Shown here piece after piece: positions 1 to 64,000 of a DNA stretch of 64,000 nucleotides. Source of the stretch: Eledone cirrhosa (taxonomy: Eukaryota); NCBI GenBank assembly GCA_964016885.1, contig OZ024754.1:27838001-27902000 (forward strand). Direction: 5' to 3'. The notes beneath the pieces are model-generated. The model had not been told where the DNA came from. It did not search any database and saw only the letters and a list, made by a program, of their open reading frames with translations. The translations under genes and the position numbers were made by a program. How positions within the stretch are numbered: the first letter of the stretch is position 1; the number at the start of each line of letters is the position of its first letter.

Positions 1-76
1 ACAAAGTGGTATTGGAAATCGAACTTCCGAACTTATGATTGTGAATCAAGCGCTCTAACCACTAAGCTACGTGCTT
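1..76 (-). mobile_element. tRNA-derived SINE head (truncated by window edge)
   Basis: Reverse complement reads ...gtagcttagtggttagagcg...ggaagttcgatttcc (Pol III A and B boxes); resembles the SINE head at 33184. Confidence 0.6.
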
Positions 77-293
77 TTCAGTATACGAATGGTTTGTAAT
101 TAAAATGTTCATAAAATCACGTGGTGACGTGAAAGATAAATGAATATTAGGGCAATCTGTTGTACTCACATGTTCGTGAACGAAATTGAGTGGTAATAAA
201 GCGATATGTATATATATATATACCCCACTCTCACTAAGCGTGAACCTAACACCATTTGTAACTTGTACTCCTGCGTTGTTGTTATTTTTTATA

Positions 294-340
<47 letters not shown>

Positions 341-490
341 AGTGGGTGTAAATAGGAGTTACTGCAGGTTCACCCGGGTGAGCACTCGATGTTTAGGTTC
401 ACTTCTGTGATGATGTGTAGAGCTATACAGAGTGTAAAATATAGAAAGGATAAAAAGGACGATTGATTATTCCTTCATTGCATTTATTGA

Positions 491-580
491 TAGGTGACGC
501 ACGTTTCGCCACTGATCAGCTCAAGGTTCGATCTATATCGATCCTACCCGACTCAATAATCGGCAGCTCGACGGACCCTC
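491..580 (-). ncRNA. Degenerate type I hammerhead (family A) in pLTR of PLE 1
   Basis: Minus strand: gggt-CCGUCGA-gcugc...guggc-GAAAC-GUGC-GUC^-accu, then AAUAAA; core deviates from CUGANGA at two positions. Confidence 0.5.
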
Positions 581-2130
581 TTAAAATGCTATAAGAAAAT
601 GAAATACATGCTATGTGGTAAAGTCAGAGTTTCAAGAGTTAGACAAAATGAGTTGTTTTGATTGGTGAGAAGGATCAAGGCGATGTACTGGCCTGTAGTG
701 TATATGGGGGTGGGTGTGATGGTGAGATGATGGTGATGGTCTGTGGATGAGGTGGGCTGTGGTGTGGTGGTGGTGGGTTGGCTTTGGCGTGTAGAGTATG
801 TGGGGTGGATGTGATGATATGGTGGTGGTTAAGGTTATTTAGTGGGATGGGCTGTGGTATGAGGTTAGTAGATTGTCAGTAGACGGGTTGGCGTGTGGGT
901 GGGGGTGTGGTAGTGGTGCCTTTGTCTATGGTAGCGGCGTTTGTGGTGGTGTGGCAGATGTATTGGTGGTGTCATGTCCTTACATAGATACATAGTTAGA
1001 CGCTCTTCGTCTGACAGATACCTTGTATATACGTATACGTACACACATATATGTATATATGTGCACATATATTGTTGTATAAACACACACAACATAAAAC
1101 ACATACGCACATCCTTGCCCACACATATCGGCATACGCTCACACACAGCCATATGTATATGTACACACATGTATGTGCATGCGCGCATGCGGGCACGAAT
1201 ATGGAGAGTGGGGAAGTATCGGTGGGGGTGGCGAACAACAGAGATGGGGGGAAGGTGAGAGGCGACGTAGAGCGTGTTTTACATATATACATACACATAC
1301 ATACACATGAGTGTATATATATATATATACATACACACACATGTACCGACAACACACACATACACGCACATATACACATACATGCACATATATGAGCTCA
1401 CCTACACATACAGTCAGATTTACCCATATACATATATGCAGACGTACACATACACACACATACATACACATACATATATACACACACATACATACACATA
1501 CATATATACACACACATACACATACGCATACACACACACATACATATATATACAGATATATATATATACATATATATATATATACACACACATAGACATA
1601 TGCATACACATGTGTTCACATACACACACACACATAGAGATAAATTTGCGTACACGCACGCACACTTAAAACGCCCGTATGAGTAAAATACTTACACACA
1701 GACACACACACTATTGTTGGTTGGGGAGTGGAGGTATGTTTTGTCGGTGTTGATGAAGTATGGAGTTGTGTTTTGTGGTGGTGGTGGTGGTGGAGTTGTG
1801 AGGGACAAAAATATATATGCCGGATCGAATACCGGTTAAAAGGTGACATAGGGAACGCGGGGGAAAAGCGTTTATGGACGTACGGCGATGTGTGTTGTGG
1901 ACATGGTGAGGGTGGTGGTACTGGGGTGATATGTGCGGCAAGATGATTACATGATCAGAGGTTACGGTGTGTTATATGGTAGGCAGACGATTTTGGGAGC
2001 GAGGGATGATATGTGTTGATGATGTAATGATAATGATTGTTGAAGTATGTTGATGTATTTAGTGGTGGCGGTGGTTGTGTGTGCGTGCGACAGTACAGTT
2101 ACAGGGTCGAATTTAGCGTGGGGTTGCAGG

Positions 2131-3645
2131 TTAGAGTAGATGTGTGGAGCTTTCTTCAAAGTTCGTTTCTAAAGGTCCTGCTATGTTTAGCTGTGTTGCG
2201 GTTCTATTAGGGTTGATGTAAGAAATCTTCTCAGTATAACCAGCGTTTATAAGTGCGGAGTCATAGTATTCCGCGTGCTGCTTGAAGATGTTTTCGTTGG
2301 CCGACAGTGTGGACACTCTGTTGGAGACACTTTTAACTATAGAGTTAATTATGCTCTTAGGGTGGTTGGAGTGTCTATTGACGTATCTAAAATTTTCATT
2401 AGGTTTGTGGTATAGGCCTGAGTCTAATTCTAGGGTGACGTCTGAGAAGTTAACTGTCCTATTGTTGGGTTCAATTTCTACTGCTAAACCTTGGGTCTTA
2501 AAGATGTACCTAAGTCGTTTGTGTATTCTATTCAGTTGGCTGTTATTGAGTCCACGGGTCATTAGTAGGGCATCATCCCGGTATAAGCCACCTCCCAAGT
2601 AGGGGATCTCGTCCGTTAATATGTTTAGGAGGTATATGCTCCTACATCTGTAACCTGTGCCGAGTCAGTCGATTCCATGGTGATGTCGAAGCTATCTGGT
2701 CTATTCTGTCGTTCCCAAAGTCTACCGTCGAATTCTAGTAAAGTTTTCCTAGCTGTTATTATTATGTCTACTTCTCTTCTAGTGAGGCTTGATCTGTTCA
2801 TGGCTGAGATCAGTGCCTTGTTAAGGATGATTGGGGATATACATGCGTAGTAGTTCGTAATGTCCAATTGGACTAATCGAACATTCGACTTAGTTTCAAT
2901 GGCACAAAACCAGTCTATTACCTCCTTTGTACAAGACCATAGGCTGAGTTTAGTTCTAATCTTAAATTCAGGTAATATTCGGTCAATGATTGATTTGCTA
3001 AGTCTACCAAGGTCCGATTTGGCGGGGGCTATGAGCCTGACCGGTAGTTTTGACTGGAAGTCCGGTTTATGGTCTTTAATGGATATTCTCGGTGTCCTAG
3101 AGTTGTAAGGAAAGGTCCTGTCGTCAATACTCAGTTCGGTCGTTATTGATTTCGCCTGTTTATTTGTGTGCTATGTTTTCTCGTGTTGATGTTTTGTATA
3201 TTTTAGAGATTTCGTTTGTGATGCATTTGTTGTAGGTTTTGTACTCTAAGTTATATAGGTTTCCAGTTTTATCCGCTGGTACAATAATCCCAGTGCTATT
3301 CTTGATCCTTTTTAAGGTAGAGGCGAGTCCGGACAGGAATGCACTTCTGTCAGGGTTTCGCGGTGGTTTCCTGAATCTAATTTTCCGGATCATGGTAATG
3401 ATCCTGCTCTCAAATTCCTCAAGGAGTGGGTTGTGCGGTGGGTTTTTCGTTGATTTGAAAAGTCTTTTTATGTGGTTGGTGGGATTGTTAATTGATCCAG
3501 GGGCCCTCCTGTTGTTGTAGTGGTAGGCCCTCCAACGGATCCTTCTGATGAAATTGTTTGTCTGCCTTAGTAATAGGTCCATGTAGACATCTTCCGAAGG
3601 CAAAGGAATGTCCTTTAGGGAGGAAGTGTTGTAGAACAGTTCCAT
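2131..3645 (-). pseudogene. Penelope-like reverse transcriptase, frameshifted
   Basis: SLKDIPLPS...FIRRIRWRA N-terminus, PADKTGNLY, KDHK, LDITNYY, FDITMESTDSAQVTD, GLYRDD, YHKPN...HSNHPKSII; spread over several frames. Confidence 0.9.
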
Positions 3646-5044
3646 GGTGTTCCGTGTAAGCGCTCGACAAATAAAGGAGCTAAATATCCAGTGGGTGTAA
3701 ATAGGAGTTACTGCAGGTTCACCCGGGTGAGCACTCGATGTTTAGGTTCACTTCTGTGATGATGTGTAGAGCTATACAGAGTGTAAAATATAGAAAGGAT
3801 ACCCCCACCCCCCGTCTGCCTACCAAATAACACACCGTAACCTCTGATCATGTAATCATCTTGCCGCACATATCACCCCAGTACCACCACCATCACCATG
3901 TCCACAACACACATCGCCGTACGTCCATAAACGCTTTTCCCCCGCGTTCCCTATGTCACCTTTTAACCGGTATTCGATCCGGTATATATATTTTTGTCCC
4001 TCACAACTCCACCACCACCACCACCACAAAACACAACTCCATACTTCATCAACACCGACAAAACATACCTCCACTCCCCAACCAACAATAGTGTGTGTGT
4101 CTGTGTGTAAGTATTTTACTCATACGGGCGTTTTAAGTGTGCGTGCGTGTACGCAAATTTATCTCAATGTGTGTGTGTGTATGTGAACACATGTGTATGC
4201 ATATGTCTATGTGTGTGTATATATATATGTATATATATATCTGTATATATATGTATGTGTGTGTGTATGCGTATGTGTATGTGTGTGTATATATGTATGT
4301 GTATGTATGTGTGTGTATATATGTATGTGTATGTATGTGTGTGTATGTGTACGTCTGCATATATGTATATGGGTAAATCTGACTGTATGTGTAGGTGAGC
4401 TCATATATGTGCGTGTATGTGTATATGTGCGTGTATGTGTGTGTTGTCGGTACATGTGTGTGTATGTATATATATATGTGTATATATATATATGTGTGAG
4501 TATACGTATGTGCGAGTGTGTATGTGTATATCTTGCATACATGAGTGTGAGTCCATGTGCCCATACCCATGTGTATGTATGTGTATGTATATATGTAAAA
4601 CACGCTCTACGTCGCCTCTCACCTTCCCCCCATCTCTGTCGTTCGCCACCCCCACCGATACTTCCCCACTCTCCATATTCGTGTCCGCATGCATATACAT
4701 GTGTGTACATATACATATGGCTGTGTGTGAGCGTATGCCGATATGTGTGGGCAAGGATGTGCGTATGTGTTTTATGTTGTGTGTGTTTATACAACAATAT
4801 ATGTGCACATATATACATATATGTGTGTACGTATACGTATATGCAAGGTATCTGTCAGACGAAGAGCGTCTAACTATGTATCTATGTAAGGACCTGACGC
4901 CACCAATACATCCACCACACCACCACAAACGCCGCTACCATAGACAAAGGCACCACTACCACACCCCCACCCACACGCCAACCCGTCTACTGACAATCTA
5001 CTAACCTCATACCACAGCCCATCCCACTCTAAATAACCTACTGA

Positions 5045-5362
5045 CTAGCCTCTGTGTCACGTGATTGATTCTTTAGAATCGGCCATATGATCAGTGGCAG
5101 TGAGAATTTTCAGTAGCTAGAATCCAGTCCTCGATAGCTGTTCCATTTACCGAATTATTATTATTTTTATATGAGTCGCCAGTGTCCGCGCATCGCCTGG
5201 AGACTCGGCTGAGAATGACCTCCCTGATGACGCAATGAAATTCTCAACGGTTCGTTACGTAACTGTCTTTATCCCATTGCAGAAACTAATTAGTTGGGGT
5301 GAAAATTTAAGTAAGTTAATTTTAAAAAAAATTTTTTTTTTTTTTAATTTTCTTATTTTACG

Positions 5363-5370
<8 letters not shown>
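5045..5370 (+). mobile_element. Diverged non-coding HHR element related to the 26.3-27.6 kb unit
   Basis: Shares gtcacgtgattgattctt, ccagtgtcc...cctgg...gctgagaat and a 3' end ttttcttattttacgtct(TA)n with 26815-27620. Confidence 0.75.
5220..5299 (+). ncRNA. Type I hammerhead (family C)
   Basis: cucc-CUGAUGA-c-gcaaug...cauugc-a-GAAAC-UAAUUA-GUU^-gggg. Confidence 0.8.
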
Positions 5371-5394
<24 letters not shown>

Positions 5395-5395
<1 letters not shown>

Positions 5396-5582
5396 ACGAA
5401 GGAAATGTGGTAAGGAACCAGGTGGACCATAACGCACCAAAGTACTCAATACTTGAGGTAGTAGAGTGGGTAATAGGAACCAGTAAGACCCCGACAGCTG
5501 AGCTCAAGCCGTTTCGACGGCTAATTCATTCAGAATTAGCTGTCGAAACGGCTTGAGCTCAGCTGTCGGGGTCTTACTGGTT

Positions 5583-5587
<5 letters not shown>
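5395..5587. mobile_element. Fold-back 3'-end fragment of PLE family B
   Basis: Reverse complement of 52545-52680; arms 5473-5527 and 5533-5587; flanked by (TA)n on both sides. Confidence 0.8.
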
Positions 5588-5641
<54 letters not shown>

Positions 5642-6061
5642 CCTTTTATGTATGATACTCTGTAACGTATTAATGGATTAAACTATATAGAAGATAAAAG
5701 TCATGTCAGTATATGGATGAATTCATAGTAAATACACACTCACACAAAGTCACATAGACACATACAAAGGCACATGCATATACAGACACGCAGACACAGA
5801 GTGAATGTGAAGCCAGTAGAAATCAATATATATCTTCAGTTACTTCCTACTGTATGAGACTGTTGCTAGCAAGTAGAAATTATTCCATTAACATGTGTAA
5901 AGACAGTATGGCGGCAACATATGATCTGATCAACAGGTAAAGCAACAAAATATCCTCAAATATAGGTAAATGCAACATTCTTCCTCCCATACGCCGAATC
6001 TCTTGCTTCGAAATAAAAAAGAATAATAGTCTACTATACTCTTACTCATTATATCTATGTA

Positions 6062-8130
6062 GTGGTCCACAAACAGCTTGATACCAGGGTTTTTTCAACC
6101 TCAACCCCTGACAAGAAGGCAGTAAAATCGCTTCTTGACTTCATGGATGAGTTTTTCCTGTCCCAACTTGTGCTCGAACCAACAAGGTGCCACAAAAACG
6201 TCTTGGACTTAATGTTCAGTAACTACACTGACACTATTCACAATATTACAGTGGAAAAAACTCTACTCTCAGACCATGACATGGTTCTCTGTGATCTGAG
6301 ATTCCACCGTCTAAAAAGCAAACCCAATGGCATCTCTCCAGTTCATCCATTTGATACCATGGATCTTCATAATGCAAACTGGGAAGCGATCGATCGTGAT
6401 CTTGCACATGTCGATTGGTCTTTCACACACACACTCAGACACCCACTAACATCAAATAATCCTGGCAGACATTTGTAGACACTAACAAATATGTGCAAAA
6501 CATACCCCATTAAGATCTGTAAACAAATCTAAGTGAAGAATCCCTAGAAATAGAACACATATCAGAAAAATTAAAAGAATTAACACAAAAATCAACAAAC
6601 TGAAATACTGCCAGCAGCAGCATACCCATTTGACTGCCATTACATCACTAGAATCGGAAAAAAACAACCTCTGAAACAACATGATGTCCATCATCAACAA
6701 TCAAAGAGCAGCTGAAGAGGCCTGGGCCATTGAGAAAATCAAACTCAATCCCAAAGTGTTCTTTTCATTTGCGAAAAAACAAAGAGTCACTGTCTCCACT
6801 GTTGGCTTTCTAATTGATGAAAATGGCACTCTCCAAGATAATGCTAAAACCATGGGTGAGATACTGCAGAAACAATACTGGGCTGTATCGGTGATGTTAA
6901 TCCCCAACAAACTATATCAGACATAACGTTTGGCGCCCCTGATGTCTTAGGTGCAATAAACGAAACTAAACACAATTCAACAGTAGGCCCCGATAGGCTC
7001 CCTGCTTGTGTCCTGCAGATATGTCGACACCAACTTGCATTTCCTCTTGCTAATCTGTGGAGGACCTCACTAGATGCTGGATATATACCAGAAAACTTAC
7101 TATCTCAGTCTGTTGTCCCAGTTTTCAAAAACGGAAACTAATCCCTTGCCGTGAATTACCGTCCGATCTCACTCACCTCTCATATCATTAAGGTATTTGA
7201 GAAGGTGGTGAGATCACCAATAACTCACCTTCTTGAAAGCAATAATCTGCTGAACTCCAACCAACATGGGTTCCGTAATGGAAGGGATTGCTTAACGCAG
7301 CTACTGCATCACTTTGATGACATTCAATTTGAGAGCTTTGGGAGAGGGCTCCAACACTGATATCATTACCTTGATTTCAGCAAGGCCTTTGACTGGGTTG
7401 GTCACAACATTCTACTGAGAAAGCTATCCAACTACATAAGCTAGGCCACTCATGTAAACAGCAAAGTTGACATGGCCCGCAAAATGTGTTCTTGGATTCT
7501 CAGAAACTTCCAGAGATATCCTTCTCTTCTCCCCTTTTGCCCGACCACACCTTGAATACTGTTGTCCGCTGTGGTCTCCCCACCCGAAAGAATATATCAT
7601 GAAAATTGAAGCTCCTCAAATGTCAATCACGAAAAGGATAGATGGCATGTCAAGCTTTGACTATTGGGGTCGACTAGGACTAGAAAAACACAAACTTTAT
7701 TCTCTCCAACGTCACCGTGAGCGCTACACTATCTGCATTATGTAGAAAATATTCCATCAGCATTGCCCAAATAATGTTGGCATCACCTTTAAACTACACT
7801 GAAGGCTCGGACCACGTGCTATGCGCCCACAACAAAAATCTAACTCACACAATTATTTCACCTCAATTGGCCCAGCTCTCTTTAACATTACGCCAAAACA
7901 CATTAAAACAGAAACAGACCCCATAAAGTTTCAGAGGTCTTTGGACAAATTCCTTCAAGAAATCCCGGATAAACTTCCTACACCCGGATATGTCTCCGCA
8001 AACAATAACTCCCTTCTTCAGTGCACCATGGTGTCCAAATCCTGATTTGAAAGACTTCGCCAGGTGGTGCTATTAAATTAGACATGGCCTGGGCCAATAC
8101 TGGCCAAAACCTATCAAAATTATCAAAGTT
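6062..8130 (+). mobile_element. Degenerate CR1/L2-group LINE (end of APE, RT with internal deletion, 3' end)
   Basis: VLDLMFSN...SDHDMV; NPKVFFSF; NYRPISLTSHIIKVFEK; QHGFRNGR; LDFSKAFD; RPHLEYCCPLWSP; LYSLQR.RERY; many stops and frameshifts; ends tatcaaaattatcaaagtta(TA)n. Confidence 0.85.
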
Positions 8131-8281
8131 ATATATATATATATGATGTCCTGTATTGAGCGCCGAAACATCTATGATCTACGGTTTACAGCTGATGAAG
8201 GATTTCTTCCCTTGTTTCGTCCATATTACCATCCAGAACTTTGTTTACATTAACCACACAGCTCACTTCGTTTATATATAT

Positions 8282-8392
8282 ATAAATTAATAAAAATAAT
8301 GAATAAAAACAAAGAAACAGTTCCTTATATATACATTTTTTTAATATAAGGAACTGTTTCTTTGTTTTTATTCATTATTTTTATTAATTTAT
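8282..8392. repeat. Perfect AT-rich hairpin (49-bp arms)
   Basis: 8282-8330 is the reverse complement of 8344-8392. Confidence 0.85.
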
Positions 8393-8554
8393 CTTGACTC
8401 TGTTTTCCTGCGTTTTTCATCGAAAACATTTTGAATACATCTTCTCTTTTCATGATATTTGGATTACATTGAGTTCTTCATACGGATTGGACACTACCGT
8501 ATATTTTGATAGATGTATCTCTCTCTCTCTATATATATATATATAAATATATAT

Positions 8555-8692
8555 AACGAAGGAAGTGTGGTAAGGAACCAGGTGGACCATAACGCACCAG
8601 AGTACTCAATACTTAGGGTAGTAGAGTGGGTTTAAGTAAAATGTTCAAGACCCCGACGGCAAAGTTCAAGCAGTTTCGACGGCTATTTCTGG
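8555..8692 (-). mobile_element. 3'-end fragment of PLE family B
   Basis: aacgaagga.gtgtggtaaggaacc...gtttcgacggctatttctgg between TA tracts. Confidence 0.8.
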
Positions 8693-8832
8693 CTATATAC
8701 ATATATATAGGAGGTGAGTTTTATTGTAGTACAATAAAGCAATGCAGATATCGGATAAGAAGCACTCTACAGTTTGTAGGACTGGAGTATACATAATATA
8801 TAAGATCAAAAGATGGTTAAATGAGTTCCATG

Positions 8833-8903
8833 TATTTTATTATGCGCATTTCAAAAACAAATATCATCATGCAATAACATTTGTGTTTTCATCAGATAAA
8901 ATA
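8833..8903 (-). ncRNA. Type I hammerhead (family D)
   Basis: Inverted copy of 11499-11569; core intact. Confidence 0.85.
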
Positions 8904-9795
8904 GGAAGACATGATATGAAGGTTAAAAACACTTGTGGATAGTGCAGTTTTAAATCAACATATGAAAAGTAGTTTTAGATTGATGTGTGATATTGGGGAA
9001 ACATTTTTTTGAGGGGGGGGGGTGAAAAAGAGGAGGAGATGAGAGTAAAAAGTGGAGGGGGAGGAGTATAATGAGGAAGGATGAGATAGGAGGAGAGATG
9101 GATGATAGAGAGAGATAGCTAGCTTTTATAACTGAGAAAAATATATTGTTTTACATAGAGAGGTTGAAAAACCGTTGGAAGATAATGTATAAATTAAAAG
9201 AATTTGAAAATTAACGAAGAGAAAAATAATGTAAAGTTAAGGTTTGTATATTGAAGGGTTTAATAATATGTGCGATGAAAAGAAATTGTTAATATGTATT
9301 AAGAATAATATTTAAGGGTTTAATAATATGTGCGATGGAAAGAAAATGTTGATATATATTATTAAAAAAACAAAAGTAATGTAAGTAAGGATATATTGTG
9401 AGATGAGCATGAATAAGTTAGATGAAAGTGAGAAAAAAATAATGAATAGAGGATGAATAATCTAACGTCAAAAAAAAAATGTTTATGTTTACGAAGGATT
9501 TTTTCAAGGTGATATAAAGTAAGAATATATTGTACTGTGTAATAATTGTTTCTATGTTAGGCACAGTGAGAAAAGGTGCAGATTAGGGGTTAGAAATTAA
9601 AAGAAAAAGAAAAGAAAAGGAAAAGGAAGAAAAGGAAGTGATAAATAGGAGTGATATAGAATGAGTAACAAGTATTATATAATGTATAATAAATAACTTT
9701 GAAATAAGGTAGAAAGATGGGTATATTTTTAAAGAAGTATATATATATATATGTGCCTTTGAGAAAAGGATTCTGAATTGATAAAGTTTAGGATA

Positions 9796-10440
9796 TTAGC
9801 TGTATACTTTATGGAAAGTTCTGTGGAATTTATGCAAGCAGATAGAAAACAAGTCAGTGCGTCTATTTATTATAGAATCTAAATTAGATATAATGGTAAA
9901 TTTTTCATTTAGACAGAGATTGCAAGTCTTGGATAGAGAACTGTTCAAGTATGAGGACGCAGAAGAAACCTTTTTCCAAGAGATGTTATATTTAATATTT
10001 TTGTCTTTCAAGGACCATATGAGTTCTGAGAGAGCCGTATTGGTTCTTTTAAGCTGGTATTTAAAAGACGAATGATGATTATAAAGACGAGCTTTAAAGG
10101 AGGTGGAAGTGGAGCCAAAATAGGTGATGGAATTGGTGTCACTTATAACTTTACATTCGTAGATTAAGTTTTTATCAAGACAATGGTTGTTGAGAGGACA
10201 TTTATTTTTAGCAGGGCAATTGCAATTGCGATTAGAGAGATTATTAACGAGTGACCTAGTGTTATCTATAGAAGGAATTGGATTGGAGAAGTTATTTGCG
10301 ATAGGAATAATAGTTTCTTGATTTAGAATGGGATTAAGAACATTTAGTGAAGTTGTGTTTGACGTTGTATTTGGGTTTGCAGAAATTAGCCTAGAGTTTA
10401 CAATGACGTCGGGAGTACTATTACTATTATTATGATATTG
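9796..10440 (-). pseudogene. PLE linker plus Zn-knuckle and GIY-YIG endonuclease C-terminal fragment
   Basis: CNCPAKNKCPLNNHC...LIYECKV...YFGSTSTSFKARLYNHHSSF...LIWSLKD...CNLCLNEK...CLHK. Confidence 0.85.
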
Positions 10441-11498
10441 AACAGTTCTCTATCCAAGACTTGCAATCTCTGTCTAAATGAAAAATTTACCATTATATCT
10501 AATTTAGATTCTATAATAAATAGACGCACTGACTTGTTTTCTATCTGCTTGCATAAATTCCACAGAACTTTTCATAAAGTATACAGCTAATATCCTAAAC
10601 TTTATCAATTCAGAATCCTTTTCTCAAAGGCACATATATATATATATATACTTCTTTAAAATATACCCATCTTTCTACCTTATTTCAAAGTTATTTATTA
10701 TACATTATATAATACTTGTTACTCATTCTATATCACTCCTATTTATCACTTCCCTTTCTTCCTTTTCCTTTTCTTTTCTTTTTCTTTTAATTTCTAACCC
10801 CTAATCTGTACCTTTTCTCACTGTGCCTAACATAGAAACAATTATTACACAGTACAATATATTCTTACTTTATATCACCTTGAAAAAATCCTTCGTAAAC
10901 ATAAACATTTTTTTTTGACGTTAGATTAATCATCCTCTATTCATTATTTTTTTTTAAATTTCATCTAACTTATTCATGCTCATCTCACAATATATCCTTA
11001 CTTATACATTACTTTTGTTTTTTAAATAATACATATCAACATTTTCTTTCCATCGCACATATTATTAAACCCTTAAATATTATTCTTAATACATATTAAC
11101 AATTTCTTTTCATCGCACATATTATTAAACCCTTCAATATACAAACCTTAACTTTACATTATTTTTCTCTTCGTTAATTTTCAAATTCTTTTAATTTATA
11201 CATTATCTTCCAACGGTTTTTCAACCTCTCTATGTAAAACAATATATTTTTCTCAGTTATAAAAGCTAGCTATCTCTCTCTATCATCCATCTCTCCTCCT
11301 ATCTCATCCTTCCTCATTATACTCCTCCCCCTCCACTTTTTACTCTCATCTCCTCCTCTTTTTCATCCTTTCCAACCTCCCCCCCCCCTCAAAAAAATGT
11401 TTTCCCCAATATCACACATCAATCTAAAACTACTTTTCATATGTTGATTTAAAACTGCACTATCCACAAGTGTTTTTAACCTTCATATCTTGTTTTCC

Positions 11499-11569
11499 TA
11501 TTTTATCTGATGAAAACACAAATGTTATTGCAAGAGAATATTTGTTTTTGAAATGCGCATAATAAAATA
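11499..11569 (+). ncRNA. Type I hammerhead (family D)
   Basis: uauuuuau-CUGAUGA-aaacacaaau...auuuguuuuu-GAAA-UGCGCA-UA^-auaaaaua; perfect 8-bp stem I; palindromic stem III. Confidence 0.9.
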
Positions 11570-11619
11570 CATGGAACTCATTTAACCATCTTTTGATCTT
11601 ATATATTATATATATATTG

Positions 11620-11760
11620 AAAGGATAACAAGGACGTTTGGTTACTCCTTCATTACATTTATTGGTAGGTGACGCACGTTTCGCCACTGATGAGCTCAAG
11701 GTTCGATCTGTATCGATCTTACCCGACTCAATAAAATAACCCGACCCTTTAAAATGGTAT
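11620..11760 (-). mobile_element. Solo pLTR fragment of PLE 1 family
   Basis: Matches 445-590 (ggtgacgcacgtttcgccactgat.agctcaaggttcgatct); HHR core segment missing. Confidence 0.75.
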
Positions 11761-11817
<57 letters not shown>

Positions 11818-11973
11818 GTAATAATAATAAATTTGAAGACTAAAATCCAAAGCAGCGATTATTTGCTTAAACTTTAATCTGTTATTTTATTAAATATATA
11901 TATACATATATAATATATATATACATATATATATACATATATATACATATATATATAATATATATATATATGT

Positions 11974-12063
<90 letters not shown>

Positions 12064-12429
12064 GGCGTGTATGTGGGTGTATGTATGCATATGTGTATGT
12101 ATGCATTTTATAATCTAAGTTGATAATATGAACCCAGTTGGTAAATAACGAGACAAACTCTACAAATTCAATGGTGTTATGGGGGAGGGCGTAATCTTTA
12201 TTTATTAATAAGAAATATGACAGGTTGTATGTTAAGCTGAGTTTAACCCATGCTGTCTGACAGAATTCAATAAAATATGCCTGTATGTGTTATGAAAATT
12301 TATCAATGTCTCTCAATAACAGGCGTAGGTTTTTATTTAAATTACACCTACGAGAAATATGTAATTAAATAAACCAATGAGTTTATTTAGTTCGTTAGAC
12401 TTGTATTACCATTAAAATAATTTTGTTGG

Positions 12430-12610
12430 GCTGCAGTCGGTTACGACGATGAGTACTGAAGTTGTTCTATCAAGGAAAGAGCTTGCTCGTGAAATTAACC
12501 TGCAAGTGTTTGGACATTCTACGGAGTCGTGTACCCTTAACGTAATTCTCAGGGAGATTCAGCGTGACAAAATGGGTGACAAAGCTGGTCTTTTTAATCA
12601 CATGTAAGGT
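12430..12610. repeat. Interspersed SINE-like repeat (second copy ~35770-35950)
   Basis: Shared gctcgtga and cttaacgtaattctcagggagattc motifs. Confidence 0.5.
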
Positions 12611-12773
12611 TTAAGTACGAGATTCTCGGCTGCACGTTGTCTTTGAGTAAGATTATATTTCATATTGCTCCAGACCCTTAAAGAGTTGTTCTAGTGAGGG
12701 ACTTGGCCATTGCTGCAGCTGTAAAACATAGTAGCCAGCCCAACAAGGATACTCTGACTGAGGGCAACATTAG

Positions 12774-12882
12774 ATAATTTTTTTCAACTTTTGGCACAAG
12801 GCCAGCAATTACCCAGTGCATTACTGGTACTTTATTTTATCGACCCCGTAAGGATGAAAGGCAAAGTTAACCTCGGCGGGAT
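12774..12882 (-). mobile_element. Truncated tRNA-derived SINE (family of 43880-44565)
   Basis: ggcacaaggccagcaattacccagtgcattactggtactttattttatcgaccccgtaaggatgaaaggc. Confidence 0.8.
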
Positions 12883-13552
12883 TACATTAGATAATGTAGT
12901 CCAATTATTAGGGAAAAAACTCTGTTGACTGAGTACTTAAATGGCTTTTGAACATATTTCTGCCCGATAATTACTAACCTGGGTCAAAACAACAACAACG
13001 GTAGCAACAACAACAACACCACCAACAACAACAATGACAGTAACTTACACCAACAGTTCCAATACCACCACCAACAACATAAAGATAATATTTAATCAAA
13101 TCGTTCCTTTCATATAGCTACTGTTCAATATAATTACATTAGTTATTGGTGGTGATGTTTGTTCGAACCAAACACATTATGTACTATATATACAATCATT
13201 TCAAGTATGTTTATCCTAGGAAATCCATCTCTTATGTTTAATTACAGGCATTGTAACAGAAAACAAACAAAATACAGGAATTGCTTAGATACATGCATGG
13301 ATATGCATAGAATTCTCATTAATCATGGTTTTAATACAGCCTTAATTTTATTTACATATTCATCTTATTTAACTTTTATTTACTTTCAATATTTTTAGTT
13401 TTGTTTTTCTCTGATTATCTTCTTAATTGGTGACAAATCTCCAGCTACGTTCGTATTTCTGTAATTTTAATGGCATTGTTTTCTTTGGAAGTTAATTATT
13501 CAATTTGAAGCTCAGACAAAATATCATAAAAATCGTTAATATGTACGTATAC

Positions 13553-13591
<39 letters not shown>

Positions 13592-13602
13592 TATATATAT
13601 AT

Positions 13603-13953
13603 TACTATAGTTTCGGTTTTAAGGTTTTTACTGTTCATTCCTATGCATATTGGGTGGGACCTATATATATATATATATATGAAAAAGTATGACCCCGACG
13701 GCAGAGCTCAAGCCGTTTCGACGGCTATTTCTGGACTGAGTCCAGAAATAGCCGTCGAAACGGCTTGAGCTCTGCCGTCGGGGTCATACTTTTTCCTATT
13801 TCCCACTCTACTACCCTAAGTATTGAGTACTCTGGTGCGTTATGGTCCATTTGGTTCCTTACCACAATTCCTTTGTTATATATATATATATAGGTCCCAC
13901 CCACTATGCACAGGAATAAACAGTAAAAACCTTAACACCGAAACTATAGTAAT
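13603..13953. repeat. Nested palindromes: outer inverted repeat enclosing a family B fold-back
   Basis: 13603-13662 inverted at 13891-13953; inner arms 13681-13737 and 13739-13795 perfect; TA tracts between layers. Confidence 0.85.
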
Positions 13954-14303
13954 TTCCAGAGGTTGACTGAGGAGATTGGACTGTCCGTCTTTCTGTTGTT
14001 TTTTCCATTGTCTTTTTCCTGTGCGCCCACTATTTTGAATTCATATTCTAAATACTTAGTAACGCAGGATTTTTTTAAATCTATATATACATACCTTGTT
14101 CATTCCGCCACTAACATCACCATTCTCATTGTAAAGTTGTGAAGAGGGGAGTTGTGTAGGAACTAATATATTTCTTCAATGTACTGTGTCGTTGGCTTTG
14201 TTATTTCTGTTTAGATTTTACACACACACACACACACTAACATGTATATATATATATATGTGTGTGCGTGTGTGTGTGTGTGTGTGTGTGCGTGTGTGTG
14301 TGC

Positions 14304-14388
<85 letters not shown>

Positions 14389-15418
14389 AGAAATTGTGTA
14401 TGGAAACAGATAATATTATAATTTGGAAGGGTCATTGTACTAATAAACACACACATATCAGCTGAGTTTCAATTCTGTTCTACTATTAGTTGGGTACCTG
14501 ATTCATTCATTGGTTAATTTAGTAACCAGATGCTTATATAATTTTCATATTTAATTGTCAAGGCTTTTTCGTTGCACATGCTATGACCTTCTCAATGACT
14601 ATTCTTGTTAGTCTGTGTCTCCTCTTCGTATTGGTTTTGTTTTATTTACTCCATATTGTCTTTGTCTTTCCTGTGGAAAATCGGTTCTCTGGATATTTCT
14701 GTGATTAAATGAAATCTTCAGTGAATTATGTCAGTCTCTGGTTTCGAAAATTATAATAAAACATTACTAAATAAATAATTTTTGATACAACAATCTGGAA
14801 TCAAATATCAAGACGGGATAAAAGACAACATAAAAACAAGAACATTATCTTAAGAATATATATTTTTCTCATATTTTTAGATGTTGGCCATTCTTTGAAA
14901 CTACAAAATAACTCATTGCTGTTGTCTGAAACATTATTGCCTTCAATCACAGAAATATCTTCAAACTATATATTATTTTTAGTCTTAAATTTCGTCTGAA
15001 GAAATTTTAGTATTTTACGCATATTGCAATACTGGAAAAGTAAAAAAAAAAAAAGATATGTCTACTTTTAAAATATCTCTAATTCTCACACTTCAGATTT
15101 TTGTTGTTGTTTCTTTCTATAGTTCTCGAAAGAATTATAGCTTGAAAATTGTATTATTGTCGTTGATCGTAATTTTTTATACGATTTTGTTTTCTCGTCA
15201 ATAACATTGGTTATTATGTTTTCTACTTGCAGTTTTTTAGTTTCTAATTTGTTTTCTCTTTCACATCATAAACTATGACTGGCAATCTTAACCATTCCAT
15301 GAGAATCGAAAAGGGTGGAATGAGAATTGAAAAGAACATTAATAAATCAATAGATAGTTGTTATTGTAGTTGTTGCTGTTGTTTTTATAGTTAAACATAT
15401 GAGTGTTTTCAAAGAGTA

Positions 15419-15528
<110 letters not shown>

Positions 15529-15822
15529 TGGAGGAAAATGATTCGTGGATGCGATAAAATAATTTAAAATATAAAATTAATCTCTGCTAAAATGAGTGTG
15601 ATTAAATTTGAAGGGTAACAGATATAGGAACAACTCTGTTTCAACGATCTCAATAAAGAGAAAGAATTGTATAACAAAATGATTTATAAATACGGAAGGA
15701 AGATGAAATGTTGTAATTGGATAGGATTGAATGAATGGTTTGAAATATGTCGCTCAGAAAATAGAAGCCCTCGTTTAATAGGTATTTATTAAAAGCAGAC
15801 TTTCTAAACATTTATGTCTGAT

Positions 15823-15862
<40 letters not shown>

Positions 15863-16438
15863 AAAGGAGTCGATCATTGGAGCATAATCTATAAATGTTT
15901 CCGTTAGTTTTTCCATTGCTGATGCTATCTGCCGGTTATAGGCAGAAGGAGGCATGATTAGAAATCAGAATTGACAGAACGAGAACAGATGCCCTGTCTA
16001 TCACTTTAACAATTCTGCTAAGCCCCCGCCGCCCTGGGAGAGTATTCAATTTATCAACATCGAAAGTATGAAAGGTAAATTTGATCTCGATGCCATTTTA
16101 ACTTCGAGGACCGAGAGCCGGAACATATATCAATGCATTTAATCCGACGTTTGAACGTCTCAGCCAATTCGCAGCTTCAAACAGAGTCAACTAGTATGTC
16201 ATTGTCCACACACTAAGATGTGAATATTTCGTTATACTTTCAAAGAAGTCATCTGAAGAGTCTAAAAGTCTTGAATTTTGTCTATTGTATATTTGTTATC
16301 AGACGTAACTGCAGCAATGGCGAGATTTACGTTAGAGCGGGTTTATTTTAGACTCCTCTGCTAGGAATCTCCCATTGTTAACTTTGTAAAAGTTACTCTC
16401 TTTCTTTCTCTTTCTCTCTTTCTCGCTCTCTCTCTCTT

Positions 16439-16603
<165 letters not shown>

Positions 16604-16656
16604 ATATATATATATTTATATATAGAAGTGGTTACACAACAGTTAGTTCACCATAC

Positions 16657-16694
16657 CGAGAACTATTGTTTCGCCTTAGCGGATCCTCAGCTCG
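16657..16694 (-). ncRNA. Minimal type I hammerhead (family E)
   Basis: cgag-CUGAGGA-uccgcuaaggc-GAAAC-AAUA-GUU^-cucg. Confidence 0.8.
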
Positions 16695-16889
16695 TAATGG
16701 ACATGGTTATACGGAACAGGAAGGACAACCGTACAAACGCACATGCGCAGAAACGGTCACTTCAGTCAGGCAATACTAAATTGCGTGCGAGAGGTGTAAG
16801 GGGGATAACTGCGAAAGTCCGAAAGTTTCTAATTGGTAAGAAAGAACCATTAGGACCAAGTCCAACCTGTCCCATTGGGACAACAGCGA

Positions 16890-18321
16890 CTCCGTAATTA
16901 AGTGGTTTAACGCCTTCAAATCCCAAAAAGCGAAGTTCACACAGTTTGACATTGTTGATTTTTACCCGTCGATCTCAGAGACCCTGTTAAACTAAGCGTT
17001 GGACTTTGCTATCACTTATACTACCGTCTATGGTTTAGACAGGGAAATCATCGCTCACTGCCAGAAAACCCTCCTCTTGAACAACGGAGTAGCCTGGGCA
17101 AAGAAGACAACTTCAGACCTGTTCGACGTCTCCATGGGTACGTTTGACAGTGCTGACGTATACGACTTGGTTGGCCTATTTATTTTAGACATATTACGTG
17201 TTAGATTCCCGGTCTTCCACACCAGAATATACCGCGACGATGGATTGACCTTATCATGCCATAAAAGTGGTCTCGACCTTGATCGGTTTAAAAAAGATTT
17301 AGCTTCTACTTTCATTGAGTTAGGACTTAGGATAACAGTAGCTACCAACCTCTCTAGCGTAGATTTCTTAGACATTAATTTAGACCTTTGCACACACACC
17401 TACAGACCCTTCCATAAGCTTAACGAAAAACTCAATTACATTCACAAGGACTCATTCCCCCCACCCCACCCCAGCACCCGCAGTTTTTAGAAACTTCGTA
17501 AATAATATCAGTACTAGAATCTCAAACCTCTTCTCTAATAAGGCTATCTTTGACAGAGCGGCACCCTATTATAACACGGCGTTAGCTAACAGCGGTTTCT
17601 CGCAACCTATCACTTACTCTCCCACTAACAACAACAGCAATAAGAAAACAAAGCGTAACAATAGACAAACTATCTGCTTCTCTCCTCCCTTCTCACTCAA
17701 CGTTAAAACCAATGTAGGCAAACAATGTCTAGCTCTCTTAGATAGACACTTTCCCATAGGTCATAAATACCGCTACATCTTTAACCGACACAAAGTAAAA
17801 CTAGGATACTCCTGCGCTAAGAACATGAAGGTCCACATCACCAACAGCCCTAAGAGCAACACCCCACCAGGGTGCTCTTGCCGTAAGCCCGAAGCTTGTC
17901 CCCTTCAACAGCAATGCAACACATCCGCCGTAGTTTATGAAGCTGTGGTCACTTCCAACCGATCAAATCAACCACAGGAGGTCAAATCCTATGTGGGTAT
18001 GGCGGGGGCCGATTTAAGGAACGTTTCCTGAACCACCAGTCGACCTTTAGATACTCGGACAGACGTTCATCCACGAAACTCGTGAGCCATGTATGCTCCC
18101 TCAAGGACTCAAGTATAGACTACTCCATTCAATGGAAAGCCATCATTAAGTCCAAGCCATACGCAAGGAGCAATCCGTCGTGTGGACTATGTATTTATGA
18201 GCGAATAAATATTCTAAAGAGATTACGCAATAGCGATTGCCTAAATTTAAGAAATGAATTCTTCACACGTTGTCCACACGTCTGGAAATATCTCTTACAT
18301 AACTACAAAGCTCCGAATTGA
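16890..18321 (+). pseudogene. PLE RT and GIY-YIG endonuclease, frameshifted
   Basis: FDIVDFYPSI, FDVSMGTFDSADVYDLVG, IYRDDGL, CSCRKPEACPL...VVYEAVV...SYVG, CGLCIYE...CPH. Confidence 0.9.
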
Positions 18322-18489
18322 ATTACAACAACATCCTAATTTTCTTATCAACTAGAAACTTTCGGACTTTCGCAGTTATCTCCCTTACACCTCTCGCATG
18401 CAATTTAGTGTTGCCTGAGTGAAGTGACCGTTTCTGCGCATGCGCGTTCGTACGATTGTCCTTCCTGTTCCGTATAACCATGTCCATTA

Positions 18490-18527
18490 CGAGCTGGGGA
18501 TCCGCTAAGGTGAAACAATTGTTCTCA
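18490..18527 (+). ncRNA. Family E hammerhead, mutated core
   Basis: cgag-CUGGGGA-...-GAAAC-AAUU-GUU-cuca; stem III palindrome ACAAUUGU. Confidence 0.6.
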
Positions 18528-18595
18528 GTATGGTGTACTAACTGTTGTGTAACCACTTCTACCACTACGGATATTACCTTCCAGTGTTCTACCAC

Positions 18596-18709
<114 letters not shown>

Positions 18710-18893
18710 AAAGTTCTATTTAAATTGTTGGGATGCAACAAGCAAATATTTTTATAACTGATATAAAGCACTCAACAAATAATTGGAGTAAAAATACGAT
18801 ATTAACAAATGGAAACTATATTTATAAAACCATATTTATTTTTGCATTCTTTAAGGGTATGTCAATATTTATTTATAAAACTGCTCTATATTG

Positions 18894-18958
18894 TATTTTA
18901 TCTGATGAAAGCACACCATAATTTAACTTGGTGTCCTTGAAATATGTATAATGAAATA
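18894..18958 (+). ncRNA. Type I hammerhead (family F)
   Basis: uauuuuau-CUGAUGA-aagcacacca...uggugucccuu-type stem II-GAAA-uaugua-UA^-augaaaua; lies within inverted repeats 18792-18838 and 18957-19000. Confidence 0.8.
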
Positions 18959-18997
18959 AATATGGGTTTATAAATATAGTTTCCATTTGTTAATATC

Positions 18998-19094
<97 letters not shown>

Positions 19095-19222
19095 AAGTTA
19101 TATTTAAAATTGTTGGGTTACAACTAGTAAATATTTATAACTGATATAAAAGCACTCGACAAATACTTGGAGTATATTTACAATATTAAATAAATGGAAA
19201 ACTATATTTATAAAACCATATT

Positions 19223-19288
19223 TATTTCATTATATATATTTCGGGGATATCATATTAACAATATGCTATGCCTTCATCAGACAAAATA
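19223..19288 (-). ncRNA. Type I hammerhead (family F)
   Basis: Mirror copy of 19444-19509. Confidence 0.75.
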
Positions 19289-19443
19289 CAATATAAACAG
19301 TTTTATAGATAAATATATTCGACATACCGTAATAAACATCAACTTCATTTGAAGAGGTTCACTCTAGCAGTGAACCTCTTCAAATGAAGTTGATGTTTAT
19401 TACGGTATGTCGAATATATTTATCTATAAAACTGTTTATATTG

Positions 19444-19509
19444 TATTTTGTCTGATGAAGGCATAGCATATTGTTAATATGATATCCCCGAAATATATAT
19501 AATGAAATA
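19444..19509 (+). ncRNA. Type I hammerhead (family F)
   Basis: uauuuugu-CUGAUGA-agg...cauauu/aauaug...cccc-GAAA-UAUAUA-UA^-augaaaua. Confidence 0.75.
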
Positions 19510-19558
19510 AATATGGTTTTATAAATATAGTTTTCCATTTATTTAATATTTAATATTG

Positions 19559-19594
<36 letters not shown>

Positions 19595-20419
19595 AATATG
19601 TAATATGTCCAATAAATTCCATTCGTCGCAACACTGATTCTCTTTTTTCTATGTTATATATAGATATATATATATCAACCTCACAGCGATGATGCATTTT
19701 TATAGTGCAAAAGTCGGTTTAAACGGATTCGGCGAAACTGCAGTCGTTACTTTGAAGAAAAGATAGGTATATTTTTGTCTATTATTTCTCGTATTTTTAA
19801 TTTGATATATATATATGCTCACTCCACATACCTATGTAGATGTGCGCGTATATTTCTCCCAGATTATATATATTGTATTGTTTATACTTACAACGGAAAT
19901 ACTATGTTGAGTTAATGAAAATCTCTGCTCGACAAAATAAACCACAAACTACAAACCATTACAATAATAACTGGTATTACTAGTATTATTATAACAACAT
20001 ATAAACGACATATTTCTTACTGTGATCTTGTATATATTCGGTGAACGATTTGGGCCATTAACTACAGGCAGTTTAGGAGATAATTGATGTAAATTATTCA
20101 GCTAGACTGATAAACGTGACAGATCTCTGAAAGACAATGAATCAAACTACCTCCTCCAAAGAGCCATTTAGCTAGAAAGGTTAGAAATGGGGTTATCCAC
20201 TGGACATATAATTGGATTTCATTTGGACGTTGATATGCATCGACTCAACAATATGACCGACTTTTGTCTCTCTTTAAACGTAACAACATAATCTATCATA
20301 GATTGTTGCAAAACTCTATGGTAAAGAAAGTAGTTGACAATTATATATATATATATGTGTGTGTGTTTGTGTGTGTGTACATACATATATATATGTATGT
20401 TTGTATATATATATATATA

Positions 20420-20494
<75 letters not shown>

Positions 20495-21619
20495 ATACAT
20501 ATATACATATGTATGTTTGTATATATATATACATATATACGTATATATATAAATATATATATATATATGTATGTATGTATATATATACGTATGTAAATGT
20601 ATATACCTATATACATATATATATTATATATAAATATGAATATATATATATATATATATATACATATATACATTAAATATGTTTGGGAATGTGCTGTTCT
20701 CCTGCGACACTAATGCATCTGAACATTCTTTGGTTCTTTCCACAAAAAAGACAAAGGCGGGTAGCCTATATGACCCTGTGCATTAATAGGAGTGAACAGA
20801 TTTCTAACAATTTATCGATGCAGTCGGTATAATTGAATCAGAATTATTTACCGTCAGATATCACAAGAAAGACGACATTTTATACACAAGAGTGGTACTT
20901 GTGTTTATCGAGTATAAAACTATAGTGTGATGTTTCATTCTATATTTGGTGAGGTTTTGATATGTGCTACATACGTATATATCAATAAATGACACTCCGA
21001 AAACCATTTTAGGTCTGTAGAAACATAGCTTTCATTGTATTCTTTTAAATTCTAGATTCCACTCGATGAAATGTCCGTTGTCGTTTTGTTTTGCTTTGTT
21101 TTCTTGTTTTTTGTTGGGCTGGTGGCATGGCAGTTGATCTTTACCCGTGACCCGTGCAGTAGGGCATTACATCTGCCAGTTTTTAGATGAATAAGTTAAG
21201 CATTTTTCACAACTTTATTTCAACAAACAACACACAATATTTACAGTGAACAACTTTGGCGGTGCCCCAGCATGGCCTTAGTCTATCGACTGAAATACGT
21301 AAAAGAGCAAAACATTAACATTATCTGTGTTAAGCACATTGTTGTTTCATCAAAGAAGAGGGTAAATTTGAAAGGTGTTGACCGAAAAGAGAGGGAATTA
21401 TTTAAAATCTCGCAATACTGGTGTGTTTTGCCTTAACGTTTTTGATGCCGGACCTGCCGAACAGCTCTTGGTTTTATGAAACAATATCGATGTAAAAGAT
21501 GATTCCAACTCTAATTCACGAAAGAATACATATTATATATGATAAAGACACTACAATTTTCAGGTAAATATCTACTGTATCAACTCATCCAACCTTGTCG
21601 TTTCGGCCACAAACTCAGG

Positions 21620-21775
21620 AACCCCCACCCCGTAATTTAGAGGAGCAAAAGGCAGCTAAATACCAGGATTTGGCCAACCGATTACTTTTCGTGTCGGTCA
21701 CCGTAGAGACCTCTGATATACTCAGTTCCCGAATTGTCGTTTTCCTCTACAAAATCGATAGGTGTGCACACCACC
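21620..21775 (+). pseudogene. Remnant of a restriction-like endonuclease (RLE) domain of an early-branching non-LTR element
   Basis: EEQKAAKYQDLANRLLFVSVTVETS resembles the K..KY..L....F.PxAVETxG motif. Confidence 0.5.
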
Positions 21776-22433
21776 CCACTCAGGTAGAAACCCTGTGAAG
21801 TGGAGTTGCGTAGAGTCACTGGTTGTTTTCGGCAGTAATTCTTTCGTCAAGATAGACGAAAGATACACTGTCTATAGAATAGGTGCAGAGTATGCCACCT
21901 CTTTCCGCTTTCCCTTACTATCGTTAATTAAGGTTTTTCTCTTTCGTTTCGTTTTTCTATACATAGTATGTATGATAAAGAAGCAAGTATTCTTAACTAA
22001 TTTTCTACTGCACTGACGCACCACCTGCTAATATAATTTGAAGATTTGTATAAAGATACGAAGGAATTTTCAATATCCAAAGATTTTCAAATCTTGATTG
22101 GTTGTTAGATTTTAGAAAGGCATTTGATATTGAGAAAATATCTTACCATCAAACTTTCAGATAAGTAGAATATTTGAATATCAAATATTCAGCAACAATT
22201 ACATTATCATTTATCCTTCAAATCTGTTTCTAATATTATAGAAAAAGGTTTGAAATAGAAACGAAACATGAATAAAAATGTTCATTAAAATGATTAATCA
22301 AGTCATGATATCAGAATGAAATATAATTTCTTGACATTTGATAATGTCTTGGCGTGCTAGATGAATCAGATAACGAAGTGTTACTCTTCTTAACTAAATG
22401 TCCTTTATAACAGCTATATTTCAAATAATCGAA

Positions 22434-22760
22434 GGCGTGTGGTATGATGGGCTTACGATTGTGATATCAAGAGTACGATTCTTGAACCGGGCGGAATGTT
22501 ATGTCCTCGAGCAACAGACATTTCTTCAGTCTATGCTGCAAAAAATGAGTTACGACGTCACTATTTCCAAGTTGTATCGGCCTTTATCTTTCACTTGGAT
22601 AACATGGATCTCGTAAAGAGGGGAGCCTACATGCATGGCCTGCTTCTGATCTTTCACAATAAGCCCTGCCCAGGCTTATACTATGGAGAGGCTAACCCAT
22701 GGTCATGGGTACAAGATCCTTGGCCAATAATGACCGAAACGTGTATAATCTTTATTGCAT
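22434..22760 (+). mobile_element. Degenerate tRNA-derived SINE
   Basis: ggcgtgtggta...gagtacgattc...gtcctcgagcaa.agaca core resembling 33184. Confidence 0.45.
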
Positions 22761-23139
22761 ACACTTTCTGTTTTTGATGATTTGTTTCTAAAGAAGAAAA
22801 CATCTAGGTTAATTATCCATTAGTTTTGTTTTGGTTGTTTTTCTAAGATTATTGTCTTCAAACAGCAAATGAAATGAGCTTAACGAGAATAGAATTAAGG
22901 ATACGGTTCTCTGTAAAAGAAATCATGCTCGTTTATAAAATTAGTTTTAGAAAACTAGTCGATAATTGATCACTTATTTCTGCAAAGAATTTGAGAGAGA
23001 ACGAGAGAGATAGACAGAGAGACAGACAAAACCAGATGTAAGAGAGGGGGGGGGGGAGATCGAGAGACTGACAGACACGGACATACAGGTGGAAGGAGAG
23101 AAAGAAGAAAAATGTAGAGAGATAAAGAGGGTGGGGTGA

Positions 23140-23413
23140 GAGATAGAGAGGTAGAAGGAGAGAAAGATGTGGGGGTATAAGAAGACAGAGCGGGAGAGAG
23201 AGAGGTGAGGGTAGAAGCAGAGAGAGTGGGAGAGAGAGATGTGAGGGTAGAAGGAGAGAGAGTGGGAGAGAGAGATGTGAGGGTAGAAGGAGAGAGAGTG
23301 GGAGAGAGCGATGTGGGGGTAGAAGGAGAGAGAGTGGGAGAGATATATATGGTGGTAGAAGGAGAGAGAGCGGGAGAGAGAGATGTGAGGGTAGAAGGAG
23401 AGAGAGCGGGAGA

Positions 23414-23489
<76 letters not shown>

Positions 23490-23570
23490 TGAGGGTAAAA
23501 GGAGAGAGAGCGGGAGAGAGAGAGAGAGAGAGAGAGAGATGTGAGGGTAGAAGGAGAGAGAGAGAAATGA
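23140..23570. repeat. ~33-bp GA-rich minisatellite merging into (GA)n
   Basis: Unit gagagagatgtgagggtagaaggagagagagtgg. Confidence 0.85.
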
Positions 23571-23760
23571 TCGCATCTAAGCAAATATTAATTACTTAAG
23601 TTTTTTTGTCAAAATTACATGTGTTAGGAACGCAGAATGTTTTCCCACACGTGTCGGTCAAAGAAATTCCAGAGATGAATCGAAGAACAGTTTAATTTCA
23701 TAGATTCATCATTGATTGTGTGAGTGAGTGGGTGAGTGAGTGGGTGAGTGAGTGAGTGAG

Positions 23761-23836
<76 letters not shown>

Positions 23837-23876
23837 CGGTGGTGGTGGTGGTGGTGGTGATGGTAGTGGTGGTGCG

Positions 23877-23910
<34 letters not shown>

Positions 23911-24393
23911 AAGTAGTGGTGGTAGTAGTAGTAGTAGTTATTGTTGTTGTTTGCCGCCGTTGATGTTGCTGGTTGCGTTTTTGTTGTTGTTGTGCTTCTT
24001 ATCGAAAGAGATTTTGTGTGATAGTTACATAATCGCATCCAAGAATATTTGTCGTGTAGAGAAATTAAGTGCCATGCACAAAGTTAGAGTTGTGTAGTTG
24101 TTGTTGTTGTTGTCTAGCCTCTAACTCAGCACTTATTCAGGAGACCCATGTTCAAAAGTCTTCTATCAACCAGTGAAAATATCGCCTTTTGTACATAAAT
24201 AGAACTATAGTTCGTTTCTAGAAAACGAAGTGAAATATAAAGTTCACACCTATGGGGGTTTAGGTAACTCTCTACGAGGTTGCATCTCAAAGCAGCTTTC
24301 CCGGGGGTATTAAGAATAGGACGATAGTTCTATCATAAAACTCGTATTGCTGAAGAACACAACAGCCCGATGCCGGAATCAAAGCCTACCACA

Positions 24394-24745
24394 TAATTGT
24401 TTCTACTTTTTGCACAAGGCCAGCAATTACCCAGTGCATTACTGGTACTTTATTTTAGCGACCCCCGTAAGGATGAAAGGCAAAGTTAACCTCGGCGGGA
24501 TTTGAACTCAGAATGGCAAGGGGCGTAACTCTATGCGTCAAAGCATGGCGTCCGATATAATTATTTCTACTTTAGGCACAAGGCCAGCAATTACACAGTG
24601 CATTACTGGTACTTTATTTTATCGACCCCGTAAGGATGAAAGGCAAAGTCAACCTCGGCGGGATTTGAACTCAGATCGTAAAGGGACGTAACTATGCTGG
24701 AAAGCATGGCGTCCGACCCTCTACTGATACTGCCAAGACCGCGAA
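24394..24745 (-). mobile_element. Two tandem tRNA-derived SINE copies
   Basis: Two copies of ttctactt...ggatgaaaggcaaagt.aacctcggcgggatttgaactcaga...gcatggcgtccga. Confidence 0.85.
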
Positions 24746-24894
24746 TTATACACCATAGCCACTAGACCACGACTACGCACCTTCACATTATAAATACCTT
24801 GCAGTCCACTCGAAATTCACATTTGAGCTTTGAATAATACTTTGCCTTATATGTTTGTGTTATCAACTCATCTAAACTATTATATATATGTGTT

Positions 24895-24925
<31 letters not shown>

Positions 24926-25253
24926 CTGTGTGTATGTATATATATATATAAATATATATATGTGTGTGTGTGTGTGCGTGAGTGTGTGTGTGTATGTGTG
25001 TGCGTGAGTGTGTGTGTGTGTGTGTGTGTGTGCGTGTGTGAATGTATAGTATAATTGATAATATGCTGTATGTTTAATTAAAAACATTTTGAAGACCATT
25101 CGCTATGAATTTTAAAGTAGTGATGTCACTTACCTATTCTCGGCAAAAACAAACATATATATATGTATATATATGTATATACATATAAATATATATATTA
25201 ATATATATATACATGTGTGTGTGTGTGCGTGCGTGTGTGTGTGTATGTGTGTG

Positions 25254-25339
<86 letters not shown>

Positions 25340-25345
25340 TGTATA

Positions 25346-25417
<72 letters not shown>

Positions 25418-26466
25418 TAAATATCAAGTGCATGTTGGTGTGTATGTATGGGAGTATGGTTGCAGTCATTGTGAGAGATGCCTTCATTTATGCAAGTTGC
25501 CAGTGTCAAGCTGTATCCATGTCTCAATACCTCAGTATTCCAATACATTAATAATGAGATCGATATAACGATAATCTGGCAAACCTACAAAACCTGTTTG
25601 TGAACAAAATATTCAAATCATTGCATTGAACATTATGTAATATACTTATAATAACACTATATGTATTAAGACATATAAACATAGGAGCAATAATGTAAAT
25701 ATATACTCAATACATACACACAAACACCCACATAATTCCCCCTTCGACACACAAGCAGAGAGACACACACTATATATGTGTGTGTGTGTGTGTTATCTGT
25801 GGGGGTGGAGATATAACCCGTTCTAACGTGCTCTGGCAATGTCATTCGGTAGAAAATGCCATATCATACTATTATTTTCAGTTATTTATTTATTTTTTTT
25901 GTGTTAACAGTTTCCATGAAACTTAAGGCCATGAGCGGTAATTTGATAACAGCAGCCATAACTTCATAAATATTTCTGTTCATTATATACATTGAGTGCA
26001 CATATTTTGTTCTTCGAAACATAGTCGTTCCCAACTCAACTTCTGACAGAAACTTCATAATACAGACTTTCGATATCACTTCTCGCTGCACCCACCTCGG
26101 CACCAATCCTGCAATGCCGGACTGCTTGTCAGACTGCTTGCCTGCCCTTCTCACCCATCCTGATTATTTCTTCTTTTTCTCAAACTTTAAATCTCTTTTT
26201 TCCCTAACTTTTTTACTCTTTTGTGGTGAAGTACCAACGTCCCCTACGTTGAGACATTCCTTTTCAAACAAGCATGAAATTAAGTATATATATAAAGAAT
26301 TAGTATATCTAGTAACATATATATACACACAGATGCATACTTATGCTAGCAAATATATAGGTTTTGTCTTAGTAACTTTGTGGTTCAATGCATGGGGTTG
26401 CAGAACAATAATATGAGAGACGTAAAATAAGAAAATGATAAAATTAACTTACTTACTAAAATTTCA

Positions 26467-26547
26467 CTCCCAACTAATTAGTTTCTGAAAGGGAATAAAC
26501 ATACTTTCCGAAGAAGTGTACAGAGAAGCCTTTCGTCATCAGGGGAG
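26467..26547 (-). ncRNA. Type I hammerhead (family C)
   Basis: cuccc-CUGAUGA-c-gaaagg...ccuuuc-a-GAAAC-UAAUUA-GUU^-gggag. Confidence 0.85.
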
Positions 26548-26979
26548 TCTATTCTCAGCTAAGTTTCCAGGCAATACGTGGACACTGGGAACTCATACAA
26601 AAATAATTCAGTGGATAGAAAAAAGCAAAGCGTGGACTAAATTCCTAGCCATTGAGAAAATCACTGCCATCTGTGTGTATATATATGTTACTAGATATAC
26701 TAATTCTTTATAATTATCTCCAAATTATTTGTCGAGTAAAATTGGCCAAGACTGCTGCTATGGTAACAGTCAGGCTGCTGTCTTCTTAACAAACCAATTT
26801 CCATGATTGACCTCGATGTCACGTGATTGATTCTTTTGAATTTGCCACCGACGCAGTAGGCAATGATTTTCTCAATGACTAGGAATTTAGTCGACGCTTT
26901 GCTTTTTTCTATCCACTGAATTAGTTTTGTATAAGTTCCCAGTGTCCACGTATTGCCTGGAAACTTAGCTGAGAATAGA

Positions 26980-27060
26980 CTTTCCTGATGACGAAAGGCT
27001 TCTCTGTACACTTCTTCGGAAAGTATGTTTATTCCCTTTCAGAAACTAATTAGTTGGGAG
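26980..27060 (+). ncRNA. Type I hammerhead (family C)
   Basis: Same fold; stem I cuuuc/gggag retained through G-U wobbles. Confidence 0.85.
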
Positions 27061-27490
27061 TGAAATTTTAGTAAGTAAGTTAATTTTATAATTTTCTTAT
27101 TTTACGTCTCTCATATTATTGTTCTGCAACCCCATGCATTGAACCACAAAGTTACTAAGACAAAACCTATATATTTGCTAGCATAAGTATCCATATGTTA
27201 CTAGATATACTAATTCTTTATAATTATCTCCAAATTATTTGTCGAGCAAAATTGGCCAAGACTGCTGCTATGGTAACAGTCAGGCTGCTGTCTTCTTAAC
27301 AAACCACTTTCCACTGATTGACCTCGATGTCACGTGATTGATTCTTTTGAATTTGCCACCGACGCAGTAGGTAGTGATTTTCTCAATGGCTAGGAATTTA
27401 GTCAACGCTTTGCTTTTTTCTATCCACTGAATTATTTTTGTATAAGTTCCCAGTGTCCACGTATTGCCTGGAAACTTAGCTGAGAATAAA

Positions 27491-27571
27491 CTTCCCTGAT
27501 GACGAAAGGCTTCTCTGTACACTTCTTCGGAAAGTATGTTTATTCCCTTTCAGAAACTAATTAGTTGGGAG
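27491..27571 (+). ncRNA. Type I hammerhead (family C)
   Basis: Same fold; stem I cuucc/gggag. Confidence 0.85.
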
Positions 27572-27637
27572 TGAAATTTTAGTAAGTTAACTTTATAATT
27601 TTCTTATTTTACGTCTCTCATATATATATATATATAT

Positions 27638-27712
<75 letters not shown>

Positions 27713-27850
27713 AAATAAGATTTCGCTTCAAGCATAGGTTTTTACAATATGTATAGAAATTTCGTATTTCTAAAGAAATACGGTTTTAGGAAGGAAGCCG
27801 TAGCTATGCAAACACAGGGGCTAACGCCCTGCTTCCATATATATATATAT

Positions 27851-28013
27851 AACGAAGGAAAAGTGGTAAGGAACCAGATGGACCATACCGCACCAAAGTA
27901 CTCAATACTTAGGGTAGTAGAGTGGGTAATAGGAACGAGTAGGACCCCGACGGCTGAGCTCAAGCCGTTTCGACGGCTTGAGCTCAGCCGTCGGGGTCCT
28001 ACTCGTTCCTATT
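27851..28013. mobile_element. Fold-back 3'-end fragment of PLE family B
   Basis: Perfect arms 27928-27968 and 27973-28013, loop ttcg. Confidence 0.85.
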
Positions 28014-28052
28014 TATATATATATATATTATTTATTAAAATAACAGATTAAA

Positions 28053-28097
28053 GTTTAAGCAAAGAATCGCTGCTTTCACCCTTAACGGGATCTTCTG
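28053..28097 (-). ncRNA. Variant hammerhead-like motif (family L, CAGAAGA core)
   Basis: CAGAAGA-ucccguuaagggu-GAAA-gca...ugc-UU-aaac; also at 61494-61541 and degenerate at ~11830-11872. Confidence 0.45.
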
Positions 28098-28207
28098 TAT
28101 ATGTATATGTATAATAAAAACACACGCACCTGTTGGTTTTCACTTCAGTTTATTATAAATTTCCAGTTGGTTGGTTGGTTCGATCACCGGATGGTTGTTT
28201 ATATTTT

Positions 28208-28250
28208 GTCAAAGCTCTTTCGTCAAACATTCTGTGACCTCCTCAGTGAC
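28208..28250 (-). ncRNA. Minimal type I hammerhead (family G)
   Basis: guca-CUGAGGA-g-guca...ugac-GAAA-GAGC-UU^-ugac; flanked by 32-bp inverted repeats 28112-28143 and 28298-28329. Confidence 0.75.
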
Positions 28251-28509
28251 TAAGTTTTTATTTTGTGTCTCTCCTTTGTTCTGGCCTACACCAACTTGTG
28301 AAAATCAACAGGTGCGTGTGTTTTTATTAGCAGCATCACCCTCCCAAAGTATAACAATATCTGTTTCAACACACGTTTTCAGATAAGAAATCTTGCGAAA
28401 CAAATTCAATATATATATATATACATGAATGGACCTGTTATTTTTATTTTAAGACATTCTTCCAATTCCACCCCGCTTGTCACTTCAATCTATCTTATTT
28501 CTCATTCTT

Positions 28510-28545
28510 TCTTCTGATGAAGGGCTAGCGTCCGAAACGGTAAGA
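28510..28545 (+). ncRNA. Minimal hammerhead (family H)
   Basis: ucuu-CUGAUGA-a-gggc uagc gucc-GAAAC-GGU-aaga; cleavage triplet probably mutated from GUU. Confidence 0.6.
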
Positions 28546-29149
28546 CCCTCTTCCTGCTATTTCAAGCGTTAACCCAATATATTCCTTCCATATACTGTAC
28601 CGTTTGTTTTATTTCTGTTTAACTTTTACATACACACACACATATATATATATAAATGTATATCCTAGATGGCCGACTGAATATGCACGTGTTCCCCCCC
28701 CCCTCTTTTTTTTTCTTTGTCCCCGTTCCCTCCTCTTATCACTATTTACTTTCTGTTTATTTTTTATTTCTAACTATCTTCAACTGTATCCTTTTCGTGG
28801 GGTTGTTCAAGTCCAGGATGTTAAGCAAAGGAGGGAAATCATAGATTCTCAGATCTGATCGATATGTTTGAAATACTTTTTGTTCTCTCATTGTTAGTGG
28901 CTATTTTTGTAACGCCAACTTGGTTAAACCGATGAATACGTCTCGATAAGATATACTGCAATATACGCCCTATACGTTAGATGTGTTACTTAATATTCAC
29001 TGCTACTGCTACTAACATCATAAACGATATATCCATCTCCTTCTGTCCATTAGTAACCTTTCCTAACCACTCTCCTTTATTGTCCATCCAAATCAATGTT
29101 GATAGTCTTGTTTCATCTAAAGATGAAAAATGGTGCCGCTAGTTATTGG

Positions 29150-30310
<1,161 letters not shown>

Positions 30311-30504
30311 GTAGTTGGTGTTAATGTCATGACTGGTTTGCTTACTTCTTTGTGTGTGTTTTATCTTGCTCTATCAGTGGATATATTTTATAGGTGACCT
30401 GGTAGCTATAACTATCTTTCCTATAATTTTATTATAATTGTGCAATGAAGGGAGAGATGAGGTGAGTATTCGTTCGTAAGCAAAATATATAAAATAATAG
30501 AATT

Positions 30505-30995
<491 letters not shown>

Positions 30996-30999
30996 ATTA

Positions 31000-32225
31000 T
31001 CTGTCTGTCTGTTTCTATGAATTCTCAAATGGCTGGACCAAATCAAATCTAATTTTACAAGGTAATAGTATTAGACCCCGGGGTATCAACATGCAATTTT
31101 TATTTTATTTTGGATTAAAAAAATATAATATTTTATCTAAAATAATATATCTATAATGAACTATAGTAAACCACCACCACCACCACCAACACGATGACGT
31201 CACATTGTATATGAGTGTGTATGTGTCTATGAGTGTGTGTGTTTTGCGAATTCGTTATATACGTTAGGCCTCAGAGAATTAAACACACACATACATCTAC
31301 ACATACATATAGACAATTAAACACACACACACATCTACACATACAGATACATATTGATGAGTGTATGTGAGAGTGTGTGTGAGTGTATGTGAGAATGTAT
31401 GTGTGTGTGAGTGTATGCGTGTCTGACTGTAAGTGTAGTAATTTTTATTTTAACGTTAGGCCTCAGAGAATTAAACACACACATACATATAGCGTTAGTA
31501 AGTTGCTACACATTATCTTCACACGCAGACAATTAAACCCATACACACACATCTACACATACAGATACATATGTGATGACAGACAGCTGTGCGTGAAAGT
31601 ATATATGTGTGTCTGTCTTAGTATATGTATGTGTGTGTATGTGAGTGTGTCTGAGTCTATGTGAGAGTGTATGTGTGTGTGAGTGTAAGTGTGTGCGAGT
31701 GTATGTGAGAGTGTATGTGTGTGAGTGAGTGTATGTGTGTGTAATGTGTGATCATTTTTATTTTCATTTCCATTAAAACAATAGAAAACAACACACCGTT
31801 GTCACATTTTGTATATGAATATATATTTGTTTGTGAGTGTGCGCGTTCATTAGTTACGTGATTAAATACACACACACATATCTGACCAAAAATTAAGGTG
31901 AAAAGCTATGCGTGTGTCTGCGTGAATGTATGTCTGTGTATGTCGGTCTTTGTGTCTGAGAGTGTATGTGTGTGAGTGTGTAGCAACAATTTATTCATTT
32001 GGATACCAGCAAAAAATTACACAATGAAAATTGTTTACCCTAAGGTGCTTCAAGATTGACAGAGTTTCATTTCTAAATTCTATTATCATTACAATTTTGA
32101 TATTTAAGAAATAAAATATAGATATTTTGAAATAATTATGAGAAAAAAAACATACTCCATATTTATTGTTTACTAATCTGAATAAGAACAGCAGTAACCT
32201 GGGCAACGCCGGGTAATTCAGCTAG
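31000..32225 (+). mobile_element. Putative non-autonomous Helitron-like element
   Basis: 3' hairpin acctgg-gcaacg-ccgggt (32197-32214) followed by CTAG|T; 5' region tctgtctgtctg...ggctggacca; 5' boundary approximate. Confidence 0.55.
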
Positions 32226-32384
32226 TTTATATATATATTACATATACATGTGAAGATATATATGCATATATATATATATGTGAGTGTATAGATAGATATA
32301 TGAATAAATACGTAGGTATATTTATGAATATATAGTGTATATATATGTGTGTGTGTGAGTGTGTGAATGACGGTGTGTGTGTGT

Positions 32385-32422
<38 letters not shown>

Positions 32423-32752
32423 TAGAAGATGGATGATTTGAGGATCGCAAAGATACAACATTCTGTTGCATAGCAACTGAGAACTAATTGCTACCTGATA
32501 CAGAGTCGTGGTATTAGTAGCGAGTAGTAAGATTTGAGGTGGAGATAGGTGAGATGTAGTGGTGGCGATGGTAAAACCTGTTTTTGCTCTCGTATAATGC
32601 ACTTTCAGAATGAGTTCGATGGCTATTTCAGCGTGCATATGCATGTAAGTTGTTGTGTGTATGTAACTGGTTGTATGTATATATGTATTTATGTATCTAT
32701 CTATGTATACATGTATGTATGTAAGTGATTATATATATATATATATATATAA

Positions 32753-32852
<100 letters not shown>

Positions 32853-32991
32853 GTATGTGTATATGCGTATGCACGTGTGTATGAATGTATTTGTGTGAAA
32901 GAGTGTATTTAAGTTCAGGACGTCAAAGAGCAGAAATGCAGTAAAAGTGCCGATAGATTATTAATGCTTCTCTAATGAAATACAAGGCATT

Positions 32992-33051
<60 letters not shown>

Positions 33052-33183
33052 AAATATATACATATATATATACATATATATACATATACATGTACATGTA
33101 CATATATATATATACATACATATGTACATGTCAATACATATATACATATCAATATATATATACATACATATATATATATACAT

Positions 33184-33385
33184 ATGGCTTAGTGGTTAGA
33201 GCATTGGGCTTGCAATCGAAAGGTTGTGAGTTCAGTTCTCGGACCGGGTGATGTGTTGTTTCCTTGAGCAAGACACTTTATTTCACGTTGCTCCAGTTTA
33301 CTCAGCTGTAGAAATGAGTACCGGCCTGCCCGCCCAGCCAGTGGCTGCAACCAGTGGCTGTGACAGACTGGTCGGTCATTGTGAT
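33184..33385 (+). mobile_element. tRNA-derived SINE
   Basis: A box tggcttagtgg, B box gagttcagttctc, then ccttgagcaagacact core. Confidence 0.8.
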
Positions 33386-33473
33386 ATATATATACACATA
33401 TACATAATGATATACTTATATATACATATATATATATACATATATTCTTATATATATATACATATATATATAT

Positions 33474-33530
<57 letters not shown>

Positions 33531-33560
33531 TATATATGCACATATAGGTATATATATATA

Positions 33561-34110
33561 CTAGCAGCAGTACCCAGCGTTGCCTGGGTATGTAAAATAA
33601 TATCTGGTTTGATGAAAAGGTGTTGATCTTAGCGACTGCGAGTTTCTTGAAAATCGGTCGTAAGGTGTAGCAAATGGCGAAATGTTGAGTGAAATCGTAT
33701 GGAATATGTGGGAGGTGGAAAAAATCGTATTTTGAAGAGTTAAACGGCTGCCACGCCGTCCATGAACAAAAAATGCAAAGTGTAAAGCTACTATAAGATG
33801 TGCAATGATAGGTTCTATCGTAGTATAAAAGTTGAACCAAATAAATTGATTTATGTGTGAGGTGGAGCCGAAGTTTCGAATTTGAACGATAGTAGATTTG
33901 AGATGGAGGGTTTGTGGTTTTTCTCTATCTCAACTCTACTTTTGAAAAGCAGAAGAACTGCGAAACTGGTAAAGGAACCAAATAAATATATATATTTTTT
34001 TAAAATAAGACTCCAGTTGCATTTTCGATTTCATCTTTTTTTCTTTATACTTTCACTCGTGTAGGACACCTCAGTTATTTTTCATTTTGTAAAAAACCTC
34101 ACTTTCTAAT
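33561..34110 (-). mobile_element. Putative non-autonomous Helitron-like element
   Basis: CTAG at 33561-33564 with perfect hairpin tacccag-cgttgc-ctgggta (33571-33590); same terminus type as 32197-32225. Confidence 0.55.
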
Positions 34111-34154
34111 ATATATATATATATATATTCTTTGTAAAATGTCTCTGAAGCAAG

Positions 34155-34415
34155 TATGAGTCGCAGGTCTTATGTCGTTTACGAGATATCCTTTCCTGTA
34201 GATTTCTGTCTGTCTACAGCCACGTATATGTCGCAGGTCTTCTGAGGTTTACGATACCTTTTCCTACACATTTGTGTCTTAGTCTAGTACCACATATATG
34301 TCGCAGGTCTTATGAAGTTTACGATACTTCCTCCTGCATATATCTGTCTTTATCTAGAGCCACGTATATGTCGTATATCTTCTGAAGTGTACGATATCTT
34401 TTCCTGCACATTTGT
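34155..34415. repeat. ~70-bp tandem repeat, about 3.7 copies
   Basis: gtcgcaggtct recurs at ~34160, 34230, 34300, with a variant at 34370. Confidence 0.8.
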
Positions 34416-37175
34416 CGACTTGCAGTAAACCCTCTATTATCGAATAGCTTCTATACAAAAATAACTAATGAAATATTCAGGAAACGAGGCATAATTATTA
34501 CAATTAATTTACCCTACCGCTTCATTCGAATGTTTCTTTGTAACCTTAAGAAAGCATGTTTTAATTAATTTTTGCAGACTTGCTTTCTACTGTGTACATT
34601 GTGATTATATTGTCATTACAAACCAAGGGTTTTTTTTTATATTTTCGTTTATATTTACTGAATACCTTCAATTTGCTTTTGTATATGAATAATTAATTTT
34701 GTTTTATATCGTTTATCATAGTGGATTAATGATTTCTGATTCAGGCACAACACCAGAAATTTGGCGGAGTTTGTGAAGCTCATTTATAAAAATCCCAGTA
34801 CGGGTTCTATATTTTACCGAGTTCAGAAGTATGAATGGCAAAATTAACCTCGTCGAGATTTGAACTTAAATTAGTAACTAATTCTACCAAACATTCTTAG
34901 GTATGAAAAATACTATTTTAAAAATTATACACATGTGCTTGGTTGGTCACGCTTGGGGATCCAGCCGGATCAGTTGGAGACGGTTGTTTCTGACAAGACC
35001 CGCTGGAGGGTTTGAGGGCTCTGCCTCTACGACCCGCTCAGGAATATGTGGGCGAAGAAAAGAAGTAGATATATATTTATTAAAGTACTATTCAAGAAAC
35101 ATGTATATAAAAATACTGAAACTAAAGTTAAAACCACACTCGATTTTTCTTTGCCCTTCTTTCTTTTTTGCGTATATTCCAACTAAACTATGCTCAACCA
35201 ATAAACGGACGTAAAGATATTAAAAAAAAGACTAAACATAACGAACAGACGAAAAGAAATAAAAAATACGACTATAAACCAAGGAATACGAGGCAAATTT
35301 ATTTTGTGTTTTATTGAAATAATACTGAGAGACTTCCTTTTCTTCAATAGAATCAGGAACATTTTGATCAATAACGAGTAAAAAATATATAAAAACGCAC
35401 TAGCATTGTTACACATTTTGAAGCAATTGAAATGGCTCCGAGCTATATCATTACCAAATTCGCAGCAGTCATCTTTCAACTGTTTTGTACGACAGCAACG
35501 ATAAAGAATTATGTAAATCTCTGCAAGACTTATTTTATTTCAGTGTGGAGTAGGGTGAGTGGTGGTAAGGAAGAATGTAGTTTACAATGGTGTCATTCTT
35601 CTTCGTTGAGAAAAGAATAGACCATTGCTTATTGAAGAGTTAAATTTAATTTAAACACGATGTAGAAGTTATAGCAAGAGACATACAGTTAGTGTGTTTT
35701 AAGATTATTTCCATATAACACAAAAGACACACACATGATGGAAAAAATAACGTCATCCACACTGGAGTGCTAAATGGAATGGAATGGTCCTCAGTCGATT
35801 TCAACGATGAGTATTCATGGTATTCGATCAACGGAACAGACTACTCGTGACTGAGCAGTCAACAAACATGAATACACTTATGTAATACTCAGGGAGATTC
35901 GATTTGATGAAACAAAGTGGGGGACATGGCTGGCCTATTCAACTACAGACACAGTCCATGAGACAGGCATCCGCACAGTTTCCGTCTATATAATTTCACT
36001 CAAAAAGGCTTGTAATAAATCTTTTAGAGGACAACAAATGAAATTAACATGCATGCATGGTCCCGTAACTTCTAAGGGAGTCGTTGGAGCACCGTATTGA
36101 CACACAGCATTTCTTAGGGCATTTTAAAACCTGGCAGAGCCCATCTCCTCTCCAGGTCTGAATACAGCCGATTTCTTCAAGACAAGGATAGAGAGTGAGA
36201 GAATGGAAGTGAGAAAAGGATATAGAGGAAGAATCTGCCCTAGTACTAGACTAGTACTTTTTTATCGACCTCAACTGGATGAAAGTCAAAGTTGACCTCG
36301 GTGAGATTTGAACGCAGAGAGCAAAGAGCCTAAAGGAATAATGTAAAGCATTCTATCGGGCGGTCTAACGCCTCTATCAATTCACCGCCTACGATTAATA
36401 TAGAAGAACTAAATTAGTTTACATTTTATAAAACTCGATCTTCTATTCAGTAAGATCAATTGGGTGGCGTGCCGTAGAAGATATGAAACAAGCTGTCACA
36501 ATAGAATATTCCAATCTAATATTATTCTCTGCTGTTTCTATTTAAGCATCTTTCGTATTGGTAAATATTTGAAATTCATCTAGTTACACCTCATAGTATT
36601 CGTTTTGATCTTCAAAGAAGCTTATTTCTAAACTGTCTGCTATTAAAATGATTGAGAAAACGAATGTCAAACTGTTGATAATTTCTCTGGGGAAATCTTT
36701 TTCTTAAGCAGTGGAGACAGAAATGAAATAACGAACATGAAATATATAACGATTTAAAAACTCACCCTCCGTGTACTATATAGCAGAGATGTAACCTTTA
36801 AACATACATACCATTTTGTTAGTGGCATGAGCATTTCTAGAAAAAAAACATAGATAAATAGATAGAGAGAGAGTGGGGATAAAAAAATCAAAATGTAAGC
36901 AGAGTAGGGGTTCTGGAAAAAAAATATATATGCAACACAAAACAAAATGGTGACTTTAAAAAGTTACTCAGCGAAACCAGTTAGGGAAAAACACTATTTA
37001 GATAAACACAACTATTTCTGAAAAGCTACCTACATCTTTTAAAAAAGCTGTAATATATTTTTTATTGGAAATAATTTCGTTTAGTTTGCGTATTGTAAAC
37101 GTTGCATATATATAAAAATCATTATTTGCATCTTTAAATATTTATTATTATTTTCATAATACATACATACATACA

Positions 37176-37232
<57 letters not shown>

Positions 37233-37316
37233 TATGAAAATAATAATATGTATATACTATATATATATAAATATATGAAAATAATAATATATATATAATA
37301 TATATATATAATATAT

Positions 37317-37358
<42 letters not shown>

Positions 37359-37455
37359 CACACATATACATAATGTATACATACATGTATACATATACAC
37401 ACACGCACACATATATATATATGTATATATATACATATATATATATATACATATG

Positions 37456-37487
<32 letters not shown>

Positions 37488-37647
37488 CATATATATATAC
37501 ATATATATATGTTTATAACATATATATATATGTCTATATACATATATATATACATATATATACATATATATATATATATACATTATATATATGTTTCTAT
37601 ATATATACATATATCTATCTATATATATATATATACATATATCTATC

Positions 37648-37680
<33 letters not shown>

Positions 37681-38337
37681 ACATATATCTATCTCTCTAT
37701 ATATATACATATATATATATATACATATATCTATCTCTCTCTATATATATACATATATCTATCTATATACATATATAGATACATATATCTATCTCTCTCT
37801 CTCTCTATCTATATATATAGAGAGAGAGAGGGGGGGATATGAAAAATAAATGCCATAGCGTGATTAGTGTTTCATTCCGGATAGCTGAAACTACAGCTTA
37901 CTGCGATATATTCATTTTTACAATAAACATAATACTTTCTAGGTGTATTGAGTTCTCTCTTTGGCTTATTCTTAACTAGTATACTACACTTACACCTCCA
38001 TTTATCTCCTCTTCTCTCTTCCCCCCACTCTCTGTCCCTCTCTCTGCATTTATATATATAAAGTAAGTCCATAGAATCATTTGATAAATTTTATACACTA
38101 TTTCTTCTCCCAATCAGCATAAATCAACCGCACAAAAAATCATTTAAACGAGGCTATAAGTTTAAAATATACTTATGAAGAAACAGTAGATAAATGATAT
38201 AGCTTTTTACAGAAAACTTACCTAGTATTTCTGATAGCCTGTAGAAATTGCCTAGACATATAGTTAGCCATACATAATTAGGTACAAAATCAAAGTTAGA
38301 AGAAAAGATGTACATAAACATACCAAAATCGTCAAAA

Positions 38338-38422
38338 TATCTCTACCCCCGGCGGTTTCATTCACTTTTTGGATATATCCGATCTTGGATAAATCAACGA
38401 GGTTGGAAATCATCAGGAGATA
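38338..38422 (-). ncRNA. Type I hammerhead (family I)
   Basis: uaucuc-CUGAUGA-long stem II-GAAA-CCGCCGGGGG-UA^-gagaua; near-palindromic stem III. Confidence 0.8.
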
Positions 38423-38778
38423 AACTCAATTGGACAAAGACTTTTCTTACATGATCCCCGCCAGAAACGAATTCAAAATGGCTAAGAATCGTCACGTGGC
38501 TAGTGGATATATATATAAGCGTGAAACTAATACAACTTTGTTAATGCATCTTCTTGTCTTTGGTTTTGGTTTTGTGATATATATATATGTGTGTGTGTGT
38601 GTCTGTCTGTGTGCGCGTGTGTGTGTGTTTGTGTGTGTATGTGTGTGTGCGCGTGTGTGTGTATGTAAATATGCGTATATACATATATAACAGATACGCC
38701 CTCACATAGACATGTATGTATGTGTGTATATGTGTGTATATATATATATGTGTGTGTGTGTATATATATGTGTATATA

Positions 38779-38839
<61 letters not shown>

Positions 38840-39466
38840 GTATATGGGTTTGGATTTCTATAACTATGACAACTCCACTCATGCAATTATTTCCGAAATC
38901 TATCGTCGACTCCATTATATGCTATATTATATGCTATATGTCGAAATCGATGACAATCAATAAATTATGTATTACAAGTTTGCTGCCACGATAAACATTT
39001 TGTAAATAAATTCTACCAGATTTATGTTGGCCAATACAGTGCTTTGATCATTCTTACAAGTTCCCTTGTTGTATTCCTTCATTTTCAAGGTATGGCTGTT
39101 TGGTTAAGCAGTTCGGTTCGCAGCCAAGTGTTCTGGTTTCATCCAGAGCGCGTAACACCTTAGCTGAATGTTTTTTCCCTGTGGCGTGTACAAGAATAGG
39201 ATTATCAAAAACTACTTTAGTCAGACGGTACTACGACCTGAATATTTGGAGAAGCAGGTTCGACTATAAAGAACTGTCTTGGTCTGCTATCTACTACCGA
39301 AACTCTGAAAGGCTCGACGGCTGGGCTCTTGCCATTTCAACAGCTAGTTCCCGACTCTTTCTAATATATATAAATGCTATAAAGATTCTTTAAATATATT
39401 TCCGTGCTACTTCCATCTTTACCTTTTTTTTCTATGACCTCTGTTTTGTATAAAACCTTACTCTCT

Positions 39467-39512
<46 letters not shown>

Positions 39513-39533
39513 AACTCTTCTTCGTAGAATCGA

Positions 39534-39628
39534 GACATATCTGACGACCTTGCGATTTCAGAGTCAGGTTCGATCATTACATCGATCGTGCCTCGAGCTG
39601 GTCGCCAGAGAAACGATTGTAATATGTC
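39534..39628 (+). ncRNA. Type I hammerhead (family J)
   Basis: gacauau-CUGACGA-...gcgauu...ggucgc...-GAAAC-GAUU-GUA^-auauguc, then AAUAAA; element 39509-39676 between TA tracts. Confidence 0.85.
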
Positions 39629-39674
39629 CAATAAATTTTATTCGTCGCAACACTCACTCTCCGTTTCTTATGTG

Positions 39675-39786
<112 letters not shown>

Positions 39787-39895
39787 GAATAATCGAGAAT
39801 CGGAATATCAGCCCACGAAATCACGATAAACAATATCCGATATATGTGGCAGAGGGCTCAATAATTTGGAAAAATCAGGAGCTATAACTATCGTT

Positions 39896-39953
<58 letters not shown>

Positions 39954-40739
39954 CAGTTCACACCAGTAACAACACGCATATATCGCGTAATGCTAGTATT
40001 AGTATTACACGTTAATCGAATACAACAAAATGTTTCTAATTTAGGCGCAAGGCCAGCAATTTTGAAGACAGGACAAAGTCACTTATATTCGTAGATCTCA
40101 CTAGTTGACGGGTACTTTATTTTATTGATCACTAAACTGGTGGAATACAAAGTTCACTTCGGCGGGATTTGTACTCAGAATATAAAGAGCCAGAATAAAT
40201 ACTGTAATGTATTTTTTCCAACGCTTACTTCTTTAATAAAAGAGAAAACTTTATTTTCCCTCCACACTCTCCTGGAATTATCTCTATATCTATCAGTAAA
40301 AACCTCATTAAAGACTAACGTCAGTTATATATTAGCATTACACTCGATTTGAATAGATGAAATTAATGCAAATTTGTGCAGTTTCGAATCGGGTTTCATT
40401 ATTCAAATGAACTGTACGTAGTGAAATTCTAATAGCGATAAAACTTCGCCTTGTACGAAAGTACGATATGTACGATGTACGGTGTGATTTATGTACCTTT
40501 CAATGAACATAAAGTTTAGTTTCTTGATTGATTTTATGTTGTTATTTGTTTTTTATTTCTTATCCAGTGATAGACGTAACGTAATGGAAAGCAACAGTCG
40601 TACATATTTAATTTACTTACAGTCACACATGCACACACACAGTGTTATAAGATATAAGTTGCATGAGTATGAAATTGTGTATCTTTATACCGAGTATATT
40701 TCTGGACAGGTATTTAGAGATTTAGATCATTTGACAAAC

Positions 40740-40792
<53 letters not shown>

Positions 40793-40851
40793 GTGTGTGT
40801 GTGTGTGTATATATGTATATATATATACACACACATATATATGTGTATGTG

Positions 40852-40902
<51 letters not shown>

Positions 40903-41340
40903 ATATTATTATAAGAAACGAAGTGAGCTGTGTGGTTACTGTAAATATAGTTTAGGATGGTAATATGGACGAAGCAAGAGAAGAAATCCTTCATCAGCTG
41001 TAAACCGCAGATCATAGATGGCGTTCAATATAGGACATCAAAAGCGATCATCGGCGCATCCAAGGCCTTTTATCGATTAAAAGGCCAAGAGGGAAAGAAA
41101 AGAAAAAAAAGAGAAAAAAAGGAAAAGTAGTGAGGCGATAGGAAGTAAGAGAAAAAAAACGAGGCACACATACCGAAGGAGGGAGATGTAGGACAATGGA
41201 ACATGCAAGTGAGTAACCGAGGAAAAAATAGAATAGAATAAGTTACACCGAACCGATTGGACTTAAGCATGGTGGTGCAATAACTGGGAGCGGGGTAGCT
41301 CCGTGCGATCTCAATCAAAGTGAGCGTAGAGAGAGAGAGA

Positions 41341-41416
<76 letters not shown>

Positions 41417-41621
41417 AACCGGAAGTGAGAGGGAGAAGGGAAAGGGAGATAATCAAAATGAGTTTTACAACAGTTGTAAAACATGTCATAAACGATCGAA
41501 ACAGAACGATTTTTACGACATGTGTGAAACGTGTCGTAAACGATCAAAAACGAGCAGATGGATAGAGAGAGATAGAGAGAACGTGAGAGAAAAATATATT
41601 ATAAATATATATATATATATA

Positions 41622-42066
41622 GGGCGGGTAAAATTCCCGAGATCCCTGGACTAGCTCTCTTCAGCGGTCTCTGTCCCTCATCATCGCTGCCGTACCCTGC
41701 GTCTCCAAGAGACCAGTGTCTGTCCTTAGGATATCAACATATGTCAACCTCGGCCTTCCTCTTCCAGTGTGTCCATGCAGGGGCTCCCACTGGAGCACTG
41801 AGTGCAGTGTCAACTGTGGATGTCGGTGAGCATGTCCAACTAACCTCAGTCATCTCTGTGCTACTTTTGAGCTGACCTTTGGGAGGCTCCGTACAGCTCT
41901 GAGCTCTTCATCCTCAGTGTATACTGATTAATGTTCAGAGCCATCCTCAGCATTCTCGTGTAGTACCCATCCACCATCTGAGTGAGTTTCTTGTTCAGTG
42001 TCAAAGTGTCAGACCCGTACAGCAGCACAGACTCCACTACAGCAACGAAGAGACGGATCTTCAGGT
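41622..42066 (-). mobile_element. RTE-clade LINE 3' fragment
   Basis: LKIRLFVAVVESVLLYGS...YTRMLRMAL...LRLVGHAHRH...GRPRLTYVD; ends in (TA)n. Confidence 0.85.
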
Positions 42067-42081
42067 CTTTATTATATATAT

Positions 42082-42720
42082 ATATAATGAAAATAAAAGT
42101 TACGGGCGAAAGAGGGTAATATCCATCGTCAGTTGTCTGCTAGGAGTCATAGGTATTTATTCGCGTTAGATACCTCAGCCTAGGGCGAACAATAACTAAA
42201 ATAAGTTATTGGGGATAAAAAAAGGGGGGGTGGAGAGAGAGAGAAAAAATGTAAACAGACACGAAGGGTGAAGCAACGAAAAGAGAGGAAAAAAGCAAGT
42301 CAACAACTCATTTCGAACATAAGTCCTGGCGGGTTTGACGTGAAAAAAAGACACGTCTTCATTGTTGCAGTGTGAGCGAGAGAAGAGACGACTGCTTACA
42401 GTGGCGGACGGGGGAGGAAGTGAGCTAGCGGAGAGAGGGTGACTAACAGAGAGGGAGTGAGTGAAAGTAAGAGGAGGCGAGAAAGAGATAGTTATAGTGG
42501 CAGGCTAGCCGAGAGAAGGTGACTAGCAGAAGAGGGAGAAGGACAGAGAAGGGGGAGAGAAAGGATAGCAACAAGGGGAGTGAAAAGAGACGGATCACAG
42601 CAGAGAAGGAAACTATGTGAATAAAATGGCGAGCTGTGTGGTTGCAATTAAGTATAATGAAAATAAAGGTTACGTGCGAAAGAGGGCAATATCCATCGTC
42701 AGTTGTCTGCTCGGAATCAT

Positions 42721-42726
<6 letters not shown>
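42082..42726 (-). mobile_element. Non-coding element with ~75-bp terminal direct repeats 570 bp apart, each containing CTGACGA
   Basis: 42082-42156 approximately equals 42653-42726; TA flanks. Confidence 0.6.
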
Positions 42727-42765
<39 letters not shown>

Positions 42766-42823
42766 CATATATATGTATACACACACACATATATATACAT
42801 ATATATTCGCGGATAAGAAGCTA

Positions 42824-43255
42824 TATCATTTATCTATTGTTTCTTCATAAGCACATTTTAAACTTATAGCCTCGTTTAAATGATTTTATTATGTGGTTGA
42901 TTTATGGTGATATTTATGGTGATTGGGAGGAGAAATACTGTATATAGTTTATCAAATGATTCTATTGACTTACTTTTTTTATATATTGCTCTGATTATTA
43001 ATTATTTAATTAATTATTCATTGATCCACACCGTGAATGGTTGCCAAAAACATATATATGTATCTATGACTTTGTCTAGCTTATATGTATACACCCTTCA
43101 AATTGTATATATCATTTATGTATTGTTTCTTCATAAGTACATTTTAAACTTATAGCCTCGTTTAAATGATTTTTTATGTGGTTGATTTATGCTGATTGGG
43201 AGGAGAAATACTGAATATAGTTTATATAATGATTCTATGGACTTACTTTTTTATA
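42824..43255 (+). repeat. ~286-bp tandem unit (1.5 copies) of an interspersed family
   Basis: tatcatttat.tattgtttcttcataag at 42824 and 43110; related copies at ~38060-38200 (-) and 58841-59460. Confidence 0.7.
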
Positions 43256-43781
43256 TATATATATATATTTATTTATTTATTTATACTGATATATATGCAT
43301 ATATATGGAGAGAGATCAAATATTCAGTGGCGGTGAAGAACCCAAACCTAAAAGGTTGTTGAGAAAATAGTAAGACGAAATAGATGGAAGAAGAAAGTGC
43401 TAAAGAATAATATAAGAATATAAATGCCAGGAACCTAGGAAGCCAAATAAGAGAGTTGATTGTTCAACCTTTGTAGCAATTAATTACTATTAAAACAAAA
43501 GACTCGAGGAGAAAACAACAAACGATAGAAAAATATAAACTACTGCTAGCAAAACATGATGTAAAGAACGAGATAGGCCAAGAATCAATGTTAAATAAAT
43601 GACAAAAATAGGTGGCAAATAGAAAGCTAAAGCAAATTGCTTTCTTCTGCGATCACCACCACCATCACAATCACAACCACGACCACCGATATAACTACTA
43701 CTACTACTACTACTACTATTATTATTACTGTGATCACCACCACTATCCCAACCACGACCACCGATATAACTACCACCACCG

Positions 43782-43822
<41 letters not shown>

Positions 43823-43879
43823 GTTTTTACTACTACTTTTACCACTATTACTAATCGACTGCTATTATTACTGCGTGTG

Positions 43880-44565
43880 AATTGGCAGTATCGGTAGAGG
43901 GTCGGGTGCCATGCTTTGTAGCACAGTTACGTCTCTTTACGGACTGAGTTCAAATCGCGCCGAGGTTAACTTTGCCTTTCATCCTTACGGGGTCGATAAA
44001 ATAAAGTACCAGTAATACACTGGAATAATTGCTGGCCTTGTGCCTAAAGTAGAAACAATTATTACTGCGTGGATTGGCAGTATCGGTAGAGGGTCGGACG
44101 CCATGCTTTCCAGCATAGTTACGTCCCTTTATGATCTGAGTTCAAATGCCGCCGAGGTTGACTTTGCCTTTCATCCTTACGGGGTCGATAAAATAAAGTA
44201 CCAGTAATGCACTGGGTAATTGCTGGCCTTGTGCCTAAAGTAGAAACAATTATTACTGCCGAGGTTGACTTTGCCTTTCATCCTTTCGAGGTCGATAAAA
44301 TAAAGTACCAGTAATGAACTGGGTAATTGCTGGCTTTGTGCCTAAAGTAGAAACAATTATTACTACTACTACAAGGGCGGCGGATTGGCAGTATCGGTAG
44401 AGGGTCGGACGCCATGCTTTCCAGCATAGTTACGTCCCTTTACGATCTGAGTTCAAATCCCGCCGAGGTTGACTTTGCCTTTCATCCTTACGGGGTCGAT
44501 AAAATAAAGTACCAGTAATGCACTGGGTAATTGCTGGCCTTGTGCCTAACGTAGGAACAATTATT
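43880..44565 (+). mobile_element. Head-to-tail array of four tRNA-derived SINE copies (one 5'-truncated)
   Basis: tggcagtatcggtagag (A box), gttcaaatcc (B box), gcctttcatccttacggggtcgataaaataaagtacc, tail agtagaaacaattattact. Confidence 0.9.
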
Positions 44566-44718
44566 ACTACTGCGATCACCATCACCTTCACCACCACGAC
44601 AAATCAAACTCCCAGTAAAACTTTAAAACATCAACAGATTAAATGATTTTTAATCTTCGTAATTAGAAAACAGCTAAAATCTGTAAATTCAGAAAAGAGG
44701 AATATTTAAATGACAATA

Positions 44719-44912
44719 ATAATTGTTTCTACTTTTGGCACAAGGCCAGCAATTATCCCAGTGTATTACTAGTACTTTATTTTATCGACCCCGTAAGGAT
44801 GAAAGGCAAAGTTAACCTCGGCGGGATTTGAACTCAGACCATAAAGGGCCGTAACTCTATGCTGCAAAGCATGGCGTCCGACCCTCTACTGATACTACCA
44901 ATCCACCGCCCT
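44719..44912 (-). mobile_element. Full-length SINE copy, inverted relative to 44375-44565
   Basis: Reverse complement of the array unit. Confidence 0.9.
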
Positions 44913-44993
44913 TGACAATAATAATAATAGTTTCATTTATTGGCCACTAGGGCTGAAATATAGAAGACTATACAATAGACGAGACAGTGGGGA

Positions 44994-45560
44994 TTACATG
45001 AAAATCCAGTAAAAATAGGAAAACAACAACAATAAACAAGAAAAATAAAACACTGAAAATTCCCAATAGGGGAGATAACCACCCAGGGTTGATTCAGGTA
45101 CCCACATGATCAGAGTAGGCCCACTCACACGCACCATTCTCGCCACATTCACCCACCTTTCAGCAAATGTACTGGGTGGCAGCACTTCTCTCTCCACCCT
45201 CACCTTCCTTTCCAAATGAAATTTGAAAAAGTTGATGAGGGATTTTCCGAAGAGAAAAGTGTCTGTGTTTAGTCCTTTCAGCCTGGTCCACCATACAACC
45301 TCTTTCGCTACGTCCAGGAGACAGGAAAATTGCCTGCTCTTCCTGGCCAAAAGAAGGCGGTGGGTCGATCTTCACTATAGACTCGGCCGATAACCGGATC
45401 CTACACACGACAACAGCTGTTCGTCATAACTCCACAAGTCAGTAATGCACGGACACTGGACGAATGCGTGCAGAACGGTTTCGTCGCTCTGCGGGCACCT
45501 CGGGCAGGTCCGTCTTGATTGATTTTATTAACGTTTAAGCCGCTCTCACGCGACAGCAGA
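44994..45560 (-). pseudogene. 3' fragment of an L1/Tx1-like LINE ORF2 (CCHC region)
   Basis: Minus strand CPRCPQSDETVLHAFVQCP...LWS...FFKFHLERKVRVERE...FAERW. Confidence 0.65.
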
Positions 45561-46319
45561 CTTACCGTTGGGGGGCGTGGCTCATCCATATTATTTAAAA
45601 TACACAGAGTTCAAATATTTGGGCCAAAAGGCCCAAATATTATAGCGTCCCCCCTTCACAGGGCGAAGACGGAAGTCTTAGACCCTTTTTCAAAAAATGC
45701 AACAAATATTACAAATGGAAACAAAACTGAAAATTTACCACTTTTTCGGAGCCCCAGAATGTCGAGGAGTGATCTAATTTATTAAGAATATAGGATTTTG
45801 TATGCGTTTTGTGTTTTAGTCCCCTTTCTTCCCAGGTAGTGGACAAGGCTACAAATAATTAATATTGATAATAGTAAGAGTGATAATATTAAGCATGATA
45901 AGAGGGAATGGAATAAGCCTCCACCCCCATTACCATCTTTGAATTGTTAAATACGACGTAGAAGAGATAAAATAAAACATAAACAATAAAAACAGTAAAT
46001 GTTTGATTATTTTATTTACAACAGTTCTTATAATTAAACTGAATTAATGCAGCAAATAAAATGAACACATTACCATCCACATACACGACAGAAAATTCTT
46101 ACGTCCTGATGTAGTTGTAGTTGTGCCGTCTTCAGTGTTTTACATCTGACTGAGCCACTGCCTCTCCACATCAGAATACAGTCGATTTCTTCTAGATAGA
46201 GAGAAAGGGTCGACCCAAGTACTGGATTGGTACTTCATGTATCGGCCTCGAAAGGATGAAATGTAAAGTTGAGTATGTAAACGATATAAACAAAGAATAT
46301 AATGAGGCAGAACAAATAG

Positions 46320-46480
46320 AGAGACCCTTTTTAATCCGAGGTCCTAATAATTCTGCCAATTTGGCGCCTTCGAAAGAGAAGTCTTTTTAATCCGAGGCCC
46401 TAATGATTCTGTTAATTTGGCACCTTAGAGAGAGAGGGGCCCTTTTAATACGAGGTCCTAATGATTCTGCCTTAGAGAAT
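46320..46480. repeat. ~58-bp tandem repeat, 3 copies
   Basis: ctttt(t)aat.cgagg.cctaat.attctg recurs three times. Confidence 0.7.
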
Positions 46481-46900
46481 AAGTGTACATAAAAATGTAA
46501 ATATTCAAATACCAATAATTTCACGCGTCTGCATGTGCTTTAGAAAACACACACACACACATGGGCAACTATATATATTTTCTTCTATAATGGTTTCTAA
46601 TTTACGCCGCTATACCAGCAATTTCAGGAAATGGGAAAGTTGATTAAACTGGACTGCTACATTATTTTATATAACAGCTTTCCGCCTTTATTGATTTGAC
46701 GGTCTTCCTTGCTTATTTGCATATATCCGCACCATTACAAGTATACATTTTGTTAGCAATCCTAGTATGGTTAACTCGTATATTCATTCAAACCAGTCCT
46801 TGTTAGGCGAATAATTTGAGAGCAGCCAGACTATGGAAAATAGTTTTCCCATTTTTTCTATCGTCTTGGTAACTATAATATATCTGTCTGTCTGTCTGTC

Positions 46901-46997
<97 letters not shown>

Positions 46998-47494
46998 TTT
47001 GCCTCTCCAGATTCACAGATCGCTCATCCAGTGACCTGTAGTGGATTTGAATCACAGGAAGAAAAAAAACGAAACAAATACCACAAGACATTTTGTCCGA
47101 CTCTCTTTCGACTCCATCAGTCCACCATCCACTTGTGTTCGCTTTATAATGCAATGTTTTACTAATGCTTCTTGTTTTTTTTTCTTTTCATTTTCATTCC
47201 ATTACATTGCATCATGTAATTAACGTAAATAAAATTTTAACGTTATATTTAACGTTCTATATTGACATTCGGTAACATTACATTCGGTAATAGCAGCGAG
47301 TTTGTTTATTCTGTTATTCTCTAACACTTTTATTTTATTTCTCATTCTAATTTGCCATTAACTTTCGAAATTATGCTAACCTCTCGTACGAGGAAGCCAA
47401 CAACTAACCAAAAATATAAAATCTATTCAAAAATTATTTTTAAAATGTTAAAGTTTTATTACTGTACACCACGAATGCATGTGTTTGTGCGTGC

Positions 47495-47529
<35 letters not shown>

Positions 47530-47735
47530 TATGTGTGTGTATGTGTGAGGGGTGTTGTTTTTGGTGATTAAAATTATATAACTGACACACACATACACTT
47601 ACGTAATTTACATATACGCAACGCTATTTTTCTACAAAACACAAACATATATATATATGTGTGTGTGTGCGTAAGTATGTTAATAATGTATATGTGTATA
47701 TACACATACATAAATATATGTGTATATATATGCAT

Positions 47736-47772
<37 letters not shown>

Positions 47773-47839
47773 TACACACATACACACACACACACAAATA
47801 TGTACATATATATATTATTCGTGTGCATAATGTTATATA

Positions 47840-48027
47840 TAATTGTTTCTACTTTTGGCACAAGGCCAGCAATTTTCCAGTGCATTACTGGTACTTTATT
47901 TTATCGACCCTGTAAGGATGAAAAGCAAAGTTAACTTCGGCGGGATTTGAACTCAGAATGGCAAGGGCCGTAACTCTATGCGTCAAAGCATGGCGTCCGA
48001 CCCTCTCCCGATACTGCCAATCCACCA
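47840..48027 (-). mobile_element. tRNA-derived SINE copy
   Basis: Same family as 43880-44565. Confidence 0.85.
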
Positions 48028-49686
48028 ATGCCGTGAATTATTTTGTTTAATTCCTGGACCCAATTTTTACATATATTTTTTATATTTCAGAGCTAAATAT
48101 TATCATGTTTAACAAAACCGTGTTACTTTTATATTTATTTAAATTCCAATTATCTCAATCGCATTTTTATTATTTGTATTATTTTATTTTATTTTAAATT
48201 TCTTCGCTTCTGTTTCCCTATTTTTTCTGATTTATGTTGTTTTTTAATCGGTATTAATTACTCGGAGGTTTCAACACTGACATTTGCTTTGTGTTTTGTT
48301 CTTTCTTATCTTGAATTAAAAAGTTTTAATTCCTCTTTCACAAATGTTCGCTTTCTTTCTGTTTAACTACTAATTTCCCCTCATATATTTTTCCTTTTAC
48401 TTTGTTCTTTTTCTCTCCTATTGCGATGATTCTCTCAATCTACCTTATTGAAATGGTTTCTTTCTCTTATATTCGCTTAATTTATGACCGCAGAGTCGAT
48501 GGCTTTATTGGCTTTTAACATTAAAAAGAATATTTATATTCGTTTATTTTTGTTCGAATTGGCAGTTTCATTAGTTTAGAGATTCTCAGAGATTCTCAGG
48601 TCGTATTCTTTCCTTTACAATACCAACTTTCCTCAATTCCTTTCAAATTTGAATTATAATTTGTTTACCTGAACACCATGTTAACATGAACAAACTTTTG
48701 AAACCATTTGATGACTTTTTTTTACCAACAGCTTTGCAAAAACGATGGAAGATGTGTGTATATACCTCATTTGGTCACTTACCATGAGAGTATCATGTTC
48801 AACCTATGAACTTTTCAGCCGACACAAGTATATATATATATATATATACGGGGGAGGGTGTATATGTGCACCTCTGGGTGTGTATGCTTTGGTTTTGTGT
48901 ATACATCTTATATCTTTATACGTACATGTGTGCGTTAGTTGGTGTACATGTGTTTTCCATATTTACAGTTAGTAAGAATCATACAGGCAGACAGGCAGAC
49001 ACACAGACAGACAAGTATTATCAAAAATACCACCTGGTGTGCTTTGGTTGATTTCGCGCTTTCGTTTATCTTTTTTATGTGAATAAAGCACACCATTTCA
49101 ATGACATATCAAAGAACACAGTATGGGTTTGATAACAATCGGATTCATATCGATTTGGAAATATCATTCACGAAGAAATAGCTTTGTGAGACATGCTTTC
49201 GAAATACAGATATCGATATATAAACTGATAAACTTTAACTTCTAACCAATCATATTGATTTCTATTCGACAGTATATTCGTATAGTGATTTTTCTCGCAA
49301 AGAAGTAAATCAGATACTCATTCTCTTTAGAGATATATAGAAAGGTATTAAAAAAATAAAATGATGCTTGCATGACTGTATATATAAGGAGTTCTCTTCG
49401 CAACCTAATGGTTGGCATTTCAGTTTCATTGCCCACCCCGTAGGAATGTGTTTACTATAGTAAACACATTCCCACGGGGTGACCACGAGTTGACCAATGC
49501 TTCGTGAACAGAATCTGTATGGCAGAAACTGCATATATTTGTTATATATATATATAAACAGGCAGACACACCCACATATATATATATGTGTGTTTATATA
49601 TGTGTATTTATGTATATGTATGTATATATATATACGGGGTCCTACTCGTTCCTATATATATATATATATATATAGGAACGAGTAGG

Positions 49687-49782
49687 ACCCCGACGGCTGA
49701 GCTCAAGCCGTTTCGACGGCTAATTCTGGACTAAATGAACATTTTTATCCTGGTATATGAATAGCCGAGCTTCTCAGGGGGT
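49687..49782 (-). ncRNA. Variant-core hammerhead (family B)
   Basis: Mirror copy of 52492-52587. Confidence 0.75.
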
Positions 49783-50892
49783 AATTCCATATATGGTAAA
49801 AGTGATTGTCACAAGGATTGGTCAAAAGTTTGTTGTTGAGACACATAATTCTATCATAGCAATTTGTGGAAGGAAGGGGTAGCTGAACCTGCCAGTAGAA
49901 GAAAGAGGGAGAGGGGTGGAGGAAACCCAGTCGTGCGTTGATAGTGCCAACTACAGCAGGGCAGGAGGTCAAGCAAGTATACTAGGGAGGAGGAGGGGGG
50001 TCGAAACAATAAGTAAAACAAAATGGGGGTAAATATATAGAAGAATACCGAGAATGTTAAAAGTATTAAAATAAAATAATAATAAAAAATAAAAAAAATA
50101 AAAACAATTTCTGGTTACTATTCCCTAACGACAGTCATCAAGTCTCTCACTGGTACTGCTAAACTATAGAAAAGTTTACTAGGTGGGACGGAATTATAAT
50201 GAGACCATTTTAAGAGTTAGTAGTAATCAACCGAGTATATCTTACGGTGACAGATCAACAAGTGGGGGGCCAAAATACTAAAGAAACTACCACGAAATAA
50301 TAATTCAGAGTCCCGAGACTAATACGAAATAATTGTTTCTACCCTAGGCACAAGGCCAGCAACCACCCAGTGCAAAAAATAAACTAATACGAAATAATAA
50401 TTCAGAATCCCGAAAATGAATACTAATAGTATCTCTAAGGGTGCGGCTACGATACAAAAATTCTAGTGCAAACTACATAAATGCTCGTACGAAGTATATG
50501 AAAAATTTGATACGGAAATTAATTCAGAATCCCCCCCCCCCCCAAAAAAAATACTGATATAAGAGAAATTAAAGCAAAGATACCACTAAGAAATGTAGAA
50601 AGCACGGAAATGGAGCAGCCATCGGATAAGAAAGCAAGTATCCGAGGTCTATCACATCTGCTATAAAAAACGGAGTCGGCCAATTCTATCATAGAATAGG
50701 GGATGGGGGTGGGGGTACTGAGGCTACAAAGGACCGAGGGGCTGCCTCGGGTGGGCGAGAAAGTGAAAAGGACGACGACAAAGAAGGAGGACTGGGGTGG
50801 AAGGACTAGGAAGGGATGGGGGGAAGAAGGAAATATAGAGGAAGCAATAAAAAGATATAAAAACTCAACCACTATGGAAGAAATAACCTAAA

Positions 50893-51368
50893 TAGCAGTG
50901 GAGAGCCGACCAGGAGGTGCAACTGTCCTGATGGATCCATTTTCCCCCTCGACAACAGATGCAGAGATCGTAATGTGATCGACCAGTGCAACGTGAGGAC
51001 GGACACCTCCAACAAAGCTTATATAGGATTAACCGCATGTGACTTCAAGACCCGGTATACCAACACAGACATACCTTCCGAAACCCGGCCCGGCCTCACG
51101 CCACCACACTTTCGGGCCACATCTGGGACCTCAAGGATAACAATATTACCTATGATCTCACTTGGAGCTTACTGTCCAGAGCCAACTCTTACACGGGAGG
51201 ACGCCGTCCGTGCAATTTATGCTCGGAAGAAACTTTACAAATGCTGTTTTCGACGGACCAACTTCTAAACAAGAAAGACGAACTGGTAACTGCATGCAAA
51301 CACAGATTGCGTAGGACTTACCTCGCCCTCAAACCCCATAATGACCCGGGGGATAGACAAGGGCTGTA
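50893..51368 (+). pseudogene. PLE GIY-YIG endonuclease fragment, frameshifted
   Basis: CNCPDG..FPLDNRC...AYIGLTACDFKTRYTN / LSGHIWDLKD...CNLCSEE...LLNKKDELVTACKH. Confidence 0.85.
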
Positions 51369-52491
51369 ACACCCCACTTGCCGACTTTGTAATGGATAAC
51401 CCCTGCTTGCAAAGGTAGACGTAAGATCTTCTTTTATATCTTTTTATCGCTTCCTCTATATTTCCTTCTTCCCCCATCCCTTCCTAGTCCTTCCACCCCA
51501 GTCCTTCTTCTTTGTCGTCGTCCTTTTCACTTTCTCGCCCACCTGAGGCAGCCCCTCGGTCCTTTGTAGCCTCAGTACCCACACCCCCATCCCCTATTCT
51601 ATGATAGAATTGGCCGACTCTGCTTTTTATAGCAGATGTGATAGACCCCGGATATTTGCTTTCTTATCCGATGGCTGCCCCATTTCCGTGCTTTCTACAT
51701 TTCTTAGTGGTATCTTTGCTTTAATTTCTCGTATATCAGTATTTATTTTGGTGTGGGGGGGGGGGGTTCTGAATTAATTTTCCGTATCAAATTTTTCATA
51801 TACTTCGTACGAGCATTTATGTAGTTTGCACTAGAATTTTTGTATCGTAGCCGCACCCTTAGAGATACTATTAGTATTCATTTTCGGGATTCTGAATTAT
51901 TATTTCGTATTAGTTTATTTTTTGCACTGGGTGGTTGCTGGCCTTGTGCCTAGGGTAGAAACAATTATTTCGTATTAGTCTCGGGACTCTGAATTATTAT
52001 TTCGTGGTAGTTTCTTTAGTATTTTGGCCCCCCACTTGTTGATCTGTCACCGTAAGATATACTCGGTTGATTACTACTAACTCTTAAAATGGTCTCATTA
52101 TAATTCCGTCCCACCTAGTAAACTTTTCTATAGTTTAGCAGTACCAGTGAGAGACTTGATGACTGTCGTTAGGGAATAGTAACCAGAAATTGTTTTTTAT
52201 TTTTGTTATTTTTAATACTTTTAACATTCTCGGTATTCTTCTATATATTTACCCCATATTGTTTTACTTATTGTTTCGACTTCCTCCCCCTCCCTCTCCC
52301 TAGTATACTTGCTTGACCTCCTGCCCTGCTGTAGTTGGCACGACTGGGTTTCTTCCACCCCTCTCCCTCTTTCTTCTACTGGCAGGTTCAGCTACCCCTT
52401 CCTTCCACAAATTGCCATGATAGAATTATGTGTCTCAACAACAAACTTTTGACCAATCCTTGTGACAATCACTTTTACCATATATGGAATT

Positions 52492-52587
52492 ACCCCCTGA
52501 GAAGCTCGGTTATTCATATACCAGGATAAAAATGTTCATTTAATCCAGAATTAGCCGTCGAAACGGCTTGAGCTCAGCCGTCGGGGT
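52492..52587 (+). ncRNA. Variant-core hammerhead (family B)
   Basis: acccc-CUGAGAA-g..cgguuauuc...gaauuagccg.c-GAAA-CGGCU ugagcuc AGCCG-UC^-ggggu. Confidence 0.75.
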
Positions 52588-52678
52588 CCTACTCGTTCCT
52601 ATTACCCACTCTACTACCCTAAATATTGAGTACTTTGGTGCGTTATGGTCCACTTGGTTCCTTACCACATTTCCTTCG

Positions 52679-52763
<85 letters not shown>

Positions 52764-52766
<3 letters not shown>

Positions 52767-53095
52767 CTTTGATAAAGTCTTTCTTTCAAATCAGGATTTG
52801 GACACCATGGCCCACTCAAGTAGAGAGTTATTGTTTGCGGAGACATATCCTGGTGTAGGAGGCTTAACCGGGATTTCTTGAAGGAATTTTTCCAAAGACT
52901 TCTTGAACTTTATGGCGTCTGTTTCTGTCTTAATGTGTTTTGGCGTAATGTTAAAGAGAGCGGGGCCATTTGAGGTGAAATAAGTGTGTGAGTTTGATTT
53001 TTGTTGTGGGCGGATAACAAGGGGCCCAAGCCTTGGGTGTAGTTTAAAGGTGATGCCAACATCATTTGGGCAATGCTGATGGAATATTTTCCACA
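52764..53095 (-). mobile_element. 3' fragment of the CR1-like LINE seen at 6062-8130
   Basis: ORF 52791-53129 closely matches 7821-8045 (GPALFNITPKHIKTETD...PTPGYVSANNNSLL). Confidence 0.85.
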
Positions 53096-53229
53096 TCATC
53101 AGCTGATGAAGCGCTCGCGCACCAGACAATTAGATATCGCCTATATGTATACGTGTGTGTGTATGGTGTATGTATGCATATGTAGATTTATATATGCATA
53201 TGTAGATATGTATATATATATATATATAT

Positions 53230-53445
53230 CTTGGCGCAAAACCAATTTTTTATTCACATGACCTCTACCGACCAATCAAAATTGTTTTGACCACAAGAAT
53301 TTTTGCTGGAGCCACTTTTTTAACATAAAAACAGTCTTGGCGCAAAATCAATTTTTTACATTCACATGACCTCTACCGACCAATCAAAATTGTTTTGACC
53401 ACAAGAATTTTTGCAAATTGGAGCCACTTTTTTAACATAAAAACA
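53230..53445. repeat. ~107-bp direct tandem duplication
   Basis: cttggcgcaaaa...ggagccacttttttaacataaaa occurs twice. Confidence 0.85.
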
Positions 53446-53701
53446 GGTAGAATTCCCAAAACTAATCAGATCAGAGCAAACAGCACGGACACTCTATCTC
53501 AAAATTATTTTTGAAAAGCATTTAGAAATGCGCAACCGGTAAAAACTTAAAAACTTAAAACCACAACTGAATACTAACCCATACAATCACTAATACTCTT
53601 TTATTCCTAATTAAACCATTTTTCAACTGTGAACAATTTGTCAGCATTTTCTATTCCGTTTACCAATATATAATAACTTGTGTGTTACACCTCTATTCTT
53701 T

Positions 53702-53846
<145 letters not shown>

Positions 53847-55949
53847 TATATAATATATATATATGTGTGTTTATGTATATATATATATATATGTGTGTTT
53901 ATGTTGTATCTCTGTCTATGTCCTGTTACTTTATAGTTCTACGAAACGTGATCGATAAACTTGAAACTATAAGTAGTGTGAGAGGAGATATGATCGAATA
54001 AACTACTTCGTGTGCACCAGCGTGACCACAGTCTAAATGACTGAAACTATTAATTGAAGAAAAGAATGTCTTGCTAATCAACCGATAATTTTAAGAAATT
54101 TACGAACTTGATCAATATATTTGCATTTTAAAGAAATATTCAATGTTCGTATTGGCAAAATTCCCAATATAATATATTGTTAAAAACGAATAACGGAATG
54201 AAAATATATGCCAATTTGTCTGAGATGGTGTTATCGATGGAAATATATCCACATTATTAATTTTACAAATTATTAATGATTTTCTTTTCTTTTTACTTCG
54301 ATAATTCAAAGCTGTATTTATTTGATTTTCATAACAAATGAACAATAAAATACATATTAAATTAAAATACAGAGAATGTGTTTATCAACATATGTCTTTT
54401 GGGCCATTAAATTAAACTTCCGGAATACGAAAAATATAATAACGTATATTTCTGACAATAGATATCTTTATAACTTTGGCTCACAGCCAGATATATAGAA
54501 ACATCGTTTTCACGTGCTTGTGTGGGTAGGTGTGCTTGTGTAGGTGTATGTGCGCGTTTCTATGTATGGCTTGTGTTTATGTGAGAATGTATTTATGGGT
54601 CTGTGTATTTACATGTAGTACTTTGTGTATGAGTGAGTGTGTGTTTCACTTAAGAGAATTAGCATAGTTTCTTTGCACTGTTACGTAGCAATCAGTTAGA
54701 ATAAAGAGGAAATGCTCTGCGCAGTCACCTGAATTGCTAGAAGTAATAGTCAGATATTCATCAAATATCATCTATCATCTTACAAACGGGGAAAGGCTCA
54801 TTAGATAATTCATATATTAATCCATCTAAGCGTCCGTAGCTCCAAATGATGTCGCAGTGGAGCCATCGTTGCTTACGTTACATGTTTGGGATATTTAAAC
54901 CTAGTGGAGCCGATCCGTCTCCAGGTCTAAATACAGCAGAATTATCCCATAGTGAGAGAAGCAGACCAACCAACCTGTAAAAACGCAAACGGGAAGTACC
55001 ATGAAAAAAGTGCCCCAAAAGGGGGAGATTTTATATAATGAAAACTATACCCATTTTCCCAAGAGAAGACATCTCTTACTCACCCTAAAGGTACTATTTT
55101 TCCCTTGAGTTTGTGATTCAAGAGAAAGGTAAGAAATTCTTCATATTTTGTATCTTTTGTATTTTGACTTTACAGTTTGAATTGTAGAATTGTCTATCCA
55201 CTCAAAATATTACAACAGCTAACAGTGAAATATAGAATTTAAAAAAAAAGCTTTTTCGACTGAGATCAAATCTTTGAGAACATTCACGTCTATATTTCAA
55301 AAATATGTAATTTGAAATAGCTTGCTTTTGCTTGGGACTGAAACTTTTTTGTATTTAATTCGTACGAGTATTTTTTAAAGATTTTTTTAAAGATTCTAAC
55401 ATAACTTGATTTGGCCCAGTAATCTACTGATATCAAAATCAGTAGCATATTGAAAAATAATAAAATAGGGTAGGGGGGCGTTTCGTGATTTCGATGGGCG
55501 TTTGACCGAAATGGGTTGTTACAACTTAAAGGGACATAACTGTAGAGTGAAATATAATTTTGCTTTGGTTCGCTGTATTTCCTACCATTCTATCTACCAT
55601 CGACATCTTTTGTGCGAATAGATAATAACATGTTGGGAATAGAATGCTATAGATTTCTTTTTCTGACCTTTGCAGAAGCATGTCACATTCATTGATGCCA
55701 GTTGATTGTGTTCAAAAGTTAAATACAAATAATGAAATGATATAATTAGATAGAATATATATATAGTAAATTACCTCCATTCTTCTTACCTAACAATATT
55801 GGTATGTAGTGATCTGTACAGTAGATCGAACAAAGCAAAGTTGCGTGTGACTTCTAGAATTTTTGAATAATTTATTTTGAAATAGTTACAAATGAATTCA
55901 AAAATCACTTTCGGAACATGTTCCTTTTATTTTGCGATTTCTTTTTTGT

Positions 55950-56155
55950 GCATGTCACCATTGAGATTTTGAGTGTGTTCTGGATCCTCAGACGGCCAGG
56001 TTCCTCCGACAAATACGTCACCATTGATATCTTCAGTCTGTTCTGGTTTCCCAAAAGGCCATTGTCCCCTGATAAATATGTCTCTATTGAGATATCTGTG
56101 TGTTCTAGGTTCCCAATCGGCCATTTTCATCTGACAGATACGTCACCATTGAAAT
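55950..56155. repeat. ~60-bp degenerate tandem repeat
   Basis: gtcaccattga...gttct.g..tcc...ggcca recurs 3-4 times. Confidence 0.65.
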
Positions 56156-56231
56156 CAAGTGATTTATATATATATATATATATATATCACAGAAAAAAAG
56201 AGAATCAGTGTTGCGACGAATAGAATTTATT

Positions 56232-56329
56232 AGACATATTACAATCGGTTCTCTGGCGACCAGCTCGAGGCACGATCAATGTGATTATCGAACCTGACTC
56301 TGAAAATCGCAAGGTCCTCAGATACGTCT
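56232..56329 (-). ncRNA. Family J hammerhead, GAAA mutated to GAAC
   Basis: Mirror copy of 56666-56763. Confidence 0.6.
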
Positions 56330-56665
56330 TGATTCTACGGTGATAGTCGCATACAATACAGTTGCGGGTGTGTACGCCATCGGTGTAGAAGTGGGCACCT
56401 AAAGACAGAGAAGATGTCAAAGTGCCGTCAGCAGTTCAAGCATACAACCCCTTACCTAATACAGTATTAATTCCTTCCTAAGAAACAAATTTGATTGACA
56501 GGTGGAGAATGAAAAGAACCAAATAGTGGACAACCATGAGTGGCTAGAAATACCGATGACGTGTACAATTCTTGACCACTCATAGAACGACAACAACAGG
56601 ATCTAAGCCGACAAGCGAAGTATATCGATGTAAAAGGACATAGGAAAATCTGCTTCGTAGAATCA

Positions 56666-56763
56666 AGACGTATCTGAGGACCTTGCGATTTTCAGAGTCA
56701 GGTTCGATCATCACATCGATCGTGCCTCGAGCTGGTCGCCAGAGAAACGATTGTAATATGTCT
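56666..56763 (+). ncRNA. Type I hammerhead (family J)
   Basis: agacguau-CUGAGGA-...-GAAAC-GAUU-GUA^-auaugucu-AAUAAA. Confidence 0.85.
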
Positions 56764-57353
56764 AATAAATTCCATTCGTCGCCACACTGATTCTCTTTTT
56801 TTCTGTGATATCATATGAGATATTTCTGTGATATCTATGAGAGCATCGAGTGCTCATATGGCCTACCGCATACGGACGCTTAAGCATCCAACACCAATTA
56901 TATATATATATATATATTATATATATATATATATATATACAAAATTTAGCACAGCATCATCGAAGCTCTGGTTGCAGCCAAGCTAACGAATGCAGTCGGG
57001 GTGTGCAGCTAAGCACTCAATAAGGTATATTACCTTAGAGTTATAACATTACGTTTAGACAACTTTGCAAATTGAAGACAGCGACCGATAGACGAGCCGC
57101 AGTGACCAAAGCGACGAAAAAAACTGAACTCAGGATAAAATATGACAAACCTGGACCATCGCGTCGATACCATACATAACACATAATATATAATATATAA
57201 TATATATCACATATAATAAATATCTCCGCTAGGTTTCTGTAAATCCGAAATCGACAAAATCCACTTGCAGGGTCTACAAGTTATTGCTTTTTGGAAGATA
57301 GAACAGTGGAATTTACTTCGTCAACAAGTTTTCGTTCTAATCCGCCCGTCCGT

Positions 57354-57432
<79 letters not shown>

Positions 57433-58166
57433 GACAAAAAGAAAAGAAGAACACAATACACAATACATATGAACAATACAATATAATAATGGTATATTAG
57501 ATTTAACAAGTCTTAACATTTCGGATGTTACAATTTCATCTAATCGAAAGAAAGAAAAAGAGAGACGAAAAAAAAAAGACGAAAGCAGGAAAAAGAAAGA
57601 AAAGAAAAAGCTCGTGCTATTATTAGTTAGCCATCTTGAAACTCACCTTAATACAGAATACAGTACATAGAAATGTTTGGATATTATATTTAAACACTCT
57701 CTATTACAGAGAATAAATATTTAAACTTTACATCTACTGACCAATACTATCTATAATTGATTTATATATATTTCACTTAGGTGATTTATATTAGCAAATG
57801 TTTGATCAAGATATTCATGTAAACTTTTAATTTCCTCGTCATTAAAACTTCTATTCATTTCACAATACTCTTAAATCGTGGAGGAAATTATTGATTTTCT
57901 TTCGATATTTATCACCGAGTTCAATATTATTTCAATTTAAAATTTAATTTATTCATTCTTTTATTCTTTTTACAGTCTTTTTACAACGGTCATACTGGGG
58001 CACAAGTTTAAAGGAATTTGATTGATTATATCACCCCCACTACATATTATTCAAGTCTGATAAATATTTCATTGACCACTTTTTGTCGAACCACGAGGTT
58101 ACGGGACATAAACACTAAGTTATGGGACATAAACAAAGTCGAAACAGACACATTCACGCATGCAGT

Positions 58167-58214
<48 letters not shown>

Positions 58215-58216
<2 letters not shown>

Positions 58217-58307
58217 GGAAAAAGTATGACCCCGACGGCAGAGCTCAAGCCGTTTCGACGGCTATTTCTGGACTAAATTAGAATTTTTAGCCTGGTAAAT
58301 AAATAGC

Positions 58308-58310
<3 letters not shown>
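58215..58310 (-). mobile_element. Internal fragment of family B HHR region
   Basis: gaccccgacggcagagctcaagccgtttcgacggctatttctggact between TA tracts. Confidence 0.75.
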
Positions 58311-58391
<81 letters not shown>

Positions 58392-58618
58392 TCATATATA
58401 TATATATATATACATATATGTCTATATACATATATATATATTTATATATATATATATAAGCAGAAGGGATATTCAATTTGTTGGTAATTCAACAAATATA
58501 AATGTTTATAACTGATTCAGAGCACTCAACAAGTTTTTCTGGAGTATAATATACAATAATATTGAACCGTTAAGGTATATTATCCTTGGTTATGTCAAAA
58601 TTTATAAAACACACTTCG

Positions 58619-58680
58619 TATTTTATCTGATGATAGCGTACCAAAATTGTTGGTACCCTTGAAATATATATAATAGAATA
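58619..58680 (+). ncRNA. Type I hammerhead (family F)
   Basis: uauuuuau-CUGAUGA-..guaccaa/uugguac..-GAAA-UAUAUA-UA^-auagaaua. Confidence 0.8.
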
Positions 58681-58685
58681 AATAT

Positions 58686-58840
58686 GGTTTTATAAATATA
58701 GTTTCCATTTATTTAATATCATTGTATATATATATATGGTTTTATAAATATAGTTTCCATTTATTTAATATCATTGTATATATATATATGGTTTTATAAA
58801 TATAGTTTCCATTTATTTAATATCATTGTATATATATATA
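58686..58840 (+). repeat. Three 52-bp reiterations of the family F 3' end plus TA
   Basis: ggttttataaatatagtttccatttatttaatatcattg(ta)n at 58686, 58738, 58790. Confidence 0.9.
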
Positions 58841-59356
58841 TACTATAAATTATGTCCATATAATCAATTTGATAATATATATACACCATTTCCTCAATTA
58901 ACATAATCACCCACACAAAAAAAACAATTAAACCAGGCTATAAGATTAAAAGGCACTTACGAAGAAATAATAGATAAATAAACGACAGGCATCTATTCGC
59001 GATCAACGGCTATAGAATATTTATTTACCCAGCATTTCAACGTAATCCTGGTATGTGTGTATATGCATTTTTTTCTTCTAACTTTAATGTTATACCTAAT
59101 TGTGTATGGTTGACGTATATTTAATCGATTTCCACGTGCTATTGAAATGATGGGTAAATATTCTATAGCCGTTGATCGGGAATAGATGGGTGTCGTTTAT
59201 TTATCTATTATTTCTTCTTAGGTGCCTTTTAATCTTATAGCCTGGTTTAATTGTTTTTTGTGTGGTTGATTACGTTAATTGGGAGAGGAAATGGTGTGTA
59301 TATATATATATATATATATATATTATCAAATGATTCTATGGACATAATTTATAGTA
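58841..59356. repeat. ~190-bp inverted repeat
   Basis: 58841-59030 inverted at 59152-59356. Confidence 0.8.
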
Positions 59357-59461
59357 TATTGGTCTGATTATTTAATTTATTAATTCATCATTGAGCCACA
59401 TCGTGAATGGTTGCCAAAACATATATATCTAAGACTTCGTCTAGTTTGTGTATATGTGAAT

Positions 59462-59520
<59 letters not shown>

Positions 59521-59533
59521 TATATGTGTGTGT

Positions 59534-59624
<91 letters not shown>

Positions 59625-59654
59625 TCTAGGGGCGGGTAAAATCCTGAGATCCAT

Positions 59655-59696
59655 GGTGGCGTCGATAGTAGGGTGCACCCTACTATCGACGCCACC
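59655..59696. repeat. Perfect 42-bp palindrome
   Basis: ggtggcgtcgatagtagggtg|caccctactatcgacgccacc. Confidence 0.95.
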
Positions 59697-59890
59697 CCAT
59701 CTATGGTTCAGCTAACCACTCGACTCCCGGGAATGAATATGACCGCAGCTAGTAAACAAGGACCCACACCCCACCCTCCCGCACCAAAATTAGACTTATC
59801 GTCCCCTACTTTTGCTCTTTACTCTCTTTACTCTTTGTTCTTGAATGTTTGGTTGGTAGAGTCCATAACACCAATCAAACCCGTTTTATA

Positions 59891-59935
59891 GCTCTGACGA
59901 ATCCTACGGTTACGTAAGGAAGAAACATTGTAAGC
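59891..59935 (+). ncRNA. Minimal type I hammerhead (family K)
   Basis: gcu-CUGACGA-a-uccuacg guua cguaagga-a-GAAAC-AUU-GUA^-agc, then AAUAAA. Confidence 0.75.
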
Positions 59936-60077
59936 CAATAAAAATCTTTTGATGTCGTAGACGCTCTTGTGTTCTTTATCATATATACGGCTCTGCTCCA
60001 AAGCATAGAGCTAATTATTATGCTGTCAATACCTTAATGGGACACGGGTATACAATACCTAACTCCTATTAACCTAA

Positions 60078-60133
<56 letters not shown>

Positions 60134-60135
60134 TC

Positions 60136-60226
<91 letters not shown>

Positions 60227-60230
60227 TAGA

Positions 60231-60525
60231 TTCAAGCAGCGTCTTTACATGCATACCCATTCTTTTCGTTACCCTCTAAGAAGGAATATGACGTCACTTT
60301 CAGCTTATATCTGGAGTCTAAAAGACAACCACACCCAATATAAGTTACACTAGCTAGGGCTAGATCGTATAACGGAAATAAAAGACCATGTGACCTCTGC
60401 GTCGCTGAAGCCCTGGAAATACTCTACGCCACAGACCACATCTTAAACAAAAAATCTGAGGCAATTTCGGCTTGTAAACATAAATTGCACAAAACTTTCC
60501 TGTATTACAGCCCCACATTATACCC
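60231..60525 (+). pseudogene. PLE GIY-YIG C-terminal fragment
   Basis: [14 protein letters not shown]...[10 protein letters not shown] / RPCDLCVAEALEIL...ILNKKSEAISACKHK. Confidence 0.8.
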
Positions 60526-60928
60526 TAACGGATAGTACGATCTATACGTGGATATTTTACGTCTTGATGTGGTAGCTAAGTATATGTTATGTTTATACCT
60601 TTACTTATTTGCATAGGTAAGTATATATTTCTGTATGTTTTGTGAACGTACGTATACTTTCTCGTACGTATATTTGATTGTATATGTTATGGCGTATAAT
60701 TTTATATATTCTGGTACATATAGTTTGGTTATGTGTATACGGGAGTTTTGCGTCTGTGTGAGTATGCGGGTTCGTACGTATGTAGGGTGTGTGTATATGT
60801 GTACTTCATGTTTTGGTTGACGTACGTCTCCGAACATTTGTGTATTTACAATTAGGCATGTGTGTGCGCTTGTTATATACGTATTTATTTATTTATATAC
60901 GTTTATTTAATTATTTATTTATTTGTAT

Positions 60929-60970
<42 letters not shown>

Positions 60971-61144
60971 TTATATGTGCGTGGTTTTGTATACCTATGG
61001 CAAGTGTTTTCGCGTATGCTTGTGTATGTACGTATTTGCATGCGTGTATGTATTTATTTAATTTCTATTACCTCTGTATTGTATTTTATTTACTTTATTC
61101 TTAACTCTGAAGCGGAGATTCATTCGGTTTCCTAGTTAGAATTT

Positions 61145-61410
61145 TAGTCTACAACTTCAGCTATACCATTTACGTGGCTTTGTCTTTGCGTGCAATTGTT
61201 CTCCACGCTCCTCATATGACGTTTATCTTCGTTTTTTTCCGTTCATTGCCAGAGAACGTCTCTATGAACCACCTAAGGGAACATTAGTCTACGACTTCTT
61301 TTATACCATAAACGTGGTTCTGTCTTTGCGTGTAATTGTTTTTCACCGCTCCTATTAATGACGTATTATATTCGTTTTTTCCTGTTCTTTGCCAGGGAAC
61401 GTTTCCACGA
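61145..61410. repeat. ~140-bp tandem duplication
   Basis: tagtctac.acttc...tgtctttgcgtg.aattgtt...ttgccag.gaacgt occurs twice. Confidence 0.75.
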
Positions 61411-61493
61411 ACCAAAGTATGGTCTTCCTGTCTTCCTCCGGTTGCAACGTTTTTTGAAATATCCACTTCTGCGTTTACAGATTGACTTTGTAA

Positions 61494-61541
61494 TTTCAGA
61501 AGATCCTGTTAAGGGTGAAAGCAGCGATGCTTTGCTTAAAC
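61494..61541 (+). ncRNA. Variant hammerhead-like motif (family L)
   Basis: uuu-CAGAAGA-uccuguuaagggu-GAAA-gca...ugc-UU^-aaa. Confidence 0.45.
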
Positions 61542-61562
61542 TTTAATATGTTATTTTAATAA

Positions 61563-61641
<79 letters not shown>

Positions 61642-61713
61642 CGTGTATATATATATATATATATATACATATATGAGAGTATTGAAGTTTGCTTGAAGCA
61701 TTGTGGAATAATA

Positions 61714-62141
61714 GGTAAATATCTTTAAGTCGTTTGGAAGCCTCTACAATGCAAATGGGTAAATCTCCGGGTAACAAGATCCGGTGGTGGAGAGAGAGAT
61801 GTAAGTGGGTGTACGTTGAGATGCGTGGTGTGTATAAGACGTGTAGAAGAATGAAGGAAAGAGTATAAAGGATAAAATAAAAATAAGGAAAAAACCCCCA
61901 GTTGATGGATGTGAATCCGAAATATATAGGGACAATTAAATCTCTCCCAAGGTAACTCTCTCTCGTGTTCTTATTTTTACTTTATCCTTTATACCCTTTC
62001 CTTCATTCTTCTACACGTCTTATACACACCACGCATCTCAACGTACACCCACTTACATCTCTCTCTCCACCACCGGATCTCGTTACCCGGAGATATACCC
62101 ATTTGCATTGTCGAGGCTTCCAAACGACTTAAAGATATTTA

Positions 62142-62143
<2 letters not shown>
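61714..62143. repeat. ~175-bp inverted repeat between TA tracts
   Basis: 61714-61887 inverted at 61970-62143. Confidence 0.85.
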
Positions 62144-62180
<37 letters not shown>

Positions 62181-62183
<3 letters not shown>

Positions 62184-64000
62184 CCTGGGTATAACATTAA
62201 ACTACATCCAGTGGCAAGGCTCCAGTTCGGGAGTTCAGGAGATGTGGGGAATGTGGAGTTACCCCTTAGTTGTCATGACTCCCAGGTCTGCCCTGGCCCG
62301 GGGTGGTAGTACCTGTTAGGGCTCCATTTATGGGTTAAATAACTACCTTATTCGAGTGGCGCGGGTAAGGTATTGTCAGGCATTGAAAAGAAATATGGAG
62401 AGTCGATCTAACAGCATTAGGGTTAGAGCCCCTAATTACACTGTCAAGGAGCAGCCTGGTCGTTATGACTCTGCTGGCTTAGAGCCACAGAGAGGGCCAG
62501 TGGATGATGGATCAGCTGTCTCTGAGACAAATATAAAGAATGCAGTTTTGCCCTGCAGAAGAGCCATCAAAATGGGCACTTTCAATGTGAGGACTATTCG
62601 GACGCTGGAGAAGAGAGAGGAGTTGGGACATCTGTTCGAGGAGAGTGGTATACAGATACTTGCGATCCAAGAACACAGGATTCTACACGATGAGCCCGTG
62701 AGGAGTGTGATGATCGGGAAGAAGAGCCAGCTCATCACTACATCGGCAGTGAAGAACACAACAAATGCTGCAGTAGGAGGAGTGGGTTTTGTGTTCAGTG
62801 CAAAAACCAATCTGTTGGTGAGGGAAATAATGCCTATCTCCCCGCGAGTGTTGAGGGTGACCTTCAATGGAAACCCAAGACTGACAGTCATCTCAGCCTA
62901 TAGTCCAACCGAGGGGGACAGTGATGTGAATGCGGAACAGTTCCATGAGGAGGTGTGTAGAGCTGTCAACACCACTCAGGCACACAATATCCTGCTTGTT
63001 TTGGGGGACTTCAATGCACATCTGAGTAAGGAGGGCAGTGAAGATCCTTGCTGGTACTTCCATAACAACACCAACCGAAATGGAAGACTACTGAGAGACA
63101 CCCTGCTGGAGGCGAACTTGATGGCGACCAACCTAGGGTTTAGGAAGAATCTGGGGAAGATGTGGACCTACATCTCAGATATGCACCTATCCAAGTCCCA
63201 GATTGATTTCATTCTGGTGAGGAAAAAGTGGCGGAATAGTGTTCTGAACACAGAACCATACAGCTATTTCAGTACACTGGGTAGTGACCACCGGCTTGTT
63301 ATGAGTGAGGTCCGCGTGAGCTTAAGAAAGAGCAAGGCTCAGCCCCGGAGAACAATCTATGACTGGGGAGCTTTCAAGGAAGATGATAAGCTACAGGAGA
63401 GGTTCACAGTGGAAGTGAGAAACAGGTTTAGTGCTCTGTGTGGAGAGTCAGAGGAGAGAGAGATTGGATGGACTGAGGAGAGTGGGACGAGGAGGTACGG
63501 GCACTTCACCAATGCAGTGGCGGAAGCAAGTGAAACCCTGGTGCCGAGGAAAAAGAACAAAGGGAAGCACAAAAGTGTGTGCAGCCAGAGAACACCTGAA
63601 AGCTGCCAGGGACCAATTCTATGCTGATCCTACGGAGGAGAGGGTGGAGACTGTGGAGGTGATGAGGGAAGAGCTCTGTACCGCTTACACTGAGGTCAGA
63701 GAGGAGGCACCGATAGAGAAGATCAGAAGTGTGGAGAGAGCGGTTGACAGATCTGGATGTAAGGAGAGCTGGATGATCATCAACGAGATCACAGGGAGGA
63801 AGAGAAGGTGTTCGAGTCAGATCCAGGGAACGGGGCCCGAGGATAGGAAGAGGAAATGGCTAGACCATTTTAGGACCCTACTAGGAGAGCCACCCTCCAC
63901 AGCCCAGAGCACTTGGGAGATCAGGCGGCTGTTTGAGGAACTGGATGTTGAGACAGAGCCCTTCACCAGAGAGGAGCTTCCGAGAGCCAAGAAGAGGATC
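62181..64000 (+). mobile_element. RTE-clade LINE, 5' part (continues beyond window)
   Basis: Begins right after (TA)n; short 5' UTR; single ORF starting with APE. Confidence 0.85.
62356..63627 (+). CDS. LINE apurinic-like endonuclease domain (ORF frameshifted near 63570; likely ATG at 62395)
   Basis: GTFNVRT, LAIQEHR, GGVGF, VISAYSPT, LGDFNAH, NRNGRLL, SQIDFILV, SDHRLV. Confidence 0.9.
   Translation: MARVRYCQALKRNMESRSNSIRVRAPNYTVKEQPGRYDSAGLEPQRGPVDDGSAVSETNIKNAVLPCRRAIKMGTFNVRTIRTLEKREELGHLFEESGIQILAIQEHRILHDEPVRSVMIGKKSQLITTSAVKNTTNAAVGGVGFVFSAKTNLLVREIMPISPRVLRVTFNGNPRLTVISAYSPTEGDSDVNAEQFHEEVCRAVNTTQAHNILLVLGDFNAHLSKEGSEDPCWYFHNNTNRNGRLLRDTLLEANLMATNLGFRKNLGKMWTYISDMHLSKSQIDFILVRKKWRNSVLNTEPYSYFSTLGSDHRLVMSEVRVSLRKSKAQPRRTIYDWGAFKEDDKLQERFTVEVRNRFSALCGESEEREIGWTEESGTRRYGHFTNAVAEASETLVPRKKNKGKHKSVCSQRTPESCQGPILC

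What the first reader, a model, noticed from the sequence alone, without database searches (positions are those of the whole stretch)
5220..5299. Stem II covariation in HHR family C supports a selected RNA structure
Seen: at 5220 stem II is gcaaug/cauugc; at 26467, 26980 and 27491 it is gaaagg/ccuuuc. The core and the palindromic stem III (ACUAAUUAGU) are unchanged, and stem I changes are C-to-U, keeping G-U pairs. A C-A juxtaposition at the base of stem II and a GUU triplet are conserved but atypical.
Basis: seen in the sequence. Interest (0 to 1): 0.7.

Follow-up and report, generated by a model that had tools for sequence, protein, structure and literature searches.

The report
Long-armed hammerhead in animal jumping repeats
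More than ten thousand copies of a short non-coding repeat in this animal genome carry a hammerhead-type RNA motif whose second helix has repeatedly changed both partners of a base pair together, so the fold was very likely kept by selection; it likely cuts itself to release the repeat's RNA for jumping and may use an extra knot-like pairing, but neither has been tested.

Summary
The four window copies belong to a family of at least 10,668 type I hammerheads in a 489-571 nt non-coding unit that forms partial tandems with an inverted 5' copy, often ending in (TA)n: a non-LTR retrozyme, or non-autonomous Penelope-type element. Stem II pair 2 takes all four Watson-Crick forms; pair 5 swaps U-A/G-C. 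On a tree of 147 insertions, 7 of 8 lineage changes keep pairing, against 2 of 16 tip changes. Both pairs beat a phylogenetic null on 178 insertions; an earlier unanchored all-pairs test found nothing. The C bulge and GUU are published features; the fixed extra A before GAAA is rare. New leads: a possible GAGAA/UUCUC pseudoknot (one compensatory event, not significant, with an equally supported rival helix), further covarying helices in the unit, and an internal complement of the stem I 3' strand. No RNA data; no autonomous partner found. The scan noted pseudoknotted Penelope hammerheads in other genomes, but not this family. Verdict: new variant of a known kind.

The parts
5040..5367 (+). 5'-truncated single copy of the non-coding unit (GCAAUG subfamily), ending at (TA)14 (5368-5395)
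   Evidence: blastn to the second array, about 72% identity; TRF; near-identical genome-wide copies
5211..5216 (+). GAGAA(U) upstream of stem I: 5' strand of the candidate pseudoknot; can alternatively pair with the U-rich tract after stem I
5220..5223 (+). stem I 5' strand (pairs with 5296-5299)
   Evidence: sequence; fold
5224..5231 (+). core CUGAUGA plus the unpaired base between 9 and 10.1 (C; A in a subfamily of about 300 copies; position 7 is C in 1,522 copies)
   Evidence: consensus in PMC4209133 supplement
5232..5280 (+). long stem II arm: 6-bp basal helix (5232-5237 with 5275-5280), pyrimidine-rich internal loop holding UUCUC (5241-5245), apical hairpin (5247-5266)
5281..5295 (+). extra A (5281), GAAA (5282-5285), palindromic helix III ACUAAUUAGU (5285-5294), GUU triplet; predicted cut after 5295
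26285..27625 (.). one insertion array (left end approximate): inverted 5' copy (to 26676) joined to a partial tandem, TA-rich at the left end and (TA)n at the right end
26472..26542 (-). hammerhead core of the inverted copy (GAAAGG subfamily)
26985..27055 (+). hammerhead core, first tandem copy; predicted cut after 27055
27056..27566 (+). one full unit, cut site to cut site (511 nt), non-coding, with further covarying helices
27305..27312 (+). internal complement of the unit's 5' end (the stem I 3' strand); candidate off-switch
27496..27566 (+). hammerhead core, last tandem copy (GAGAA at 27482-27486, UUCUC at 27511-27515); predicted cut after 27566

Best explanation
This is a type I hammerhead motif, present in at least 10,668 copies in a non-coding tandem-forming repeat of about 500-570 nt, whose stem II pairing was very likely maintained by selection on the RNA of the actively jumping lineages, and which likely self-cleaves after GUU to cut unit-length RNAs that are predicted to be copied back into (TA)n sites by a Penelope-type reverse transcriptase. 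Shown: the core, the copy number, the array layout, the subfamily ladder, and stem II covariation confined to lineage branches. Inferred: cleavage (about 0.75). Helix III forms either as a weak hairpin or, more stably, as a 10-bp duplex between two tandem copies (dimer use about 0.55). The unit-length RNA is circularised and primed internally at UA-rich sites about 50-80 or 170-200 nt past the cut site, which would give longer-than-unit arrays (about 0.55). Stems I and II are tied by a 5-7 bp pseudoknot between GAGAA upstream of stem I and UUCUC in the stem II internal loop (about 0.4). An internal complement of the stem I 3' strand would switch the ribozyme off in the monomer or circle (about 0.4).
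For: Stem II haplotypes sort into clades on trees built from flank alone. Lineage changes keep pairing in 7 of 8 cases, tip changes in 2 of 16 (p=7e-4); on 152 insertions the counts are 8 of 9 (one is a rooting artefact) and 3 of 16 (p=0.002). Tree-based null with named pairs: pair 2 E=0.003 and pair 5 E<0.001 on 125 insertions; both exceed every null value on 178 insertions. A predicted intermediate subfamily (pair 5 swapped, pair 2 not yet) turned up in a later search. Positions that hammerheads leave free vary between subfamilies (N7, the 9/10.1 base). All 8 units tested fold better on the sense strand (z -2.8 to -8.9, 12 shuffles each) than antisense (-0.8 to -4.2), and 20 of 137 consensus pairs show double changes. 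Array layout matches published Penelope-type insertions (passages). Of 160 last copies that reach (TA)6, 70 end 50-79 nt and 75 end 170-199 nt past the cut site, not at it. Palindrome self-duplex -9.0 kcal/mol.
Against: No cleavage or RNA evidence exists for this family. An unanchored all-pairs test found no pair at E<0.05 (stem II pairs E=6.8 and 22.8 on 147 insertions; E above 50 on 74 whole units), and all-pairs E was 4.9 and 0.2, so significance depends on alignment and sample. The null is my own R-scape-like script, not R-scape. Helix III never varies between lineages (0 double changes), so it has no covariation support. The monomer's lowest-energy fold is not the hammerhead in any of 15 copies folded (0.8-5.5 kcal/mol gap). 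The core carries an extra A before G12 in every copy tested (0 without it), which could slow cleavage. No autonomous partner was found in the flanks of 335 array strands; one junction to a GIY-YIG ORF (L032) is a single case. The pseudoknot rests on one lineage event and is not significant (E=0.06, 0.19; lineage versus tip p=0.16).
Confidence: 0.76

Rival explanations
1. The fold is selected, but not for cutting: it is a degenerate hammerhead kept as a binding or folding signal for the reverse transcriptase or a host protein.
For: Fixed extra A in the core; the hammerhead is not the lowest-energy monomer fold; Penelope-type hammerheads cleave poorly in vitro and the authors do not rule out other roles (PMC4209133); array 3' ends do not sit at the cut site.
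Against: Catalytic positions are the same in all subfamilies found while the free positions N7 and 9/10.1 vary, though my patterns required the core; G10.1-C11.1 is kept in 176 of 178 insertions; a published row carries the same extra A.
Confidence: 0.12
2. The paired changes come from templated mutation in DNA or cDNA hairpins (quasi-palindrome correction), not from selection on RNA.
For: Several swaps are double transversions with few sampled single-sided intermediates; the element is full of inverted repeats and template switches.
Against: 0 of 16 tip changes were double although every insertion passed through reverse transcription; G-U pairs and internal loops persist; folding is stronger on the sense strand in 8 of 8 units. 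The G-U versus A-C count favours the sense strand only modestly (706:100 against 464:118).
Confidence: 0.06
3. The covariation is shared ancestry: a few subfamily founders happened to differ at complementary positions.
For: Ladder-like tree with few events; many non-pairing column pairs outrank the stem pairs in the unanchored test.
Against: Six separate lineage events at two pairs, all four Watson-Crick forms at pair 2, on branches with 0-11% flank change per site; significant for pairs fixed in advance by the core motifs.
Confidence: 0.04
4. Sub-rival to the pseudoknot only: GAGAAU pairs with the U-rich tract after stem I (an extended stem I), or with a U tract further upstream, and UUCUC is conserved for another reason.
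For: One double change of its own (U-A to A-U, p=0.0065, E=0.12), as strong as the pseudoknot's; this helix appears in most nested folds; a third partner appears in the whole-unit consensus fold. Counter-cases to the pseudoknot: 4 A-C and 2 C-U insertions at pair 3.
Against: Paired in 82% of cells (helix incl. two stem I pairs) against 97.5% for the pseudoknot (24 copies); weak in the GCAAUG subfamily (-2.4 against -7.6 kcal/mol); does not explain the loop C-to-U that follows the upstream G-to-A (156 G-C, 31 A-U, 4 G-U, 4 A-C, 8 other, 14 without anchor, of 217 insertions); five insertions with G at position 6 gain a G-C pair with the loop and lose this pair (where a sixth has a mismatch at pair 3). 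The two helices could partly coexist or alternate.
Confidence: 0.35

Closest known systems
Metazoan non-LTR retrozymes (Cervera and de la Pena 2020, PMC7229834; Li, Clavereau and Pollet 2026, bioRxiv 10.64898/2026.07.22.740005)
   Same: Non-coding tandem units, each with a type I hammerhead; low GC; strongly self-paired; thousands of copies; unit size inside the 51-972 bp range of the 2026 preprint.
   Different: Larger than the 170-400 nt circles of the 2020 paper; hammerhead with a 40-50 nt stem II arm instead of a short hairpin; circular RNA not shown; the species sets that I read did not include this family (no 'octopus' or 'cephalopod' in the 2020 text, no 'octopus' or 'mollus' in the 2026 text).
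Hammerheads of Penelope-like elements with small palindromic helix III (Cervera and de la Pena 2014, PMC4209133)
   Same: Consensus CUGANGA-H, G10.1-C11.1, long helix II, palindromic helix III, GUU in many rows, predicted dimer cleavage; partial tandem plus inverted 5' copy (Craig et al. 2021).
   Different: No RT-endonuclease ORF between copies; internal loop and apical hairpin on stem II; 10-nt palindrome; extra A before GAAA, seen in only 1 of 56 rows of their alignment (by row order the Cotesia row, read from PDF text); candidate base-paired tertiary contact, whereas these motifs are described as lacking helix III or the usual loop contacts.
Pseudoknotted hammerheads (Perreault et al. 2011, PMC3088659)
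   Same: A 4-6 bp helix that ties stems I and II and was needed for fast cleavage; found in all three types.
   Different: Here the partner would be an internal loop of stem II with the 5' flank of stem I in an animal repeat; the contact is not established.
Type-SGC (non-circularly permuted) hammerheads (Eckert et al. 2023, PMC10085705)
   Same: Hammerhead core; a helix between stems I and II.
   Different: Block order here is the ordinary type I (CUGA block, GAAA block, cut site), so this is not that class.

Membership tests
Type I hammerhead ribozyme | CUGANGA, GAAA and NUH in type I order with three helices | tested here: met
Type I hammerhead ribozyme | Stem II with G10.1-C11.1, supported by covariation | tested here: met
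   176 of 178 insertions; pairs 2 and 5 significant; not in the unanchored test
Type I hammerhead ribozyme | G12 directly after C11.1 (strict consensus) | tested here: not met
   extra A in all copies; 0 exact matches without it; one published precedent among 56 rows. Filed as a variant for this reason.
Type I hammerhead ribozyme | Match to an Rfam hammerhead model at gathering score | tested here: not met
   no hit in the window; no E-value search was run
Type I hammerhead ribozyme | Site-specific self-cleavage | not testable with these tools
   no assay; no RNA run listed
Penelope-type hammerhead | Unpaired base between 9 and 10.1; long helix II; palindromic helix III | tested here: met
   helix III is complementary but invariant
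Penelope-type hammerhead | Sits in pseudo-LTRs flanking an RT/GIY-YIG ORF | tested here: inconclusive
   no recurrent ORF junction in flanks of 335 array strands, mostly 1.5 kb or less each side; one junction in L032
Non-LTR retrozyme | Head-to-tail units, each with a type I hammerhead | tested here: met
   74 distinct cut-to-cut units of 489-571 nt; arrays
Non-LTR retrozyme | No protein coding | tested here: met
   no frame of 120 aa or more inside the window's unit; long frames in 120 loci belong to neighbours or run in from them
Non-LTR retrozyme | Highly self-paired unit RNA | tested here: met
   sense z -2.8 to -8.9 in 8 of 8 units; 20 of 137 consensus pairs with double changes
Non-LTR retrozyme | Accumulates as circular RNA | not testable with these tools
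   no RNA holder listed
Pseudoknotted hammerhead | Base-paired helix between stems I and II with covariation | tested here: inconclusive
   97.5% cells paired; one lineage event; E=0.06 and 0.19; rival helix equally supported
Type-SGC hammerhead | Cut-site block first, then GAAA block, then CUGA block | tested here: not met
   order is CUGA, GAAA, cut site

The most novel reading that the evidence does not exclude
An animal retrozyme hammerhead that restores fast cleavage with a Watson-Crick pseudoknot between the 5' flank of stem I and an internal loop of a long stem II, and that is gated by a co-evolving internal anti-stem-I strand so that it cuts during transcription of tandems and is locked in the released circle; its ladder of more than ten thousand young copies would be a natural, step-by-step record of compensatory evolution of a ribozyme and its off-switch.
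Probability: 0.25. Interest if true: 0.68.

Novelty: new variant of a known kind. Interest (0 to 1): 0.45.

Why it matters
The role of hammerheads in Penelope-type elements and animal retrozymes is still open: they cut poorly in vitro and in vivo function is inferred. This family gives sequence evidence that the fold is under purifying selection in the jumping lineages and neutral after insertion, with natural compensatory variants that serve as ready-made rescue controls. If the pseudoknot and the internal off-switch hold, they would explain how such a ribozyme can be fast yet leave a stable circular template. The class itself is known, so this refines rather than overturns.

Tried and rejected
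No RNA holder listed for window 26930-27620; two contig runs of one sample, kind not on record, cover the unit in fragments and add nothing on expression. Search for other helix III palindromes: 0; 38 single changes at the first loop base, all scattered over known subfamilies. Search for independent pseudoknot swaps outside the G subfamilies: 68 copies changed at upstream position 3, of which by eye only one or two also changed the loop partner, so these are tip mutations and give no second event; two further copies fetched on the loop sequence had a C-U mismatch (L313, L314). Unanchored all-pairs covariation: nothing at E<0.05. First register tried for the extended stem I was wrong (corrected). 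The first flank tree was spoiled by truncated copies and replaced. Idea that the 4-nt TAAG loss marks the last copy of an array: rejected (7 of 53 internal, 20 of 160 last copies, p=1.0). Pairing of the 3' side of the internal loop with downstream sequence: considered by eye, not supported by the UCUAC variant, not computed. Kink-turn at the AG/GA step of stem I: considered from memory, bulge length does not fit. Autonomous partner: not found. Same family as the scrambled hammerheads noted elsewhere in this genome: no match by sequence and different block order. Lunse et al. 2017 on Penelope hammerhead variants is not held, so I cannot say whether it describes this variant. Supplement file 1 of PMC4209133 was not searchable, and bioRxiv supplements are closed.

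Full report
1. Observation. The window holds four copies of the motif, with CUGAUGA at 5224(+), 26542(-), 26985(+) and 27496(+). The three copies near 27 kb are one insertion: an inverted 5' copy joined to a partial tandem with a 511-nt period. The window therefore offers two haplotypes. Rfam finds no hammerhead at gathering score.

2. The family. The genome (G000, 3.0 Gb; my guess of an octopus is from recalled features and untested) has 9,146 exact matches to the core pattern with U7 (reversed control 0) and 1,522 with C7 (control 0): at least 10,668 copies. About 300 have a purine, nearly always A, in place of the C bulge (313 matches). Copies are young: 38 have a change at the first helix III loop base. 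No copy lacks the extra A and none has a compensated change at the outer palindrome pair. From 222 loci I took 74 distinct units from cut site to cut site, 489-571 nt, with pairwise identity down to 68%. Arrays are partial tandems, often with an inverted 5' copy. Of 160 last copies that run into (TA)6, 70 end 50-79 nt and 75 end 170-199 nt after the predicted cut site. This layout matches Penelope-type insertions as described by Craig et al. 2021 (PMC8557442, passages).

3. Is stem II covariation more than ancestry? Subfamilies show GCAAUG/CAUUGC, GUAAUG/CAUUAC, GUAAGG/CCUUAC, GAAAGG/CCUUUC, GAAAUG/CAUUUC, GGAAUG/CAUUCC and GGGAUG/CAUUCC. They sort into clades on trees made from the upstream flank alone. 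I kept one copy per insertion with an intact 200-nt flank (147 of 314 copies). On branches leading to two or more insertions, 7 of 8 stem II changes keep pairing and 6 change both sides; on tips, 2 of 16 keep pairing and none is double (Fisher p=7e-4 and 2e-4). A repeat with 152 insertions gave 8 of 9 (one a rooting artefact) against 3 of 16 (p=0.002). My R-scape-like null (substitutions re-dealt along the tree) gave mixed results that depend on alignment. With plain MAFFT columns and all pairs tested, nothing reached E<0.05; the two stem pairs ranked 5th and 9th with E=6.8 and 22.8 on 147 insertions, and had E above 50 on whole units. With columns anchored on the motifs and 11 named pairs, E was 0.003 and below 0.001 (125 insertions; all-pairs E 4.9 and 0.2). 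On 178 insertions (430 copies less 146 with broken flanks, 67 second copies, 37 picked for a mutation, 2 with deletions) both pairs exceeded every null value. Stem II is fixed in advance by the core motifs, so the named-pair test is fair. On 24 chosen copies stem II is paired in 99.3% of cells. I conclude that selection acted on the RNA of the source lineages and stopped after insertion.

4. The 'atypical' features. Cervera and de la Pena 2014 (PMC4209133; I read parts 1-2 of 4 of the text and part 2 of 3 of supplement file 2) list an unpaired base between 9 and 10.1, a conserved G10.1-C11.1 pair, a long helix II and a palindromic helix III as typical of Penelope-type hammerheads, and many of their rows end in GUU. 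So the C is the known bulge. The extra A before GAAA is the rare feature; one of 56 rows in their alignment has it (by row order the Cotesia row; mapping read from PDF text). Lunse et al. 2017 may describe more such variants but is not held; I saw only its citation in a review (PMC6765202, passages). A search for an insertion at C11.1/G12 returned one unrelated listing.

5. Beyond the finding: a candidate pseudoknot. Stem II continues into a pyrimidine-rich internal loop and a variable apical hairpin (3 of 4 apical pairs show double changes). UUCUC in that loop changes once on lineage branches, while the bases on either side change 8 and 5 times. It is complementary to GAGAA just 5' of stem I. 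Pair 3 is G-C in 156, A-U in 31, G-U in 4, A-C in 4 and other in 8 of 217 insertions, 14 lacking the anchor (the sample was enriched for the A-U clade by my choice of loci). The A-U state was first seen in the GGAAAA subfamily and then, as predicted, in the C7 subfamily found later, but all belong to one clade (18 tips, support 0.98), with L300 and L323 probably at its base. Five insertions with G at position 6 gain a sixth, G-C pair. Against this: only one double event; E=0.06 and 0.19; 68 copies mutated at the upstream base in other subfamilies were almost all uncompensated; and GAGAAU can instead extend stem I, a helix with its own single double change (E=0.12) though less well kept (82% against 97.5% of cells) and weak in the GCAAUG subfamily. 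Base-paired contacts between stems I and II are known and were needed for fast cleavage in tested cases (Perreault et al. 2011, PMC3088659, passages). A review describes Penelope-type motifs as lacking helix III or the usual loop contacts (PMC7761336, passages). My searches for a pseudoknot in animal retrozyme or Penelope hammerheads (listings only) showed no paper that describes this one. I put it at about 0.4.

6. The whole unit is a structured RNA. The consensus fold of 40 representative units has 137 pairs, 20 with double changes, including hairpins near unit positions 115-165 and 400-450. All 8 units tested fold better than shuffles on the sense strand, less so antisense (12 shuffles each). 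These pairs come from a fold fitted to the same alignment and did not pass the all-pairs null. The unit's 5' end, which is the 3' strand of stem I, has an internal complement about 250 nt downstream that follows its variants (GGAGUG with CA(C/U)UCC; GGAAGUG and GGGAGUG with C(A/G)CUUUCC) and is predicted more stable than stem I in 28 of the 30 classes printed. That would lock the ribozyme in a released monomer or circle. This is inference.

7. Mechanism. Read-through transcription of a tandem array would give two hammerheads; the weak helix III is predicted to form as a 10-bp duplex between them (-9.0 kcal/mol), as proposed for Penelope-type and amphibian hammerheads. Cuts after GUU would release a unit-length RNA. 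Because array 3' ends fall at two internal UA-rich sites and arrays run to several units, a circular or multimeric template primed on (TA)n fits better than a linear monomer. The enzyme would come from an autonomous Penelope-type element. I did not find it: flanks of 335 array strands show no recurrent junction to an ORF. One copy is joined without a microsatellite to a truncated GIY-YIG frame (L032), which is a single weak hint. Cleavage, circles and the partner are untested.

8. Comparison and novelty. The element works like, and meets the sequence-level tests for, a metazoan non-LTR retrozyme (PMC7229834: passages and section 14; bioRxiv 10.64898/2026.07.22.740005: parts 1-2 of 5 and a term search, which argues these are non-autonomous Penelope derivatives). 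Its hammerhead is a Penelope-type variant that departs from the strict consensus by one inserted A and has a long stem II arm. Notes on other genomes describe pseudoknotted Penelope hammerheads; I did not check them and do not count them as support. Searches joining hammerhead or retrozyme with octopus or cephalopod gave no description of this family.

9. Verdict. Observation confirmed; interpretation supported and strengthened; class known; variant features new as far as I could search. Interest 0.45.

Noticed in passing
window 8192(+), 40997(-); 8895(-), 11507(+); 18902(+), 19280(-), 19452(+), 58627(+); 39541(+), 56321(-), 56674(+); 42132(-), 42702(-); 11687(+), 16690(-), 28514(+), 59894(+): Several other repeated CUGANGA-bearing motifs, unrelated in sequence to this family. 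Some may be minimal or rearranged hammerheads of other Penelope-type families; their folds were not tested.
   Followed up: partly
window 2131-3741(-), 9796-10449(-), 16996-18321(+), 50861-51268(+): Broken Penelope-type reading frames (YRDD, DKT and RWR-like motifs; GIY-YIG-like C-termini by eye). DKT and RWK mark the Hydra clade in Craig et al.. No Pfam hit at E 0.01 for the six pieces scanned; no tree made.
   Followed up: partly
window 5381-5603, 8530-8689, 13664-13892, 27837-28025, 49635-49728, 52548-52707, 58204-58281: A second short repeat with a long internal inverted repeat, also in (TA)n, lying beside both hammerhead insertions.
   Followed up: no
window 5311-5316 and 27070-27079; all subfamilies: A GUAAGU motif, a recalled 5' splice-site consensus, about 15-25 nt after the predicted cut site, usually doubled; one TAAG is lost in 31 of 241 copies regardless of position in the array. 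An intron, as in some Penelope elements, was not tested.
   Followed up: partly
window 5246 and 27516 (base after UUCUC): This base takes all four letters within single subfamilies and even within arrays, far more than its neighbours: a possible reverse-transcription error hot spot.
   Followed up: no
window 27526-27531; L092, L064 and others: The apical hairpin of several subfamilies is capped by C-UUCG-G, a recalled stable tetraloop; others use different loops, and one subfamily has a short apical hairpin and a bulged stem II.
   Followed up: partly
L032 minus strand, junction about 1290 nt from its 5' end: A 5'-truncated unit is joined without microsatellite to a truncated frame with a CxxxxCxxC linker and a GIY-YIG domain (Pfam E=3.7e-5): chance insertion or a template switch to a partner's RNA.
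   Followed up: partly
window 62320-63627(+): 435-aa frame with an AP-type endonuclease domain of a LINE-like element (Pfam PF14529).
   Followed up: no
window 14-69(-): Marginal tRNA-like match (29.2 bits), probably the head of a SINE.
   Followed up: no

What the first reader, a model, noticed from the sequence alone, without database searches (positions are those of the whole stretch)
52492..52587. Non-canonical CUGAGAA core in an apparently recently active family (B)
Seen: both full copies (49687 minus, 52492 plus) have CUGAGAA in place of CUGANGA, which can be read as an N7 deletion or G8-to-A. Stem I (acccc/ggggu), stem III and GUC are intact. AGCCGU occurs twice, so ACGGCU can pair either in stem III or in a competing AGCCGU-CGAA-ACGGCU hairpin that sequesters the GAAA box. 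Inference: a variant core with a built-in conformational switch.
Basis: partly seen in the sequence, partly recalled or inferred. Interest (0 to 1): 0.7.

Follow-up and report, generated by a model that had tools for sequence, protein, structure and literature searches.

The report
Mismatched-core hammerhead in Penelope retrotransposon
A hammerhead-type RNA motif, predicted to cut itself, at the end of a jumping gene carries a mismatch in its catalytic core that was copied to about 1,400 places before later offspring restored the pair, and short inserts that start exactly at the predicted cut site suggest it likely kept cutting anyway.

Summary
Observation confirmed. Both copies read CUGAGAA, and this is the subfamily consensus (98 of 100 listed), not a private mutation. 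The motif is the type I hammerhead of a Hydra-clade Penelope-like retrotransposon. No base was deleted. Sister subfamilies read U3-UGA-N7-A8, the known U3-A8 covariant, with position 7 varying freely. The window's core is therefore C3/G7/A8, a C·A mismatch. Two trees give one ladder: U3·G8, U3-A8, C3·A8 (1,394 matches), back to U3-A8 in the youngest copies. During the C·A phase the ORF stayed under purifying selection (pN/pS 0.05) and core plus stems did not change. Genome-wide, 94 AT-joined stubs start exactly at the predicted cut, against 6-22 at neighbouring positions. The peak is sharper for U3-A8, but per full motif it is as frequent for C·A, so residual cutting is likely but unproven. 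The competing hairpin is predicted to dominate only in mid-ladder monomers and to vanish in dimers; it is not a family-wide switch. New variant of a known kind. Earlier scan notes held nothing on this family.

The parts
52492..52587 (+). Type I hammerhead motif with C3/G7/A8 core; two private changes (C52510T in stem II, G52542A in loop II)
52497..52504 (+). Core C3 U4 G5 A6 G7 A8 A9 then G10.1; C3·A8 mismatch where sister subfamilies have U3-A8
52507..52559 (+). Stem II (52507-12 with 52552-57; G10.1-C11.1 at 52504/52559) and the 39-nt loop II, which varies between subfamilies
52553..52568 (+). Predicted competing hairpin AGCCGU-CGAA-ACGGCU over the GAAA box
52560..52582 (+). GAAA box, stem III with self-complementary loop (UGAGCUCA, 52569-76) and GUC; predicted cut between 52582 and 52583
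   Evidence: stubs
52583..52682 (+). Conserved 100 nt after the cut; copies end at about +20 (52602) or +100 (52682), the inferred reverse-transcription start sites and 'tail'
49687..49782 (-). Second hammerhead copy, consensus-like, in the inverted arm
49672..50862 (-). Inverted 5'-truncated arm of the same insertion
50864..51370 (+). Frameshifted remnant of the C-terminal endonuclease region of the Hydra-type ORF (CxCX5C-position linker with one Cys changed, YIG, CxxC, CxH)
51371..52491 (+). Fast-evolving 3' untranslated region of the element
49635..49654 (+). 20-nt stub in (TA)n starting at C17, one base before the predicted cut
52681..52765 (.). (TA)n target tract at the 3' end; another tract at 49655-49671

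Best explanation
This is the type I hammerhead motif in the terminal repeat of a Hydra-clade Penelope-like retrotransposon, and its CUGAGAA core is C3/G7/A8, a C·A mismatch that likely arose by a U3-to-C change in a U3-A8 lineage, was copied through several successive subfamilies and was later restored to U3-A8; it likely left a weakened ribozyme that likely still cut in vivo. Shown: the sequences, the counts, the ladder in which C3 is flanked by U3 on both sides, selection on the ORF and on the motif, and the stub peak at the scissile bond. Inferred mechanism: in tandem transcripts two motifs would pair through the self-complementary stem III region into a double hammerhead, which removes the competing hairpin, probably with help from the element's protein. 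C3·A8 would hold residue 8 as a wobble of the same shape as the U3·G8 pair that the oldest subfamily carried. Cutting would set the mRNA 5' end about 190 nt before the ATG. Slow cutting is tolerated because reverse transcription starts 20 or 100 nt downstream of the cut, so any ORF-bearing insert must be copied from a template whose 3' ribozyme is uncut; cut templates give only 20- or 100-nt stubs.
For: Core identity: 6,436 family matches, of which C3-G7-A8 1,394, C3 with other N7 49, G8 36, N7-plus-extra-A ancestor 0; oldest subfamily 30 of 39 U3·G8. Ladder: UTR trees with the core masked and an independent ORF tree (100/99 support on the branches entering and leaving the C3 rows sampled). 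Selection in the C3 phase: ORF trunk 41 synonymous and 7 non-synonymous changes, pS 0.128, pN/pS 0.05; core+stems 0 of 43 sites variable against 20 of 91 loop and flank sites, p=4e-4. Stubs joined to A/T runs start at +1 in 94 cases, -1/-2 in 22, +2 in 7, +3 in 6, +4 in 16. By class, +1 against other positions: U3-A8 55/14, mixed 26/25, near-pure C3 9/12 (p=0.004 against 1/6); 1.84 per 100 full motifs in each class (denominators). An extra G occurs in only 9 stubs. At an upstream GGG, 0 of 5 element-matching stubs start at the first G. Dimer of the minus copy: stem II 0.87, inter-molecular stem III 0.93, competing hairpin 0.01. Intact 3,118-bp unit with a 719-aa ORF. PMC11167929: a Penelope-like element's hammerhead is protein-assisted and core mutants do not affect insertion in vitro.
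Against: No cleavage was measured, and no RNA data could be laid. PMC9901934 states that in a type III hammerhead all single and double mutants of this region except the C3G/G8C swap had low activity; G8A would fall under that. The core alone is not significantly conserved in the C3 phase (0 of 9, p=0.20). The 100 nt after the cut are equally conserved, so the constraint may come from protein-binding signals. Equal per-copy stub rates are also what a cleavage-independent cause predicts. In the near-pure C3 class the peak rests on 9 stubs, two are probable duplicates, and p rises to 0.048 if the two TT|GGGG junctions are counted as CpG decay. Class splits were tallied by eye, and 7 of 100 of that class's full motifs read U3. 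A distant outgroup rooted the ORF tree on the youngest copies, with a long-branch warning, so the direction of time rests on end-branch lengths. The plus copy itself keeps the hairpin at 0.68 even as a dimer.
Confidence: 0.55

Rival explanations
1. The C3·A8 ribozyme is effectively dead. The element spread because cleavage is dispensable, the fold is kept as a protein-recognition or promoter signal, and the stub peak in C3 classes comes from something else (transcription start at that G, polymerase stalling at the three-way junction, or cutting in trans by U3-A8 transcripts).
For: Low activity of 3-8 mismatches in vitro (PMC9901934, passage; PMC11167929 for C3G and G8C). Insertion unaffected by core mutants (PMC11167929). 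Monomer predicted misfolded in 41 of 42 copies. Peak over background falls from 19.6 (U3-A8) to 3.8-5.2 (p=0.002 and 2e-4). Later subfamilies restored U3 and, in the youngest, a stem II pair.
Against: The peak lies exactly on the bond predicted beforehand and persists in C3 classes at the same rate per full motif. Few stubs carry the extra G expected of capped ends (9 against 94; expectation recalled from L1 literature). A stall at the base of stem III would give -1/-2, not +1. No core position drifted over pS 0.13 (not significant alone).
Confidence: 0.27
2. Register shift: C3 pairs with G7 instead of A8, so the motif works as a core without N7 and with one extra A before G10.1. This is the functional version of the reader's N7-deletion reading, reached by substitution.
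For: G7 and C3 appear almost together (93 of 100 early G7 motifs have C3). No amplified C3 subfamily with another N7 was seen (49 scattered against 1,394), while N7 changed repeatedly in U3 phases. An extra nucleotide between 9 and 10.1 is typical of these ribozymes (PMC4209133).
Against: Homology fixes G7 as position 7. About four N7 changes in U3 phases against none in the C3 phase is too few to tell. PMC3088659 notes that the A6-N7 backbone contacts U4 and that changes there are detrimental. U3-G7-A8 is itself abundant.
Confidence: 0.1
3. The AGCCGU-CGAA-ACGGCU hairpin is a selected regulatory switch that keeps the 3' ribozyme off while it serves as template.
For: It dominates the predicted monomer fold and forms as soon as ACGGCU is transcribed (0.90-0.94). 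It is released in dimers. A full 6-bp hairpin arises in only 3.4% of arm shuffles. An uncut template is needed for ORF-bearing inserts.
Against: It is negligible in the oldest stages tested and a minority fold in the youngest, most abundant ones. It became dominant through loop changes that shortened stem II. There are no double-sided changes in the stems. In the Hydra rows of PMC8557442 File S2 that I inspected by eye the arms are not complementary. Stub rates per motif are no lower in the hairpin-dominated class.
Confidence: 0.08

Closest known systems
U3-A8 core covariant of type I hammerheads in Penelope-like elements (Cercyon of Schistosoma mansoni, PMC4209133; natural U3-A8 also in PMC3088659)
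   Same: Type I topology in the terminal repeat, A at position 8, long helix II, short helix I, G10.1-C11.1, palindromic helix III region. Most of this family (81 of 100 listed) has U3.
   Different: The window's subfamilies have C3 opposite A8 as an amplified consensus, and an older subfamily has U3·G8. I found neither described in the passages read.
Hydra-clade Penelope-like elements and their hammerheads (PMC8557442, section 11 and File S2)
   Same: RW(R/K) and DKT motifs, CxCX5C linker, CxxC and CxH, C-terminal endonuclease, (TA)n target, inverted 5'-truncated arm, optional tail, hammerhead near the 3' end.
   Different: All 26 Hydra rows of File S2 have CUGA-N-GA; their loops II are 3-10 nt and helix III is short. 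Here the core is Y3-N7-A8, loop II is about 39 nt and helix III has 5-6 bp.
Poseidon element of Anolis carolinensis (PAc; PMC11167929)
   Same: Two 3' ends downstream of the cut site (internal initiation, tail), so the template carries an uncut ribozyme; AT-rich targets.
   Different: PAc has C3-G8 and its ribozyme overlaps the ORF start; the authors found no RNA ends at the cut site. Here the cut is about 190 nt before the ATG and genomic stubs pile up at it.

Membership tests
Type I hammerhead ribozyme | Three helices in type I order around CUGA..GA, GAAA and UH | tested here: met
   (98% of 153 cells paired; no double-sided changes, so no covariation support)
Type I hammerhead ribozyme | Watson-Crick pair between core positions 3 and 8 | tested here: not met
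   C3·A8 in the window's subfamilies; met as U3-A8 in sister subfamilies
Type I hammerhead ribozyme | U4 G5 A6, A9, G12 A13 A14, A15.1-U16.1, H17, G10.1-C11.1 | tested here: met
Type I hammerhead ribozyme | Match to an Rfam hammerhead model | tested here: not met
   no hammerhead family listed, even at E up to 10
Type I hammerhead ribozyme | Self-cleavage 3' of H17 | tested here: inconclusive
   Indirect only: 94 stubs at +1 against 6-22 nearby; no kinetics
Type I hammerhead ribozyme | Loop I-loop II tertiary contact | not tested
   Not examined
   Same spacing in all stages aligned; 0 matches to a C3 version with one more base; that spacing was not searched for U3
Hydra-clade Penelope-like element | Single ORF with C-terminal endonuclease; RWK-like, DKT, CxCX5C, CxxC, CxH motifs | tested here: met
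   719-aa ORF in L178 read against PMC8557442 section 11; Pfam and PDB gave no hit, so RT and GIY-YIG labels rest on these motifs
Hydra-clade Penelope-like element | (TA)n insertion, pseudo-LTR, inverted truncated arm, tail | tested here: met
Hydra-clade Penelope-like element | Placement inside the Hydra clade in an RT phylogeny | not tested
   No reference Hydra proteins were put in a tree
Dimer-acting PLE hammerheads | Palindromic helix III region allowing a double hammerhead | tested here: met
   Prediction only: 19-mer duplex -30.7 against hairpin -7.1 kcal/mol; inter-molecular stem III 0.72-0.97 in 7 of 8 motifs, 0.26 in the window's plus copy
Conserved conformational switch | Both folds kept across the family, with covariation | tested here: not met

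The most novel reading that the evidence does not exclude
C3·A8 is a working natural hammerhead core, either a protonated C·A wobble matching the U3·G8 pair of the oldest subfamily or a register-shifted C3-G7 pair. One retrotransposon lineage then records a walk U·G, U-A, C·A, U-A through the catalytic pair, and the stubs that start at the scissile bond are a genomic record that Penelope-type hammerheads cut in vivo, usable as a fossil activity assay for any such family.
Probability: 0.35. Interest if true: 0.72.

Novelty: new variant of a known kind. Interest (0 to 1): 0.52.

Why it matters
[quoted passage not shown] This family offers a natural allelic series at the catalytic 3-8 pair (U·G, U-A, C·A) in a nearly constant scaffold, each form amplified by an ORF under purifying selection, plus a countable footprint at the predicted cut. 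If C·A cuts, search descriptors that demand a 3-8 pair miss working ribozymes. If it does not, a transposon made over a thousand copies with a dead ribozyme and then repaired it, which bounds how much the ribozyme matters.

Tried and rejected
N7 deletion with an extra A was my first reading (note); rejected. Loop III 'variants' looked like sister families; most of the 20 fetched were short rearranged inserts, 5' junctions or point mutants. A second repeat containing CTGAGAAG (L099-L102) has a canonical CUGACGA core upstream in L101, with CTGAGAAG falling in stem II (read by eye). Rooting with other Hydra families (three ORF rows about 40% identical) gave a long-branch warning and is not relied on. 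In the 97-row UTR tree, 11 rows formed a clade caused by junction sequence and were ignored; that sample was deliberately enriched for rare cores, so its change counts mean nothing. For the same reason the core columns of the stage majorities are biased; cores were taken. Early by-eye stub tallies were replaced by a script on 90 junctions (+1 was the mode in all three classes) and by fixed patterns. The G-run control is small (6 loci). Pfam, PDB and Rfam gave nothing relevant. Papers likely to hold rates for 3-8 mismatches or further variants (Nelson and Uhlenbeck 2008, Przybilski and Hammann 2007, Lünse et al. 2017) were not held, and the per-mutant data of PMC9901934 are outside its supplements, so no C3·A8 rate is quoted. 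Earlier scan notes concern a different, rearranged hammerhead family.

Full report
1. Observation. Both motifs are present as described; a generic type I scan of the window found them and one other inverted pair. In plus-strand coordinates: stem I 52492-96/52583-87, core C3-A9 52497-503, G10.1 52504, stem II 52507-12/52552-57, C11.1 52559, GAAA 52560-63, stem III 52563-68/52576-81, C17 52582. A flank pattern that left the core free found 503 genomic matches; 98 of the 100 listed read CUGAGAAG. The core is the subfamily consensus.

2. The element. The two motifs end the arms of a 1.2-kb inverted repeat around a broken endonuclease remnant, set in (TA)n. A relative (L178) is an intact 3,118-bp unit: motif, about 190 nt, a 719-aa ORF, 3' UTR, motif. 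The ORF has RWR, DKT, CxCX5C, CxxC and CxH, the marks listed for the Hydra clade of Penelope-like elements (PMC8557442, section 11). Pfam and PDB gave no hit and I built no tree with reference elements, so the clade call rests on motifs and structure. Copies end about 20 or 100 nt after the predicted cut, like the two internal initiation sites of the Anolis element (PMC11167929). It follows that an ORF-bearing insert is copied from a template whose 3' ribozyme is uncut.

3. What the core is. Freeing position 3 gave 6,436 matches. Of the 100 listed, 81 have U3, with G, A, U or C at position 7 in 41, 15, 15 and 10 (by eye); nearly all have A8. That is the U3-A8 covariant known from PMC3088659 and PMC4209133. 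Exact counts: C3-G7-A8 1,394; C3 with another N7 49, scattered over subfamilies; G8 36. A C3 version with one more base, the ancestor an N7 deletion would need, was not found (0). An old subfamily has U3·G8 in 30 of 39. Matches count arms, not insertions. So the window's core is C3/G7/A8. All 26 Hydra rows in File S2 of PMC8557442 are canonical. A whole-word search of the paper library for C3-A8, C3A8 and U3A8 showed no occurrence in the 30 of 43 papers listed, and searches gave no report of such a core; three likely papers were not held.

4. History. With the core masked, UTR trees (73 and 97 rows) and an ORF tree (20 rows) give one ladder: U3·G8, old U3-A8, C3·A8 over several stages with the window's copies near one end, then U3-A8 again. 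C3 is flanked by U3 on both sides whatever the root. Direction comes from end-branch lengths (old U3 0.037-0.061; early C3 0.036; later C3 0.013-0.027; last U3 0.0025-0.007); a distant outgroup disagreed and carried a long-branch warning. In the C3 phase the ORF trunk gained 41 synonymous and 7 non-synonymous changes (pS 0.128, pN/pS 0.05). Core plus stems changed at 0 of 43 sites and loops plus flanks at 20 of 91 (p=4e-4); the core alone is not significant (p=0.20). Stages S4, S6 and S7 are each represented by one ORF.

5. Did it cut? If the template is cut, reverse transcription from +20 or +100 runs off at +1 and leaves a stub starting at GGGGU. Stubs preceded by eight A/T bases start at +1 in 94 cases, -1/-2 in 22, +2 in 7, +3 in 6 and +4 in 16. 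Downstream bases tell the source class. By eye, +1 against the rest: young U3-A8 55/14; mixed class (1,063 C3 and 348 U3 motifs) 26/25; near-pure C3 9/12; 4 stubs fit no class. The peak is sharper for U3-A8 (p=0.002 against near-pure C3), yet each class has 1.84 stubs at +1 per 100 full motifs, and the U3 part of the mixed class explains about 6 of its 21 excess stubs. One normalisation says weaker, the other says equal; neither says absent. Weak points: 26 of the 94 read TT|GGGG and could be decayed CpG junctions (near-pure C3 then p=0.048), some rows are duplicates, and a transcription start, a stall or trans cutting are not excluded. An extra G is rare (9), and an upstream GGG shows no pile-up (0 of 5). 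The window's own stub starts at -1.

6. The hairpin. It is predicted in both window copies (0.94, 0.81) and outcompetes stem II once ACGGCU is made. Across 85 intact copies its median probability is 0.01 and 0.05 in the oldest stages tested (n=2 each), 0.25-0.55 next, 0.81 in the window's stage (41 of 42 above 0.5), 0.71-0.77 just after, and 0.33 and 0.23 in the two last stages. It rose when loop changes shortened stem II. The stems never covary. Stem III with its loop is nearly palindromic, and a dimer of the minus copy folds as a double hammerhead with the hairpin at 0.01; the plus copy, with a private stem II change, keeps it at 0.68. So it can act as a monomer brake in some stages but is not a conserved switch.

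7. Mechanism. Shown: sequences, counts, ladder, selection, stub peak. Inferred: cutting in tandem transcripts as a protein-assisted dimer (by analogy with PMC4209133 and PMC11167929), setting the mRNA 5' end; tolerance of a slow core because insertion uses uncut template; and a C·A wobble standing in for the pair. The general acid is the 2'-OH of residue 8 (PMC6155905); that C·A+ and U·G wobbles share a shape is recalled. Against this, PMC9901934 reports low activity for all mutants of this region but the G-C swap in another hammerhead. I give 0.55 to weakened but cutting, 0.27 to dead, 0.10 to register shift and 0.08 to a selected switch.

8. Papers seen. PMC4209133 and PMC11167929: first two of four parts of the text, no figures or supplements. 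PMC8557442: passages, section 11, supplement part 2 and a term search. PMC3088659, PMC9901934 (plus a search of supplement 2), PMC6155905, PMC6765202, PMC11014351 and bioRxiv 10.64898/2026.07.22.740005: passages only. Unseen figures and supplements, above all the alignments of PMC4209133, may already show C3·A8 examples.

9. Verdict.

Noticed in passing
window 19447-19506 (+), 19285-19226 (-), degenerate copy near 18900: A second hammerhead-like repeat with a canonical CUGAUGA core, as an inverted pair beside (TA)n.
   Followed up: no
L043, L045, L046, L057: Short inserts that lack the 23 nt between the two AGCCGUCG repeats (GAAA box and stem III), likely template jumps during reverse transcription; about 11 of 100 rows have this junction, not all fetched.
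   Followed up: partly
L099-L102: A further repeat family with a hammerhead-like layout; L101 reads CCTG-CUGACGA ... CGAAAC ... GUC-CAGG with a long stem III region.
   Followed up: no
L037:225-1463, L180:1827-3449, L189:1302-2904, L034:1-762: Other Penelope-like families about 35-45% identical in protein lie next to or inside copies of this one.
   Followed up: partly
G000:C1:91476780-91487431: Four head-to-tail motifs of the youngest U3-A8 subfamily at a 3,542-bp period, a candidate source of tandem transcripts.
   Followed up: no
L059, L060, L079, L123: An old U3-A8 branch has one more C in the run before U3, so slippage in this run could be how position 3 flips between U and C.
   Followed up: no
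L178:3012-3094: The youngest subfamily gained an A10.2-U11.2 pair and a G·U in stem III together with a return to the hammerhead as the predicted main fold.
   Followed up: partly
window 52780-53130 (-): Decayed coding stretch that resembles the C-terminus of a LINE reverse transcriptase (read by eye; resemblance recalled, not tested).
   Followed up: no
window 14-69 (-): Borderline Rfam tRNA match (29.2 bits), possibly a SINE head.
   Followed up: no
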